64,000 nt of DNA from Candidatus Bathyarchaeota archaeon (GCA_963782525.1 CAWAKC010000007.1:288001-352000), one strand, 5' to 3'. Shown: positions 1 to 64,000, numbered from the stretch's first letter. The notes: generated by a model from the sequence alone, not told the origin. Numbers and translations are program-made.

Positions 1-362
1 CACTTAGAAGAGCCAAAGTTGCTGTTTTAGGAACGGCTAACCCGTCAACGGCTACTGGTATCTTTGTTAAGATGATAGAGTTGAAGGGTGCCAAAGCCAG
101 CGTTTATGATCCCATATCAAAGATGGGTCCTCAGGATTGGCGCATAGTAAAAACCAACCTAAACGAAGCCGTCGAGGGAACGGACTGCATTGTTGTGTTG
201 ACTGGGCAGGAGCAATTCAAGAGTTTGAACTTGAAAAAACTAAAAGCCCTCATGAAAACCCCATCAGTAATCGTGGATTTAATAGGAATTTTCGAGCCAA
301 AAAAGGTGGAAGCAGAAGGCTTCATATACTGTGGGTTGGGAAGAGGAACTGATAAGACTTGA
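1..362 (+). CDS. Nucleotide-sugar dehydrogenase family, C-terminal UDP-binding domain (5' partial)
   Basis: Frame open from nt 3 (LRRAKVAVLG...VYDP...EAVEGTDCIVVLT...IVDL...GLGRG), typical of the UDPG/GDP-mannose dehydrogenase C-terminus; overlaps next gene. Confidence 0.7.
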   Translation, partial: LRRAKVAVLGTANPSTATGIFVKMIELKGAKASVYDPISKMGPQDWRIVKTNLNEAVEGTDCIVVLTGQEQFKSLNLKKLKALMKTPSVIVDLIGIFEPKKVEAEGFIYCGLGRGTDKT

Positions 363-1309
363 AGAAACTTGGCGTAGCAGTAATTGGAACGGGTCAATGG
401 GGAAAAAACCACGCCCGAGTCTACAAAGAACTACCGTCAACTGAACTTGTTGCTGTTTGCGATGTTAACGCTGAAAGAGCCAAAGCTATGGCTGCCCAAC
501 ACGGTGTAAAAGCGTACTCCGACAGCACAGAGATGCTTAAAGACAAGTCTATCGAAGCAGTAAACGTCTGCACATGGTCAACCATTCTCGCTCAAGAAGC
601 TATGAAAGCGCTTGAAGCTGGAAAGCACGTTTTAGTGGAGAAACCCATGGCAACTACTCCCCACCAGGCAGAAGAGCTGGTTCAAACCGCCAAAACAAAC
701 GGATTACATTTAACGGTGGGTTTTCTGATGCGGTTTATTCCAGGGTTGCAGATAATTCGTGAGTCCGTTGAGAACAAAAAAATCGGCGAACTCGTCTGCG
801 CAACCGCCAAACGAGTGTCTCAGTGGCCTGAACGAATCGGTGACGTCGGCGTCGTCAAAGACACCGCCATCCACGACATCGATGTCATGCGGTTCATTTC
901 AGGTCAAGACCCCATTTCCGTTTATGCGAAAATGGGCAGCATGAAAATCCAAAAATTCGAAGACTACGCCCAAATAATGCTCACCTACGCCGACGGCAAA
1001 AGCGCGTTTATCGAATCCAACTGGTTAACCCCCTACAAAACCCGCACCCTAACCGTGACGGGAAGCGATGCCATCATGCGACTAGACTACATAACGCAGG
1101 ACTTGTGGATTGAACAGCAAACCCAATCGGTGCAGCCACGTTATCCGTTCCAAGAACCCCTCAAAGCAGAACTCCAGCACTTCGTAGAATGCATTTTGGA
1201 GAAGAAAAAACCCATCGTGACTGGCGAAGACGGAGTTCGAGCTCTAACAGTTGCAACAGCAGCGCTTGAATCCTCTGCAAAAAACAAAGCAGTTGAACTA
1301 AAAAAATAG
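359..1309 (+). CDS. Gfo/Idh/MocA family oxidoreductase
   Basis: VIGTGQWG Rossmann motif, HVLVEKP, DTAIHDID. Confidence 0.92.
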   Translation: MKKLGVAVIGTGQWGKNHARVYKELPSTELVAVCDVNAERAKAMAAQHGVKAYSDSTEMLKDKSIEAVNVCTWSTILAQEAMKALEAGKHVLVEKPMATTPHQAEELVQTAKTNGLHLTVGFLMRFIPGLQIIRESVENKKIGELVCATAKRVSQWPERIGDVGVVKDTAIHDIDVMRFISGQDPISVYAKMGSMKIQKFEDYAQIMLTYADGKSAFIESNWLTPYKTRTLTVTGSDAIMRLDYITQDLWIEQQTQSVQPRYPFQEPLKAELQHFVECILEKKKPIVTGEDGVRALTVATAALESSAKNKAVELKK

Positions 1310-1312
1310 AGC

Positions 1313-1582
1313 TTATTTTAGGTTGAAGGGTTTGCCTTCAGAAACGATTTTCTGAGGAGCTTTTTCCTTCCATTTCTTGAGAAACGGCAAATCTTCGTCG
1401 GCTTTGCGCAGCTCATCAGGGAGCATTTCGGGAATTTCATCGCGTATGGGGTACCAGCGTAGGCATTTGGGGCAAACGATTAAGCCTTCGACTATTTCGT
1501 CTTTTTCTTCGAAGACGTGAAGCTCCAAAGGGTGATACTTATCGATTGGGCAGGCGAGAATTTCCATTAGTTTGCGTTTCAT
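1313..1582 (-). CDS. trm112: Trm112 family methyltransferase activator
   Basis: LMEILACPIDK...EGLIVCPKCLRWYPIRDEIPEML. Confidence 0.9.
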   Translation of the reverse strand: MKRKLMEILACPIDKYHPLELHVFEEKDEIVEGLIVCPKCLRWYPIRDEIPEMLPDELRKADEDLPFLKKWKEKAPQKIVSEGKPFNLK

Positions 1583-1636
1583 CGGATTCCACGAAATAGA
1601 ATAGTCTTTGTTGAGTTATTAAAACTTGTTTGGCAA

Positions 1637-2485
1637 CTATGTAACCTGTATGTCCAGTACGGTTTGGTACCAGTTTGGACCAGTTGGTCGCATCACCCGT
1701 GAATTAGCAATTACGTATTTTATGTCTAAGCTGTCGAGTTTTTGTGCAACCATTACCCTGGTTTTTTCTACGGGATTTTCTTTTCCTGGTGCATGCTGGA
1801 AATCGTAGAAGTGGATCCAGCCGCCTGTTGGCTTCAGAGCCGACAATGCGCAGGGGAGGTATTCGAGGGCTTTCTCTGGCAGGGGCATCAATACGCGGTC
1901 AGCGACGCCTCGCAAGTTTGCTGCAATGATGTCTTTCGCATCGCCAAGTATGGGAAAAACGCTGCCCTCGACGCAGTTGACTGTTACGTTCTCCTTCATG
2001 CATTCTATGGCGACGGGGTTAACATCTATTGAATAAACTTTGACTGGATTAACGGTTTTGGCAATTAATATGCTAAAACAGCCCACGCCCGCAAACATGT
2101 TAACCACCGTCTCGCAACGCTTAACAAAGCAAGCTATGCGCTTATGCTCAAATGAAAGTCTGGGTGAAAAATACGTTTTTTCAACATCAACCCTAAAAAA
2201 GCAACCACTTTCTCTGTGGGTGGTGACGGTTTTGTTTTCACCCGCCAACAGCATAAGCACTCTGACTCTAAAGTCGCCTGAGATGCTGGTTGCTGGTGTA
2301 AAGACGGTTTTGACGTTGCCGTGCACTCCCATTATTTGCTTTGCAATAGTTTTTGCGTTAGCGGTGTTGCTTGGTGGGATCTTGATTATAGCTATGTCAC
2401 CTATTACGTCAAAAGAACTGTACACTTTCCCCAATTCTTCTTCGGGGTGAGCATCTGAAAGTTTGTCGCGGAGCCGTTTCCTCAA
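1637..2485 (-). CDS. Trm5/Taw2 (Met-10+) family SAM-dependent tRNA-modifying transferase
   Basis: SFDVIGDIAI, YFSPRL, MFAGVG, DVNP, ADRVLMPLP. Confidence 0.88.
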   Translation of the reverse strand: MRKRLRDKLSDAHPEEELGKVYSSFDVIGDIAIIKIPPSNTANAKTIAKQIMGVHGNVKTVFTPATSISGDFRVRVLMLLAGENKTVTTHRESGCFFRVDVEKTYFSPRLSFEHKRIACFVKRCETVVNMFAGVGCFSILIAKTVNPVKVYSIDVNPVAIECMKENVTVNCVEGSVFPILGDAKDIIAANLRGVADRVLMPLPEKALEYLPCALSALKPTGGWIHFYDFQHAPGKENPVEKTRVMVAQKLDSLDIKYVIANSRVMRPTGPNWYQTVLDIQVT

Positions 2486-2562
2486 CTATTCATCCTCATT
2501 GTAGGCAAGTATTGGAAATGTTTAAAAGTAAAATGCTTTTCTTTGTAGGACAGGCGTTCTTT

Positions 2563-2724
2563 ATGGAAAAATCAGGAATTGTTTATGAATGCATGAGATG
2601 CGGTTCAAGAGTCCCATCTGAAGAGCTGGAACTACGTGGAGGAGAAACCAAATGCATCATCTGCGGCTACAGGATACTAAAGAAAGTTAAGCCACCAGTA
2701 GTTAAACGGGTTAAATCAAAATAG
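2563..2724 (+). CDS. rpoP: RNA polymerase subunit Rpo12 (P)
   Basis: YECMRCG...KCIICGYRILKK zinc ribbon; ATG at 2563. Confidence 0.9.
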   Translation: MEKSGIVYECMRCGSRVPSEELELRGGETKCIICGYRILKKVKPPVVKRVKSK

Positions 2725-2778
2725 AAATGGGAAACTCGTGCTTTTACACGAGCAAATTTTTGTTTTAAACATTATTTT

Positions 2779-3093
2779 TTAGTAGAAGTCTTGGTCTCCA
2801 AGTTTACGCAGCGCTTTTCCCTTTAGTTTAACCGCTGAGTCTTCAGGGAATTCGTCGTCTATTTCTTTTTCAACTGTTTTTCGTTTGACGGTTTCGCCGC
2901 AGATTCCGCCGGGCAACATGCGTCGCTTAAAACACATCGAGTATGTGCATTTTGCAACGTTACATTGTTCCTCGGTTTCTCTGCACCAAACAGAGTCGCG
3001 TCGGTAGAAAACGGAGTTTTTTGCACATTTGAATGATTGACACGCGGGAGAACAAGCTTTTGATTGAGCCAACAGATACACCTCAATTGTCAA
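2779..3093 (-). CDS. Cys-rich hypothetical protein
   Basis: 104 aa, about 8 Cys, charged tail; start uncertain. Confidence 0.65.
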   Translation of the reverse strand: MTIEVYLLAQSKACSPACQSFKCAKNSVFYRRDSVWCRETEEQCNVAKCTYSMCFKRRMLPGGICGETVKRKTVEKEIDDEFPEDSAVKLKGKALRKLGDQDFY

Positions 3094-3180
3094 TTCAAAA
3101 TGTTGTGTTTTGTACTGGTCTTTAGTTTTCCATTATTGATTTGAATGAGATATAAACTTTATTCTAATAAAAGGAAAAAT

Positions 3181-5262
3181 TTAGGTTGCCGCCGCATGTT
3201 TAACTCTTCTTCGCCGGTAGATCTCAACGATCGCGAACAATATCATGGCTAATACAACTATCAGTACGGTGAAGAGGGAGCTGGTTGGTATCAGCATTGA
3301 ACCAAAAGCAACATACTTGTCAATTTTTATTTGAACAATAGTCGACTGGTCAACAGTGACTGTAATTGCTTGGGAAGCATCCTGTGTTCCTGAAGGTTGA
3401 GCGATTATTTGCATGTTGCCGCCGATTATGTTGTTAAAGGTGGCTTTTCCGTTGCTCTGAGTGACCGCTGAGGCGTGTAAGGGACCATTTAACGTCACGT
3501 TTGCGTTAGAGACTGGCGATCCAAAAAAGTCAACTACTGAAACTGAAAGTTGAATACCGTAAAGTGTACAGTGGATTTGCTGTTGACTACTACTAAAGAC
3601 ATCCACGTTTGTTTCGTTGATTAGAGTCGTATCCTTGAAGACTCTTGCACGGTACATACCAAAGGTAGCTTGTATTGTGGCTGCACCATTGCTGTCAGTT
3701 GTTGCAGAATAGAACAAGCCATTCGATAACTCTACTAGTTCTATTCGTGCATTGGGAATTGGTTCTTGGTTAGAGCCAACGATGTTTAAGTTCAGGGTTT
3801 CGCTTGGGCAAATTACGAACACTTGAGCAGTTGCTTGAGTTGGCAAGTTGCTTACTGTGTTGTTGCCTGCGTTGAAGATTTGTTTGTAGATTGAAGCATC
3901 TATAGTGTATGTCGCTCCGGCAAAGCCCGAGGTTAATGTGTAGGTTCCTGCGGAGTCTGTTTGACCTGTCGCACTTCCAGTCTTTGTTCCCGAACCACTT
4001 TGATAGCGGTAGGATACGGTTAAGTCGACAAAGGGCATGGCGACGCCATTAGTGGTTATTACTGTTATTTTGATGTTCGTTAACTGACAACTTAAAGTGA
4101 AGGATGCATCGCCACTGACAGTCACAGTTTGGCTTCCAACATTAACGGCATTCCAGAAAGCCGTGAGGACCTGCGCACCTGATTCAAGCTTAAAGTTTGC
4201 AATCCCATTTGAATCGCTGGTAACATTGTAAACAGAGTTAGTGGCGGAATCTACAGCTGAAATAGCTATTCCCCCAACGGCTTGACCCGCCAAATTGTTT
4301 GTTTGAACCTTAATATTGTAGCCCGGAACCGTAAAAGTTTCTGAGTCAGATATTCCCTTTTGAGTATCTTGAGGTGTTATTTTTATGGTGTAGTCGCCAA
4401 CGGCGGCATTTGATGAAACCACCCAGTTTGCTGTGATTACGCCTTCGGCTGAAGCAATTACAGGAGCGGTATAGATAGCAGTAACAGAGTTAATGTTCGT
4501 TATAGTGAGGGTTGCAGCTTCGTTAGCTGCGTAATCTGTCGCTCTAACGTTCACAGTTTGACCCCTATGGTAAGATGTTGAATCGATAAAGTTTACTGCA
4601 AAAGAGTTCTGAGCTAAAGACTGCGATTGGTTAAAGTACAATGTGTAGGTTCCCGCATAGTCGGTTAGTGAACCGCTTGGTACAAAACTGCTGTCTGGAA
4701 AAGTTACCTGTGCATTCGCAGTTCCAACGGAGTTAGCTTCGCCCAAATTAACGTTCTTTGTGTACACTATGCCAAGAGGACTTGGAAGAGCAACCCCGAC
4801 AACTGCGTTGTATGAAGTGCCCAATGAACCGCCTGAGACAGTAACGTTTAGCACAACACTGCCGCCTTCTTGTACCGATGAAGGAACAGCATTTATCGCA
4901 TAGTTCGTTGTAACGGTGAATTGCTTAGTTGAGTTAATGTTTATTGCAACATCTTGAAGAATCAACGCATAGGATCCGCTTAACAGTTGGGGAACTGTGA
5001 AGTTTGTTTCAACATAGTAACCTTGGGATTTTCCGCTGGCAACCAAAGTTTTGCCTACAAAAAGTTGGTAGGAACCGTTAGAAGTGTAGAGGGTTCCAAT
5101 GACATTAATGCTTGACCCGACTTGACCTGATGCTGTGCTGGGAGTAATTTGGAGCAGGTTAACACCAAGGTTTGTGTTCTGAGCATAAACTTCTACGGGC
5201 AAAACCACTGCGGCAAAAGTAATAATGAATAGGATGGTGACTGTGATAATTTTCTTGTTCAA
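3181..5262 (-). CDS. Secreted, membrane-anchored beta-sandwich repeat surface protein (carboxypeptidase-regulatory-like domains)
   Basis: Signal peptide, repeated T/SDSNG-type motifs, Thr/Ser/Asn-rich, C-terminal TM helix followed by RRRR. Confidence 0.8.
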   Translation of the reverse strand: MNKKIITVTILFIITFAAVVLPVEVYAQNTNLGVNLLQITPSTASGQVGSSINVIGTLYTSNGSYQLFVGKTLVASGKSQGYYVETNFTVPQLLSGSYALILQDVAININSTKQFTVTTNYAINAVPSSVQEGGSVVLNVTVSGGSLGTSYNAVVGVALPSPLGIVYTKNVNLGEANSVGTANAQVTFPDSSFVPSGSLTDYAGTYTLYFNQSQSLAQNSFAVNFIDSTSYHRGQTVNVRATDYAANEAATLTITNINSVTAIYTAPVIASAEGVITANWVVSSNAAVGDYTIKITPQDTQKGISDSETFTVPGYNIKVQTNNLAGQAVGGIAISAVDSATNSVYNVTSDSNGIANFKLESGAQVLTAFWNAVNVGSQTVTVSGDASFTLSCQLTNIKITVITTNGVAMPFVDLTVSYRYQSGSGTKTGSATGQTDSAGTYTLTSGFAGATYTIDASIYKQIFNAGNNTVSNLPTQATAQVFVICPSETLNLNIVGSNQEPIPNARIELVELSNGLFYSATTDSNGAATIQATFGMYRARVFKDTTLINETNVDVFSSSQQQIHCTLYGIQLSVSVVDFFGSPVSNANVTLNGPLHASAVTQSNGKATFNNIIGGNMQIIAQPSGTQDASQAITVTVDQSTIVQIKIDKYVAFGSMLIPTSSLFTVLIVVLAMILFAIVEIYRRRRVKHAAAT

Positions 5263-5462
5263 ACCACTCGCTCTCCCAAATAGGTAGCCAACATTGCTTG
5301 ATGCTCATGATTTAACCTAGGGATGATTTTAAACTTTACCATTCAACCCTCAAACCCAAGCCCTAAACCTGCCAAACAGCTTAAACAAGGTTTACAAGCA
5401 GAAAATGGCTTTTGGACAATAGGGATTTTTAAAAGACGCTTTTCTAATGTAACAGAAACTCG

Positions 5463-6434
5463 GTGTACTCCTTGGAAAACCAATCTGCCTCTCCGCTTCT
5501 TACTGCGCTCAAGAAGCAAAAGTACCATCTCATCGGAAGTCACTCGGCGGTTAAACGGTGCAAGTGGCTCTACGAATCCATAGTTAACGGCAGAGTCTGC
5601 TACAAACAGAAGTTCTATGGCATCCAATCTCACCGTTGCATCCAGATGACGCCTTCGCTGTACTCCTGCACACAGCAGTGCCTGTTTTGCTGGAGAGCCC
5701 AGAGCGGGGACTTGGATGTTACTTGGGATGAGATGAAAAACCCAGGCAAGGATACTCCTGAAGAAATCGTTGAGGGCTGTTTTAGGGCGCAAGAAAAAAT
5801 TTTGACGGGTTATAAGGGTAATGAAAAAGCAGATTGGCGCAAACTGCAAGAAGCGCAAAGACCCAAACAAGTTGCCATCAGCTTAACGGGTGAACCAACA
5901 CTTTATGATCCGCTTGGCGAATTAATCCGCAATTTCCACCAGAAGGGCTTAACCACATTTCTTGTTTCCAACGGTACCCTGCCGTCTAAACTTTCCAAGT
6001 TAAGCCAAGAACCAACACAACTCTACATGTCCCTCTGCGCACCAAACGAACAAGTCTACAAACAAGTCTGCCGACCCCTCTTTCCAGGCGCTTGGGCGAA
6101 AGTGAATGAAACGTTGGGTTTGCTGCAGAGCTTTCGCTGCCCCACAGTGATTCGCACCACATTGGTAAAGGATCACAACATGGACTTGGTTGATGGGTAT
6201 GCTAAACTTGTCGAGAAAGCTAATCCGACCTACGTCGAAGTGAAAGCTTACATGCACATCGGCTTTAGCAGCTTGCGATTGGGCTTCGACCGCATGCCCA
6301 TGCATAACGAAGTCAAAGATTTTGCAAACCATTTAGCTGAGAAAACGGGTTACAAGGTTATTAATGAGGCGCCAGAGAGCCGTGTGGTACTGTTGAGTCG
6401 GTTGGAGAAGCCGATTCAGGTTTCGGCTAATTAA
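5463..6434 (+). CDS. taw1: 4-demethylwyosine synthase Taw1/Tyw1 (radical SAM)
   Basis: HSAVKRCKW, CYKQKFYGIQSHRC, CTQQCLFCWR, ISLTGEPTLY. Confidence 0.95.
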   Translation: MYSLENQSASPLLTALKKQKYHLIGSHSAVKRCKWLYESIVNGRVCYKQKFYGIQSHRCIQMTPSLYSCTQQCLFCWRAQSGDLDVTWDEMKNPGKDTPEEIVEGCFRAQEKILTGYKGNEKADWRKLQEAQRPKQVAISLTGEPTLYDPLGELIRNFHQKGLTTFLVSNGTLPSKLSKLSQEPTQLYMSLCAPNEQVYKQVCRPLFPGAWAKVNETLGLLQSFRCPTVIRTTLVKDHNMDLVDGYAKLVEKANPTYVEVKAYMHIGFSSLRLGFDRMPMHNEVKDFANHLAEKTGYKVINEAPESRVVLLSRLEKPIQVSAN

Positions 6435-6534
6435 GGCTTGCTTGAAGCACTTTTAAATGTTGACTGTGAGTTTGGATAAACTTAAATACGGTTTTTTCCC
6501 ATAGTAGTTAACCGTTCAATAGGTTGGGCAATTT

Positions 6535-6729
6535 ATGGTAAGCGAAGGAAGAGGACGGTTATTCAAAAGGAAAGACGGCAAATACCTTGTTTATTTGCCG
6601 AAGGATTTAGCGGAGGACAGTATGTTTCCGTTTAAGGGTGGAGACACAGTCTTTGTTAAGGTCAGCTTCTCTTTGGGCGACCGCAGATTGACGGTTGAAA
6701 AATGGGCAGCAGGCGTCCAGCAGCCATAG
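6535..6729 (+). CDS. Small AbrB/SpoVT-like DNA-binding protein
   Basis: KYLVYLPKDL...FPFKGGDTVFV pattern; TATA-like CTTAAATA at 6481. Confidence 0.6.
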   Translation: MVSEGRGRLFKRKDGKYLVYLPKDLAEDSMFPFKGGDTVFVKVSFSLGDRRLTVEKWAAGVQQP

Positions 6730-6782
6730 TCTGTGTAAGAAATTGAAATAAGCAACCACCCCAATCTTCTAGCGGTGCAATT

Positions 6783-7442
6783 TTGTCTTCATTAGAAACC
6801 ATAATCCAAACCATAAAAACTGAGCTTATGCAGAAAAACCAGATCCGCGAAGACACACACGAAGCCATGCGCAAAGCCACCAGCCTCTCTAAACAGGCGA
6901 TTCTGCTAATTCATCAAAAAAGGCTTGAAGACGCCGCAGCAATGGTTAAGTGCGCAAAAGAAAAAATCGTTAACCTTCAAACACAAGCCAAACAGTACCC
7001 AGAAATCATCTACGGCGGCATGCTCAGCGCAGCATTCCAAGAGTACTCAGAAGCAAACATTTTTTTAGTTTTAGTTAAAGAAGACAGGCTTGTGACTCCA
7101 ATCGAAATTAACGTGCCCTCGGTCGATTACGTTTTGGGTTTAGCTGACGTTATTGGCGAATACAGACGTTTAGCATTGGATAATTTGCGTGAAGGCGAAG
7201 TAAAGAAGGGCGAGAGGTGCCTTGAAATCATGGATGATATATTCATTCAACTGTTAGCGCTCGACGAAGCCTATATGCTCGTTCCCGGCCTTCGACACAA
7301 ATCAGACACCGCAAGAAGAATCATAGAATCAACACGCGGCGACATCACCCTTGAGGTCCGCAGAAAATCCCTTGAAGACCAACTCAAACGGTTTGAACCA
7401 GCAAAATCTGCCAAACTTAAACCCCGAAAGGACAAACCCTAA
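6783..7442 (+). CDS. Translin/Trax (C3PO-like) family protein
   Basis: QEYSEA and DYVLGLADVIGEYRR motifs, LRHKSD. Confidence 0.9.
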   Translation: MSSLETIIQTIKTELMQKNQIREDTHEAMRKATSLSKQAILLIHQKRLEDAAAMVKCAKEKIVNLQTQAKQYPEIIYGGMLSAAFQEYSEANIFLVLVKEDRLVTPIEINVPSVDYVLGLADVIGEYRRLALDNLREGEVKKGERCLEIMDDIFIQLLALDEAYMLVPGLRHKSDTARRIIESTRGDITLEVRRKSLEDQLKRFEPAKSAKLKPRKDKP

Positions 7443-7444
7443 AA

Positions 7445-8131
7445 TTGACCAAGCTTTCCAAGAATTTCTCCGTAAAAAAAGCACACAACACACAGGTTTG
7501 CTTATCAAAAAAGCTGATTTTACAGGATAGGCCGCCGCAGAGAATCCGAACAGTCGGCGGTGTGGATGTTTCATAAGTTGGCACCGTCGGAATTGGTGCC
7601 GTAACAATATTAGATTACGAATCTTTGGAACGTTTAGAAGCCCAAGTGGCAATTTGCGAGGTTAAAATGCCCTACATTCCGACACTACTGTCGTTTAGGG
7701 AAATCCCGCCTGCCATGGCAGCAATCAAAAAACTAAAGATTCAGCTGGATGTTTTTCTAGTTGATGCCCAAGGATTCGCTCATCCCTACAGATGCGGGTT
7801 CGCCAGTCTCCTTGGCTTAGCGCAGAGAAAACCGACGATTGGCGCGGCAAAAAGCAGGTTAATTGGCACGGAAATGGAGAGGGACGGCAAGACATTGCTG
7901 GTTAATAATGACAAGGTTATCGGTGAAGTTGTAACCACAAAGCCAGACGCTAAACCCATCTACGTGAGCATTGGCCACATGGTCTCACTTGAAACCGCCG
8001 TAGAAATCGCCAAGCACTGTGCAAAAGGCAGAATTCCCGAGCCACTGCTGCAAGCCCACAATTTAGCAACAAAAACACGAATTCAGCTGACAAACAAAAG
8101 CAAAGTAAATAACCCAACACACCTAAACTAA
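7445..8131 (+). pseudogene. nfi: Endonuclease V interrupted by an in-frame TAA
   Basis: TTG at 7445 reads ...VGGVDVS*VG... with TAA at 7574-7576, in frame with PYIPTLLSFRE, VDAQGFAHP, IGAAKS, PIYVSIGH, RIPEP. Confidence 0.85.
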
Positions 8132-8147
8132 ACCTGAGAGTGAATGC

Positions 8148-8480
8148 ATGGCTGAAGAAATAACATTCGCCGAATTCCAAAAAATAGACCTCCGCATAGG
8201 AAAAATCATCGAAGCAACCCAAGTTCCAGAATCAAAAAAACTAATCAAAATCATAGTTGATTTTGGCTCAGAAAAGCGTCAAGCCGTCGCTGGTTTGCTC
8301 AAGTACTACAAGCCTGAGGAGCTCGTGGGCAAAAAATGCGTTTTCCTCCTAAACCTGCAACGGCGCATGCTTGCAGGCATTGAATCGCAGTGCATGGTTT
8401 TAGCCGCTGAAGATGAAGCGGGCAACGTTGTGGTTTTGCAGCCAGAAAAAGATATTGCGGAAGGCAGTAAAATCGGTTAA
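8148..8480 (+). CDS. Stand-alone OB-fold tRNA-binding domain (MetRS C-terminal / Trbp111 / CsaA)
   Basis: IDLRIGKI, NLQRRMLAGIESQCMVLA. Confidence 0.9.
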   Translation: MAEEITFAEFQKIDLRIGKIIEATQVPESKKLIKIIVDFGSEKRQAVAGLLKYYKPEELVGKKCVFLLNLQRRMLAGIESQCMVLAAEDEAGNVVVLQPEKDIAEGSKIG

Positions 8481-8568
8481 TCCAGACTCAAATTCCCAGT
8501 TTTTTGGTAGGGAAAGATAAAATAGTAATTAGAGCAAGTATTCAGTAGTTTATTTGGAAGGTTAACTT

Positions 8569-9576
8569 ATGGCTGTTAATGAAGAAGCACTTATGTGGGT
8601 CGAGAAATACCGCCCCAAAACCCTCGACGAGGTCGTTGGATTAAAAGACATCATTGAGAGTATCAAAGCGTTCATGAAGAACCCAAAAACTATGCCGCAC
8701 CTCATGCTGGCCGGGATTCCGGGCACAGGGAAAACCACCATAGCCCTCGCTATCGCGCACACCCTCTACGGCGCGAATTGGCGAAACTTCACTTTAGAAT
8801 TGAACGCTTCTGACGAGAGAGGAATCGACACCGTCCGCGAGAGAATCAAAGATTTCTCAAGATACAGCCGCTCAAGCTTCGGCGAGATACCGTTCTCATT
8901 AATAATACTCGACGAATGTGACCAGATGACTGGCCCCGCTCAAACGGCACTAAGACGCATAATGGAAACCAGCAGCCGCACCTCCAGGTTCATCTTAATC
9001 TGTAACCAATCCAGCAAAATCATCGAGCCCATCCAAAGCCGCTGCGCTATCTTCCGCTTCTCACGTCTAGACAAACAAGCCATGAAAGAACATCTACAAT
9101 GCATCGCCAAAAGAGAAAACGTAACCTTGCTGCCTGAAGCCGCAGATAAAATTGTGGATTTCTCGGAAGGCGACCTAAGGCACGCTATAAACGCGTTACA
9201 GACTGCTTCAGCTTACAAGGATGGCTGCGTAGACGACAAAACGGTTGCGTTAGTCATCGGTGAAGCCAGCCCAAGCCAAGTACAAAAGATGATACGGAAA
9301 GCACTCTATGGTGATTTCATTGAATCACGCAAAACAATGTATGAAATAATGGGTTCATTCGGCTTCTCGGGTTCAGAAATTATCCGCCAAATCCAGCGTG
9401 AAATCTTCAAAATGTCCGATTTAACACCCGAACAGAAAGCAGAGCTCTCAAACATAATAGGAGACTATGACTTCCGCTTGACGCAGGGCGCAAACAGCGA
9501 TATTCAACTAAGCGCTTTGTTGGCGCAGTTTGGAAAGTTTGGGAAGAACGTAGAGGAAACTTATGCAGGCAAATGA
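8569..9576 (+). CDS. rfcS: Replication factor C small subunit
   Basis: WVEKYRP, GIPGTGKT, LELNASDERG, LDECD, IQSRC. Confidence 0.97.
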   Translation: MAVNEEALMWVEKYRPKTLDEVVGLKDIIESIKAFMKNPKTMPHLMLAGIPGTGKTTIALAIAHTLYGANWRNFTLELNASDERGIDTVRERIKDFSRYSRSSFGEIPFSLIILDECDQMTGPAQTALRRIMETSSRTSRFILICNQSSKIIEPIQSRCAIFRFSRLDKQAMKEHLQCIAKRENVTLLPEAADKIVDFSEGDLRHAINALQTASAYKDGCVDDKTVALVIGEASPSQVQKMIRKALYGDFIESRKTMYEIMGSFGFSGSEIIRQIQREIFKMSDLTPEQKAELSNIIGDYDFRLTQGANSDIQLSALLAQFGKFGKNVEETYAGK

Positions 9577-10804
9577 TCTGCTTTGGGTAGAAAAGTACCG
9601 CCCAAAAAAGATTGAAGACATCATCGGCAACGAAGAAGCTATAGCATCCTTTGTTGAGTGGCTTAAGACTAAGCGTAAAAGCAAAAAAGCTGTGTTGCTC
9701 TATGGACCGCCTGGCGTGGGAAAAACGGCTTTGGTTAATGCTGCTGCAAGGGAGTTCGGCTTTACCATTATCGAGATGAATGCCAGCGACACCCGGTCTG
9801 AAAAAGCCATCAATGCGGTTGCTAAACCAGCCACCTCTTATGTTGCCTTAGACAACTTTTCAACAAGCCAGACTAAAGGCAAAGGAAACTTGCTTTTCCT
9901 TGACGAAGTCGACGGCATCGCAGGCAACGAAGACCGAGGCGGCGTTAGCGCAATAATAAAAATCGTAGGAGAAGCGCTTACACCGGTCATAATGGCAGCT
10001 AACGATCCCGACGTTGAAAAACTTCGTCCGCTAAAGAAAGTCTGCCTGCTCATACGTTTCCAACAAATACGCATACCACTTGTAATTGCTTTGCTACAAA
10101 AAATCTGTCTGTTGGAGCATATCAAAGCTGAGTTTGAGGCACTCGAAAGAATTGCCCAAAACAGCCGAGGCGATGTGCGCTCAGCCATAAACGACTTGCA
10201 GAGCCTCAGCGAAGAAAACCACTCGCTAACCTTGCAGGACACTGCGATGTTGAGTTCCCGAAACAAAGACATTAGTATGGACGATATTCTTCGAGGCTTC
10301 TTTTCTGCAAAATCAATCGCGGAAGTCTCCTCATTACTGAGTTATTCAAGCGTTGACTACGACGATTTCCTGCTCTCAGTAAGCGACAACCTTCCTAGAC
10401 GCTACACTGATCCCTCGGAGCTTGCCGCAGCATACGACTTTGTTTCCCAAGCTGACATGTTCCGCGGCAGAATCGGAACCGAATACTGGCATCTACTCAA
10501 GTACTTCTTCAACGACCTCTCACAAGCCGCTGCAGTAAACCCCCAATCCTACAAACCCTTTGAATTCATCTCGCCACCAATTCGCATAATTACACTATTT
10601 TGGACCAAGGGCAAAAGAACCATGCTTGACGGCATATGCGGCAAAATCGGCGCCAAATGCCACGTTTCCCACAGCAAAGCCAAGCACGATTTCGTTCCCT
10701 TTGTGAAGATGCTTTTGCAGAAACAAAAAAATAGTCCCTTGATCGCATGGTTTGAATTTTCTCCTGAAGAAGTTGATTTCCTGGTTAAGATAAACAGGTT
10801 CTGA
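9563..10804 (+). CDS. rfcL: Replication factor C large subunit
   Basis: WVEKYRP, GPPGVGKT, EMNASD, DEVD; follows rfcS. Confidence 0.95.
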   Translation: MQANDLLWVEKYRPKKIEDIIGNEEAIASFVEWLKTKRKSKKAVLLYGPPGVGKTALVNAAAREFGFTIIEMNASDTRSEKAINAVAKPATSYVALDNFSTSQTKGKGNLLFLDEVDGIAGNEDRGGVSAIIKIVGEALTPVIMAANDPDVEKLRPLKKVCLLIRFQQIRIPLVIALLQKICLLEHIKAEFEALERIAQNSRGDVRSAINDLQSLSEENHSLTLQDTAMLSSRNKDISMDDILRGFFSAKSIAEVSSLLSYSSVDYDDFLLSVSDNLPRRYTDPSELAAAYDFVSQADMFRGRIGTEYWHLLKYFFNDLSQAAAVNPQSYKPFEFISPPIRIITLFWTKGKRTMLDGICGKIGAKCHVSHSKAKHDFVPFVKMLLQKQKNSPLIAWFEFSPEEVDFLVKINRF

Positions 10805-10809
10805 GGAAT

Positions 10810-11145
10810 ATGGTGGTTTTGAATAAGAAAGCCTTCAAGCTTCCGCGGGTTGAAAAAGACAAGTTCGTACTTTTGATGCATTTAGGATGCGATTATAACC
10901 GTGACCAAGGCGTTTTCTCCATTAAAAGTTACAATAACATCGAGAAGCTCATGGAAACCATCAGCGGCATTCTTGACAATGAAGTGATTTTTCTTCAAAG
11001 TTGCACTCGCTGCGGCAAAGATTTCGCGTGCGGCGAATGCAAATACGACGAATTATGCACTACCAAAAATTTGCCGTTTGGCTGTGTCTGCCCTCAATGT
11101 TTGAGGGATAGGAAGCATTTTGAACAGTACCTTGAAAAGTTTTAA
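10810..11145 (+). CDS. Cys-rich putative Zn-binding protein
   Basis: CxxC...CxxC...C...CxCxxC; begins 5 nt after rfcL stop. Confidence 0.75.
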   Translation: MVVLNKKAFKLPRVEKDKFVLLMHLGCDYNRDQGVFSIKSYNNIEKLMETISGILDNEVIFLQSCTRCGKDFACGECKYDELCTTKNLPFGCVCPQCLRDRKHFEQYLEKF

Positions 11146-11376
11146 GTGCATTTCATTTGACAAAACTTTAGTTGTCTTTAGCACTTTAACGCTAAGTTAT
11201 TGGTTAATAATTAAGCAGTTTAACTCAATTAATCAATCAAATTTTGTTGCAAAGCAAAGCACCTCATATTCAGAAAACATTCCGTATACAAAAGCATCAA
11301 CCAATCCCACAAAACAAGCAAAGGGTAAGTCTTATCTAACCATTTTAGTTTAACAATTACAGCAGAAGGCTCGTTT

Positions 11377-12627
11377 ATGGCTGAAGAAAACACCGCGTTA
11401 AGCGTCGCACTTTCTCAACTCAAGTTAGCATCAAAAAAGTTGGGGCTCGACTCAGGCATGCACAAGATGCTAAGCCAGCCCAAACGCTCAATCTCCGTGA
11501 GCATAGACATCCGCATGGACAACGGCGCTGTCAACGTCTTCAACGGTGTACGCGTTCAACATTGGGATGCACGGGGACCCTTCAAAGGCGGAATCCGCTA
11601 TGCGCCCGGCATCACCATTGACGAAGTTATCGCGCTTGCAATGCTTATGACTTGGAAATGCGCCATCGCCAACCTACCCTTCGGCGGAGCCAAAGGCGGC
11701 ATCTGCGTGGATACCAAAAAACTCAGCCAGCATGAGCTGGAACGATTAACCCGCAGGTACGTCAGCTTAATCTCAGAGTACCTTGGTCCACACATGGATA
11801 TTCCAGCGCCAGACATGTACACCGACTCGCAGACCATGGCATGGATAATGGACACTTACAGCCAACTTAAAGGCTACCGAATCCCAGAAAGTGCCACAGG
11901 TAAACCCGTCGAGATCGGCGGGTCATGGGGCAGAACCGAAGCCACAGGCAGAGGCGTAATCCACTGCGTTAAACAGGCTTCAGAGAACAACGGCTTAAAA
12001 CTCAAAGGCGCCCCAGTCGTCATTCAAGGCTTCGGAAATGTCGGCTACCACTCAGCAGTTGCGGCACAGGAAATCGGCTGCAAAGTCATAGCCGTGAGCG
12101 ATTCCACAGGTGGCATCCACTGCCAAGATGGCTTAAACCCCCCAGACATTTTAGCACACAAAGAAAAAACAGGCACCGTCCAAAACTACAAGGGCTGCAA
12201 GAACATAACCAACCAAGAACTCCTCGAACTTGAATGCGACGTGCTAATTCCTGCGGCACTTGAAAATCAAATTACCCGTAAGAACGCCGACAAGATTAAC
12301 ACTCACATGGTCGCCGAAGCCGCAAACGGACCAACCACCCCAGAAGCTGACAAAATCCTTTATGAAAAAGAAATCTGCCTTATCCCTGACATCCTCGCAA
12401 ACAGCGGCGGCGTAACCGTCAGCTATTTTGAGTGGGTGCAAAATTTGACGCGGGAGCAGTGGCCATTGGAAGTGGTCAATCGGAAATTGGAGGAGAAGAT
12501 GACTAAAGCCTTCAACGATGTAGAAGCGATTGTTACCAAGGAAGAAAGCGACATGCGCACGGGCGCCCTAATGCTGGGAGTGGGAAGAGTAGCGAACGCA
12601 ATCAAAGTACTGGGATTATGGCCATAA
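11377..12627 (+). CDS. gdhA: Glutamate dehydrogenase (Glu/Leu/Phe/Val dehydrogenase family)
   Basis: GPFKGGIRY, PFGGAKGG, DIPAPD, QGFGNVG, ANSGGVTVSYFEW. Confidence 0.95.
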   Translation: MAEENTALSVALSQLKLASKKLGLDSGMHKMLSQPKRSISVSIDIRMDNGAVNVFNGVRVQHWDARGPFKGGIRYAPGITIDEVIALAMLMTWKCAIANLPFGGAKGGICVDTKKLSQHELERLTRRYVSLISEYLGPHMDIPAPDMYTDSQTMAWIMDTYSQLKGYRIPESATGKPVEIGGSWGRTEATGRGVIHCVKQASENNGLKLKGAPVVIQGFGNVGYHSAVAAQEIGCKVIAVSDSTGGIHCQDGLNPPDILAHKEKTGTVQNYKGCKNITNQELLELECDVLIPAALENQITRKNADKINTHMVAEAANGPTTPEADKILYEKEICLIPDILANSGGVTVSYFEWVQNLTREQWPLEVVNRKLEEKMTKAFNDVEAIVTKEESDMRTGALMLGVGRVANAIKVLGLWP

Positions 12628-12701
12628 CCCTATCAAATCGGCTTGTGACCGCAAATCTAAATAGCGCAAATGACCCAAAGTATCTAAAGATAGGAGCCGA
12701 T

Positions 12702-13864
12702 TTGAACAAACGCTTTGTGCTGGTTTTAGTTCTTATTGGGCTAATCGTGTTATCTGTTTCTTCACTAAAGCCTACTGCCGCAACCGGCGATAGCTGGGTA
12801 TCTAAAGCGCCTTATGCCTACGGCTAGAAGTTACTTGGGTGTTGCCGTTGTCGATAACAAAATATATGCAATCGGAGGATCCAGCAACCGAGGTTATGAA
12901 AATATTACCGAACAATATGACCATGTCACCGACACATGGTCAACCAAAGCTCCCATGCCTACAGCGAAAGATAATTTTGCCGTAGCGGTCTATCAGAACA
13001 AAATTTATACTTTCGGCGGATTTACTTTCGGAGACCCTTTCTCATACAGTAACGCAACCGAAGTTTATGATCCTGCCTCTGATAACTGGACTACTACAGC
13101 GTCAATGCCAATCAATGCCTGATTCCGCTTACTTATGTGCACATACTGTAAAAGACAAAATTTACTTTTTTTATGGATAATTATGATTATGAAAATAACA
13201 GAACAATGATTTAGTTTATGAACCAAAAACAGACGTTTGGACGACTAATATTTTGACGTTTCATTAATGATGACATATCGGCAGCCATCAGTAACCAAAT
13301 TTATTTTCCCAACGATCCAGGCAAATGGAATGTTTACAACACTGAAACCGATAATTGGACTTTACGCGCATCCTGCCCATACTTTTTTGATGGTAAAGCG
13401 GTTACAACGAACGGAGAATTTACTCCAATCCGCAGGTACGTTTTTGGGGTTAAAAGTGAAACAGATCAAGATCCCATGCCTACTAGAATTTATGACCCTA
13501 AAAATGATTCGTGGACCTTTGGCGCCGATGTACCCACCAATCGACATGACTTCGGGGTAGCGGTTGTAAACGATACGATTTACGCAATCGGAGGCCCGTA
13601 AAGTTTACTTATCCCTGGCCTAACGACTATGCCGTGTTAAAATTAAACTCTGCTAACGAACAGTATATTCCTGCAGGCTACGGGACCCCTGACCCAGCAT
13701 ATCAGCCGCCGACAGCAACGCCACAACTAACTACATTAACAAACTCAGAACCAGCAAGCCAGCAAACTCTCTTCATAGCTTTTGTTGCAGTAATAGCGAT
13801 AGCTGCGTTGGCAAGTCTTATTCTCTTTTGGTCAAGAAAAAAACAATCAGGAAAAAACAAATGA
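12702..13864 (+). pseudogene. Fragmented secreted Kelch-repeat surface protein
   Basis: Signal peptide frameshifts near 12812 into Kelch repeats (KIYAIGG...YD...W...APMP); further stops and shifts 13120-13600; C-terminal TM anchor fragment. Confidence 0.85.
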
Positions 13865-14183
13865 AAGTTACCCCTTAGCCGAATGGAACAGCTATCTATT
13901 CAGAAATGCTTGTTTTTGTTCTGCTTGTGGCTGGTTGTACAATTGAAAAGCAAACCTGAACCTATCTCAGATAGCAAAAACTGCCAATTTATGCAGTTCA
14001 TAGGTTATTTTGCTATAGGAACTCTTCCGCCATAACTTCTAAGTTTAAAAATGAGCGTAAAAATGCAGAAAACAGCCGAATTCTATTCCGAAAAGTTCTA
14101 CAAATCTAGTGCAAACCCTTAAAACTCCTATCGCTATATGTGTTGAACCCCGAAAAGAGCACTGAGTTGAGAGGGAATAGGGT

Positions 14184-14741
14184 TTGGCAGCGAAAATATA
14201 CACTTTGGACTTTTGCTATGAGAACTCGCTAGTTAAAATCGTGGCGAATCGTAACTGTCCAGAAATTAAGCTTGCCGGGTTAACTGTCGGTCCCTTCGAC
14301 GAAGGCAACGAATATGAAGTGTATTTTTGGGTAGCTAAAGAAATAGCGTCTGCAGGCATGGTTCATTTTCGGGAAGGCGAAATGCTTGACGCTACTAGAC
14401 TGTTTCAGTTACAATGGAAGGAAGGAGTGCAGATTCCAGGGCAAATATCCGATTTACCTGGCGATTTCTACCCTAAATTGCGTCGGTTCATCGGTGACCT
14501 AAAAGACCAAACCCAAAAACAACCTGACGCAGTAAAATTCCAGGAATACGACCGGGCGCGGCAATTAGCGCGTGACATCGTGAATTCTCGGCTAAAAAAA
14601 ATTGTTGCTTTATCTGCGGCTCCAGCCCAAAGTGACCAGGTTCTAAAAAAACTTACAAGCGAAGAAAGACTAGTCTACGAGCAACTAGTAAAAATCATCT
14701 CCGAGTGGAAAACAAGAATTTTAGAGAGTGGAGAGAAGTAG
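14184..14741 (+). CDS. GINS subunit (Gins23-type)
   Basis: Directly upstream of MCM; LPGDFY, RLKKIV, LTSEER motifs. Confidence 0.85.
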   Translation: MAAKIYTLDFCYENSLVKIVANRNCPEIKLAGLTVGPFDEGNEYEVYFWVAKEIASAGMVHFREGEMLDATRLFQLQWKEGVQIPGQISDLPGDFYPKLRRFIGDLKDQTQKQPDAVKFQEYDRARQLARDIVNSRLKKIVALSAAPAQSDQVLKKLTSEERLVYEQLVKIISEWKTRILESGEK

Positions 14742-14742
14742 G

Positions 14743-16776
14743 ATGGCTAAGCTTGAAACCATCGATCCTCAGCAGCGGTTCCAAGAGTTCTTCAAGAAAG
14801 AAAAGTACCGACAGAGAATCGCGCAATTAGCCATTTCGGGCAAGGGTTCATTAAGCATCGATTTTGAAGAGCTCTACGGCTTTGATCAGGCACTCGCTGA
14901 GCTGTTACTCAACAAGCCCGAAGAATACCTGCAACATGCTGGTAAAGGAGCTTACGAGCAGCTTCGCATTGAAGATGCTGAATATGCTGAGAAAATAGAG
15001 AAAGTCATAGTTAGAATCGTAAAGCTTCTGGGCAAAGAAGTTCTTCGAAAGCTCGGCTCAAGACAGATGAGCAAGCTTGTCATGATTGAAGGCATCGTGG
15101 TTCGGGCTACTCCTGTGCGACCTATGGTTCAGCTTGGAGCCTTTAAATGCAAACGCTGCGGCACCATGAACCTAGTTGAGCAAACTGGGCAGTTCTTGAA
15201 GGCCCCTTCGGTTTGCGTTGCGCCCGATTGCGGTCGAGATGGACCATTTGAGTTTAGTCAAGAAGAATCCACTTTCATTGATTCACAGGACCTGAGGTTG
15301 CAGGAAAAACCAGAGGATTTACCTCCAGGACAACTTCCTCGTGTGTTAGCTGTGAAGCTTGTAGGCGACGAAATAGTCGATGTGGCACGACCAGGAGACC
15401 ACGTATCCATAGTTGGCACTGTGCGTGCTTTTGCACCGTCACTAATGGGCATGGGGAAACTGCGCACATTCATCCTCCAACTAGACGCCAACTCCATAGA
15501 AGTCTTGGGCAAAGAACCAGAAACCTCTCCGCCCACACCTGAAGAAGAAGCAAAAATGATCGAACTATCCAAAGACCCCTTAGTGCACAGAAAAATCATG
15601 ACTTCCATCGCACCCTCAATCTTCGGCTTAGAACACATCAAAGAAGCAATAATGTACCTACTGTTCGGTGGAGTTTCAAAGAGCCTCCCTGACGTAAACG
15701 TGAGGGGCGAAATGAACGCATTGCTCATCGGTGACCCAGGCACAGCCAAATCACAGTTGCTCCAGTACGTCGCCAGAATAGCGCCAAGAGGCTTGTACAC
15801 ATCGGGCAGAGGCACAACCGCGGCAGGCTTAACCGCAGCCGTAGTTCGAGAGAAGGGCGGAAGCATGAGTCTAGAAGCAGGAGCATTGGTCCTCGCCGAC
15901 AAAGGAATCGCATGCATCGACGAAATGGATAAAATGCGACCTGAAGACCGCGTTGCCATCCACGAAGCCATGGAACAGCACACGGTTTCAGTAGCAAAAG
16001 GCGGCATCGTGGCCACACTAAACGCAAGGACCGCGGTCCTAGCAGCGGCGAACCCATCGTTGGGCAGGTATGAACCTAACCGAACTGTTGCAGAAAACAT
16101 TTCCCTGCCTGTAACCATCCTTTCACGTTTTGACTTGATCTTCGTTCTGCGAGATGTGCCAAACAAAGAATCCGACAACAAAATGTCAAGACACATCTTG
16201 GAGATACACCGCAGAGGAGTAAGCCCTGTAGAAGCCCAAGTCGACGCTGAACTCCTGCGCAAATACGTCAGTTTTGCCAAGAGCATCAAGCCAGAACTCA
16301 GCATGGACGCGTTAAACCGCCTAAGCGACTTCTACTTAGCAATGCGTTCAGCAAGCGAAACCGAAGGCTCCCCCGTAGCAATAACTGCTCGTCAGCTGGA
16401 ATCTCTAGTTCGTGTTGCCGAAGCCCGAGCGCGTGTTGCGCTGCGCAAGGAAGTCACTGCAGCCGATGCAGATGCAGCCATAGCAATTATGAAGCGGTCA
16501 CTAGAAGAAGTTGGAATCGACCTCTCATCCTACAAAGTTGACATCGACTTGATTATGACTGGCAGATCCAAGAGCATCCGAGACAGATTATCCACGGTGC
16601 TGTCAACACTTATGGATATGGAGAAGATAACAGGCATCGTTGAGAAAGATGCGTTGGTTAACGAGTTGGAAACCAAGCATAAGATTTCGAGAGGCGAAAT
16701 CGAACGCATGCTTAGCCAACTGCTACGGGAAGGAACAATTTATGAACCACGCGAAGGATGCTTGAAGAAGACGTAG
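14743..16776 (+). CDS. mcm: MCM replicative helicase
   Basis: C4 zinc finger, GDPGTAKSQ, IDEMDKM, SRFD; no intein. Confidence 0.98.
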   Translation: MAKLETIDPQQRFQEFFKKEKYRQRIAQLAISGKGSLSIDFEELYGFDQALAELLLNKPEEYLQHAGKGAYEQLRIEDAEYAEKIEKVIVRIVKLLGKEVLRKLGSRQMSKLVMIEGIVVRATPVRPMVQLGAFKCKRCGTMNLVEQTGQFLKAPSVCVAPDCGRDGPFEFSQEESTFIDSQDLRLQEKPEDLPPGQLPRVLAVKLVGDEIVDVARPGDHVSIVGTVRAFAPSLMGMGKLRTFILQLDANSIEVLGKEPETSPPTPEEEAKMIELSKDPLVHRKIMTSIAPSIFGLEHIKEAIMYLLFGGVSKSLPDVNVRGEMNALLIGDPGTAKSQLLQYVARIAPRGLYTSGRGTTAAGLTAAVVREKGGSMSLEAGALVLADKGIACIDEMDKMRPEDRVAIHEAMEQHTVSVAKGGIVATLNARTAVLAAANPSLGRYEPNRTVAENISLPVTILSRFDLIFVLRDVPNKESDNKMSRHILEIHRRGVSPVEAQVDAELLRKYVSFAKSIKPELSMDALNRLSDFYLAMRSASETEGSPVAITARQLESLVRVAEARARVALRKEVTAADADAAIAIMKRSLEEVGIDLSSYKVDIDLIMTGRSKSIRDRLSTVLSTLMDMEKITGIVEKDALVNELETKHKISRGEIERMLSQLLREGTIYEPREGCLKKT

Positions 16777-16871
16777 GCTCAATTGGAACAGAGGAGAAGT
16801 TGCCTTTTTTCGCCCTTTGGCGATGGCACAGCAGCTCTCAATATAGTTGAGATAATAAAGAAAGTTTTTGG

Positions 16872-17642
16872 TTAGGAAATATACGTCGTCTTCTTGTCGT
16901 CTTGTTTTCGGGTTTCTTCAGCTTGTACAGCACGTTTTTCTTCGATTTGCTGCAGGCGGGTAACCATTGTTTCGGCTTTTGCGATTTCTTCGTTTAAGCC
17001 AGCAAGGTCCAAGTCAAAGTTGAAAGTTGACTTCAGTACTTCTAGAACGCTTTTTGCTGCGAGAGGATCTGGGAGATAGCCACGTGTTTCGCCAAGTAAG
17101 CAGAGTGCGTCGATTTTTTTGAATTTCGCTAAGCCAAGGATTAAGCCTGCTGTTCCTACGATGGGGCTCCCTGAAGTGCTAAGTGTTGCACCAGCTTCCA
17201 AAGCTTTGTGCAGAACATCTTGGGATGTTGCTGCTATGAAGACTTTGGGTTTCTCTTTGGGTTCCATGCGGTAGCCACCGATGGTTGCAATCGTTTTCAC
17301 ATGGTGTTTTTCAGAAAAATCCAGCATGCGGTCGGCGATTTCGTATTGTCCTTCGATGGTTTGGCTTTGGCTGTCGCCTGTGAATAAGATGATGTCGTTT
17401 CCCTTGGGGTTTTGGTAGAAGTAGAATGCTCCTCTTAACAAGCGCACATTACCTTTTTTGTTAACTAACACGAAGTATGGAAAATGTGGCGAGTATAGGT
17501 AAGCGATTTTTTTGGCTTTCAACTGTTTAATCAAATAGCGCAGAGCGATTTTTCCCACTAGTCCTAAGCCAGGTAGACCTTCGATAAGGATTGGGTTGTT
17601 GGGTTTGATTTCACTAAATTCTTTGATGTACGTTTCCTTCAT
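16872..17642 (-). CDS. PAC2-family proteasome assembly chaperone
   Basis: IEGLPGLGLVG, CLLGET, DPLAA; conserved position after nop10. Confidence 0.9.
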   Translation of the reverse strand: MKETYIKEFSEIKPNNPILIEGLPGLGLVGKIALRYLIKQLKAKKIAYLYSPHFPYFVLVNKKGNVRLLRGAFYFYQNPKGNDIILFTGDSQSQTIEGQYEIADRMLDFSEKHHVKTIATIGGYRMEPKEKPKVFIAATSQDVLHKALEAGATLSTSGSPIVGTAGLILGLAKFKKIDALCLLGETRGYLPDPLAAKSVLEVLKSTFNFDLDLAGLNEEIAKAETMVTRLQQIEEKRAVQAEETRKQDDKKTTYIS

Positions 17643-17809
17643 TGTGCTTCTGCGCCCCTTTTCATAGCCATTCGGTACTTTAGGTATTTATCATCTGGGG
17701 AAAATTTAGGCGGATGAGGAATTCTCACTGGTCCACCACAGTAGGGACAACTAGTCTTGTTTAGGGTGTATTTTTCACATTTCACGCATTTGCGTAGTTG
17801 CCAAACCAA
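17639..17809 (-). CDS. nop10: H/ACA RNP protein Nop10 (missing from the ORF track)
   Basis: Hand translation MVWQLRKCVKCEKYTLNKTSCPYCGGPVRIPHPPKFSPDDKYLKYR. Confidence 0.95.
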   Translation of the reverse strand: MVWQLRKCVKCEKYTLNKTSCPYCGGPVRIPHPPKFSPDDKYLKYRMAMKRGAEAQ

Positions 17810-17879
17810 TCAGCAGTCCCTTCTAGAAAAGCTAAGCTGCCGGCCAATTAGCTCAAGCTCAGCCATTTTGCTGTTCCTC

Positions 17880-18077
17880 TTACTCAAGAACTGCTTGGAC
17901 GTCACCGTTAATCTTTGCTCTTCCACCGCTGGGTTCAGCTAACAATTCACCGCAGACGTTGCAGACGATTTTGTTAACTGCATTGCTGAAGATGAGTTGT
18001 TCGTTGCCGCATTTCTGGCATTTAACCCGTAGGAAGACGCTTCGCGGTTTCGGGATAAGTTTATTCCATTCAGACAT
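17880..18077 (-). CDS. rps27e: 30S ribosomal protein S27e
   Basis: PRSVFLRVKCQKCGNEQ...CNVCG...PSGGRA. Confidence 0.96.
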   Translation of the reverse strand: MSEWNKLIPKPRSVFLRVKCQKCGNEQLIFSNAVNKIVCNVCGELLAEPSGGRAKINGDVQAVLE

Positions 18078-18098
18078 AATTTTCAAACTCCGTTAATT

Positions 18099-18374
18099 TT
18101 ATACTAGTGCTAGTTTTCGCAGGCGTATTCCATCTTTGTGGTACATGTAGTTGCATTTTTTGCATTTCATGCGCATAGTTTGCTTTTTTGTGGTTTTGGC
18201 GAATTCATGTTGAAGTGGATATTTTTGTCCGCCGTAACCTTCTTTTTCACGTTCATGGTGTCTTTCGCCTCTAGCAAGCGCTCTGCGTTTGCCCGCTTTA
18301 TAGATGGATACAGTATGAACGGTGTGAGCTTTACATTTTGGACAGTACGTATTGATTTCTTTAGGAACGTTCAC
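18099..18374 (-). CDS. rpl44e: 50S ribosomal protein L44e
   Basis: VPKEINTYCPKC...GYGGQK...KTTKK; GTG start. Confidence 0.96.
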   Translation of the reverse strand: MNVPKEINTYCPKCKAHTVHTVSIYKAGKRRALARGERHHEREKEGYGGQKYPLQHEFAKTTKKQTMRMKCKKCNYMYHKDGIRLRKLALV

Positions 18375-18822
18375 GTTGACTACCAGCTCGCATAAAAGAA
18401 ACATACACCCTCTTATACTTTATGACTTTTAAAGCAAAAACCAGCAGTTTTCACCTCTGAAGTTTTGTATTTTTCAATAGTAGTTGTAACAGAAAACCCC
18501 GAACTAAACATCGTTTAGGAAACAGCCTAGAAATTGGTTTTTGGCGTAAGCGTCGGGTTTGAATTATAGGCGGGTCATGCTGCAAGTAGCATAAATTACA
18601 CGAGTGACATGTAGTGAGAGGTAAAAGTTGAGAAGCTTAAACTAGGCTGATCTTACCTCTTTGAGAAGAAAAAGGATAGAGAATTGGTTATGCACTCAGA
18701 AATTTAATTTCTATTGCCAAACGCTTGTTTCTGTGTTTGGTTGGGAACAATTTTATTAACTAAAAGCGTTATCAATAGCTATATAAATTTACAATACATG
18801 ATACAGCGAGGAAGAGGGTAAC

Positions 18823-19578
18823 ATGTTCAAGCTTAAAGTGTCTGACGCTAAACTCTTAAGGGATATGGCTACTGCCATCTCAATTCTTGTTGATGAAGCA
18901 ACCTTCAAAATTGACTCTGAAGGCTTAAAACTTCGCGCCATGGACCCATCACGCGTAGCCATGATAGATTTTGAATGGCCCAAAACGCTGTTCCAAGAAT
19001 TTGTGACCACTGAACCCACAAAAATCTGCTTAAACATCAGTGAATTACTCAAACTTCTCAAACGCGCAGGAAAAGAAGAAGCAGTTGAACTGTCCTTGGA
19101 CGACAAAACTGGCCGTTTACTTGTTACGATAACTGGCAAGTACAGCAGAAACTTTACGATGCCTACACTTGAAGCTTCCGAAGAAGAAGTTCCAACACCA
19201 AAAATCAGCTTCAACGTCAAAGCCAAAACCACTACTCAGGGCTTAAGCCAAGCAATCGAGGACGCCCAACTCGTCAGCGACCACGTAAAAATCGAAGCTG
19301 AACCAGAAAAGTTGACCCTGAGCGCTTCAGGCGACTTGATGGGAGCAACAATCACACTCCAAAAGGGTAACGACGCACTCCTCGACTTAGAAGTCAAAGA
19401 AAACGCAAAAGCAACCTTCAGCTTAAGCTACCTCTCAGAAATCATCAAAGCCGCGTCTGCAACCTCAGACATTGCAACATTGGAATTCTCATCTGACATG
19501 CCTGTGCGAATCGATTTCCAGCAGACAAAAGAAGGAAAGTTAACTTTCTTCTTGGCACCAAGAATCGAAACAGAGTAA
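18823..19578 (+). CDS. pcn: PCNA sliding clamp
   Basis: LRAMDPSRVAM, FFLAPRIE. Confidence 0.97.
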   Translation: MFKLKVSDAKLLRDMATAISILVDEATFKIDSEGLKLRAMDPSRVAMIDFEWPKTLFQEFVTTEPTKICLNISELLKLLKRAGKEEAVELSLDDKTGRLLVTITGKYSRNFTMPTLEASEEEVPTPKISFNVKAKTTTQGLSQAIEDAQLVSDHVKIEAEPEKLTLSASGDLMGATITLQKGNDALLDLEVKENAKATFSLSYLSEIIKAASATSDIATLEFSSDMPVRIDFQQTKEGKLTFFLAPRIETE

Positions 19579-19585
19579 GACAAAA

Positions 19586-20611
19586 GTGCAGATGGAAACG
19601 GCTTTATCTTCCGAAGATTTTGCCAAATACCCATTTTTAAAACAAGCATCAAAACAGATTGAAGGGCTCCAGTTTACCATCGGAGCTTTATCTTCCGAGA
19701 AACCCATTTTTGACCGAGCCCAAAAACGCGTCGAAAAAGCAATCTTAGAAGTAAATACAGGAGAAGCAATCAGAGATGGACGGGCTGAAATTTCATCTTT
19801 TGCTGCTGCGCTTATTCTGGTTATTGCAACCAAAAATTCATGGATTAAAAAACGGTACACGTTGGCAGTTGCAAAAACTGCGCACGCACAAATGCTCAGC
19901 GAGGGTAAAGGAAAAATTTTTGCCATTGCCCAAGACTTTGAGTGGGATATTGCAGAAGGAGAGTTTGGCAAAGATTTTCGTTTAGGGTTTAATTTCTACC
20001 TCAAGAATGCCGCCCACATGCATGGTTCCGAGTGGAAGCTGGTTAACCAAATCATGGATAAGGGCATGGTTTACTTAAACAAAGACAAAGTCGTGCGACT
20101 GCTCCAAGAAGAAATAAAACGCCGAGTCGAGAAAAGGATGGACGTTTCTGAAATCAAGAACCTGCCCTCAGAAATTATCGCCATCGCCGAGGAACTGATG
20201 AAGTTGGCTCAAGCTATTATGGGGCAGGAAATTGAGGAGATGCCCAAAGTTGTAGTCCAAGCCGCTTTTCCACCATGCATTAACGCGCTCTATGCGGATG
20301 CAGCACAAGCACATCACCTTAGCCACATCGGACGCTTTACGCTGACATCTTTTATGGTTAACATCGGCATGACACCTGAAGGACTCAATGACATGTTCAA
20401 AACCTTCTCTGATTACAACGAACGTTTAACTCGCTACCAGATCGAGCACATTGCGGGTGAACGCGGGTCAGGAACAAAGTACACTTGTCCCCAATGCTCG
20501 GTTTTGCAAACTCATAGCGTATGCAAGAACCGTGATGAGTTATGCCGCCGTATCTATCATCCGCTTCAATATTACAAGAGAAAGCAGAAAACCATGACTC
20601 AGGGGCAATGA
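19586..20611 (+). CDS. priL: DNA primase large subunit
   Basis: AKYPFL, FPPCI, YQIEHIAG, C-terminal Fe-S cluster Cys, HPLQYY. Confidence 0.94.
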   Translation: MQMETALSSEDFAKYPFLKQASKQIEGLQFTIGALSSEKPIFDRAQKRVEKAILEVNTGEAIRDGRAEISSFAAALILVIATKNSWIKKRYTLAVAKTAHAQMLSEGKGKIFAIAQDFEWDIAEGEFGKDFRLGFNFYLKNAAHMHGSEWKLVNQIMDKGMVYLNKDKVVRLLQEEIKRRVEKRMDVSEIKNLPSEIIAIAEELMKLAQAIMGQEIEEMPKVVVQAAFPPCINALYADAAQAHHLSHIGRFTLTSFMVNIGMTPEGLNDMFKTFSDYNERLTRYQIEHIAGERGSGTKYTCPQCSVLQTHSVCKNRDELCRRIYHPLQYYKRKQKTMTQGQ

Positions 20612-20662
20612 TTTGTTGATCTTTATTAGTTTATTTAGCTCTATTATGGGTGACAAAGTTTT

Positions 20663-21406
20663 ATGGGTTATGACTTAATCAGCAATTCAGTGGGAAATTC
20701 TGACGTCGGCGTGATTCTTCCAACCTATGGAGAAGCCGACAACATAGCGAAACTAATCGAAGACATTGAAAACCTGAAGTTGGATGCGTCCATATTGGTT
20801 ATTGACGATTCAAGCCCAGATGGAACCGCAGAAATCGTCAGGGAAAAACAGCGCAAATACCCCAACATCACGCTCTATGTGAGACCAAAAAAATCAGGTT
20901 TGGGCACAGCCATAACAGACGGATTCAAAATATTCTTATCCGCTCCAAATCCTCCCAAATATGTCTTCGCAATGGACGCTGATTATTCTCATAATCCACA
21001 GGACATGCCCCAGCTCTTAGCAACCATGCGGGAATGCGACTGCGGAATCGTCATAGGCAGCCGATACGTCAAAGGAGGCAAAATCAGCGGATGGCCCTTC
21101 ACAAGAAAAGTCATTAGCAAAACAGCCAACTTTATCGCCCGGAATTCTTTGGGTTTAAAGCTGCATGATTGCACCAGCGGATTCCGCTGTTACTCTACAA
21201 TATTCCTAAGAGAAGCCGTCGACAGCCTACATAGCCACACCTACGAAATCCAGATAGAAACAGTTAGACAGGCGACTTTGAAGAAATTCACGGTTAAAGA
21301 ATCGCCTATTGTTTTTGTGAATCGAAAGCGTGGGAAATCAAAGCTTTCGTTGACTGAAGTTAAAAGTTACTTGTCGTATACTTTCAAGGCAGTTTGGCGC
21401 TCGTAA
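20663..21406 (+). CDS. Polyprenol-phosphate mannosyltransferase-like GT2
   Basis: IDDSSPDGT, MDADYSH, IGSRY, DCTSGFR. Confidence 0.9.
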   Translation: MGYDLISNSVGNSDVGVILPTYGEADNIAKLIEDIENLKLDASILVIDDSSPDGTAEIVREKQRKYPNITLYVRPKKSGLGTAITDGFKIFLSAPNPPKYVFAMDADYSHNPQDMPQLLATMRECDCGIVIGSRYVKGGKISGWPFTRKVISKTANFIARNSLGLKLHDCTSGFRCYSTIFLREAVDSLHSHTYEIQIETVRQATLKKFTVKESPIVFVNRKRGKSKLSLTEVKSYLSYTFKAVWRS

Positions 21407-21451
21407 TAACGCTTTAACCTAACAGTAAATAAAGACGCCTCCCATCAGACA

Positions 21452-22999
21452 TTGAGGCGAATAATCTTGGCAATTAACGTAGAATCTGCATACAAGGAGC
21501 TTTTATCAAAAACCAAAGATTTGGTAGTGCTTTCGACGGCTGAAGGAATCGTCCACTGGGACATGGAAATCTACATGCCTCCCAAAGCGGTGGAGCAACG
21601 CAGCCAACAACTGGCGCTACTCAACCGCATCCGCCACAAAATGGCAACCGACCCGGAGATCGGTAAACTCTTAAAAATTATCCGAACAAACGCAGAGTAC
21701 CAAGCGCTTGAAGAAGTAGAAAAACGAAACCTGTACCTCATGAACAAAAGCTACCAAGAACAAACGGCTCTGCCCGAAAAACTCGTTTCAGACCTTGCCA
21801 TGCAAGAGACTTTGACCGTTAATGTTTGGAAGAAAGCAAAAGCCAAAAAGGACTACAACCTCTTCAAGCCTGAATTGCAAAAACTGCTTGACCTAAACAA
21901 GCAAGCGGCAGAAATTCTCATGAAAGTTAAAGAAACCAAAACGCCCTACGAAGCGTTGCTTGACAATTTTGAGCCCAAAATGCCTGCACAGACCATAACC
22001 GCAACCTTCAACCAGTTGCTGGCAGGTTTAAAACCGTTAATTGCAAAGATAGAAGATTGCAGGGCCAAAACGAACACGCAAATCCTCAATCAACCCGTTC
22101 CAGTCGAGGACCAACGCGAAATCACGCAACTCATAACCCAATCGCTCGGCTACGACACTGCTTCATCGGCGGCTGGTGGAAGAGTGGACGAGACAGAACA
22201 CCCCTTCACCACAGGATACTACGATGATGTACGCATAACCACGCACTATTACCTCAACAATTTTGCAAGCTCAATCTTCTCGGTACTCCATGAAAGCGGC
22301 CACGCCCTCTACGAGCAAAACCTCAACCCAAAATGGCAATATCAACCCGTCGGCTCAACCTGCTCGTACGGCGTTCATGAATCGCAATCGCGTTTCTATG
22401 AAAATATCATTGGGCGTTCCAAGGAGTTCTGGACGTGGTTTCTGCCAAAAATCAAGCAAGCCGCACCAAGCCTTAGCAATCTCCAGTTAGACCCATTTAT
22501 CCATGCTGTAAACAAAGTTGAACGCTCAAAAATCAGGATTGAAGCCGACGAAGTAACCTATAGCCTCCACATCATAATTCGTTTTGAAATTGAAAGAGAC
22601 CTATTCGCAAACAAAATTACTGTCGACGAACTACCAGAGGCATGGAATCAGAAATACGCTGACTACCTGGGCGTGAAAATCAAGAACGACTCCGAGGGTG
22701 TAATGCAGGATACTCATTGGGCAAGCGGATTGTACGGTTACTTCCCAAGCTACGCATTGGGAAACATTTACAGTGGGCAAATAACCTCGGCAATTAACAA
22801 GGACTTGCCAAACTGGCGCGGAGAATTGGCTGAGGGAAAACTCGAAAACGTTAACACTTGGCTAAAAACGAACATCCACAGCAAAAGCGATTTCTATGAC
22901 CCCGAAGAACTAATTAAGCTATCAACTGGAACATGCCTGAATTCACAACCATACCTGCAGTACTTAAACAAAAAATACGGCGAACTCTACGGATTTTAA
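21452..22999 (+). CDS. Carboxypeptidase, family M32
   Basis: HPF, DVRITT, HESGH, HESQ, IRIEADE, GYFPSY. Confidence 0.96.
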   Translation: MRRIILAINVESAYKELLSKTKDLVVLSTAEGIVHWDMEIYMPPKAVEQRSQQLALLNRIRHKMATDPEIGKLLKIIRTNAEYQALEEVEKRNLYLMNKSYQEQTALPEKLVSDLAMQETLTVNVWKKAKAKKDYNLFKPELQKLLDLNKQAAEILMKVKETKTPYEALLDNFEPKMPAQTITATFNQLLAGLKPLIAKIEDCRAKTNTQILNQPVPVEDQREITQLITQSLGYDTASSAAGGRVDETEHPFTTGYYDDVRITTHYYLNNFASSIFSVLHESGHALYEQNLNPKWQYQPVGSTCSYGVHESQSRFYENIIGRSKEFWTWFLPKIKQAAPSLSNLQLDPFIHAVNKVERSKIRIEADEVTYSLHIIIRFEIERDLFANKITVDELPEAWNQKYADYLGVKIKNDSEGVMQDTHWASGLYGYFPSYALGNIYSGQITSAINKDLPNWRGELAEGKLENVNTWLKTNIHSKSDFYDPEELIKLSTGTCLNSQPYLQYLNKKYGELYGF

Positions 23000-23178
23000 A
23001 TCTTGGGTTTCTTGGTTAATTCCTTATAGATGTAGATGATGAGGTAGGCTCCAATTGAACCGATGAAAATGTAGATACCGCTGTATCCGACGACTGCGCT
23101 GTAAATGTTGGCACCGTACAAGAACAGTATGAAACCAACAATAAATAAGCCCAGTAATGTCCAGTCAGTCCAAGACAT
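22996..23178 (-). CDS. Small two-TM membrane protein
   Basis: Two hydrophobic helices from MSWTDW. Confidence 0.65.
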   Translation of the reverse strand: MSWTDWTLLGLFIVGFILFLYGANIYSAVVGYSGIYIFIGSIGAYLIIYIYKELTKKPKI

Positions 23179-23395
23179 CGAATTTCCTCGCCGAATTAAG
23201 CATTCAATGCAGGCTATGGGATATAAAGATTTACAGAAGAGGACATACACCAACCGAAACACTCATCGCCACTGATAAGTTATCGCCAAACGACAATTTA
23301 CCACTAAAACCTTCTTAGTCAACCATAATCTTTCCAGACCCATCCGACATTTTTATATATAACATAAGCCAAAGAAAGCGACCGAGGAAAAATAA

Positions 23396-24835
23396 ATGTC
23401 GGGAGCAGACATCAAAAAGCCAGAAACACGTGAAATATTAATAAAAATGCTTACAGAAGCCGCCAAAAAAGAAGTTGGCACAAAAGGTAAGCCGACAAAA
23501 CCGACAGTCGTCGGAACAGCAAAAGAAATGGACATCCACAGAGACACACTCTACTCATGGCTAAAAGAATTTAATGTCGATTTCAAAGAAATCGTTGACC
23601 GGATGCAGACAACAGCTGACATTGCAGAGGAGGATTCAAACCCAACTTACCTTATCGGAGAATCATTACTTGGAGAAGGAAACGAAGTTGCACACATCGA
23701 TCTCATGATAGGCGATAAAAACGGACCCATCGGACAAGCATTCGCAAACGGCATGACACAACTATCCGCCGGCCACACACCAGTGCTAGCCGTCATCAGA
23801 CCTAACCTGCCGCCAAAACCACACACTCTAATCGTGCCAAAAGTCACCATCAAAAACATGGAGGACACAGGTAAAATCTTCGGTCCAGCACAAGCAGCAG
23901 TTGCAAAAGCCATTGCTGACTCAGCCGAAGAAGGGGTTATTCCAGCCAGCAAGCTAGACAGTTGGGTTATCATCTGCAGTGTCTTCATTCATCCAAAAGC
24001 AACCGATTACCGCAAGATATACCAGTACAACTATGGAGCAACCAAAATGGCGCTACAACGAGCGTTAAAGAGCTATCCAACACTAGAAAAAATTATCTAC
24101 GAAAAAGATCGCTCAAAGCACCCAATTATGGGCTTCAAAGTTCCACGCCTATGGAGACCACCATACCTACAAATTGCACTTGATGCACCCTCACTTGAAG
24201 GCGCAAAGAAAGTTATACAAGCACTGCCAGGAAGCGACAGAATTATCCTTGAAGTCGGAACCCCATTCATTAAACGCTACGGCACAAGGGGAATCAATGA
24301 ACTACGTCAAATAGCCAAAGACAAATTCATTATAGCAGACCTAAAGACCCTTGACGTTGGCAAAGTTGAAGTGGACATCGCCTACGAAGACACCGCAGAC
24401 GCAGTAGTCGCAGCAGGCTTAGCTCCTCCAGAAACCCTCGACGCAACCGTTCACGAAGCCAGACGCCTTGGAATCTACGCAGTCATCGACATGCTAAACG
24501 TTGAAGATGTGTTGGGTAAACTGAAATCTCTCAAAGACCTTCCAGACATCGTCATATTACATAGAGGCATCGACCAAGAAAGCGGCAGAACCTGCGGATT
24601 GGAACGCATAAAACTTATACGCCAAGCATTCCCCAACAAGAAATACCTAATCGCAGTCGCAGGCGGCATAGTACCAGAAACAGCTAAAGAAGCATTAGAT
24701 CTAGGCGCAGACATACTCATCGTCGGCAGATACGTTACACAATCCAAAGACATCGAAAGGTCAGTTCGAGATTTCCTCGAGTTAACACCAAGCATGCGCG
24801 AAGACGTCGACTTATATAGAGTCCACACAGAATAA
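23396..24835 (+). CDS. fae-hps: Bifunctional formaldehyde-activating enzyme / 3-hexulose-6-phosphate synthase with N-terminal HTH-like extension
   Basis: Fae motifs GEGNEVAHIDL and FGPAQAAVA; Hps motifs LQIALD, EVGTP, ADLKTLD, LHRGID, VAGG. Confidence 0.93.
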   Translation: MSGADIKKPETREILIKMLTEAAKKEVGTKGKPTKPTVVGTAKEMDIHRDTLYSWLKEFNVDFKEIVDRMQTTADIAEEDSNPTYLIGESLLGEGNEVAHIDLMIGDKNGPIGQAFANGMTQLSAGHTPVLAVIRPNLPPKPHTLIVPKVTIKNMEDTGKIFGPAQAAVAKAIADSAEEGVIPASKLDSWVIICSVFIHPKATDYRKIYQYNYGATKMALQRALKSYPTLEKIIYEKDRSKHPIMGFKVPRLWRPPYLQIALDAPSLEGAKKVIQALPGSDRIILEVGTPFIKRYGTRGINELRQIAKDKFIIADLKTLDVGKVEVDIAYEDTADAVVAAGLAPPETLDATVHEARRLGIYAVIDMLNVEDVLGKLKSLKDLPDIVILHRGIDQESGRTCGLERIKLIRQAFPNKKYLIAVAGGIVPETAKEALDLGADILIVGRYVTQSKDIERSVRDFLELTPSMREDVDLYRVHTE

Positions 24836-24874
24836 ACCATAAAACCCCGAGCAAAGCTCGCCTAATTTTCTTTT

Positions 24875-26113
24875 TTATTTAATGTTTTTTGGAAATAGCT
24901 TTAGGGCTATGAAGGCAACCAAGAAGACTAAAGCGGCAATTGCGAACATTATGACAAAACTGAGGCTACTAGCAAGAAAAGGTCCAAGAAAAGCACCGAC
25001 TGCTGAGCCTAAGCCGACAAGTCCATCGAAAAATCCGGCTTTACCCTCAGGTATTACTTCCATAGAAAGAGAAAGCATCAGAATGTAATACATTGCGTAG
25101 GCGAAACCGATGAAAACGAGCAGGAGACCAGTCAAAATTTTAGGAGCCAGAGCAAATTCAACTATTCCAACCAACGAAAATATTAGAAGACTTCGCAGAA
25201 GCACGAAACGGGGCATTTGTTTTCTTATATTCATTGATCTTGCGCGTCCGCGTATTAAGAAGTACCCTGTTGTTGCACCGACTGAATTAAGAATGTATGC
25301 TAGATATACGTACTGTTGTTGTCCGCCAAAGAGGTCTTTAAGATATACGGGTAGTGGCGTAAAAAATAGACTGGTCGCAAGAGAAAACAAAACTATTCCC
25401 AAAACCAACCCTAGAAAGCTTTCCTCTTTGAGCGAACCATTCCAACGCAGTCCATCCATAAGTCTAGTTGACCCCTCCAAACCCCGAGAAGCGGTATCAA
25501 GCTTCCTTTCAATACCTACCAAGCGCCTTTCAAAAATCATCAATGGGTCAGCAATAAATGCCACAGCCAAAATGAAGGCTACTGCACTTAAACCGGAACA
25601 CAGGTAGAAAGAGTATGTGGATAGAGTTGAAAAGCTAAGCGCAGATGCAAACAGTAGCAATCCGGCTACTAAGCCGATAATGAAACCAATTTCAGTAACT
25701 CCCTCGTATAATCCAAAAGAGCTCTCCCAGTCCTTGCGGCTGTAATGCTCGGTTACAAGCACATTTTTCGGTGATTCGTGTGCTACATGGAGCATTTGCA
25801 TGACAACATACAGAATGACAAAAACGATTAAATTTTGTGCGAACGGAAGTGCCATAAGAAAAAGAAGTATAGCTATTGAAGCGAAGGAAAGAAGAATGAA
25901 CGCTTTGTAGTGGCGAGTTTTATCACAGAGGTATCCCCAGAGAAATGAGGCTGGAATGGAGCAGAATATAGCTACGGAAGTCATGATGCCAAGAGCAAGC
26001 AGCGGGCCACCCAAGAAAACTATCACGTACAATGGTATAAAAACTGTTAGCAATCCGAAGGCCATATCGTGAAAGAAGAATCCTAGCCGCCACATAGCCA
26101 CAAACCAGTTCAC
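24875..26113 (-). CDS. MFS transporter
   Basis: About 12 hydrophobic segments, WGYLCDK motif-A-like loop; start uncertain. Confidence 0.88.
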   Translation of the reverse strand: MNWFVAMWRLGFFFHDMAFGLLTVFIPLYVIVFLGGPLLALGIMTSVAIFCSIPASFLWGYLCDKTRHYKAFILLSFASIAILLFLMALPFAQNLIVFVILYVVMQMLHVAHESPKNVLVTEHYSRKDWESSFGLYEGVTEIGFIIGLVAGLLLFASALSFSTLSTYSFYLCSGLSAVAFILAVAFIADPLMIFERRLVGIERKLDTASRGLEGSTRLMDGLRWNGSLKEESFLGLVLGIVLFSLATSLFFTPLPVYLKDLFGGQQQYVYLAYILNSVGATTGYFLIRGRARSMNIRKQMPRFVLLRSLLIFSLVGIVEFALAPKILTGLLLVFIGFAYAMYYILMLSLSMEVIPEGKAGFFDGLVGLGSAVGAFLGPFLASSLSFVIMFAIAALVFLVAFIALKLFPKNIK

Positions 26114-26237
26114 TGTCGAATTAAAACTTTTACCTGAAAAATCAGAACATACGTAAAAGTAGTGTTGGAGAGAAAAAATTTTCATAAATCCTTAATAGAG
26201 AGAGCACCCAATTTCATACTCCGCTGGAGAGAATATC

Positions 26238-26627
26238 ATGGCGAAGTTTAAGGTAATAGTTTCCGATCCCCAAGCTGGAACATCCAAAGTAGTAGAGCTC
26301 GAAGAATCACGCGCAGCCCCATTCATCGGCAGAAAACTAGGAGAAACATTAGACGGTTCAGTAGTAGATTTACCTGCTCATACAATTCAAATTTTAGGTG
26401 GATCTGACAAAGACGGCGTCCCAATGAGGGGAAACGTCCATGGCGGAATCCGAAGAAGAGTAGTGCTTAGCGGCGGAGCAGGATTTAAGGCTAAGAAAAG
26501 CGGTGAGAGAAAACGCAAAACTGTTCGTGGAGACATAATTACCGATGAAATTGTTCAGATTAATCTAAAGATTGTTGAAAGACCAGCAAAGCCAGTTGAA
26601 GCCAAGCCAGAACAAGCTGCGAAATAA
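26238..26627 (+). CDS. rps6e: 30S ribosomal protein S6e
   Basis: GGSDKDGVPM, GERKRKTVRG. Confidence 0.97.
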   Translation: MAKFKVIVSDPQAGTSKVVELEESRAAPFIGRKLGETLDGSVVDLPAHTIQILGGSDKDGVPMRGNVHGGIRRRVVLSGGAGFKAKKSGERKRKTVRGDIITDEIVQINLKIVERPAKPVEAKPEQAAK

Positions 26628-26722
26628 TCGCAATTTTGTTTTTATGCATGCTTAAACCTTATAAACTGCATTAATTAATTCATCCTTATTCGTCAGTATT
26701 TATTGGAAAGAAGAAGAATCCT

Positions 26723-27970
26723 ATGAGTAACACTAGTAAAGCCTTGCCTAAGCAGCCAGAAGTCAACATTGGCACAATCGGACATGTAGACCACGGAAAA
26801 ACAACGTTGGTTCAATCGTTAACTGGAACTTGGGCATCACGCCACAGTGAAGAACTCAAACGGGGCATCACCATAAAACTCGGCTACGCCGACATGCCCA
26901 TCTACAAATGCCCCAAATGTGAACCGCCAAAAAACTTCACGATTAACCCTTATTGTGAAAACTGCAATTCTGAAGCAGAATTTGTGCGCGCCATTAGCTT
27001 TGTCGATGCACCCGGTCATGAAGCTTTGATGGCAACTATGCTCTCAGGCGCAGCCATCATGGACGGCGCAATCTTAGTCATTGCAGCGGATGAGCCGTGT
27101 CCTCAACCGCAGACACGCGAGCACCTTGCAGCCGCAGAAGTCAGCGGCATAAAAAACCTAATCATCGTTCAGAACAAAATCGACATCGTCGACGAGAAGA
27201 GGGCGATTGAAAGCTACAAAGAAATCAAAGCTTTCGTCAAGGGAACAGTAGCAGAAAATGCTCCCATCATACCAATCTCAGCGCAACGCGGCATAAACAT
27301 TGACGTACTCTTAACCGCCATTCAAACTATCATCCCTACACCCAAGAGGGATGAAACCAAGCCCCCAATGATGTTCATCATACGCTCCTTCGACATCAAC
27401 AAGCCCGGAACAACCCTCGAAGGCTTGGAAGGCGGCATCATCGGAGGAACCATCGCACAAGGCAAATTTGCTGTCGGCGAAGAAATCGAAATCCGACCAG
27501 GCGTCATGGCTGAGCGAGAAGGCAAAACAGTCTACGACCCCCTAATCAGCGAAATAATCAGCCTCCAAGCAGGCAACGAAAACGTTAAGGAAGCCACATG
27601 CGGCGGCTTAGTCGGGGTAGGAACATGCCTTGATCCTTCATATTCAAAAGCAGACGGGTTAACAGGCAGCATCGCAGGAAAAATTGGTCAACTACCACCA
27701 ACCCTAACTGAACTCACATTGGAAACGCATGTCTTGGAACGGGTGGTTGGAACTAAGGAGCTTCAGAAAGTCGAGAAAATCAACCCAGACGAAGCCCTAT
27801 TGCTCCACGTTGGCTCCGCCGTGAACGTTGGCAAAGTCATCTCCATCAAACAAAACGTGATTAAAGTAAAGTTGACAAGGCCGATTTGTGCGTTGCCAGG
27901 TTCAAGAGTTGCCATCAGTAGAAAAATTACTGCAAGGTGGAGATTAATCGGTTACGGACTCGTAAAATAG
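26723..27970 (+). CDS. eif2g: Translation initiation factor aIF2 gamma
   Basis: GHVDHGKT, RGITIKLGY, DAPGH, QNKID, WRLIGYG. Confidence 0.98.
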   Translation: MSNTSKALPKQPEVNIGTIGHVDHGKTTLVQSLTGTWASRHSEELKRGITIKLGYADMPIYKCPKCEPPKNFTINPYCENCNSEAEFVRAISFVDAPGHEALMATMLSGAAIMDGAILVIAADEPCPQPQTREHLAAAEVSGIKNLIIVQNKIDIVDEKRAIESYKEIKAFVKGTVAENAPIIPISAQRGINIDVLLTAIQTIIPTPKRDETKPPMMFIIRSFDINKPGTTLEGLEGGIIGGTIAQGKFAVGEEIEIRPGVMAEREGKTVYDPLISEIISLQAGNENVKEATCGGLVGVGTCLDPSYSKADGLTGSIAGKIGQLPPTLTELTLETHVLERVVGTKELQKVEKINPDEALLLHVGSAVNVGKVISIKQNVIKVKLTRPICALPGSRVAISRKITARWRLIGYGLVK

Positions 27971-27973
27971 AAC

Positions 27974-28414
27974 CTAATCTTTTACTAATTTTTGTTTAAC
28001 TAGAAAATCATGTGCTTTCTGTAGCACATCTTTGGCGTTTTTGAAGTTTAATTTTTCCATGGCACGTTTATAATCCAGCCAGATGTATCCGATGTGCTCG
28101 AAGGATATCTCGACTTTTTCTGTGTGGGACTCCATAACGAAGAATACAACTTCTTTATGGACCGTTAAGCCTTGTCTTCGGTAGAAGTAAGCGATGGTTT
28201 CTTTGAAGCCTTCGATGAATTGGGCATCGGTTATGCCTGTTTCTTCCTGTAATTCGCGCAGGACAGTTTCTTTTTCGTTCTCGCCGGGTTCAACGTTGCC
28301 CTTGACGAAATCCCAGTGGCCTGCTGCATAATTTAAGAGAAGATACTTTGTCTGTTCTTCTTTGTTTAGGTATATGACAGCGCCACATGATTTCTCCCGA
28401 ATCACTACATTCAC
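27974..28414 (-). CDS. Nudix hydrolase, Ap4A-hydrolase-like
   Basis: GHWDFVKG and Nudix box GNVEPGE...RELQEETG. Confidence 0.92.
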   Translation of the reverse strand: MNVVIREKSCGAVIYLNKEEQTKYLLLNYAAGHWDFVKGNVEPGENEKETVLRELQEETGITDAQFIEGFKETIAYFYRRQGLTVHKEVVFFVMESHTEKVEISFEHIGYIWLDYKRAMEKLNFKNAKDVLQKAHDFLVKQKLVKD

Positions 28415-28531
28415 CTGAATGAGTTCAAATCACTTATTCAATTATTTAAAGTAATAGCAACTTTACGCTGACAACGGCAAAACAAAATGTTTTAAGCCAG
28501 CAGAATTAAACGTTAAACAACCAGGAGCCAT

Positions 28532-28966
28532 TTGCAAGTGTCGGCTTCCCCGCCAAAAAAAAACCAATCCCTAAAAGTTATTTTAGATTCAAACGCCCTG
28601 TTCGTTCCGCTGGAGCTAAAGATTGACATTTTTGAAGAGGTAAAGCGACTTCTAAACAGGAATGTAGAATTTATACTGCTCTCAACGGTTAAACGGGAAC
28701 TTGAGTTGCTTTCAGCTAAAGATTCACCTAAGACTAGACGCGAAGCCTTTTTTGCGTTGAAGTTAGCCGAAAAATGCAAGTACGTACCAGTCGAAGATGA
28801 TGAAAAATTATCCACAGACGACGCCATCGTTAAGGTGGCTAAGAACTGGAACTCGCCAGTCTTTACGAACGATAGACAACTAAAGAATAAGCTAAGAGAT
28901 ATAAGTGTCCCAGTGATTTATGTGAGACAAAAATCGCGTCTAGACATTGACGGGATGATATCGTAG
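28532..28966 (+). CDS. PIN-domain protein (Fcf1/Utp24-like)
   Basis: VILDSN, DDAI, TND; conserved position before rpoE1. Confidence 0.9.
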   Translation: MQVSASPPKKNQSLKVILDSNALFVPLELKIDIFEEVKRLLNRNVEFILLSTVKRELELLSAKDSPKTRREAFFALKLAEKCKYVPVEDDEKLSTDDAIVKVAKNWNSPVFTNDRQLKNKLRDISVPVIYVRQKSRLDIDGMIS

Positions 28967-29554
28967 ATGTTTAAACTAATTACTCTTCAAGATACTATTC
29001 GCATTCCGCCCGAGACCTTCGGCAAGCCACTTGAAAAAGTCGGTCGCGAACAAGTTAAACAGAAGTACGAAGGAATCGTGGATGAAGAATTAGGCTATGT
29101 TATAGCAGTTACAGGTATAGAAGTTAGTCCCATCGGAAAAATCATACCTGGCGACGGCGCAACATTCCACAAAGTAACCTTCTCACTATTAGCATTCTAC
29201 CCAATTATTCAGGAAGTCGTCGAGGGAGACGTCGTTGAAATCGCTGATTTCGGCGCGTTCGTCCGCATCGGACCAGTCGACGCCCTGCTCCATGTTTCAC
29301 AACTCATGGACGACTACATCTCCTACGATGAAAAGCAAGGTGTTCTCTTAGGAAAAGAAAGCAAACGCAAACTAACCACAGGCGACCAAGTTCGCGTCAG
29401 AATAACCGCGGTCTCATTAGGCAGGATTGGCAGTTCAGGCAAAATCGGTGTCACGGCAAGACAACCGTTCCTAGGCAAACTCGATTGGCTAAAGATGGAT
29501 CAAAACATAGGAACCGAGAAGAAGCCCGCAGAAAACGCGGAGAAAGCAGCTTAG
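28967..29554 (+). CDS. rpoE1: RNA polymerase subunit Rpo7 (E')
   Basis: IRIPP, PGDGA, S1 domain FGAFVRIGPVDALLHVSQ. Confidence 0.97.
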   Translation: MFKLITLQDTIRIPPETFGKPLEKVGREQVKQKYEGIVDEELGYVIAVTGIEVSPIGKIIPGDGATFHKVTFSLLAFYPIIQEVVEGDVVEIADFGAFVRIGPVDALLHVSQLMDDYISYDEKQGVLLGKESKRKLTTGDQVRVRITAVSLGRIGSSGKIGVTARQPFLGKLDWLKMDQNIGTEKKPAENAEKAA

Positions 29555-29565
29555 AGGTATTTTGA

Positions 29566-29751
29566 ATGAGTGAAAAAGCATGTACAAGCTGCCACTACAT
29601 AACAAAAGATAACATTTGCTCAAGATGCAAATCAGGCAATTTTAGTGAAGATTTCAGCGGTTTAGTGGTAATGTTTGACCCGGAAAACTCTGCAATCGCC
29701 AAAGCTATGAACATCAAAGAAAAAGGCAGATACGCTCTAAAAGTCCGCTAA
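29566..29751 (+). CDS. spt4: Transcription elongation factor Spt4 (E'')
   Basis: KACTSC...CSRC...DPENSAIA...GRYALKVR. Confidence 0.95.
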   Translation: MSEKACTSCHYITKDNICSRCKSGNFSEDFSGLVVMFDPENSAIAKAMNIKEKGRYALKVR

Positions 29752-29812
29752 GAGTGGCGGTTTTGCGGTAGTTTCTTAACCTACCGAGCAATCATTTTTG
29801 CAGGTTCTAACG

Positions 29813-30343
29813 ATGAAAATAGAGTACATCATAACTCCTGAGTTACGGGTCAAGTTGAAGGAACCTTTCGGCAGCTTGATTCAAGGCACCGTTGAAGAGA
29901 CGATGGCTAAACTGGAAAGCCTCATTGAAAAAGAGAAGCCGCCGATGATTATCTCTGTTGGCGATGTAGTTTCGAAGAACCTGCACCAATACAAGTTACA
30001 CCCACAACTCACCGTTATCGACAATATTTCTCTACGTAACCAGAAAACAGTGCCGCCTGATGCTCACGGTGAAGAAAGCCTTAACGTAAAAAATCCTCAG
30101 GGGACAATAACAGAAGAGTCATCAGCGGCAATTCAAAGAGTCTTAGCTAAAGGCGTGCATACTCACATCGTTGTAGATGGTGAGGAAGATCTGTTAACAC
30201 TCATAGCAGTTTTGTATGCTCCAGAAAACAGTTTTGTGATCTATGGCCAACCGCATTCAGGCGTTGTAGTCGTTAAAGTCACCGGCCAGAAAAAAGGTCA
30301 GGTACAAGAATTCTTAAATGCTATGAAAGTTTCGAAAAGCTAA
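29813..30343 (+). CDS. DUF359 GTP-dependent dephospho-CoA kinase
   Basis: SVGDVV, NPQG, DGEEDL, YGQP. Confidence 0.92.
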   Translation: MKIEYIITPELRVKLKEPFGSLIQGTVEETMAKLESLIEKEKPPMIISVGDVVSKNLHQYKLHPQLTVIDNISLRNQKTVPPDAHGEESLNVKNPQGTITEESSAAIQRVLAKGVHTHIVVDGEEDLLTLIAVLYAPENSFVIYGQPHSGVVVVKVTGQKKGQVQEFLNAMKVSKS

Positions 30344-30386
30344 ATAAGAAGTGTTCTGTATGATTTTACGCCTTAAGTGAACATTA

Positions 30387-30695
30387 ATGCAAGTCAAAAT
30401 AGATTCAACCAAGAACAACGCGCTTCTAAAACGGAAAGAAGTAGGTTTCACAATCTTTTCTGGTCCAAAAGAGAAAACTCCAAAACGGCTAGATGTAAAG
30501 AAAGCCGTTGCCGCTGAAATGCAATTGGGCGACGATGTAGTTTTCATTAAAAGAATGCGCACCAAAACAGGAACGAGCATAACCGTTGGAGTTGCAAACG
30601 TTTACCAGTCTGTTAATCAAGCAAATATTGTTGAGCCTGAATACATCAGGAAACGTAACAGTCCACCCAAACCCAAAGAAGAGGCGCCAGCATAA
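30387..30695 (+). CDS. rps24e: 30S ribosomal protein S24e
   Basis: NALLKRKE, TPKR, EPEY; synteny. Confidence 0.93.
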   Translation: MQVKIDSTKNNALLKRKEVGFTIFSGPKEKTPKRLDVKKAVAAEMQLGDDVVFIKRMRTKTGTSITVGVANVYQSVNQANIVEPEYIRKRNSPPKPKEEAPA

Positions 30696-30967
30696 TGCCA
30701 GCAGCTAAACCAGCACCCAAAAAAGAAGAAGCAAAACCAGCGGCAGCAGAAGCTGCACCAGCAACAAAATCAGCAAAGCCAGAGAAGAAACGCGAGAAAA
30801 AACACAAAGAAGAGAAGGGCGTCCATGCAATGTACAAGGCTGAAGGCGAAAAAATTTCCAGGGCACGCCCTACATGCGAGCGGTGTGGACCGGGCTACTT
30901 CATGGGAGACCACCATGATAGGTTCACTTGTGGGCACTGCGGCTTTACACGTTACAAGCCAAAATAA
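30695..30967 (+). CDS. rps27ae: 30S ribosomal protein S27ae with Ala/Lys/Pro-rich N-extension
   Basis: CERCGPGYFMGDHHDRFTCGHCG. Confidence 0.95.
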   Translation: MPAAKPAPKKEEAKPAAAEAAPATKSAKPEKKREKKHKEEKGVHAMYKAEGEKISRARPTCERCGPGYFMGDHHDRFTCGHCGFTRYKPK

Positions 30968-31019
30968 ATAGTAAGCAGTTTTAAATCTCCCAATCGCACT
31001 ATTTCTTTTTTGACCTACC

Positions 31020-31448
31020 ATGCTTAGAGTAAACGTAGTTATTACCAGTATTTCGGCAGAACGCTTCTGGGACATTCGAAAACCCATCCCCCCCATTCAA
31101 ATTAGCACTAACATTAACGTCGTGGGCATGGAAAAGAAGCAGGATGAATCTTTGGAAGTACCCTTTGTTTTATCGATTGGTTACAACCCATCAATCGCCC
31201 AAATGAGCCTCAAAGGAAACGCTTACGTTAACGGAGAAAAAAGTGAAGTTGACAAAGTTCTCAAGGATTACGAACAGAAGAAGCCGCCAGCCCAAATAAT
31301 AATCCAGTCAATATCAAACGTTGTCTTTGTCGAATCAGTTATAATCTCTAGGACCCTGAACATTCCGCCGGCGATTCCGTTGCCACAGATTCCTGAAGCA
31401 GGAAAACCTGTAAGCACCAAGCCCGAGGGACGAGACTACAGCGCCTAA
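31020..31448 (+). CDS. Hypothetical protein, possible SecB-like fold
   Basis: Four beta-strand pattern, two helices, C-terminal PPAIPLP. Confidence 0.55.
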   Translation: MLRVNVVITSISAERFWDIRKPIPPIQISTNINVVGMEKKQDESLEVPFVLSIGYNPSIAQMSLKGNAYVNGEKSEVDKVLKDYEQKKPPAQIIIQSISNVVFVESVIISRTLNIPPAIPLPQIPEAGKPVSTKPEGRDYSA

Positions 31449-32959
31449 AGGAACCCCTTAAACTTACGTGCCACAGCATCCGCCACCTTTAGCTCAACAG
31501 GGAAACTAAAGTTTCGGTGGCTCCAACGATATTTTTCAATCCTATTCATAATGCCATAAGCAAACTTGTATGCTACGTCACGTTCATTGATTCTTGATTG
31601 AGGATAGAATGCTAAGCGCGTAACTGCTGAGATCGTGTGTAGTTTTTCGATTTGCACCTTGCTATGCCATGGTGGATCAAAATGGAAGACTTGTACGCTT
31701 CCCCATTCTTCGAGCGTTTGCGGCGGCGTAAACTCCGACGGCAAATACTTCATTACCGTGCTTGGGAAGGGTGTGTAGACGAATATACCGTAGTGCTGAG
31801 TTTTAGGGTTTACCTTTCGCATCCTATCCATTAAATCGAAGGTTTTCGCTAAGTCCTCATCCGTTTCACCCGGCAGTCCGCTCATCCAGGATACATAGGG
31901 CTCGATGGATGGCGCCCAACGCTGTAGGTTCGCAACCGACTGCAACATTTCATCCGCCGTAACATCCTTACAGATGAGTTGCTGGAGACGATCTGAACCT
32001 GATTCGCCGCCAAAGTCTAGTTCAACGCAGCCGGCTTTCTCTAAGAGTTGGAGGAAATCTTTGTCGTAATTTGCGAGGTAATCAAATCGGCAGTTAGCTC
32101 TCCAGTGCACGCCTAACTTGCGATTTATGAGGCCTTGGCAAATTTCTTTAACCCGAAATTCATCCACGAAGACGTTGTCGTCGATTGGGTCAATGATTTT
32201 GATGTGTGGGTATTTCTTAGTTATGTATTCGATTTCGTCGAGCACCTTTTTTGCAGATTTGCCTCGCCACCGGTTTTTGTTGAAGATGGAGTTGTAGCAG
32301 AAACCGCATCGGTGTGGGCATCCTCGACTTGTTTGGATGTGGAAACGCCCTGATTTGAAAGCGGGATACTTGTCCATTTGGAGAAGTTCATAGGGCAACG
32401 CTATGGGTATGGAGTCTAAGTCGATTGTTTTTCCATCAGGGTTGCTTTTGATTGCCCCGTTAATGACATAGGTTATGCCTGCAACACCGTCGATGGGTCG
32501 GTTTAGCGCCAATGAGTTTGCCAAGTCTTTTATGATTAATTCGCCTTCGCCTCGAACAACAATATCAACGAAATCGTTGCTTGCGGTTTGTTCAGGCAGA
32601 AGAGTTGGATGAACACCGCCCCAAACAAGAGGGCAAGAGGGATTCTGAATCCGAAGGTAACGAGCGAACTCAAGGGCATACTTGATTTGCAAGCCGCTCA
32701 TGCAGCTTATTCCAACAAAAACTGGGGTTCCAACTTGGAAATGGCGGTAGTCTTCAAGGCGCATGTCAAGGATGCGCACGCTGAACCCGTCCTGTTTAAG
32801 TGAGGAGGCAATATGCAGAAGAGCTAGCGGAATCTGAGGGTCAGGAGCCTTAAATTTTCCAGGATAAACAAGTACAATGTCCTTTTGAGTATTGCCTGAA
32901 TGAAGGTTGCAAAAATGAGAAGCGCATGACTGTGGACTATACAAAAGGAAATGCCTCAA
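31445..32959 (-). CDS. Cobalamin-binding radical SAM protein
   Basis: WGGVHPT, VRGEGE, TSRGCPHRCGFC, GLPGET. Confidence 0.92.
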   Translation of the reverse strand: MRHFLLYSPQSCASHFCNLHSGNTQKDIVLVYPGKFKAPDPQIPLALLHIASSLKQDGFSVRILDMRLEDYRHFQVGTPVFVGISCMSGLQIKYALEFARYLRIQNPSCPLVWGGVHPTLLPEQTASNDFVDIVVRGEGELIIKDLANSLALNRPIDGVAGITYVINGAIKSNPDGKTIDLDSIPIALPYELLQMDKYPAFKSGRFHIQTSRGCPHRCGFCYNSIFNKNRWRGKSAKKVLDEIEYITKKYPHIKIIDPIDDNVFVDEFRVKEICQGLINRKLGVHWRANCRFDYLANYDKDFLQLLEKAGCVELDFGGESGSDRLQQLICKDVTADEMLQSVANLQRWAPSIEPYVSWMSGLPGETDEDLAKTFDLMDRMRKVNPKTQHYGIFVYTPFPSTVMKYLPSEFTPPQTLEEWGSVQVFHFDPPWHSKVQIEKLHTISAVTRLAFYPQSRINERDVAYKFAYGIMNRIEKYRWSHRNFSFPVELKVADAVARKFKGFL

Positions 32960-33037
32960 TAGATTTATTCAGAATTGCCCTATTAACACTTTACTAAATT
33001 GACGTTTGAAGAAGGATATCAAAATTAAAAGTCTAAT

Positions 33038-33059
33038 GCCGTTTCAAATTTGAAACGGC
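33038..33059. repeat. Perfect 22-bp palindrome GCCGTTTCAAATTTGAAACGGC
   Basis: Self-reverse-complementary, read directly. Confidence 0.9.
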
Positions 33060-33064
33060 CAAGA

Positions 33065-33120
33065 TACCAAGCCTATTTGGAAACTATATAGTTTATCGTT
33101 GCAGAAACCTGAAGGGGATA
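33065..33120. repeat. Dispersed ~55-bp intergenic repeat, copy 1
   Basis: TACCAA-CCTATTTGGA...TTGCAGAAACCT..AGGGG shared with 56122-56176. Confidence 0.65.
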
Positions 33121-33222
33121 GGCCTGTATTGATTTTTCAGCAGTAATTATTTGTTGAAGATGTTCAAAGTGATTCCTACGAAAGTTGACAAAACAAAATA
33201 GAAAATAAAGAAAGAAACTGGT

Positions 33223-33627
33223 TTATTTTAGTGGCACATACATTGATGAACGTGACGCACCGATACCTGGAGTTCCATGCCTAACGGGTTTGTTAGTTAT
33301 TGCGAATTCTCCAAGGTAATGACCAATCATTTCTGGCCTAATTTCCATGGCCACGAATTCTTTGCCATTGTGAACGGCGATTTTTGCGCTCACCATCTCT
33401 GGCAGAATGATAAGGTCTCGTACGTGTGTTTTTAAGCTGACGTCTTTGCCTTCTTTTTTGGCTTCTTTGGCTTCGCGTAGTTTTTCTAGCAGGATACGTT
33501 GTTCTGGTGTTAGTCCGCGTTGGAGGCTTCTGCGTTGGCGCGAGGGAAGCAAATTGATGAATTCATCCATAGACATGCCTGTTAAACTATTGAGGCTGTG
33601 TCCACGGTAGCTAAATTCTTTCGGCAT
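33223..33627 (-). CDS. rps19: 30S ribosomal protein S19
   Basis: [21 protein letters not shown]. Confidence 0.98.
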
Positions 33628-33672
33628 TTTTCATCTTTCCTAAACTTGTTTTTGTCCTCTATTATAGTTTCC

Positions 33673-34413
33673 TTAGCGGATTGCTCGTTTCTTCTTCTGT
33701 CCTGGACCTCTGGCTGCGATGAGTCCGACTTTCTGTCCTGGTGGAGCGCCATGCGAGGTAGTTGTGCATCTGCGAGAGCTGCGTTTACTGCTTCCGTATG
33801 GGTGAACTGCTGGAACCATTTTGCGACCGCTAGTTCTTGGATAAGTGTGACCTTTAGCTTTCATCAAGTGGAATTTTGCGCCTGCTTTCAGGAATGGCTT
33901 ATCGATTCTTCCAGAAGCGGAGATTACTCCGACGGTGGATAAGCAATAATCGTCAACGTAGCGTGTTCTGCCTGAAGGCAATCGAATCAGGGTGCCTTGC
34001 GGAGTGTGACCAACAACAGTTGCGTATGCGCCTGAAGACTTCGCCATCTTTCCTCCGTCACCTGGACGGAGTTCAAGATCGCAAACAATGGTTCCTTCAG
34101 GAACTTTTCCCAAAGGAATGATATTGCCTATTTCAGCTGGAGCTTTTCCGCCGTAGCAAATTTGCTGTCCAGTAAAAACGCCTTCTGGAACAACTGTGTA
34201 AATGGATAAGCCGTTCTCGAATTTTACAAGTGATAATGGGGCGCCGCGACCTGGGTCATGTACAAGTTCTGCTATTGTGCCCATTATTGAGGCTTCATAA
34301 GATTGTTTGGGTGCGATTGCTGGATACTTTGCTGGAGCAACACGTTTGTGAGTGTTGGCACGGAAGTTCCGTCCACCGCGACCACGTCTTTGAACACGAA
34401 TTCGTTTTCCCAT
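33673..34413 (-). CDS. rpl2: 50S ribosomal protein L2
   Basis: MGKRIRVQRRG, HDPGRGAP, PPGQKVGLIAAR. Confidence 0.98.
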   Translation of the reverse strand: MGKRIRVQRRGRGGRNFRANTHKRVAPAKYPAIAPKQSYEASIMGTIAELVHDPGRGAPLSLVKFENGLSIYTVVPEGVFTGQQICYGGKAPAEIGNIIPLGKVPEGTIVCDLELRPGDGGKMAKSSGAYATVVGHTPQGTLIRLPSGRTRYVDDYCLSTVGVISASGRIDKPFLKAGAKFHLMKAKGHTYPRTSGRKMVPAVHPYGSSKRSSRRCTTTSHGAPPGQKVGLIAARGPGQKKKRAIR

Positions 34414-34430
34414 AAGTCATGCCTTCTATG

Positions 34431-34691
34431 TTAGAGTATTCCAAGTTTAATTGCAACGTCTGAAGCTTTGAATTCTGGCTTTAGCTTCACGAACGCTTTC
34501 TTTACGCCCTGCGGAGTAATGAGCATGTTAATTTTGCTAACTTTAACTTCGTAGAGGGTTTCAACGGCGCGTTTAACGTCGGTTTTGCCTGCTTTGAGGT
34601 TGACTATGAAGATTAGTTTGTTGTCTCGTTCAACCATAACGCTTGCGGATTCTGTCATCAGTGGAAAATTGATTATTTCGTTAATGTCCAT
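34431..34691 (-). CDS. rpl23: 50S ribosomal protein L23
   Basis: PLMTE, KKAFVKL. Confidence 0.97.
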   Translation of the reverse strand: MDINEIINFPLMTESASVMVERDNKLIFIVNLKAGKTDVKRAVETLYEVKVSKINMLITPQGVKKAFVKLKPEFKASDVAIKLGIL

Positions 34692-34696
34692 TTTGT

Positions 34697-35476
34697 TTAT
34701 TCTCCATAAAGAGTGTTTAGTTTTTCTATTGCGCCGTTTGTCCAGACAGTTAATCTTCCTGGGTGGGTTCCTGGTGCAAGCATTTCAGTGTTAAGGTTAG
34801 TTACGGTTGTTACATCTACGCCTGGAAGGTTGCTGGCTGCGTTAACTAAGCTTTTTCCGTCGACAACTACGATTAGCGGTCCAACGGCTTGCTTCATTTT
34901 TCTGCCTCTACGCTTACCTTTCCCTGCGCGGACGCTGCGGCTGTCACGTACACGAGTTAAATCTTCAGCTATGCCAAGGCTTGTGAATGCTTCTTCAACT
35001 TGGCTTGCTTTAGTTAAGCCTTCAAGTATATCTTCAACCACTATCGGAAACTGTGGAACTTCCCCGATTTTGTGTCCGCGGGAAGTTACGGTTTCTTTCT
35101 GTGCGGTCGCTGCAATGGCAGAAATTAAAGCTAATTTTGCTTCCTTCTTTGGAATAGCGCGCAGTATTTTCTTTTCTGCTCTTGGCGGATGGGGTTGTCT
35201 TCCTTTAACTGTGCTTGGAGCAAAAGCTGCTCTGCCCGCACCGCTTTTCATGCGGGGAACTCTTGCAGTTGCGCTGCCAGTTCCTCGTGATTCTGCGGTG
35301 GTTTTCTTTCCAGCCATCGGGTCTCGGCCCTGCTTCTGTCTTCTGTTAGATTGAATCGCTAAGACGGCGCGTTTTATCACGTCTGGTCTTAGGGGTGTAG
35401 AGAAAACGCTTGGAAGCGCAATTTTACCTGTTGCTTTGCCTTGTAAGTCAAAGATTTCTGCTGTTTTTTGTGCCAT
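34697..35476 (-). CDS. rpl4: 50S ribosomal protein L4
   Basis: RAGKGKRRGR, LAPGTHPGRL. Confidence 0.97.
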   Translation of the reverse strand: MAQKTAEIFDLQGKATGKIALPSVFSTPLRPDVIKRAVLAIQSNRRQKQGRDPMAGKKTTAESRGTGSATARVPRMKSGAGRAAFAPSTVKGRQPHPPRAEKKILRAIPKKEAKLALISAIAATAQKETVTSRGHKIGEVPQFPIVVEDILEGLTKASQVEEAFTSLGIAEDLTRVRDSRSVRAGKGKRRGRKMKQAVGPLIVVVDGKSLVNAASNLPGVDVTTVTNLNTEMLAPGTHPGRLTVWTNGAIEKLNTLYGE

Positions 35477-35489
35477 GGCTTAATTCACC

Positions 35490-36506
35490 TTACTTTCCTT
35501 GTGGGGACTCCAGTGAGATATATGTGACTTGTGGTGCTGCTTCGGGAACTTCTGTTGGTGGACGTGCTGGGACTCTTAATCGGATTTGGCGTTTTTCTGT
35601 TCCAGGTATGCTGCCTTCGATTAAAACGTAGGGTCCGTTCACTTCTCCGTATCGGATGAAGCCGCCTTTAACGGTGACTTCTTTGCCGTTTTTACCGATT
35701 TTAAGGATGCGTTTGTTGAATTCGATGCGTTGGTGATAACCCATTTGGCCTGCTCGTGGAATAGAGTACATTAGGTGGTGTGGATTCCATGGACCTAAAG
35801 TTGCGATTCCTCGCTTGGTTTTTCTGCCTTTATGCTGCAGGCAAGTTACTCCCCAACGTTTAACTGGACCTTGGAAACCCTTGCCGACTGTGATTCCGCC
35901 GACGTCGATGTATTGTCCGTCTTTGAAGACTTCTTCAGGCGTCACGGTTTTGCCCAAGAGTTGCTTAGCATACTCGAATTGTTGGGCGATTGTTCCGCCG
36001 CCGATTTGGATTTCGCTTGTTTCAGGTTTCTTCTTTGAGAGGCTGGTTTGTGATGGTTGTGTGGCGGCGATGACGCGAACTATGTTTGTTTGTTCGAGGT
36101 TTTGCGAGAGTTTCTCAAGCATTGCTTCGGTGTTAAAGTTGTCTGGTAGAACCAGTTTTCTGTCAAGTATGGCTGGTGGGTCTTTCATCCAAGCTTCCGA
36201 TATGTTTTGGAGCCCGTATGGTGTTTTAGTGTAAGTTCTTATGCCACATACAAGGATAGGTGGTGTTTCTAGGATGGTCGCTGCTCGAGCAACTTCTTTT
36301 CCAAAATGAGGAGAACGTTTACGGTCCTCGATTGTAAATACATAAGTCATGCCTGCTTTGTAGGCTGCTGAAAAACCAAGTAACTTTGGAGATTCTGACT
36401 TTATTTCTGGCCAGTATCTTATGCGTGCTGTCGGTTTCTTCGCACGATGCCTTGGCAAATAGGCTAATGAACCATGTTTTGGAGCATGAGTTTTACGATG
36501 TCCCAT
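35490..36506 (-). CDS. rpl3: 50S ribosomal protein L3
   Basis: HGSLAYLPR, YKAGMT, GKGFQGPVKRWG. Confidence 0.97.
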   Translation of the reverse strand: MGHRKTHAPKHGSLAYLPRHRAKKPTARIRYWPEIKSESPKLLGFSAAYKAGMTYVFTIEDRKRSPHFGKEVARAATILETPPILVCGIRTYTKTPYGLQNISEAWMKDPPAILDRKLVLPDNFNTEAMLEKLSQNLEQTNIVRVIAATQPSQTSLSKKKPETSEIQIGGGTIAQQFEYAKQLLGKTVTPEEVFKDGQYIDVGGITVGKGFQGPVKRWGVTCLQHKGRKTKRGIATLGPWNPHHLMYSIPRAGQMGYHQRIEFNKRILKIGKNGKEVTVKGGFIRYGEVNGPYVLIEGSIPGTEKRQIRLRVPARPPTEVPEAAPQVTYISLESPQGK

Positions 36507-37223
36507 AGTACTTCCGCTTCGCGCCTTTAGCAAATAGTAGAAGGGGTTATAAACGTTGCCATCAAAAACGCAAAAGTGAGCGCAACCTTCGAAAAAGAAA
36601 TTTAGCAACTCAATTGCGTGAGTTGTTAGAGTATTTTAATTGTTAGCTATCTTTTGCAATGGATAAAGATTTCTGCTTTTAAAATAAACATTTTTTTGTT
36701 GGGTAGCATGTTGTTTGAGCAAAGCTTTGTGAAGACGTTTTCTTTGATCTTTAAAAACTGGCATGTGTATGCAATAATAGCTTTCAACCTTTATGTTGTT
36801 TGTGTAAAGTGTTAATAGAATTTTTTTTCACAACATTTGTTTCTCGCTAATTGCGATTTTTTGCCTTCTGTGATTTGGGTTAATTGTTGCAACCGCTTTG
36901 CAAAATGCAGGTGCAACAACAACTTCTCTGGCGCTTACTATCTCAACCAATTAAACCATCAAGATGGCAGAATACTGTAATTAGGTTAGTTTTGAAAGAT
37001 GCAACAGTCGATGTGCAAAACTTCAATTGCAGCAGCATCAGCAGCAGCAACTTTTATTTGATTTTGATTTGGTTGGTTTCGGATTGGGTTGTTTTCGGGG
37101 CTTTCAAGTTTGTGGTATGAGTTAGTTTGTGGATTCTCTCGGGCTCGATAAAAGGAGTGAACTGAAATTATCGTAGTCGCACTGAAAACTCTTTTAGCCA
37201 CAACACCAAATCATATGGCTGGA

Positions 37224-37348
37224 GCCGGGGTGGCGGAGTGGTTATCGCGCCAGCCTCGAGATCAAACAAAAGAGGGCTAAAGCCAGAAATGGCAAGATAG
37301 CTGGTGGGCTTCGTGCTCGCAGGGGTTCGAATCCCTTCCCCGGCGCCA
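37224..37348 (+). tRNA. tRNA-Ser(CGA) with a 38-nt intron at 37/38 (37261-37298) and encoded CCA
   Basis: Acceptor stem GCCGGGG/CCCCGGC, discriminator G, anticodon stem CCAGC/GCTGG, loop CT-CGA-G^A, long variable arm, GGTTCGAATCC T-arm. Confidence 0.92.
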
Positions 37349-37489
37349 TTAATCGTTTTATTTAGTTTTTCTGAAGCTTCAAACCTATTAACAAAAAATG
37401 GCTTGTTAGTCGAAACAGGATAAAATCCTAAAAGAGATAATATAGATTTTCAGCCAAAAACAACCACATCCGCAGTCCAATACTTTGTA

Positions 37490-37805
37490 GAAGAAGAAAA
37501 ACGGCTGATTCCCACAGAAAAAACCCGTTCTCCTTCTTTCCACCACAATCAAAGCCCAGTATAATTGAAAGAAGAAGACACTGACCTGCACACATCCACT
37601 GTCTTCTTCTACCTGTCAAGGGAAGAAGAAAAATCGGTTTTTCCCTAATAGCAATTTTGTCTTCTTCCAACTTAAAGCAAATTTCCTTTTGCGAGGCATC
37701 AATTAACGGGTAGAAGAGAAGGTTGTTGAGTTGCCACCGTCTTCTTCTTTTAAAACTATTATTCCAAAAGAACAACAACACTTGCAAATGGCGTGTTGTT
37801 GTTCT
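37490..37805. repeat. Array of five related inverted repeats, consensus about AGAAGAAGAC-Nx-GTCTTCTTCT
   Basis: Units at 37490-37536, 37570-37610, 37621-37668, 37712-37748, 37769-37805. Confidence 0.8.
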
Positions 37806-38059
37806 ACCATCAGTTGTTAATGCTCATCCACACCTTAGACGATAACGTTACAGCTACCTTCCACAGGTGAATATTGCTCCTAAAGTGAAAACCTCTTCTA
37901 CGAGTACTGTGTTCGATTGTCTGGTGCTTTAGGGCTGAGTAAACTTGTCAGCATTGACAAATTACAGTTAACTAATTTTATATTCAGGTTTTTACTAAGT
38001 TATAATCATTCGTTTTGGCGTTTTTTAATTAATGTTAGACACAGAGGTGATAAAAAGTA

Positions 38060-38365
38060 TTAAATAACAATTTGTTGAGTAATGATGGGTGATACTATTT
38101 CTGTTGCCCTTTCATCTATCCCTCCTGTGGTGATATCGAATGTCCATGTATCGTCAGGGTGTATTAGGGTAAGAGGTTTTGTAGAATAGGGTTTTATCCA
38201 CCGATTTCCTGCAACTTTTATGCATACGTCAACTCGAAAATCAGAATTGTTAACGTGATGAACGGACTCAAACAGATCATCTTAGCTTCCGTATAGCGGG
38301 ATATAGCTGAAAGAAATGGTTGGTGTTTCTTGGTTATCTAAAGTTTGGCTTTCCAAGTTGTTGGG
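38060..38365 (-). pseudogene. Decayed C-terminal domain of the GH17-like gene
   Basis: Same frame continues past the TAG: PTISFSYIPLYGS*...WIKPY...PLT...WTFDITTGGIDERATEI. Confidence 0.7.
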
Positions 38366-39523
38366 CTATGTTTGGCCGTTGAATATTTTATCCATGTTTG
38401 TTTTGAAACTTCCATTATTGTCCCAAATGCCCCAATGGACGCCTACGGCGCCCTCGTTTGTTTTCCAGGGCTCATCGAACGCTTCAAAATACATAAACGA
38501 GACGTTGCTTGACTTAGCCCATGATACAAAAGTCATGAAGAAGTATCGAGCGTTTTCGGGTGATGGAATGGCGTTTCCAATTTTGTTGCCTGCGCTTGGC
38601 CAGCCAGTTTCTGCAATTATCACTGTTTTTCCGGCTGATGTGGCTATGATCTGTTGGTATGTAATGTTTAGGTGGAATAAGGCTTCATCTACGTTGACTC
38701 CTTGCCAGAAAGGATAGATGTTGGGCATTATGAGGTCGCATGCGTTCATTACTGCTGGGTGTCTTAGTAATTCGGTGTCAGTGTCTGCGGTTGTTACAGG
38801 TATTTCTGGGACAGCTTTCTTGACAGTGTGCATATAGTCTATTAGTTGGGATTCTGTTAAGTCACCTCTAAGAAGCACTTCTGAGCCTACTATGAGAATG
38901 TCTGCATTGCCAGCCTTACCTACGCTTATGAGGTTTGCGATTTCTTGCTGGTTTGCCGTTGTGTCAGAGCTTAGCCATGCCTGGGCAGCTACATTTATAT
39001 TCATTTCATTTGCTATAACGCCTACTTTTTCGAGGCCATGGGTACACCCATAGGTTCTGATCCATTGCGTGTATGGCTTTACAGTGGTCAATAGGTTCCT
39101 TATTTGGTTCTCTGAAATGATCGTGCCGTAGCTTGGATCTTGTCCTGTTTGAGTGAATGGGCTGAAATCCAATCCATATGCTTGGTATGGTGCTGAGAGG
39201 TATAGGGTGATTGTCTTGTTGGAGGTCATGCTAACTGTTGTTGGGTTGGTTGAATTGCTTTCTGTATTATTCCATGCGCTAAACGTCCAACCCTTACTTG
39301 GTGTTGCTATTAGACTTACAGATGAACCTGCTGGGTAGACATGGTCTCCGGCGGATGGATCAGAGGTTCCGTTGCCGATGATTATTATTTTGAGCGTGTA
39401 AGAGGAGAGTATCGGTGAGGGAATAGGGCCAGGAGATATAGCTCCAAAATGTATTGCTGTAGCAAAACCGATAACAAGTGCTACAATAAGGACACCAATT
39501 AGCAATAATCGCTTCTTTTTCAT
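38366..39523 (-). CDS. Membrane-anchored GH17-like beta-1,3-glucanase/transglycosylase with small N-terminal beta repeat
   Basis: WIRTYG, VGSEVLLR, IAETGWPSAG, YFEAFDEPWK, HWGIW; N-terminal TM. Confidence 0.88.
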   Translation of the reverse strand: MKKKRLLLIGVLIVALVIGFATAIHFGAISPGPIPSPILSSYTLKIIIIGNGTSDPSAGDHVYPAGSSVSLIATPSKGWTFSAWNNTESNSTNPTTVSMTSNKTITLYLSAPYQAYGLDFSPFTQTGQDPSYGTIISENQIRNLLTTVKPYTQWIRTYGCTHGLEKVGVIANEMNINVAAQAWLSSDTTANQQEIANLISVGKAGNADILIVGSEVLLRGDLTESQLIDYMHTVKKAVPEIPVTTADTDTELLRHPAVMNACDLIMPNIYPFWQGVNVDEALFHLNITYQQIIATSAGKTVIIAETGWPSAGNKIGNAIPSPENARYFFMTFVSWAKSSNVSFMYFEAFDEPWKTNEGAVGVHWGIWDNNGSFKTNMDKIFNGQT

Positions 39524-39534
39524 CCTGTTTTACC

Positions 39535-40290
39535 CTATTTTGTTAAAGCGTTGGTTGGTTTTTCTATAAGGCCAATTTTTAAGTATGCTACTGCTAGACC
39601 ATATTCGGCATCGCTTCTTATACTAATTAAAGGATTAATCATCCTATCGGTTGGCACAGTGCTAATGTATGTTAATGTTTCATTAAAGGCCTTTATTGGG
39701 TCGCATGCAGAAGAAGGAAAACAGTACAGCGCGGAAATTCCTTTATATAACATTAATTCTGGATCACTAGGAGAATAAGTTGCAGCTTCGCTAAAGCATT
39801 GATAACTAAAGTCAAAGAGGTGAGTATCCATTTCTTCTGTGTAATTACTTGAATTCCCACAATAGTCTATCAAAGACTTTGCATAGCTATATGGAGGCCT
39901 AATATTGGCCTTAACTAAAATAGTCGCATTGTTAATTCCCCAGTCCAAATAAGCAAGCCCCTCACTTCTCAAAACCGAGGGTGAACGCCTAAAGATTTCT
40001 AACGCAGCATCATAAGAGTCAATAGCTTTTTGATAATTTTGGCTATTAAGAAACTTATTACCTTGTGTTATGTCCTCTTGAAAGCTCAATTCTTGGTGAG
40101 GAGCGTTTTCAATGTGGTCAAAAATGCTTACGAATAAGCTCAATGACGCTATAAGCGATGTCACGACCATAATTTTTTGTGTCGTAGTGAGATGCGGAAA
40201 CTTTAGCCATCTTGGGAGCCGCCTCGTTTTGTGATTGTCATGATTAACCTTTGTATTTGTTGAATTAGGATGAGATTTTCTCCTAACCAT
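39535..40290 (-). CDS. Membrane-anchored TPR-like protein
   Basis: TM helix, then QGNKFLNSQNYQKAIDSYDAALEI and YGLAVAYLKIG TPR-like segments. Confidence 0.7.
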   Translation of the reverse strand: MVRRKSHPNSTNTKVNHDNHKTRRLPRWLKFPHLTTTQKIMVVTSLIASLSLFVSIFDHIENAPHQELSFQEDITQGNKFLNSQNYQKAIDSYDAALEIFRRSPSVLRSEGLAYLDWGINNATILVKANIRPPYSYAKSLIDYCGNSSNYTEEMDTHLFDFSYQCFSEAATYSPSDPELMLYKGISALYCFPSSACDPIKAFNETLTYISTVPTDRMINPLISIRSDAEYGLAVAYLKIGLIEKPTNALTK

Positions 40291-40312
40291 TTTTAGCTGG
40301 TCCCCTCAGTTC

Positions 40313-41323
40313 TTAGACGAATTGCAAATCATCTAAATAGAAGGTGCAGCCGTTGGGATTTTGATCTGTATTGGTGACCCAGGTGAATCCGCCCACAACA
40401 TGGCTTAGATCTTTTCCTGTTAAGTCAATTGTGTACTGCTGCCATTGAGCTGAGAGTGTAACTACCGCTGGTTCTGTAGTAACCGCTGGCTGAATCGAGT
40501 CAGGAAACTGTCCAGAAATGCCGCCGACTTTGAACTCGCCTTTCTCACCACCGATTTCGCCGCGAGCCCAGAATGTTAGTTTTGTTACTCCTGTAAGATC
40601 TCGTCCGCCTGTTTTGTCTCCCCAATTGTTAGTTGGGTACTGCCAATAGAGGCCCGCCCATTCGTTACCTTGTGACCCTGCTGCAGAGTAAGTGATTTTA
40701 ATACAAAGAGGTGTTGAATGTGGATTGTTTGTTGAAGCAGTGTCTAATTTGATATCACCCCAATCGCCCATCCATCCTGAGGCATAGAAAAGATTGGTGA
40801 CTGACATAGAAGGGCTTACATCGGATCCAGCTGTAATGTGTAGAGTGTATTTGCAAGAATGTTCTTTACTTTCCTGTGCTCCGATTGCGTATATTGTTAT
40901 TGTGTAGGTTCCTACAGAAGCGTTAGGGCTTGCAGACACTGTTAAAGTAGACGTGAAAGTTGGAGTTGGTTTTCCAATCGGACTGTTAAAAGTTACTGAA
41001 ACGTCTGTCGATTGTTCAGGGGCGCTAAGACTGACATCGTATGGGTATTTTTCCGCTTGCTGGATAGTAACAGTCTCTTGTATAGTGTGACCTTGTTGAA
41101 CCGTACCTTGTATAGGATCAACAGATACGGTGAAATCGCTAACGGGCGCGCGCATATTAGCAAATTGTGGATAGAGACCAACTACCCCGACAACAGCAGC
41201 TATAATTGTGGCTATACTTGCGATTGTTAGCGTATTTTTTTGATTTTTTGACAGACGCCCTTTTCTTTTGGTGGAATTAAAAAATGAATAAATATTTATT
41301 CTTGAAGTAAACCACTTAGCCAT
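40313..41323 (-). CDS. Membrane-anchored Ig-like plus carbohydrate-binding (CBM11/galactose-binding-like) protein
   Basis: TM helix; GTYTITI Ig-like domain; SGWMGD, WAGLYWQ, DLTG..KLTFWARG, WQQYTIDL, FYLDD. Confidence 0.75.
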   Translation of the reverse strand: MAKWFTSRINIYSFFNSTKRKGRLSKNQKNTLTIASIATIIAAVVGVVGLYPQFANMRAPVSDFTVSVDPIQGTVQQGHTIQETVTIQQAEKYPYDVSLSAPEQSTDVSVTFNSPIGKPTPTFTSTLTVSASPNASVGTYTITIYAIGAQESKEHSCKYTLHITAGSDVSPSMSVTNLFYASGWMGDWGDIKLDTASTNNPHSTPLCIKITYSAAGSQGNEWAGLYWQYPTNNWGDKTGGRDLTGVTKLTFWARGEIGGEKGEFKVGGISGQFPDSIQPAVTTEPAVVTLSAQWQQYTIDLTGKDLSHVVGGFTWVTNTDQNPNGCTFYLDDLQFV

Positions 41324-41366
41324 GCCTATACACCCAAAAATCCTTAAATATCATATGTTAGTTCTT

Positions 41367-41439
41367 GCTATATAAGATTTTCAAAGATGAAAATCTGGAG
41401 CTATTTACTTCAAACAGGCTCAAAGAGTGGAGCTATTTA
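41367..41439 (-). promoter_or_regulatory. Candidate promoter/operator of the island cassette
   Basis: TTATATA on the minus strand near 41370; 9-bp IR AGATTTTCA-N4-TGAAAATCT at 41375-41396; direct repeat TGGAGCTATTTA at 41396 and 41428. Confidence 0.5.
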
Positions 41440-42080
41440 ATTAGAAATGATACAGGAGTTTGGTCATCGCCCATATTAGCTGACGATATAGTCTATTTTC
41501 ATTAAAACTATTGTAGCTTGTATGCTTTTGGAAACACAAATCATACCCCTCTCGCTATGATAACTTCTTTAAACTTGCAACTCTAAATACAAACGGACTT
41601 ACCCCTTGCTAACTTGTATGATTGCAATAACATCTAAAGAAAAACTATTCATTCAGTAGCGAGAGTATTTACATAAAAAGTGCGAGAAACTCATCTGTCA
41701 GTTTAGTTAAAAAAATAATTTGAAAAAAAATTCTCCTGAATCTTCTATAACGTGAACTGACAGATGCAGGTTCAGGACCTTAGGCTCTAATTAGTTGCTT
41801 CAAACCGTTAATTTACTGATAAAAAAAGAAAAAGAAGGGACACAAAAATCCAAACTAAATTTACTGATGACATCACTAGGTGCTCCGTGGCCCAAATTAG
41901 ACCAAGAACACTTTATCAAAGAGATAAGCTGATTGTTGAAAAAAAGGTGACTTTGCGAGAGATTTGCCGTTTTAATATTATAGATGCCACAAAAGACCCG
42001 TGTGTTTTCAGTAGAGCTTACTTTAGAAAAAAAAGGGAAAGTTGCGGAGAAACTTGAGTGCTGATATCGCCTCTTTCACT

Positions 42081-42106
42081 GGGGTTTGAATCCCTTCCCC
42101 GGCGCC
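42081..42106 (+). repeat. att-like copy of the tRNA-Ser 3' end
   Basis: GGGGTTTGAATCCCTTCCCCGGCGCC versus tRNA 37322-37347, one mismatch. Confidence 0.92.
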
Positions 42107-42698
42107 TTTCAACAGTATTCACGGCAGCTATTCCCTTGCATAAAGTACGGCTTTTTAGTTAGCATTCATAAGTTATCATAGCAGTCTTTGTGGCAGATTT
42201 TTCCGTACGTTTCTTGACGTATCCCTGTACTTGTATTGTTTAGACAAAATCTGGCTATAGGTAGGATCACCTTACTAAAAGAAACCCTTCACCTCAATCA
42301 TTTTTTATTTATATTTCGGAAGGCTTTGAACACGGATATGTGGCAAGATCTCGGATTTTCGAATGGAAATTCACAGGCAGATTAGAACCAAGAGCTGTTA
42401 AGGCAGTGAATTATTAAGAATTGCACGGCTGTTCCTAAAATAGTTTGCAAAGAATCACGCTCTCTCACAAGAACTCCTAAATGTCGCAGAAAATAGATCC
42501 GTCAACATACAACCACACTCACACCCACACAACCCAACATAGCAACAATGTTGACTGTGTGGCACAATCCCTCTCCCACACTCAAACAGCAAGCCAAAAA
42601 CAGCCCAAACCAAAAAAGCAACCATTCCCAAAGCCACAAGTGTGGTGTGCAATCCTACGCCACCACACCCACACAAAGAACAAAAAACGAATAGCATA

Positions 42699-42714
42699 GG
42701 GTTCAAATCCCTTC
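42699..42714 (+). repeat. Second, shorter att-like copy of the tRNA T-arm
   Basis: GGGTTCAAATCCCTTC, 15/16 match to the tRNA. Confidence 0.6.
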
Positions 42715-42721
42715 TCTATGG

Positions 42722-44617
42722 CTAATTACCGTCTAATCTTTCTTGCTTCAGTAATTTCGTTTTCTTCAAGTAAAATGCTGCAGCAATGGCTATGATACCA
42801 GCTAAAAGTAGCGTTAGAATTATGTAGAAAGTTATTTCGTCGTGGTTGATTGTTGGTTTTGGGCTGCTTTCTGTTGCTTGGATAGGTGTGTTAAGGGTTT
42901 GGATGTTCAAGTCTTTGAAGGATACTGCGTTGTCCACATTGTTTGCAATTAAAAGTATCATGCTATTGTTGCCTGCATCGTAGGAGGTTGCTTTGCTTGC
43001 AATTACAGTTCCATTTGCATCTTCCAGTTTAGTGGCTATTCCGTTCATAGATATAACCGATGAAATGCTGTACCAAGTATTTTCGATTAAATGGTCTGTA
43101 GCATTAACAAAGACAGTGTTGCCTTGATTATCCAATATGTTTGTCAAATCATAGCCGCTTAGTCCCTGAAAGCTTAAACTGTAATTATCTGAGGAGTTAC
43201 TTTGCAGTGTCAAGCAGAATTGGTTGTTGATGGTTTGATTAAAATCGTCAGGTAATGATAGAGGCTCCAATCCCTGGGGTACATTCGCTGGCACTACAAA
43301 CGTTCTTTCAGGTATGAGTAGAGAATGGTTCTGTCTACCTGCCCCCCTCATCGAAATCTCTCGTGCGGGAACGGTTACTGTTTGTGTTTGAACATTTGAA
43401 GGCTCATGTCCTGTAGGCAGTATCATGAAATCGTAGCTGAAGGAAACATTGGTTCCAAGCGGGATGCTGAGAAAATCGTTGACACCCAGATAAGGACGCA
43501 GTTCATAGTTTGCTAGACCATCGTGACCAAAAATGTAGTTGTATTCAGGAGTCTGGAATTGAACAAGGAATTCGGGACCCACAAAAACTGCGAAGGTTTC
43601 GCTATCGGCACCTGCGTATTTTGAATCACCACTCCAGCTTGCCGTAACATAGTAAGTTCCTGTTTGAGTAAAATTCCAAAGCCACAGAAACCCGCCGTAA
43701 CTATTGGTAAAGTTTCCAGAGCAATCGATGCATGCGCCGTTGTGATAGATGTAAAATGTGATGTTTTTGTCTGGTTGCGCAGGTGAGATTAAGCCGGAAA
43801 TTACTAGTGCACGCGAGTTATTTTGGTTGATTAGTGGTTGTTGAGAAAGATTTAGGCTTATTGAAGAAGAAACCAAGGGATAGTCTAATCCCGCTGAAAC
43901 ACGTGCAAGTGAAGAGTCGCCCGCTGTATTGCCAAGAGAAATAATCTCCGCCTGTGCGTTGGCGACAGAATCGGATTGGTCACCGACTTTCCAATCCATC
44001 TTAGCTGTAGCTTCAGCGGTCCAGTATGTTTTGTTGTTGTATTCAAAACTTGTCGGCGTCATAAGCAAAGTGTGGTAGGCTGGACTATATGGAAGATAAA
44101 CTCCTACATTCATATGTCCAGGGTCGATTCCCACATAGTGAATTAAAACAACATCCAACCCTCCAGCCTTCATGATTGAAGCAGCCAGAAGCGACAGGCC
44201 AACGCAATCCGCTGAGTTTTGAACGAGAGTTTCAACAGGATATGCTGCGTCAGTTACTTTGTAGGGAATTTCATGAACCAGTGACAAGACGGCGTCAGCA
44301 AACTGTTCATTGCGATTGGGAAGATATGAGGTTTTGTTTAGAATACATTCTGCAATGGGTTCGACAGCTTGAGGTGTTATTAAATGAGCATAGTCAGCGT
44401 CACTGTTTATTTTGTGAGTTAAGTTTCCAAAGTAGTTGTAAACGGAAGGTGGAATTGAAATGTAAAGTTTATGGCTTAAAACTTCGAATTGAGCCCGAAA
44501 ATTAGGAGTATTACCGTTGCTATCGGCGACAGAGGTGGAGATTAGGAAAGAAGATAGGAGAACGCTCAATAGAAGTACGCTGGCTTTGAGGGATTTAAAA
44601 TGCATCCGAAACCCCAA
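42722..44617 (-). CDS. Secreted, membrane-anchored transglutaminase-like Cys protease with Ig-like domain
   Basis: Signal peptide, YPVETL...ADC, GHM, AEAT putative catalytic triad, C-terminal TM. Confidence 0.78.
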   Translation of the reverse strand: MGFRMHFKSLKASVLLLSVLLSSFLISTSVADSNGNTPNFRAQFEVLSHKLYISIPPSVYNYFGNLTHKINSDADYAHLITPQAVEPIAECILNKTSYLPNRNEQFADAVLSLVHEIPYKVTDAAYPVETLVQNSADCVGLSLLAASIMKAGGLDVVLIHYVGIDPGHMNVGVYLPYSPAYHTLLMTPTSFEYNNKTYWTAEATAKMDWKVGDQSDSVANAQAEIISLGNTAGDSSLARVSAGLDYPLVSSSISLNLSQQPLINQNNSRALVISGLISPAQPDKNITFYIYHNGACIDCSGNFTNSYGGFLWLWNFTQTGTYYVTASWSGDSKYAGADSETFAVFVGPEFLVQFQTPEYNYIFGHDGLANYELRPYLGVNDFLSIPLGTNVSFSYDFMILPTGHEPSNVQTQTVTVPAREISMRGAGRQNHSLLIPERTFVVPANVPQGLEPLSLPDDFNQTINNQFCLTLQSNSSDNYSLSFQGLSGYDLTNILDNQGNTVFVNATDHLIENTWYSISSVISMNGIATKLEDANGTVIASKATSYDAGNNSMILLIANNVDNAVSFKDLNIQTLNTPIQATESSPKPTINHDEITFYIILTLLLAGIIAIAAAFYLKKTKLLKQERLDGN

Positions 44618-44792
44618 CGAACGGTTTTTTACGTGGGTTACTTTGAGTACTTTGAATTAAGTTGGGTATATACCTTTTGAGAATCCGCGTTTTGCTACCA
44701 ATTAGCTCGAGTTTTTCTAAATGAAAGTTTAGCAATGCATTAAGCTGCACTTATTTACCCTTAAGCGTCTACATAGTTCTAGGAGATATCTC

Positions 44793-45386
44793 TTGATGGA
44801 CCCCGTCCGTATTTACTTAGCTGGCCCCGAAGTCTTCCTCAAAAACGCAAAAGAGGTAGGCGAACAAAAGAAAACTCTATGCAGAAAATACGGTTTTGAA
44901 GGCGTGTTTCCCCTGGACAATGAAGTGGACGCCTCGGGTAAAAGCCCAAGGGAAGTTGGTTTATGCATTAGCATAGTGAATGAGGGTTTGATTAAAACCT
45001 GCGACTTTGTGATTGCGAACATTACTCCGTTTAGGGGTCCAAGCGCTGATGTGGGAACCGTCTATGAGATGGGTTTTGCACATGCATTGGGGAAAAAGGT
45101 GTTTGCCTACACCAAAACTGCTGTACTGTTTACTCAGCGCACGGTGAGAGTTCTCAATTTACAAGTTACCCGCAGCAGCGATGGAAAATTAAGAGACTCC
45201 CACGGCATGTTCATTGAAGAAGTAAATTTAACCGATAACCTGATGATAGACGGATGCGTTAATGCAAGCAGCAGACTTTTAGTCGTTGAAGAAGCACCTG
45301 CCGATCAGTTGTTCACTTATTTTGTCGGGTTCGAAAAATGCCTTAAAGCTGCGCAAGAGACTATAAAAAATAGAGCAAAAAAATAA
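44793..45386 (+). CDS. Nucleoside 2-deoxyribosyltransferase family protein
   Basis: IYLAGPEVF, PFRGPSADVGTVYEMGFA, DNLMI. Confidence 0.92.
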   Translation: MMDPVRIYLAGPEVFLKNAKEVGEQKKTLCRKYGFEGVFPLDNEVDASGKSPREVGLCISIVNEGLIKTCDFVIANITPFRGPSADVGTVYEMGFAHALGKKVFAYTKTAVLFTQRTVRVLNLQVTRSSDGKLRDSHGMFIEEVNLTDNLMIDGCVNASSRLLVVEEAPADQLFTYFVGFEKCLKAAQETIKNRAKK

Positions 45387-45406
45387 AAGAAATGCGAAAT
45401 TGTTTT

Positions 45407-45703
45407 TTAGCCCATTATTGTTGGGTGGGCATCCTCTTCGTTGATGTGATGCATTACATGAAGCGCCAAACCTGTGGCGGCGCCAGCTGATAGTCCAACT
45501 AGCAAATAAGTTAGCCATGTGTAACCACCGAGTAATCCAATTACGGCTAAGACGTCAAATCCTAGTGCAATAGCGAGGTAGCCTACGCACCACATTTTAA
45601 CACTCATTCCCCGAGGCTTGTTTATGCCTATGCCGCCCAATGCTCCGAACATTATAAGAAAGCCGACTAATGCGTAGATCCAATCGTAACTCAATCCAAT
45701 CAC
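45407..45703 (-). CDS. Small three-TM membrane protein
   Basis: Three hydrophobic helices, His-rich C-terminus. Confidence 0.65.
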   Translation of the reverse strand: MIGLSYDWIYALVGFLIMFGALGGIGINKPRGMSVKMWCVGYLAIALGFDVLAVIGLLGGYTWLTYLLVGLSAGAATGLALHVMHHINEEDAHPTIMG

Positions 45704-45843
45704 CGTTTAAGTTGGCTATGTTCCCAACGGAGGTTAATTAGCTTATCGAATTGACTTCTGCTTTTGAGACGCATCACAGTTAAGCAGGTAACGTACCGTT
45801 AACCTTTTTTACCCATGACTGGGAATCTTTAAGCCTTAAGGGT

Positions 45844-47925
45844 GTGGACACAGTAACAAACTTTGACGCCAGACAATGTCATAAATGGGCACAGCTATTG
45901 CTTGAGCGAAAACAGAAACTTACCCAAGCTTCAAGCGCAATCTCAAACCAGGATTTTGATTCAGCGAAAAAATTGAATAACCAAATTTTTAACGGGTTTA
46001 TGGGCGGCAAACAAGCTGACCCAGGCATGGCAGGGTCGCTTCTGTATCATATGGCTATGGTTTCGAAGATGGAGTCAGAAACACAAGTTCTGCTTGAAGC
46101 ATTGAATGTAAAGTTGCCATATGTCTCTGTTCAGTTAGGCATGATTTATTGTGATTTTGAATCTGACGCTAAAGAGCTCCTCAAAACAGTAGCCTCTCTC
46201 CCCTTAGGTCTAAAAGAAATAGCAACAAGCCCAAGATTGACAAGCGAGGAAAAAATCGAACTATTCACAAAACTAAAGCAAGAAAACAAAAAAGTCGAAG
46301 CCCTCCTAAACAGCAAGAATCCCAAAGCAACTGAAGCGTTGGAGCAACTGTTCGCCGACTGGGCTGAGCAAGTTATTCGGATGCGTCTTATCCAAGAGTA
46401 CGAAACAATCAAAGGGTTACTGGTTACAGCTGAATTAGCTAAAACAATAGGGTTACCTGCTCTTGAAAAAGCCATGTCAGATGTGCAGGAAAAGTTCGGT
46501 AAGGAAACTGTCGACATCGCCCTCGACGTAACTTTGAAGGTTGGAATGCGCCGAGAAAAGCTGCAGTCAGTCATGTTAAGCGACCACTTCATCAACATGG
46601 CTATGAGCAATGAAACCCTCGATGGGAAAATGGAGTTCCTAAACTGCCCTATCTACGGAGGCCACAAGTACGCCCAAGAAAAATATGGCGTCAGCGACAA
46701 GGTTTCGAATTTGTTCTGTAAACATTTCTGTTTTGCTCACGCCAAAGCGATGCTCGACACCGTCTTGCCTTTCCCATTCACACTCTGGCAGCCTAAACTG
46801 ATAGCAACCCATGGCAACTGTGAATTCTATCTAAAACTCGCCCATTCACCAGAAGCAGAGAAACCGGAACGGTATGTTCCCCTAGTTATGTCTTGGAACG
46901 TTACCCGCGAATGCAACATGAAATGCAGCCACTGCTACATCAACGCAACCGAAAACAAACTTGCCCACGAATTAACCACCGAAGAAGGCAAAAAACTCAT
47001 GGACCAAATATGCCAAGTAAGCAAGCCCCTGCTCATTCTCAGCGGCGGCGAACCCCTCTTGCGCCCAGACATATACGAGTTAATCAAGTATGGCGCATCT
47101 AAGGGTTTGAAGATGGGGTTGGGAAGCAACGGAAGCCTCATCGACGACGTTGTGGCTGCCAAACTTAAGGCGGCTGGTATAGCAACGGTTTCCATCAGCT
47201 TGGATTCTCATATTCCAGCGCAGCACGATGAGTTCCGAGGCGTTGAGGGGGCATGGCAAAAAGCCGTCAACGCATGCAAGGCACTACGAAAAAACAACGT
47301 GCTTGTCCAGGTAAACACCACCTTAACTCAACAGAATTACGACCAAATCGACGACATCATGAATTTAGCCGAGGAAATAGGCGTCGAAAACTTCCACCTC
47401 TTCTTCCTTGTCCCAACGGGCCGCGGCTCAAAACTAACCGATATTTCACCTCAAAAATACGAAGACATGATTTCTAATACCTTTGCCAAAGTTACTAAAC
47501 ACAAGTTGAACGTGCGACCCTCCTGTGCGCCACAGTTCATGCGCATTGCCAAGGGCATGGGCTTAGATATGAGACAATGGGTTCGCGGCTGCATGGCAGG
47601 TTTATACTACTGTCGCATCTACCCCAACGGAGACGTAACCCCCTGCCCCTACCTACCTGTTAAACTTGGCAACATCAAAGAAAAAACCTTCAAAGAAATC
47701 TGGTTTGACTCACCCATCTTCAAAGCCCTGCGGGATCCAAATGCGCTCAAAGGCAAATGCGGGAAATGTGACTACCGCACCTTATGCGGGGGTTGCAGGG
47801 CACGTGCTTATGGGCTTTCAAGCGACTTCATCGATTACTGCGGCGACCTACACGAACCAGGAGAACTAAAAAACGATTACCTCACTGAGGACCCTTGGTG
47901 TGTGTACCAACCAAAAACCCTTTAA
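45844..47925 (+). CDS. Radical SAM/SPASM protein (NirJ/AhbC/AhbD-like) with ~340-aa N-terminal extension
   Basis: WNVTRECNMKCSHC, SGGEPL, SPASM CMAG...C...GDVTPC...CGKC...CGGCRARA, EDPWC. Confidence 0.88.
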   Translation: MDTVTNFDARQCHKWAQLLLERKQKLTQASSAISNQDFDSAKKLNNQIFNGFMGGKQADPGMAGSLLYHMAMVSKMESETQVLLEALNVKLPYVSVQLGMIYCDFESDAKELLKTVASLPLGLKEIATSPRLTSEEKIELFTKLKQENKKVEALLNSKNPKATEALEQLFADWAEQVIRMRLIQEYETIKGLLVTAELAKTIGLPALEKAMSDVQEKFGKETVDIALDVTLKVGMRREKLQSVMLSDHFINMAMSNETLDGKMEFLNCPIYGGHKYAQEKYGVSDKVSNLFCKHFCFAHAKAMLDTVLPFPFTLWQPKLIATHGNCEFYLKLAHSPEAEKPERYVPLVMSWNVTRECNMKCSHCYINATENKLAHELTTEEGKKLMDQICQVSKPLLILSGGEPLLRPDIYELIKYGASKGLKMGLGSNGSLIDDVVAAKLKAAGIATVSISLDSHIPAQHDEFRGVEGAWQKAVNACKALRKNNVLVQVNTTLTQQNYDQIDDIMNLAEEIGVENFHLFFLVPTGRGSKLTDISPQKYEDMISNTFAKVTKHKLNVRPSCAPQFMRIAKGMGLDMRQWVRGCMAGLYYCRIYPNGDVTPCPYLPVKLGNIKEKTFKEIWFDSPIFKALRDPNALKGKCGKCDYRTLCGGCRARAYGLSSDFIDYCGDLHEPGELKNDYLTEDPWCVYQPKTL

Positions 47926-48189
47926 GTCTTAGATGTCTTTCAGAAACTTCAACAGGCAGTTAAAAAGGCTTTGGCAGCCCGCAACACAGCGTTTCAAATA
48001 ACTGTGGACCGCCAAAATGAACTTTGGACGGCGAAAACATGCAAGGAGTCCACACCTCCCCAGATTCGATCAAAGCGGTTAAAGTACCAGCCCCACATTC
48101 CACGACTAATTTCTTTAATCGAAAAATAAACAGGCGTTAGGAGGCCAGTCAAGATTACACATGCTGGTCTCTCAAAAAGTTTCTTTGGA

Positions 48190-49353
48190 ATGTTCAAAGA
48201 AACGGCTCTGGCATGTCTCTTCGACATCGGTGGCTTAATCGCCGGCTTCACGATTGCATTGCAACTGGGCGTTTTCCAGCTTTCGCCATGGGCAATAGCA
48301 CTCTACCCTGCAGTTGTAAGCGTGAAAGGCGTAATCACTGGTCTTTTAACTGGACGCTTAAGCACCGCACTGCATCTTGGAACCATTTACCCAAAATTCT
48401 TTGGAAATACAAGGATATTCTACAGGCTTCTTGGAGCCATGGTTGTTTTAACTCTGGCAACGAGCGGTACGATTAGCGCGATAGCGATGGTTTTTGGGAC
48501 TTTGTTTTGGGGTATGGCAATCAGTGATTTTGCAGCTGTCTTGACGGTTATGGTGGCGACGTTGTCTTTGGGGCTGCTTATAACTTTGATAACTGTGAAG
48601 TTCACGTTTATTTCTTTCAAGAACAGCTTAGATCCCGACACAATCGTTTACCCAGCCATCTCGACCGTGGCTGACATCATAATAACGTTCCTCTACATCG
48701 GAGTGTTGCACCTGTATTTTTCGGGGGCAATCGGTAGTTGGGCTCTAATCATTTTTGGGTTAATCAACGTGGTTCTAGTCCTAATAATCGTGCCACGCAA
48801 CATAAGGGACAGGGAATTTCTAAGAATAATTAAAGAATCTTTGCCGACCATGCTTTTAGTCGCTTTTATGGTAAACATAACAGGAACGGTTCTTAAGGGC
48901 ATAAGCAACCTTGCGGCTGGTCGAAGGGAAATCTATACTATTTACCCAGCCATAATCGACATGATGGGTGACGTTGGGTTAGTGGTGGGTTCAGCGGCAA
49001 CGACCAAACTTGCGTTAGGCGTCCTTACCCCATCACTGTTGTCGATAAAGAATCATGCTAAAAACATTTTTAGTGCTTGGACCGCGACCCTCATGCTCTT
49101 CGCTGTCTTGGGCTTCTTGTCTTTAGCATTAAACGGAATGTTGTCTACGCAGGGAGTTTTTAGTCTGTTACCGATACTTTTCGTTTCCAACGTAATTGCT
49201 TTTACCGCAATCGTGGTCGTCTCATATGCAATTTCCATATTAACTTTTAAAAGAGGCTTAGACCCCGACAACTTTGTCATTCCTGTCGAAAGTTCCATAG
49301 CTGACGCAATTACAACCATCGCATTGTTTGTTACATTGCTTTTAATATTGTAG
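48190..49353 (+). CDS. MgtE-family divalent cation transporter (two MgtE membrane domains)
   Basis: RLSTALHLG, LDPDT...TVAD, GLDPDN...SSIAD. Confidence 0.88.
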   Translation: MFKETALACLFDIGGLIAGFTIALQLGVFQLSPWAIALYPAVVSVKGVITGLLTGRLSTALHLGTIYPKFFGNTRIFYRLLGAMVVLTLATSGTISAIAMVFGTLFWGMAISDFAAVLTVMVATLSLGLLITLITVKFTFISFKNSLDPDTIVYPAISTVADIIITFLYIGVLHLYFSGAIGSWALIIFGLINVVLVLIIVPRNIRDREFLRIIKESLPTMLLVAFMVNITGTVLKGISNLAAGRREIYTIYPAIIDMMGDVGLVVGSAATTKLALGVLTPSLLSIKNHAKNIFSAWTATLMLFAVLGFLSLALNGMLSTQGVFSLLPILFVSNVIAFTAIVVVSYAISILTFKRGLDPDNFVIPVESSIADAITTIALFVTLLLIL

Positions 49354-49412
49354 CACAAAGCACAATTAAAATATCCTAGACCAAGCATCTTAAATGGTGG
49401 AGCACTCTTCAG

Positions 49413-50609
49413 TTGCCTCAATTCGAAAAAATAGTTTATAAACCCATTCCAGTCCGAGAACTTTTGCTCGAAATGAAAAATCTCTCGGAGTTAATGATTG
49501 ATTTAGCTTATTCAGCAGCCCTCTACAATGACAAGGACCTTGCAGAAGACGTACTTGCATTGGAGAGAAGGGTGGATTCTCTCTCCTACCTTTTAGACAT
49601 GGAGATTATGGTTGCTGCACGAGATGCAAAAGACGCAGAAGCATTAATCGGCGTCTCAATCGTTGCAGCATCTACCGATAAAATTTCAGATGCAGCCGCA
49701 GACATAGCAGCCATAGTTACTCGCAACATCGGCATTCACCCGATCATCGGAGAAATCTTCCAGAAAGTTGAAGAGCGCCTAATGAAAGTTACAGTTAAAC
49801 CAAACTCGGAAATCATCAAGAAAACAATCGAGGAACTTAATTTAGCGCAAAGAATGGGCGTCGATATCATTGCCATCCGCAGAAACCATGATTGGATTCT
49901 AAATCCTAAAGAAACCGAAACGGTGTTTCAGGGAGACATTTTAATCACTCGGGGAGCGCCATCGGGCATTGAAGAATTTAAAGGGTTAGCGGAAGGCAAA
50001 TTAGCGACGTTAGACACGGAAAAACGTGCTAAATTTGAAGAAATAGTTTCCAGGTTCGTGGAGCTGAAGGATACTTCAGAGTTGATGATAGATTTAGCAT
50101 ACTCCTCTTTGATGCTAAACAGTAAAGAGTTGGCTGAAGAGGTAGAGCAGCTTGAAGAACGCATGGATCAGTTACATACAGATTTTGAGTTGCTTGCATT
50201 AACAAGTGATTTTACGAAAGATGAGGCGTCAGGCTTTCTTGGGTTGATCAGGTTAGGAGTTGCGACGGAAAAGATTGCTGACGCAGCTGCGGATATGGCG
50301 GAAGTAGTTTTAAGAGGAATTGAACCCCACCCCATTTTGACACTGACAATTAAAGAGGCGGAAGAGACCGTTGCTCAAGCATGTGTAACTTTGGAGTCTC
50401 CACTGGTCGGCAAATCCCTAAAGGAAGCGCGTGTACATGAGGAAACTGGCATGTGGGTTTTAGTCATAAAGAGGAAAGATAGCTGCGTGCGTCCTCGTGG
50501 AGATTCAAAGATTGAGTCGGGAGATGTGTTGATTGCCTCAGGATACGCTGAGGGTGCTGATGCTTTAAAGAAGCTGGCATCTCCAACCCAAACATGCAAC
50601 GTTGAGTAA
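49413..50609 (+). CDS. Tandem (PhoU-like + TrkA-C) x2 regulatory protein
   Basis: Duplicated K(N/D)xSELMIDLAYS and RCK_C motifs (IIAIRR, GDILI; VLVIKR, GDVLI). Confidence 0.88.
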   Translation: MPQFEKIVYKPIPVRELLLEMKNLSELMIDLAYSAALYNDKDLAEDVLALERRVDSLSYLLDMEIMVAARDAKDAEALIGVSIVAASTDKISDAAADIAAIVTRNIGIHPIIGEIFQKVEERLMKVTVKPNSEIIKKTIEELNLAQRMGVDIIAIRRNHDWILNPKETETVFQGDILITRGAPSGIEEFKGLAEGKLATLDTEKRAKFEEIVSRFVELKDTSELMIDLAYSSLMLNSKELAEEVEQLEERMDQLHTDFELLALTSDFTKDEASGFLGLIRLGVATEKIADAAADMAEVVLRGIEPHPILTLTIKEAEETVAQACVTLESPLVGKSLKEARVHEETGMWVLVIKRKDSCVRPRGDSKIESGDVLIASGYAEGADALKKLASPTQTCNVE

Positions 50610-50706
50610 TTCATAATCTTTAGTTTAAATTCATCAATGCTATAAGGCAGCAGCCGCAATTGCTGTTCAAGCAGGTTTGCCATATAGAAGTGTGGGGAAT
50701 AAGAAA

Positions 50707-51048
50707 ATGCTAACATGCCAAAATAGCTCTTGCAAAAAAACCTTTGAAGCCCCATTAAAAACCCTGAATCTCCAGGCAGCCCCAACAGAAATCTTCAACG
50801 CTTGCCCCTATTGTTTAACTAAAATTAAAGAACCTGAAAAATCCCTTGAAATTCAACTTGAAAATCTGCAAGCAAAAGTAAACCAAGTAAGAACTAAAGA
50901 GACACCCGATAAAAATAACGATGATCCAATAAAATGCCATTTTCACCAAGGCTACTTAAGTGAAAGAACCTCGAAAGAGAATATTCCAGATGAATGTCTC
51001 GTTTGCAAGGACATACTGGAATGCATGCTTAGAAAAATGCGTGAATAA
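50707..51048 (+). CDS. Cys-rich hypothetical protein
   Basis: CxxxxC...CPYC and CHFH...CLVC...C clusters. Confidence 0.7.
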   Translation: MLTCQNSSCKKTFEAPLKTLNLQAAPTEIFNACPYCLTKIKEPEKSLEIQLENLQAKVNQVRTKETPDKNNDDPIKCHFHQGYLSERTSKENIPDECLVCKDILECMLRKMRE

Positions 51049-51115
51049 CAAACAATTTTTTGCTTTTATAAAAATAAAAAAACTGAAAAGAAAAATATGA
51101 GAAAAGAGTGAAAGT

Positions 51116-51481
51116 TTATTTCTTTTTCTTTGCTGCAGATTTTTCTTCGGCAGAAGCGTCAGGTGCTTTCATCGGTTCGGTTGCTTCAACTTTCGGCTCT
51201 TCTTTCTTTTCTTCCATTTCGGTTGTGATTTCTTCGATTGGTTTTGGCGGGGGTGTTGTTGCCATTGTCCAGCCTATCCATGCTCCGATGAACAGGATAG
51301 CTACGAAAGCGACAAAGACTGGGACAGCGATGAGCCAGAATCGGACATCTGCAGATGAGCCAATGTTAAGCCATGGTTGGATTAATTGTTGATAACCGAA
51401 TAGTGCAACTAAGTAAACTACAGCGACCACTACGCATACTAGTAATATTGCTCCACCTATTGCTTGATCTTTGCTAACCAT
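51116..51481 (-). CDS. Two-TM archaeal membrane protein
   Basis: SKDQAIG, WIGWTMATTPPPKPIEEI. Confidence 0.75.
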   Translation of the reverse strand: MVSKDQAIGGAILLVCVVVAVVYLVALFGYQQLIQPWLNIGSSADVRFWLIAVPVFVAFVAILFIGAWIGWTMATTPPPKPIEEITTEMEEKKEEPKVEATEPMKAPDASAEEKSAAKKKK

Positions 51482-51558
51482 TTAGTGATTCACCACTTTA
51501 TAGCCATGTATTCGCTTAATCAATTTAAAGTTTGTCATGAATTCAATCGCTCAATTGA

Positions 51559-52821
51559 TCAGGTTGTGCCCATTTCCCAAGTTGAAAGGTACTTTTTCTG
51601 TTCAGCGGTAAGCTCATCGATGGCAACACCCATAGACTTCAGTTTCAACTCGGCAACTTTTTCATCGATATCTTTTGGAACAGTGTAGACTTTAGTTTGG
51701 AGTTTGGCTGTTTTGGCTACGTACTCAGAGCATAGGGCTTGGTTTGCAAAGGACATATCCATAACTTCTGAGGGGTGACCTTCCGCAGCGGCGAGGTTAA
51801 CTAGTCTGCCTTCAGCGAGCAAGTAGAGTTTTCTGCCATCTCTTAAGCTGTACTCTTCCATGTTGGGACGCATCGTCCGTTTAGCCTTAGAGAGCGATTC
51901 CAAGTCTGGAATATTGATTTCAACGTTGAAATGACCGCTGTTGCACATAATAGCGCCGTCCTTCATTTTTTGCATGTGTTCCTTACGTATGACACTTATG
52001 TCTCCCGTCGCAGTAACGAATATGTCGCCGATGGGTGCCGCCTCAGCCATAGGCATAACACGGTAACCATCCATGACTGCTTCCAGAGCGCGGGTTGGTT
52101 GAACTTCTGTTACTATAACGTTTGCACCTAAGCCTTTTGCACGCATAGCTATACCTCTGCTGCACCAGCCATATCCGCCGACAACAAAGTTTTTGCCAGC
52201 AAGCAGAACCGAGGTTGCCCTCATAATACCATCAATGGTGCTTTGGCCTGTTCCATAGCGGTTATCAAAAAGATACTTTGTGTATGCGTCGTTGACTGCT
52301 ATGATGGGATATTTGAGGCTGCCATCCTGCTCCATAGCTTTTAGTCGGACTACACCTGTTGAGGTTTCTTCAGTTCCGCCTATGACGTCTTTAATTAGGT
52401 TTTGACGTTTGCTGTGAATCATACCAACAACGTCTGCACCGTCATCCATTGTAATGGTTGGTTTGTAATCGAGGACTTTGTCGATGCATTTGTAGTAGTC
52501 CTCTGTGTTTTGTCCTCTCCATGCGAACACATGTACGCCGCTATCTGCTAATGCTGCGGCAACGTCATCCTGGGTTGACAGTGGATTTGAACCGCATAAA
52601 GCGACTTTGGCGCCTCCAGCAATGAGTACGTTGATGAGTACCGCTGTTTCTTTGGTTACGTGGAGGCATGCAGCTAGGGTTTGGCCTTTGAGCGGTTTTT
52701 CTTTTTCAAAACGAGCTTTTATGATGTTTAAAACGGGCATGTGTTTTGATGCCCATTCGATTTGTAAGTGCCCTTGAGGTGCTAAACTTTTATCTTTAAC
52801 TTGGAAGTCTTCCATGAACAT
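51559..52821 (-). CDS. ahcY: S-adenosylhomocysteine hydrolase
   Basis: [40 protein letters not shown]. Confidence 0.98.
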
Positions 52822-52943
52822 TCCTTCTTTTTAGGAACATTGTGTTCTCAACCTATTTAGAATTTGCTTCGCTAAACACCTAAAGTGGCTACTCGAAAAA
52901 GATTAATTATCCAAAGCCCAAATCTACATGAGAGAGAATTCAA

Positions 52944-53549
52944 ATGAAGGAATCCTTTGCTACATTCATCAAAAAAGAATTAGAGCCAAGAACCCTGCTG
53001 ATAACATGCGGACTACCTGCAAGCTACAAAACAGAAACCGCTGAAGAAATTTCCAAAATCAAAGGGTACCCTATCCTACGCAGCGATTTAATCAGGTTAG
53101 AAGTGCTTAAGAACGAAGATATTTTCGACGCTAAAGTCGCTGGAAACATGAACAAACGATTATCAGTCTACGATGAAGTGTTCCGACGCGCAGACGAGCA
53201 AGCAGCAAAAAGCAAAGGTGGCTTAATCCTTGACGCAACTTTTGTCACCCAAGAACTACGCAGGCGAGCAGCTGAGATAGCAGCAAAAAACAACATGACC
53301 TTTGTCATCCTTCAAACCAGTTGTCCCCAAGAAGTTTCTCTTGCCAGAATAAGTAAGCGAACGAAGGAAAAGTACGAGTCAAATGCTCTAACCGAAGAAG
53401 CCTACCTTGCCAACAAAAACAAGTTTGAGCCAGTAGACATTTATGAACTAAAGAAAAAATATCCAACCCTCAAAGTCACCCACCTAACAGTTGATACCTG
53501 CCGCGACGAAACCGACCAATGGTTCGTAGTTGGCATAGAGAAAAGATGA
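52944..53549 (+). CDS. AAA_33 / COG0645-type P-loop kinase
   Basis: ITCGLPASYKT variant Walker A, RSDLIR, ILDATF. Confidence 0.85.
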   Translation: MKESFATFIKKELEPRTLLITCGLPASYKTETAEEISKIKGYPILRSDLIRLEVLKNEDIFDAKVAGNMNKRLSVYDEVFRRADEQAAKSKGGLILDATFVTQELRRRAAEIAAKNNMTFVILQTSCPQEVSLARISKRTKEKYESNALTEEAYLANKNKFEPVDIYELKKKYPTLKVTHLTVDTCRDETDQWFVVGIEKR

Positions 53550-53558
53550 GTAACCCAA

Positions 53559-54428
53559 ATGAAAATTGATTTACACATCCACTCTAATAGCTCAGACGGA
53601 AAATTCACTGTCCAAGAAATTTTACAAGAAGGCAAAGCCAGAGAAATCAATTTATTAGCGATTACAGACCACGATTCAATCGGCTGCCAAACCCAAGCCA
53701 CCACCGAAGCAAAAAAAGCAGGTATCAGATACGTTACGGGTGTGGAACTAAACGTAACTTTTTCACATCCCAAGTACAAGGAAGGCAAGTCGGTTTCGCT
53801 TGATTTCCTGGGTTACCAATTTGACCCAGACAACCAGGCGCTCCTAAGCAAACTGGAAACGATGGCTAAGTACCGACAGGATCGAGCAGCTAAAATCCTC
53901 GACAACCTCAACACTGAATTCAAAAAAGAGCAGATTCCAGCCTTAACCACAGACGATTTACGACAGATTGAGGAATCAGTTGACGGCGTTCTTGGCAGAC
54001 CCCACATAGCAGACTACTTGGTCAAGAAAGGAGTTGTCAAAACCCGCCAAGAAGCCTTCGACAAGTACCTTGTTAAATGTGACGCCCCAAAATATCCACT
54101 CTACCTCGAAGAAGCCTCAAAACTTATCCGAGAGGCAGGCGGAAAACTGGTTTTAGCCCATCCCAACGACCCTCATGGAACCTCTCTGGCAGCCTTAACT
54201 AAGGTCCTTAGCGAGCAAACGGAAATTGTTAAAGAAAAAATGTTTCCCTCAATTGACGGGATTGAATGTTGGCATTCAAGAAACACCCCCGAAACAACCA
54301 ACCACTATACAGCATTCGCAAGAGAGAACGGGTTAATAATGACTGGAGGAAGCGACTGCCACCAAAAACCAGTTCTCATGGGCACAATCCAGATTCCCGA
54401 TTGGGTAGCGGACCAATTCACAAAGTAG
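53559..54428 (+). CDS. PHP-family metallophosphoesterase (TrpH/YciV-like)
   Basis: DLHIHSNSSDG, ITDHD, GVE, GRPH, LAHP, GGSDCH. Confidence 0.93.
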   Translation: MKIDLHIHSNSSDGKFTVQEILQEGKAREINLLAITDHDSIGCQTQATTEAKKAGIRYVTGVELNVTFSHPKYKEGKSVSLDFLGYQFDPDNQALLSKLETMAKYRQDRAAKILDNLNTEFKKEQIPALTTDDLRQIEESVDGVLGRPHIADYLVKKGVVKTRQEAFDKYLVKCDAPKYPLYLEEASKLIREAGGKLVLAHPNDPHGTSLAALTKVLSEQTEIVKEKMFPSIDGIECWHSRNTPETTNHYTAFARENGLIMTGGSDCHQKPVLMGTIQIPDWVADQFTK

Positions 54429-54432
54429 CAGC

Positions 54433-55437
54433 CTAAAGGTTTTTTGCGTATTCAGCAGCTAAATTGAAATAGGCGTGGGCTTCTTTGGTTGCAGATGCTT
54501 TTTCTTGGGCGCTTATGTTTTGGTCGTCGAGTCTAAAGCTGACCACTTTTCCGCGTACATAAGCCCTGTAACACTTGTAGAAAGGCAGCAGTAGGGGCAG
54601 CGTCTTGTCTTTTGAATAAGCCAAGTACTGTTCTATAAAGTACTCTGCGAGATCTATTCTTCCCTGGAAATCCAAATCCATTGCTAAGAAAGCCACGTCG
54701 GCAGCGACGTCGGAGTATCGGAAGCGGTCGTTGAATTCTATGGCATCGAATATGCAGATTTTGTCAGTAATGAAGATGTTTCCTGAATGTAGATCGCCGT
54801 GGCAGTCTCGGATACGTTTGTCGGCTATTCGGCTTTCAAACAGAGCTGTGTTTTGGGTCATGAAGTTGTTGATTTTGGATTCGATGTATTGGAAGTCGAT
54901 TTGGGAGATGGTTTGGTTGAGGTATTTTGTTGTTTGGGAAAAGTTTTCGTCCCAGTTAGTCTTCACTATTTTGAGCGAACCGAACTGGCTGATTTCAAAG
55001 TTTGTCTGCGCTTTAGAATGGAACTTGGCAACTCTCTCTGCAATCGCATCGACCGTTTTTTTATCGACCTTATTCTCTTTGAGCAGGACGGTCATGATTC
55101 TTTCTTGAGGCAACCGCACCATCTTTAGGGCGTACTCGACAGTTACACCAGTGCCGCCAACTTTAATGGTGTCTGACTTAGTGATTGGAATAACTTCAAG
55201 ATATATTTCTGGGCAAAGCCGCCTATTGAGCTCCAACTCTTTTTCACAGAACAAATGTCTCTTGTCAAGGGTTGAAAAATCTAAGAAGCCGAAGTTAACG
55301 GCTTTCTTTACTTTGTAAACGTAATTTTCGGTTAAGAAGACAAAGGATATGTGGGTTTGGATGAGTTCAATTTTGCCCGGGTTTTGAGGATAAGCGTCTG
55401 AGGTTAGGAGAGCAGCTACTACTTGTTTTTGATCCAT
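54433..55437 (-). CDS. COG2187-type aminoglycoside-phosphotransferase-like protein, N-domain only
   Basis: QTHISFVFL, YKVKK, FLDFSTL, ELELNRRL, DCHGDLH, FDAIEFN, AFLAMDL. Confidence 0.9.
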   Translation of the reverse strand: MDQKQVVAALLTSDAYPQNPGKIELIQTHISFVFLTENYVYKVKKAVNFGFLDFSTLDKRHLFCEKELELNRRLCPEIYLEVIPITKSDTIKVGGTGVTVEYALKMVRLPQERIMTVLLKENKVDKKTVDAIAERVAKFHSKAQTNFEISQFGSLKIVKTNWDENFSQTTKYLNQTISQIDFQYIESKINNFMTQNTALFESRIADKRIRDCHGDLHSGNIFITDKICIFDAIEFNDRFRYSDVAADVAFLAMDLDFQGRIDLAEYFIEQYLAYSKDKTLPLLLPFYKCYRAYVRGKVVSFRLDDQNISAQEKASATKEAHAYFNLAAEYAKNL

Positions 55438-55453
55438 CAATCTTAGTTTTCCT

Positions 55454-56077
55454 CTACACATTCTGAATGTTTTTGACGTAATGTAGAACTTTGTCGGCTT
55501 GTTCCTTAGAAATGTGGTTGCCAATGTGGAGTGAGGCAACGATATCAGTGATTTTTGCCAGGGCATGTACGTGGTAGCCAAGTTTTTCCAGTTTCTCCTT
55601 ACCGCCATGTTCACGATTTACCACGACCAGCAGGTGCTTGACGTTGGCGCCTAATTCTACGAGGGGTTTTATTCCTTCAACTTTAGATATGCCTTCGCTT
55701 ATGACGTCATCGAAGAAAAGAATGTTGTCACCTTTGTTAACATCTGCCCCCGCTATCCTGCCTGTGACGCCGTATGCTTTCTCTTCTTTGCGCACAATAA
55801 CACATGGCAAATCCAATGTGCAGGCGATGCTGGGGACAATCAAAGCGCCCTTCAATTCGATGGAAGCTAACTTGTCTATTCGGTCAGTCGCCTTAATCTG
55901 TCTGATTTTTTCCGAGGCAGCGTCAGTTATTACGCAAAGGTGTTTTGGGGTAGATAGAACCCGTGCTAGGTCGATGTAGTAAGGGCTTGTGGCTCCTGAC
56001 TTGATTGTGAAGTTGCCAAACCTAAGGCACCCGGACAAGTAGAGGGCATCAGCCACTCTGTCGGTAATCGTTGACAT
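55454..56077 (-). CDS. pyrE: Orotate phosphoribosyltransferase
   Basis: FGNFTIKSGATSPYYID, RKEEKAYG, FFDDVISEG PRPP motif. Confidence 0.9.
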   Translation of the reverse strand: MSTITDRVADALYLSGCLRFGNFTIKSGATSPYYIDLARVLSTPKHLCVITDAASEKIRQIKATDRIDKLASIELKGALIVPSIACTLDLPCVIVRKEEKAYGVTGRIAGADVNKGDNILFFDDVISEGISKVEGIKPLVELGANVKHLLVVVNREHGGKEKLEKLGYHVHALAKITDIVASLHIGNHISKEQADKVLHYVKNIQNV

Positions 56078-56121
56078 GTAATATCCCTGATGTGAAATGT
56101 TACCTTGCAAATTTAACCCTT

Positions 56122-56176
56122 TACCAACCTATTTGGAGCCTAAGAGCGGTTCATTGCAGAAACCTATAGGGGGATG
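56122..56176. repeat. Dispersed ~55-bp intergenic repeat, copy 2
   Basis: Matches 33065-33120 in the same orientation. Confidence 0.65.
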
Positions 56177-56265
56177 TCACCATTGACAGCTTCTTGAGCC
56201 ATTAAAAGATAAAATATGAAAAAAGAAAAAAATTAAATGCGGAATGGTGGTTTTGATTGGAAGGA

Positions 56266-56598
56266 TTATTTCTTTGTAGGAACCATAAACCACTTCACAT
56301 TATCAAACCCATACTTGGTTACCAAGGGGTCGATGAAGTTTGGGGATAAGTCTTCATCATCGATTTCTGCGAAAACCACGGTATCGCCGATCCGGTAGAC
56401 GATACAGATGATTGTGACATCTTTTAGGGCAGCATATTTGCCCTTGATTTCCCAGTAGCCAGGTTCATCCCGACCAGCCTCAATAACCCAAGAATACTTG
56501 TCTTCAGGATGCTGACCCTGCATAAAATTGAAAGCGCAAACCACTTCCCCAACAGCTTTGGGGTCCTCGTTTGTTTTGACATAGAACCAAATCGTCAT
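56266..56598 (-). CDS. Hypothetical protein
   Basis: Clean ORF with protein-like composition; no motif recognised. Confidence 0.65.
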   Translation of the reverse strand: MTIWFYVKTNEDPKAVGEVVCAFNFMQGQHPEDKYSWVIEAGRDEPGYWEIKGKYAALKDVTIICIVYRIGDTVVFAEIDDEDLSPNFIDPLVTKYGFDNVKWFMVPTKK

Positions 56599-56648
56599 AA
56601 CTAACACCAATACTTACTGAGTTGGTTTCTGCCCTTAAATTGTTTTTT

Positions 56649-57269
56649 CTACACGCTAGCTTGAGCTTCTATGAGAGTTAAGGTTTCAAAGAAAGGAAGC
56701 TTGCGCTCTGCCTTCACAACTGCCTTAAGTCCCTGCGTATTAAACCCTCTGATGGTTTCTTCGACGCCGGTAAGCGTTGACTGCATCAAAAGAACCTGAC
56801 CATTCGGCTTTAGGTGCGGTGGAACTTCAAAGATAAAACCGTCAATAACTTCCCGCCCATTTGCGCCTCCTGCCCATGAACGCCCAATCCAAGATGCAAC
56901 CTCATACTCCTCAGAAGGCAAGTAAGGAGCGTTAAACAGAATTAAATTGAACTTTACATTTGGGTTTAGGGCTGTAAAAAGACTTGCTTGAACAAAACTC
57001 ATTTTGTTGCGTACGCCGTTGAGCGCTGAATTCTCTTTTGCACAACGGATAGCATAGGGGTTTAAGTCAATTGCCAACACGCTTGAGGCTTTTTTCGCCG
57101 CCAATATACCAAGCAAACCGCAGCCGGTGCCAACATCCAAAACAAGTTCGCCCTCTTTGACAGTGAGGTTCTCGGCGAAAAGAAAAGTGTCCTCTGCAGG
57201 CTCGTAAACGTCCTCATAAACATTGAAAACATGCTTATTGAAATGCACTCTTTTACGGTGGGAGGGCAT
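56649..57269 (-). CDS. HemK2/Mtq2-like release-factor glutamine methyltransferase
   Basis: VYEPAEDT, DVGTGCG, FNAPY, GGANGR. Confidence 0.92.
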   Translation of the reverse strand: MPSHRKRVHFNKHVFNVYEDVYEPAEDTFLFAENLTVKEGELVLDVGTGCGLLGILAAKKASSVLAIDLNPYAIRCAKENSALNGVRNKMSFVQASLFTALNPNVKFNLILFNAPYLPSEEYEVASWIGRSWAGGANGREVIDGFIFEVPPHLKPNGQVLLMQSTLTGVEETIRGFNTQGLKAVVKAERKLPFFETLTLIEAQASV

Positions 57270-58071
57270 TTGTTAATGCTCCAAAATCTTTGGGGGAGAG
57301 TTCCCTTGGACGCCTGTCATGGAAAGGCAGGGTAAGCGCCAATTTCTCCGCGTCCTGCTTATTCAACTTGAAATTGTCTCTTATTAAGGGTGCAATTGCT
57401 TTTCCTACTTTTTTGTTACGTTGAGTAAAGAGCCATTTTACTAACCGAATAAAAAAAGCCTGGTCCTTCACTTGGAAAGTTTTTTGGTTCCACGGTTTTA
57501 ATCTGACGATGGCTGAATCAACTTCGGGGTGAGGATAAAACATGGCTTTTGGCACAGCGTCTAAAAGCTCAACTTCAGCATTTTGGTGGGTGACAACTGT
57601 TAACCAACCGTACTCCTCGCTGCCCACGGAGGCAACGAGGCGGTCAACGAATTCTTTCTGCAGAATCAAAACTGCGCATTCAACTCTTCGGTCCAAAAGC
57701 CATAGGATTAAATTAGTAGACAAGTAGTAGGGTGGAATTGCTATGGCTTTGTTAAATTCCGGCAATTCAGCCTTCAAGACGTCGCCCTCAACCACCGTCA
57801 CGTTGCCAAGACACTTAACTTTTTCAAGCAACACTTTTGCAACTTGAGGGTCTTTCTCAACAGCTATTACACCTTGGCACTTATCGGCCAAAAAACGTGT
57901 TAGCCAACCGAAGCCTGCTCCAGCATCCAACACGACATCCGCCTTGCTGAGCGCTGCATAGTTGCATAATATAGGGTAGAGCGTTGGCTCAATCATGAAG
58001 TTTTGTCCTAGAAGCTTGTTGGGAGAAATTCGGTGGGTTCGAAGCAGCTGCTTCGTTTCCTCAAGATACAT
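57253..58071 (-). CDS. rsmA: 16S rRNA m6,2A dimethyltransferase KsgA/Dim1
   Basis: LGQNF, DAGAGFG, QKEF, YGWL, FYPHPEVDSA. Confidence 0.92.
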   Translation of the reverse strand: MYLEETKQLLRTHRISPNKLLGQNFMIEPTLYPILCNYAALSKADVVLDAGAGFGWLTRFLADKCQGVIAVEKDPQVAKVLLEKVKCLGNVTVVEGDVLKAELPEFNKAIAIPPYYLSTNLILWLLDRRVECAVLILQKEFVDRLVASVGSEEYGWLTVVTHQNAEVELLDAVPKAMFYPHPEVDSAIVRLKPWNQKTFQVKDQAFFIRLVKWLFTQRNKKVGKAIAPLIRDNFKLNKQDAEKLALTLPFHDRRPRELSPKDFGALTNALPP

Positions 58072-58081
58072 CTGCTGTGCC

Positions 58082-58648
58082 TTACTGCGCCCGCGTGAAC
58101 AACCGGTACTTGCTGTCGCCCTCTAGCTCTTCCATAACCCGCTTCGTAGTCAACTTAACAGGATTCGGCAGTTCCGTTCGTTTCTGCAGATCCTCAAAGC
58201 TTTCGAAGGGCTTACGGTCGCGTTGGTTGATGACTTGCCACATGTACTTTTTGCCAATGCCTGGAACCAATTCTAAAGCGTGCATTCGAGGTGTAATCGC
58301 GCGGGCGGTGTTGAAGAAATTAACAAACCATTTTTCCCGATTCGTCACTATCTTGCTAATGACACTGGGAAGTTCTGCCTTCGCCGAAGCAGTCAACTCC
58401 TCATAGCCAATGCGCCCAATTATGTAAGTAACTTCTTCGCGGGAATCCTTTCCCACATAAACACGGTCACCCGGTTTCAGAACCAGCTCTTCCTTCACTA
58501 AAGCTTCCAAAAGAGTAAAGAATTCTTCACCGACGCATTGAATTAAGGCTCCTGCTCGATAACCTGCCCGTCCCGTAGGACGAAATCCTGGCTTGCCGTG
58601 CTGAAGGAAATCTAACACGTAAGCATGCTCTTCGTACCGCTTTTCCAT
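58082..58648 (-). CDS. DUF655 putative RNA-binding HhH protein
   Basis: AYVLDF, FFTLLE, HALELVPGIGKK, PFESFED. Confidence 0.92.
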   Translation of the reverse strand: MEKRYEEHAYVLDFLQHGKPGFRPTGRAGYRAGALIQCVGEEFFTLLEALVKEELVLKPGDRVYVGKDSREEVTYIIGRIGYEELTASAKAELPSVISKIVTNREKWFVNFFNTARAITPRMHALELVPGIGKKYMWQVINQRDRKPFESFEDLQKRTELPNPVKLTTKRVMEELEGDSKYRLFTRAQ

Positions 58649-58713
58649 AACACTCAGAGTCCATCAGCTAGTCTATTCTCGATTACTGCTTAAAAATACT
58701 TAGTCGCTTCCCG

Positions 58714-59052
58714 TTACTTCAACGTGCGATTCTCGTTCAAAAGCTCAACAATCGTGTGCAATTTTGAGGTTTCTATGATCTTTCGACCTCCAGCTAAGAA
58801 CACCCGCAATTCGTCAACGGTCTCAGGCATACAATTGATAATTTGTACAGCTTCGGCTTCGTCGAGTTCGTATTCTTTGAGGAGTTTCTGCAAGAGTTCT
58901 TCAGCTTTATCTGGATCACACTTGGAGAATTTGCTAACATAATCTAGTGTTCGGCGTTGAAACTGGTCTAAGTTTTCTTCGCCGATGGTTTCCAGAACCT
59001 TCTTAACCTGTGGGAGGGTTAAGCGACTTTCGCTTACTTCTCTCTTGCTCAT
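58714..59052 (-). CDS. rpoF: RNA polymerase subunit Rpo4 (F)
   Basis: AVQIINCMPETVDELR HRDC-like; rpl21e-rpoF-DUF655-ksgA synteny. Confidence 0.93.
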   Translation of the reverse strand: MSKREVSESRLTLPQVKKVLETIGEENLDQFQRRTLDYVSKFSKCDPDKAEELLQKLLKEYELDEAEAVQIINCMPETVDELRVFLAGGRKIIETSKLHTIVELLNENRTLK

Positions 59053-59057
59053 CTATC

Positions 59058-59354
59058 TCACTTACCTGTGTATGGCTCTAGGTGCTCTGAGCGAGTGATG
59101 ATTTCTTTAATAGCATTGCCTTGTGGAACGCTAACAACGTATCCGCGACCTCGTTTTTCTACGATCACGCCGATTTTGCCGTGGAAACGTTTGTGTGGCA
59201 TACTCTTCTGTGTGCTAGAATCCATCTTTATTATTACTTGAGAACCTGGAGTGTAATCTTGAAGGATTTTACCAATATGTGGTTTACCTTTTGCACGAGT
59301 TGGTTTACGCAATAGACTGCGAGTTCCTGTGTAGTAACCTTTTGAGCCTCTCAT
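59058..59354 (-). CDS. rpl21e: 50S ribosomal protein L21e
   Basis: MPHKRFHGKIG, RSEHL. Confidence 0.96.
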   Translation of the reverse strand: MRGSKGYYTGTRSLLRKPTRAKGKPHIGKILQDYTPGSQVIIKMDSSTQKSMPHKRFHGKIGVIVEKRGRGYVVSVPQGNAIKEIITRSEHLEPYTGK

Positions 59355-59367
59355 TCAATTTTCACCT

Positions 59368-60705
59368 TTAATTATCATCCATTATTACATTGAGAACGTC
59401 AAGCTTAAGCGTCTTCGCCCTGTTGTTGAGCAAATCTGAAACGTTCGGCACTGTTCTTCCTTCATCTCCAGACACCAATTCTTTAACATAGAGCCCGCCT
59501 TGACAACGAATTTCCAGCAGAGCCCTCTTAAGCGACACCTTCTTAACTTTAACCTGATATATGTACTTTTCTCGGATTAAATCCGCTCTTCGATGCAAAA
59601 CGCGTTGAGGCGTCTGCTGTTTAATACAAATACCCGATAGCTTCTCTTCCATGGTGCGTAGGTCTTGGGGGGACAATTCCTTCTCAAATTCCGCCAGCAG
59701 AGCATATTCTTTTTGTGATCCCTCACCCTTCTTGAGGTGCCGAACAACATCCTTAGTTGTGAAATGCAAATTTATAACCTCGATTTTTCCGGCTGCCTCA
59801 GTGTTAACTTGGGCTTCAATCTGTTTCAAATCCACAAACCGCTTCTTAGGTTTTGAAACCTCAATCACAAAAGGCCTACCGCTGCCAAGCATCCGTGCAT
59901 CGATGTCTTCTCTTCCAGAAGCATGCAAAAACGCATCTTCACCCAAAGTTACCAAAAGCAAAGGTTTAGAAGACAGTTCCTCCACCGATTCAGCATACAA
60001 TTTGCCTGTTCCACCGCACTTCTCGCATCCTCTGCCTCGGCAGTCTGAACAGAACCATTTCGACTGTGGAATTGTTCTCAGCAGTTTGCGGTATCTGCCA
60101 GCGACGAAGATGGGGTTAACTTGAAGGCGAATTTTCTCCAGAAAAGGGTTGAAAACCACGACTAAATCTGGAATTAGGTACTCTGCTTCTTTGCCCGTTT
60201 GTTTCGCGAGTGCTTTGCCTAGTAGCCGTCCGAATTCATGTTTTATGCTTTCGCCATAACCGATGTTGAGTGCAGCTTTAAACTCGTCTTCTCTCTCCTC
60301 AATTTTTGTTGGCAACTCAATTCCGACAAGGAAAGTGGTGAACTCGTAGTCTGCAATTAGTTCTAGAGCCGTCTGGGTTAAAACGTCAACTAACTCGAAC
60401 TTGCCTTCGCATAGACTACATTTGAGGTCTGCTTCAGTTTTCGGCAGGCGTTTTTTGAGGTGTTTTAGGGTTTCCTGGGCTTCCCGTGAAAACCCGTTAT
60501 ATGCCAAAACCTTAAGTCGCTTTATTCCATCGGCGTTTTTTTCTTGTACAAGGTCGTTGGCTTGCATAGTTAAACTGACTTTTAGTGCTTTGCCGCGCAC
60601 GTTGTTTTCCATGCTGTAACCAAGCAACGCAAATTGTCTGCCCAAGCAGTGGTCACAAAGCGGGTATTTACTCAGTAACTCGAAGGCTTTTTCTAAAACA
60701 TCCAT
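59368..60705 (-). CDS. pus10: tRNA pseudouridine(54/55) synthase Pus10
   Basis: LCDHCLGR, GREDIDARMLG, QQTPQRV, GGLYVKEL, GDEGRT. Confidence 0.96.
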   Translation of the reverse strand: MDVLEKAFELLSKYPLCDHCLGRQFALLGYSMENNVRGKALKVSLTMQANDLVQEKNADGIKRLKVLAYNGFSREAQETLKHLKKRLPKTEADLKCSLCEGKFELVDVLTQTALELIADYEFTTFLVGIELPTKIEEREDEFKAALNIGYGESIKHEFGRLLGKALAKQTGKEAEYLIPDLVVVFNPFLEKIRLQVNPIFVAGRYRKLLRTIPQSKWFCSDCRGRGCEKCGGTGKLYAESVEELSSKPLLLVTLGEDAFLHASGREDIDARMLGSGRPFVIEVSKPKKRFVDLKQIEAQVNTEAAGKIEVINLHFTTKDVVRHLKKGEGSQKEYALLAEFEKELSPQDLRTMEEKLSGICIKQQTPQRVLHRRADLIREKYIYQVKVKKVSLKRALLEIRCQGGLYVKELVSGDEGRTVPNVSDLLNNRAKTLKLDVLNVIMDDN

Positions 60706-60715
60706 CGAACGTAGC

Positions 60716-62068
60716 CTACTTCATGCCCGGTGGCATACCCATTCCTTTACCGCCGAGTCCAAACGGCAGCTTCTTTTTGTTATGCTTAAACATCTTCAGC
60801 ATCTTACGCATCATAACGTATTGCTTGAGAAGCTCCTTGACTTCTTTTTCTGTGCTTCCTGAACCCCGCGCGATGCGTCTTGCCCTCGATGAGTTGAGCA
60901 GTTTAGGGTTCTCTTTCTCGGCAGGTGTCATGGATTGGATGATTACACCCCATTTTTCTAAGCGACCTTCAGCAGAGTTCAGCATTTCGTCAGGAACATC
61001 GGCAGACGAGAGCCCAGGAATCATTTTCATTACTTTGCCAAAGGGACCCATTTTCTTGACGGCTTGGAACTGCTCATACATATCAGTTAAGGTAAAGTTG
61101 CCACTCATGATTTCCTTAGCTTTCTTCTGGGGCACCTTGATTTCGGCATCATGAACTTTTTCGAGAAGGGTTTCTAAGTCGCCCATGCCTAAGAGGCGCC
61201 CAACGAATCGAGAGGGGATGAATGCTTCGAGGTCTTCTATTTTTTCGCCTGTGCCGATGAATTTTATGGGTGCGCCGGTTGCCGCGACCGCTGATAATGC
61301 ACCACCTCCGCGTGAGGAGCCGTCGAGTTTAGTTACTATGATTGCGCCGATCGGGGTAGCTTCATGGAAGGTTTTAGCTTGAGCAAGGGCTTGCTGCCCG
61401 ATAGTGCCGTCGATAACCATGATAACTTCGTCGGGGTGAATGCTCTTTTCAAGGTCCTTCATTTCCTTGATTAAATCCTTCTCTTCCTTATGCCGACCGG
61501 CCGTGTCAACGATAATCAAATCTTTATCGGCAAATAGCTTTAGGCCTTCCCTGACGACTTTAACGGGGTCTTTTTGTTTTAAGTCACCGAAAAAAGGTGC
61601 GTTTATGCGGGTTGCCAGTTGTTGAAGCTGGTTGTAGGCGCCTGGTCGAAAAGTATCCGCACAAATCAAGCCTACTTTCATGCCTCTTTTCTGGAAGTAT
61701 CTTGCCAGTTTGGCGGCGTGGGTGGTTTTTCCTGAACCTTGAATACCAACGAGCATGATGATTTTCTTTTTGCCGGGCTCCACTTTGAGGGGAACAGGTT
61801 TGTCGCCCACGAATCGGGTTAATTCTTCATAGACTACTTTTATGACGTGTTCACGTCTGGAAACTCCCGGAGGCACTTTCTCTTTTAACGCCCGTTCTTC
61901 GATGCGTTTGGAGATTTCGAGGACAAGTTGGACGTTGACGTCTGCTTGAAGCAGGGCACGTTGGATGTCGCGGACCAGTTCCTTCACTGCCGCTTCGTCC
62001 ACGGCGCCAGCTTTAAACAGCTTCTTTATGGCGTCGGTCAAGGAGGAACCTAACTTGTCTAGTGCCAT
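60716..62068 (-). CDS. srp54: Signal recognition particle protein SRP54
   Basis: GIQGSGKT, DTAGR, TKLD, M domain. Confidence 0.98.
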   Translation of the reverse strand: MALDKLGSSLTDAIKKLFKAGAVDEAAVKELVRDIQRALLQADVNVQLVLEISKRIEERALKEKVPPGVSRREHVIKVVYEELTRFVGDKPVPLKVEPGKKKIIMLVGIQGSGKTTHAAKLARYFQKRGMKVGLICADTFRPGAYNQLQQLATRINAPFFGDLKQKDPVKVVREGLKLFADKDLIIVDTAGRHKEEKDLIKEMKDLEKSIHPDEVIMVIDGTIGQQALAQAKTFHEATPIGAIIVTKLDGSSRGGGALSAVAATGAPIKFIGTGEKIEDLEAFIPSRFVGRLLGMGDLETLLEKVHDAEIKVPQKKAKEIMSGNFTLTDMYEQFQAVKKMGPFGKVMKMIPGLSSADVPDEMLNSAEGRLEKWGVIIQSMTPAEKENPKLLNSSRARRIARGSGSTEKEVKELLKQYVMMRKMLKMFKHNKKKLPFGLGGKGMGMPPGMK

Positions 62069-62295
62069 ATGAGTCTCCAGCCTAACATTCTATTGTCCTT
62101 TTAAATAAAGATTACAGCGTAAAACCGCCACAATACAGGTTAATTTCTGTTTGATTGTTCTTTGAAGCCTCAGTTTCCCCATTAAACATATTCTTCACAA
62201 TTCAGACGGCTCTTCATGCATCATTGGCTTCAAAGCAAAAAGCTCCGTGCTAGAACATAAACTTTGACGGAAAAGATTAAGAAAATAAATTGTGA

Positions 62296-62688
62296 TTATT
62301 TTACTCGAACAATCTTTACTTTGCCAAGTATGGCCCAATACTCAATTTCTGCGCCAGCTACGAGCTTTTCTTTAAGTTCAGGCTCATCTGGGAACGGTGC
62401 ATCGATGTACTCGTAGGTTTCAAGGTCCATAATTTGGACGCCGTTAGGGTTAATAGCGAAGACTTGGCCCGTTCTTTTATCGATGATAGGAACTTCTGCC
62501 CCGAGGTCAACAGGTTTTACGAACTGACGTTTTTGGCCATCGAAGACGCCGATTGCAACAATTCTTGCTTTTGCGGAACCATGTTTTCCAGGTTTAGATT
62601 TAGCAATGTCAACTATGCGGCAGGGTTCACCCTCAATCATCATGTAGCCGCCAACGCGTAATTCTCCAACATCAACTGGTTTACTCAT
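62296..62688 (-). CDS. eif5a: Translation factor aIF5A
   Basis: SKPGKHGSAK hypusine motif. Confidence 0.97.
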   Translation of the reverse strand: MSKPVDVGELRVGGYMMIEGEPCRIVDIAKSKPGKHGSAKARIVAIGVFDGQKRQFVKPVDLGAEVPIIDKRTGQVFAINPNGVQIMDLETYEYIDAPFPDEPELKEKLVAGAEIEYWAILGKVKIVRVK

Positions 62689-62778
62689 ACGCACACCACA
62701 GATTAGTTCTATTTAATGCAATTCAGAACAACACCCATATATAGATTAAGGTTTACGCTAATTACTGAGCGGTGGAAA

Positions 62779-63618
62779 ATGTTCAAAACCGTAGGTTTAG
62801 TTGCCCGCTATGACCAAAAAGCAGCTTTGAAGCTCACTGAAAAACTTGCGAACTACCTAAACAAGAAAGGCTTGAAGGTTTACATAGAAAATAGCCTTAG
62901 CGACAAAATAATCTCTCATCATGAGTTTGTTCCACTCTCAGAGATGAAAACTGACTTCATAATCACCATAGGCGGCGATGGAACCATACTGCGAACTGCG
63001 ATAGCGGTACCCAAACCTGAACCACCAATCTTAGCCGTCAACATGGGCGTGAGAGGGTTTTTAACAGAAGTCGAGCCTGAGAACGCCTTTGAAGCTATAG
63101 ACAGAATTCTAAGCGGCGACTACAAGGTTGAAAAATGTACCAAGCTTTGTGTAACAGCAGGTGAAGAGATAATACCTGACGCATTAAACGACGTAGTAGT
63201 TTCGGCTGGCGAACCGTCGAAGATTCTTTACGCAGAAATACGTAAGGAAGATAAACCAATTTTGAAGTGCCAGGCTGACGGGTTGATAATTGCGACTCCG
63301 ACGGGCTCCACAGGCTACAACCTTTCAGCAGGCGGACCAGTCTTGGATAGCGAAGTAAACGCTTTCGTAATAACCCCAATCTGTTCGCTGACAGTGTTCC
63401 ATTCACTCGTGCTTCCTGCAGACTGCGCCATAACACTCAACGCACTAAGGCCAAACAACATGTTTGTTTTGATCGATGGAAACTACCGAAAGCTCCTAAC
63501 TGAAGATGAGCCTTCAGTGAAGATTACAAAATCAAAGAACGTAACCTCGTTCATACGTTTTGAAACCGGCTTCTACGATAGGCTGCGGAACAGGCTACTT
63601 TTCAAGGGAACGGAATGA
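62779..63618 (+). CDS. nadK: NAD kinase
   Basis: GGDGT, LND, DGLIIATPTGSTGYNLSAGGP. Confidence 0.96.
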   Translation: MFKTVGLVARYDQKAALKLTEKLANYLNKKGLKVYIENSLSDKIISHHEFVPLSEMKTDFIITIGGDGTILRTAIAVPKPEPPILAVNMGVRGFLTEVEPENAFEAIDRILSGDYKVEKCTKLCVTAGEEIIPDALNDVVVSAGEPSKILYAEIRKEDKPILKCQADGLIIATPTGSTGYNLSAGGPVLDSEVNAFVITPICSLTVFHSLVLPADCAITLNALRPNNMFVLIDGNYRKLLTEDEPSVKITKSKNVTSFIRFETGFYDRLRNRLLFKGTE

Positions 63619-64000
63619 GCGCCCAACCGGACAAACCTTGCAAGCGCGCGGTTGTTTTGGATACTTCTGCGTTTGTCGCGGGGTTTGACTCTTTCTCCTC
63701 GAGCGATGAACAGTTCACGGTGCCTAAGGTTGAAGAGGAAATCCGTCGAAACTCGATGATAAAGATGCGTTTAGAAATGGCCATCGAAGGCGGCAAACTT
63801 AAAGTTAAAGCTCCCGCACAGGAATTCGCAGCTAAAGCAGACTTATCCGCCGCCAAGGTGGGCGACTCCTTCAAGCTGTCCGAAACTGACAAGCAGCTTT
63901 TGGCTTTAGCTCTGGAGCTCAAAGCGGCGGGATATGCGCCTCAAATTGTCACCGACGACTACTCCATCCAGAACGTAGCCAAGCAAATGGACGTCGAATT
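63615..64000 (+). CDS. nob1: Nob1-like PIN endonuclease (3' partial)
   Basis: Hand translation MSAQPDKPCKRAVVLDTSAFVAG...LSETDKQLLALALEL...IVTDDYSIQNVA. Confidence 0.88.
   Translation, partial: MSAQPDKPCKRAVVLDTSAFVAGFDSFSSSDEQFTVPKVEEEIRRNSMIKMRLEMAIEGGKLKVKAPAQEFAAKADLSAAKVGDSFKLSETDKQLLALALELKAAGYAPQIVTDDYSIQNVAKQMDVE

Follow-up and report, generated by a model that had tools for sequence, protein, structure and literature searches.

A five-hairpin array beside a tRNA-Ser gene as a probable copy of a genus-restricted, REP/BIME-like mosaic repeat in Bathyarchaeia

The REP/BIME mosaic repeats of bacteria are a classic feature of genomes and are tied to a dedicated transposase; REP palindromes have a conserved tetranucleotide tag, GTAG or CGTC, at one end, and a fixed order of modules is unusual for REP clusters. 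The BOX elements of Streptococcus pneumoniae are modular boxA-boxB-boxC repeats, and in integrons there is one folded attC site per cassette beside an IntI-type integrase and attI, a system of which archaeal examples exist. The closest described system to the repeat considered here is that of the REPs, BIMEs and REPINs of Enterobacteria and Pseudomonas, as set out in the portions of PMC2817692 and PMC3116915 drawn on here. In the same portion of the first of these papers BIMEs are described as 'regularly spaced REPs in alternating orientations' (PMC2817692), and in the part of PMC3733652 used here GTAG is given as the tag of one of two large REP superfamilies. In this study we analysed an array of five hairpins that lies a short distance past a tRNA-Ser gene in a 64,000-nt stretch of DNA (the window) belonging to a Candidatus Bathyarchaeota genome of 2.87 Mb in 12 contigs. 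We consider it probable that this array is a copy of a non-coding mosaic repeat, interspersed in the genome and specific to the lineage of one Bathyarchaeia genus, and that the repeat is an archaeal counterpart of the bacterial REP/BIME (or BOX) repeats.

The five inverted repeats that a first-pass annotation had reported were recovered at the same positions by reading of the sequence, and three of them (units 2, 3 and 5) also by a repeat search. Their spacings, approximately 80, 51, 90-91 and 57-58 nt, and the start of the array 139-142 nt past the end of the tRNA are also as that annotation described them. The array and its parts are as follows.

37482..37807, + strand: composite array with modules H1-H2-H3-SPalt-H4-Nb; nhmmer profile match C7:325482-325807, 237 bits, the window copy being itself part of the profile
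37487..37541, + strand: unit 1, H1 type; from the sequence, with H1 copies in other loci and genomes
37565..37613, + strand: unit 2, H2 type, of opposite polarity; from the repeat search and a 12-copy alignment
37620..37671, + strand: unit 3, H3 type; homologous units at C3:376072, C11:25396 and C7:41444
37672..37707, + strand: spacer SPalt; the same spacer at C1:176806, C3:34243 and C3:363302
37708..37753, + strand: unit 4, H4 type; from the sequence, with H4 copies elsewhere
37766..37808, + strand: unit 5, Nb type; from the repeat search, the class being recurrent in the genome and genus

Unit 1 has a GTAG head, (GAA)n arms with two A.C mismatches, a TTCCCAC motif in its loop and a degenerate tail. 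Unit 2 has a TTGAAAG tail at the left, a CTAC head at the right and the loop CTGACCTGCACACATCCAC between arms (37570-37583 and 37597-37610) that are 93% complementary in the repeat search; an identical copy of its 41-nt core occurs at C3:111630. The (GAA)n-A-rich arms of unit 3 (37621-37633 and 37656-37668, 92% complementary by the same search) enclose the loop CGGTTTTTCCCTAATAGCA, and no head is recognisable. It is followed by SPalt, which occupies the place where other copies have a (CAA)n hairpin and a spacer ending in TTAACGGGT. Unit 4 combines a GGTAG head, imperfect arms, the loop TTGTTGAGTTGCCAC and a TTTTAA tail, and unit 5 has a CTACC head at the right and (CAA)n/(TTG)n arms of 13 perfect pairs (37769-37781 and 37793-37805, 100% complementary in the repeat search). 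Unit 5 had been regarded in the first-pass annotation as a variant of the other units, changed in both arms with its pairing preserved. The perfect pairing stands, but the unit is not a compensatory event within one hairpin; it belongs to a separate and recurrent stem class with arms AGAACAACA...TGTTGTTCT, whose pattern is matched exactly 17 times in this genome and 0 times in the control. The loops of these (CAA)n hairpins likewise fall into few types.

As a whole the 336-nt array folds far better than its dinucleotide shuffles on both strands, the check that had been proposed for it. The fold of the + strand reaches -91.7 kcal/mol against -64.4 +/- 4.4 (z -6.27) and that of the - strand -110.2 kcal/mol against -81.7 +/- 5.0 (z -5.66), and in each case 0 of 100 shuffles were as good. 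Folded singly as ssDNA, units 2 and 5 form strong hairpins (z -4.5 and -5.4, with 0/200 shuffles as good for either), unit 3 is moderate (z -2.4, 4/200), and units 1 and 4 are decayed or imperfect copies (z -1.8, 12/200, and z -0.5, 59/200 respectively). The weakness of these last two suggests that the window copy is partly decayed. No credible gene covers the array, as had been annotated, the sole spanning ORF (37428-37787, - strand, 119 aa) having no Pfam match at E<=1. A decayed coding sequence was rejected on this ground, and also because the ORFs found on arrays fall on differing strands in different copies.

Homologous arrays do occur elsewhere, and the window array is one of 41 loci of a family that is dispersed through this genome. 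The pattern GAAGAAGA N8-50 TCTTCTTC, which represents the (GAA)n hairpins, has 42 matches on each strand of the genome against 11 for the reversed control, and the loops of these matches are of a few recurring kinds. In the comparison across genomes the (GAA)n pattern had 38 exact matches here, against 6 for its control. A BLAST search with the 655 nt past the tRNA of the window gave 33 more pieces on ten contigs at 72-90% identity. Pairwise scoring of loops left 99 of 151 hairpins unassigned and a profile search was used instead. The nhmmer profile, built from 14 copies that as seeds match by construction, gave 91 matches which fall into 41 loci; in 25 of these the score is at least 45 bits. 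Comparison of 19 clusters, 14 of which were aligned by MAFFT, established the module order H1 - spacer 1 - H2 - H3 - (CAA)n hairpin (Na or Nc) - spacer 2 - H4 - second (CAA)n hairpin (Nb). The window array aligns colinearly with the 13 other copies in that alignment, the spacers sp1, sp2 and SPalt recur among the aligned copies, and any module may be absent. The composites are 150-400 bp long and are located between genes.

The unit from which these composites are assembled is an asymmetric palindrome of approximately 40-50 nt, consisting of a (G)GTAG head, an arm, a loop, a complementary arm and a CTTTCAA tail. The arms contain three to five GAA (or CAA) triplets, as (GAA)n/(TTC)n or (CAA)n/(TTG)n, and the loops, which are 13-30 nt long, define about eight unit types that are kept across species. 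Adjacent units run in opposite directions, head-to-head and tail-to-tail, and in the best-kept copies (C11, C1:217k and C2) the head and tail tokens alternate as hL tR tL hR. The window copy has the GTAG head at the left in units 1 and 4 and the CTAC head at the right in units 2 and 5. By eye, a TTTCC(TAC) core is common to the H1, H3, H4 and Nc loops, and this resemblance suggests that the unit types may be diverged copies of one ancestral unit.

The distribution of the repeat among genomes follows the genus closely. The (GAA)n pattern was found in 14 of 24 genomes of the same genus with up to 44 matches, against 0-3 in the controls, the highest counts being those of G023 (44), G010 (30), G007 (28), G012 (25) and G001 (17). 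In other families of the order it occurred in one of 16 genomes, as a single match. The (CAA)n pattern was present in 13 of the 24 congeners and in 0/16 genomes of other families, with all controls at 0. Since G022 has 11 (CAA)n hairpins to one (GAA)n match, and G015 six to one, the two classes appear to vary partly independently. Loop types vary by species, and some are dominant in G007 and G009. A prokaryote-wide scan with one genome per species gave at least 109 stretches; among the 80 matches listed, 72 are from Bathyarchaeota/Bathyarchaeia MAGs and the other eight from scattered bacteria, one of these with an H4-like loop. BLAST of the array against three large or complete Bathyarchaeota records gave only 4-6 weak matches in each, not enough for array orientation to be mapped. 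A viral origin was also considered and set aside, a scan of viral contigs having yielded two loci (a single H4-like hairpin and a chance match) and no link. In a full-text literature search, judged by titles and the starts of abstracts, no account of a repeat of this kind from these archaea came up. The comparisons above demonstrate the family together with its architecture and its spread at the level of the genus, and the repeat is best described as a new, genus-restricted, REP/BIME-like mosaic repeat.

Of the three options offered in the first-pass annotation, a REP-like repeat comes closest. The Bathyarchaeia units resemble REPs, BIMEs and REPINs in being short imperfect palindromes with many intergenic copies, and they share with REPs and BIMEs an asymmetric GTAG tag at one end, which begins 14 of the 17 strictly tagged head-to-tail units. 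As in BIMEs, neighbouring units of a cluster alternate in orientation and are separated by set linkers. The species-specific sequence, the patchy spread and the preference for gaps next to the 3' ends of genes are further points of likeness to REP/BIME. The repeat differs from REP/BIME in its archaeal host, its triplet-repeat arms, its long, type-defining loops conserved across species, its preferred unit order, and in that no RAYT/Y1 transposase co-occurs with it. Three Y1/HUH transposase genes (PF01797, the RAYT family) are present in this genome and no such hairpin was found within 5 kb of them, except for one unrelated weak one. The congeners G001, G007, G010 and G012 have 17-30 hairpin matches and no PF01797 match, and G002 and G016 have 10 and 7 PF01797 matches and 0-1 hairpin matches. 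In view of this missing adjacency, and of the lack of co-occurrence among the 24 congeners, a link to RAYT or IS200-IS605 enzymes was rejected. The combination of triplet-repeat arms with no RAYT suggests either that such repeats evolved convergently or that a different enzyme is involved. Like BOX elements, the Bathyarchaeia repeat is a modular, hairpin-forming intergenic mosaic of variable module content, but it is not known to have any sequence relation to them, and its unit design is different and its host an archaeon. With its tagged palindromes, alternating orientation and intergenic mosaics, it represents a clear case of the REP/BIME design in an uncultivated archaeal lineage.

The positions of the arrays relative to genes were read from a map made with a crude ORF picker (ORFs of at least 100 aa; 78% of the genome coding), on which 34 of the 41 loci are intergenic and seven overlap an ORF of at least 100 aa. 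Some of the ORFs at these seven loci are clearly artefacts of the repeat, as in the window. The 34 intergenic loci comprise 11 in convergent, 15 in tandem and eight in divergent gaps, against 390, 1210 and 450 respectively of the 2050 gaps genome-wide. Convergent gaps are thus enriched for arrays, and no type of gap is excluded. At C1:176k, C3:34k and C7:41k, among others, the array nearly fills the gap between two stop codons. The direction of an array is unrelated to that of the flanking genes; array orientation was mixed with respect to the genes in the seven tandem-gene loci among the 15 strongest. Orientation nevertheless runs in long same-strand blocks, all five arrays of C1 and all 12 of C3 being '+' and those of C10 being two '+' followed by five '-'. 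Such blocks are not predicted by a purely passive repeat and they count against the reading preferred here, as does the set order of the modules. Cumulative GC skew and gene-strand bias on six contigs gave no usable signal that would link these runs to replication. Only one gene family recurs near several arrays, that of a large, paralogous secreted protein found in five places; as a candidate partner enzyme it was rejected, segmental duplication being the more likely explanation.

Comparison of three loci between the window's genome (G000) and its congeners proved informative about how arrays persist and change.

C1:176k: array present in G010 and G023, absent from G001 and G012; identity to G000 of arms 93%, loops 62%, spacers 71%, flanks (mostly coding) 88%
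C7:41k: array present in G010, G023 and G001, absent from G012; identity to G000 of arms 85%, loops 64%, spacers 54%, flanks (mostly coding) 83%
C3:34k: module content species-specific in G000, G010 and G023; array absent from G001 and G012

At some of these orthologous sites the arrays are stable between conserved convergent genes in three to four species. Their arms are far better conserved than the loops or spacers, and the modules themselves turn over. At C3:34k G000 has H1b-H2-SPalt-H4, G010 has a (CAA)n unit at the place of H1b together with H4, and G023 has a single H1-type unit only. The SPalt of G000 is replaced by a (CAA)n unit in G010 and G023 at C1:176k, and at C7:41k G001 has an H1-like unit where the other genomes have H3. 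The three aligned sites showed neither a target-site duplication nor a clean insertion footprint. A further kind of change is seen in the H4 loop, which among eight tagged units occurs in both orientations, five against three, with head and tail unchanged.

The first-pass annotation had taken the paired change in unit 5 to suggest selection on structure or symmetry. When 12 H2 copies, drawn from eight or more genomes, were aligned, 84.8% of cells were paired, a share that fell to 46-66% with the partner slid, and seven of the 17 pairs were invariant. The covariation score of these copies, 0.070, equals the shuffled mean of 0.070, and 233 of 500 shuffles scored as high, so for this one unit type and its 12 copies selection on structure is not borne out by covariation. 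A separate count on 16 copies likewise gave no covariation. Conservation of the arms as sequence, combined with flipping and exchange of loops and modules, fits DNA-level processes acting between copies and between the two arms of a unit. Such a pattern fits poorly with an RNA whose loops matter. The conservation of the arms could equally reflect selection for an RNA hairpin, an ssDNA hairpin or a binding protein.

A possible source of these changes is known. Template switching is described, in the part of PMC8794818 drawn on here, as giving rise to loop inversions and to multi-base compensatory changes without an intermediate state. The Bathyarchaeia hairpins resemble those template-switch hairpins in their perfect arms, multi-base matched changes and inverted loops; the hairpins treated in that part of the paper belong to RNA genes, whereas here the structure is a DNA repeat and template switching would by analogy be likely only as its mutational mechanism. 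We infer that the element exists at the level of DNA, and that template switching, together with recombination or gene conversion between copies, may keep the triplet arms perfect, flip the loops and exchange the modules. No process by which copies spread was directly observed. A putative protein that recognises the arms could also take part. Where an array is transcribed within a 3' region, the strong hairpins of either strand could stop or protect transcripts. The window copy may have arrived with the tRNA-Ser island described below or may have settled in it.

The best reading of the array is a REP/BIME-like DNA repeat that is neither an RNA gene nor a site special to this tRNA, and we rank the alternatives to a DNA-level repeat in the order RNA gene, recombination site, classical MITE. 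It is unlikely that the hairpins constitute a structured non-coding RNA family, either as multi-hairpin RNA genes or as 3'-UTR elements that would serve as terminators, stabilisers or protein-binding RNAs. The strong fold on both strands, the conservation of orthologous arms to the same extent as flanking coding DNA and the enrichment in convergent gaps would all be expected of such a family. The complement of the H1-to-Nb strand also folds better in 19 of the 25 strong loci (-1806 against -1612 kcal/mol in total) and has more G.U pairs (236/2048 against 146/1860), which could hint at a functional strand. However, the better-folding complement simply contains more G+U, and in the window copy the two strands have similar shuffle z-scores. 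A structured RNA would be known by base pairs that covary and by one strand that is consistently transcribed, and neither mark was found: the arms of the 12 H2 copies do not covary and the orientation of arrays relative to tandem genes is mixed. The H4 loop is the reverse complement in three of eight tagged units, a change that alters an RNA loop but not duplex DNA, and modules are lost or swapped at orthologous sites. By eye, no common promoter-like sequence stands 5' of H1 in the copies compared. The multi-hairpin ncRNA put forward in the first-pass annotation is disfavoured by the inconsistent strand, the flipped loop and the turnover of modules taken together. The annotation's statement that the array belongs to no named RNA family holds, Rfam at E<=10 giving only sub-threshold miRNA-like hairpin matches and no family match.

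The position of the window copy gives rise to a second alternative, and the features of that site are as follows.

37224..37348, + strand: tRNA-Ser(CGA) with a 38-nt intron; Rfam RF00005, 47.4 bits (37224-37345), and aragorn -i, C7:325224-325348
37349..42079, no strand: strain-specific island of 4.73 kb at the 3' end of tRNA-Ser; empty site in G023
38366..39523, - strand: secreted protein, its C-terminal part glycosyl hydrolase 17-like, also with an InlB B-repeat-like domain; PF00332 3e-13, PF18998 1.1e-8
39535-40290, - strand: TPR-like protein; Pfam matches below curated cut-offs
40313-41323, - strand: membrane-anchored protein with a weak PKD-like match; Pfam matches below curated cut-offs
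42080..42107, + strand: right copy of the tRNA-Ser 3' end (attR-like); 25/28 nt identical by fuzzy search and alignment

The tRNA was missed by ARAGORN at its default settings and found with the -i option. Its last 28 nt (37321-37348) form the left, attL-like copy of the island's direct repeat, and the island consists of the array at the tRNA side followed by the three - strand genes. In G023 the tRNA-Ser runs straight into the sequence that in the window lies past 42107; homology runs to the end of the tRNA and resumes at window position 42081, with a 30-nt overlap. Every congener that aligns at this place loses homology to the window at the tRNA-Ser 3' end, and the island genes were found at more than 65% identity in 0/5 congeners. 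The array does therefore lie just inside a tRNA integration site, as the first-pass annotation proposed from the sequence, the evidence being this 28-nt repeat with three mismatches and the empty site. The array is not, however, confined to this tRNA site or tied to the lost element of which that annotation spoke: only four of the 41 loci have a tRNA T-arm motif within 1.2 kb. An association of the family with tRNAs was likewise rejected as unconvincing, since the six T-arm motifs in these four loci compare with about two expected and both features are intergenic.

It is nonetheless conceivable, if improbable, that the array serves integrative elements as a recombination module, with repeated arms that act as arm-type or accessory binding sites, or as attC-like folded sites, for a recombinase that inserts at tRNAs and shuffles segments. 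Apart from the window copy, 140 nt inside an island whose site is empty in a relative, the order of features at C1:576k is consistent with this: tRNA-Arg, an array, a tRNA-3'-like fragment and then the same A/C-rich repeat (repB) that follows the window island. At C9 a tRNA-Tyr is followed by a 530-bp insert, a repeat of the tRNA end and then an array. The variable region C3:361-392 kb, where 12 array loci all run in the same direction, shares segments with G023 in a different order, and several of the segment ends, though not all, abut arrays; the edge of the array at C1:217k is where synteny with G010 and G023 is lost. Against it are the share of loci near T-arm motifs, four against about two expected by genome share, the presence of only one of eight tyrosine-recombinase matches within 5 kb of an array and none in the island, and breakpoints without an array, such as the B|C junction at C3:368362/368368. 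The stability of arrays between conserved convergent genes in three to four species is also against it. No match to PF00589 was found in C3:356-398 kb or in the window island, and no recombinase or integrase was found among the Pfam matches of the three island genes and the ORFs of 41362-42072.

With attC sites the repeat has in common that its inverted repeats are imperfect and combine conserved outer arms with a variable centre, and the same-orientation series in C3:361-392 kb is like a cassette array. Unlike attC, there are several hairpins per site, the segments are multi-gene, the flanked genes are on both strands, no integron integrase is nearby, and many copies lie between conserved core genes. 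A related idea, to which we would give little weight, is that the units are working sites of an archaeal recombination system, in which an enzyme unrelated to RAYT would recognise the GTAG-(GAA)n hairpin in order to insert, flip and exchange DNA. Recognition in such a system would perhaps take place as DNA is replicated and on a single strand, and the long same-strand runs would then be explained. If this were true the arrays would mark where exchanged gene segments meet and where tRNA islands end, and the repeat would be an attC- or REPIN-like system of Bathyarchaeia.

Very unlikely is a classical MITE, that is, a non-autonomous transposon mobilised by a transposase acting in trans on unit pairs with GGTAGAA...TTCTACC as their inverted ends. 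Such ends are indeed present on unit pairs, the repeat is patchy among congeners (0-1 (GAA)n matches in G022 and G002, 17 in G001), and its presence varies at orthologous sites. However, the three presence/absence sites show no target-site duplication, searches with PF01797 and PF00589 gave no full-length or autonomous partner with these ends, and Y1 transposases do not co-occur with the repeat. The copies are also only approximately 72-85% alike, which argues against a recent burst. An intrastrand triplex (H-DNA-like) of the arms, of the kind dealt with in the part of PMC4666352 drawn on here, was dropped by reasoning, the purine-pyrimidine-purine-pyrimidine alternation and strand polarity being wrong for a pyrimidine motif and the (CAA)n arms not being homopurine.

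As a REP/BIME-like DNA repeat, the family offers a ready marker for this genus of Bathyarchaeia, and in MAGs of the genus it is likely to be behind assembly breaks and rearrangements. It is also a natural data set for the upkeep of perfect hairpins through loop flips and module exchange at fixed sites. The genus that carries the repeat is made up of uncultivated soil archaea.

Across the whole genome of the window's own archaeon (G000), the orientation of the composite hairpin arrays switches about 5 times in about 30 neighbouring pairs, and long blocks of arrays on the same strand are found within contigs C1, C3, C10, C9 and C4. The strand of the genes does not determine these blocks, and an analysis of GC skew along six G000 contigs gave no signal that would account for them.

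At two G000 places arrays are found close to sequence derived from, or resembling, the 3' end of a tRNA:

C9:227642-228349, tRNA-Tyr followed by an insert of 530 bp, at whose borders the tRNA 3' end is repeated over 35 nt
C1:576847-576881, a 35-nt fragment resembling a tRNA 3' terminus (T arm, acceptor strand and CCA)

On C9 the hairpin array begins 27 nt past the second copy of the tRNA-Tyr repeat. The insert contains two small ORFs, both on the minus strand, which, as judged by eye only, may be of a toxin-antitoxin-like type. The order on C1 is tRNA-Arg(GCG), then the array and, directly after it, the 35-nt fragment, to which no intact tRNA of G000 could be matched within 4 mismatches.

Large secreted proteins (about 440-930 aa) of one paralogous family also adjoin arrays, at five places in G000:

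C3:358682-361255, secreted-protein paralog
C3:376209-378878, secreted-protein paralog
C3:379417-382218, secreted-protein paralog
C2:47327-49783, secreted-protein paralog
C11:22758-24068, secreted-protein paralog

Genomes of the same genus hold many paralogs of this family, with DNA identity of about 70%. Comparison of C3 with G023, the congener with an empty tRNA-Ser site, revealed a mosaic:

G000 C3:356000-398000, mosaic variable region, compared with G023 C10:286000-323000

Segments shared between the two regions differ in their order. One of them, a 4.15-kb glycogen-branching-enzyme/glycosyltransferase segment, has an identity of 95% to G023 and 93% to a second congener, G012, whereas core flanks are at 83-92%.

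Three IS200-like Y1 transposase genes were located in G000:

C3:60238-60591 and C3:287795-288148, two identical copies
C7:224408-224767, a further copy

In lists of the flanking ORFs of at least 100 aa, judged by length alone, none of the three has a neighbour as large as TnpB (about 400 aa).

Two other dispersed repeats were observed in the window. The first, repA (36880-37057), has the start of the rpl3 operon on one side and tRNA-Ser on the other; BLAST gave 18 matches in G000, and congeners also hold many. The second, repB, is an A/C-rich repeat of about 200 nt located past the island at 42470-42710, with 15 BLAST matches in G000 and many also in the congeners G010 and G023. Its end is the T-arm-like GGGTTCAAATCC, and five copies follow a tRNA gene or a tRNA 3' fragment at a distance of 100-400 nt.
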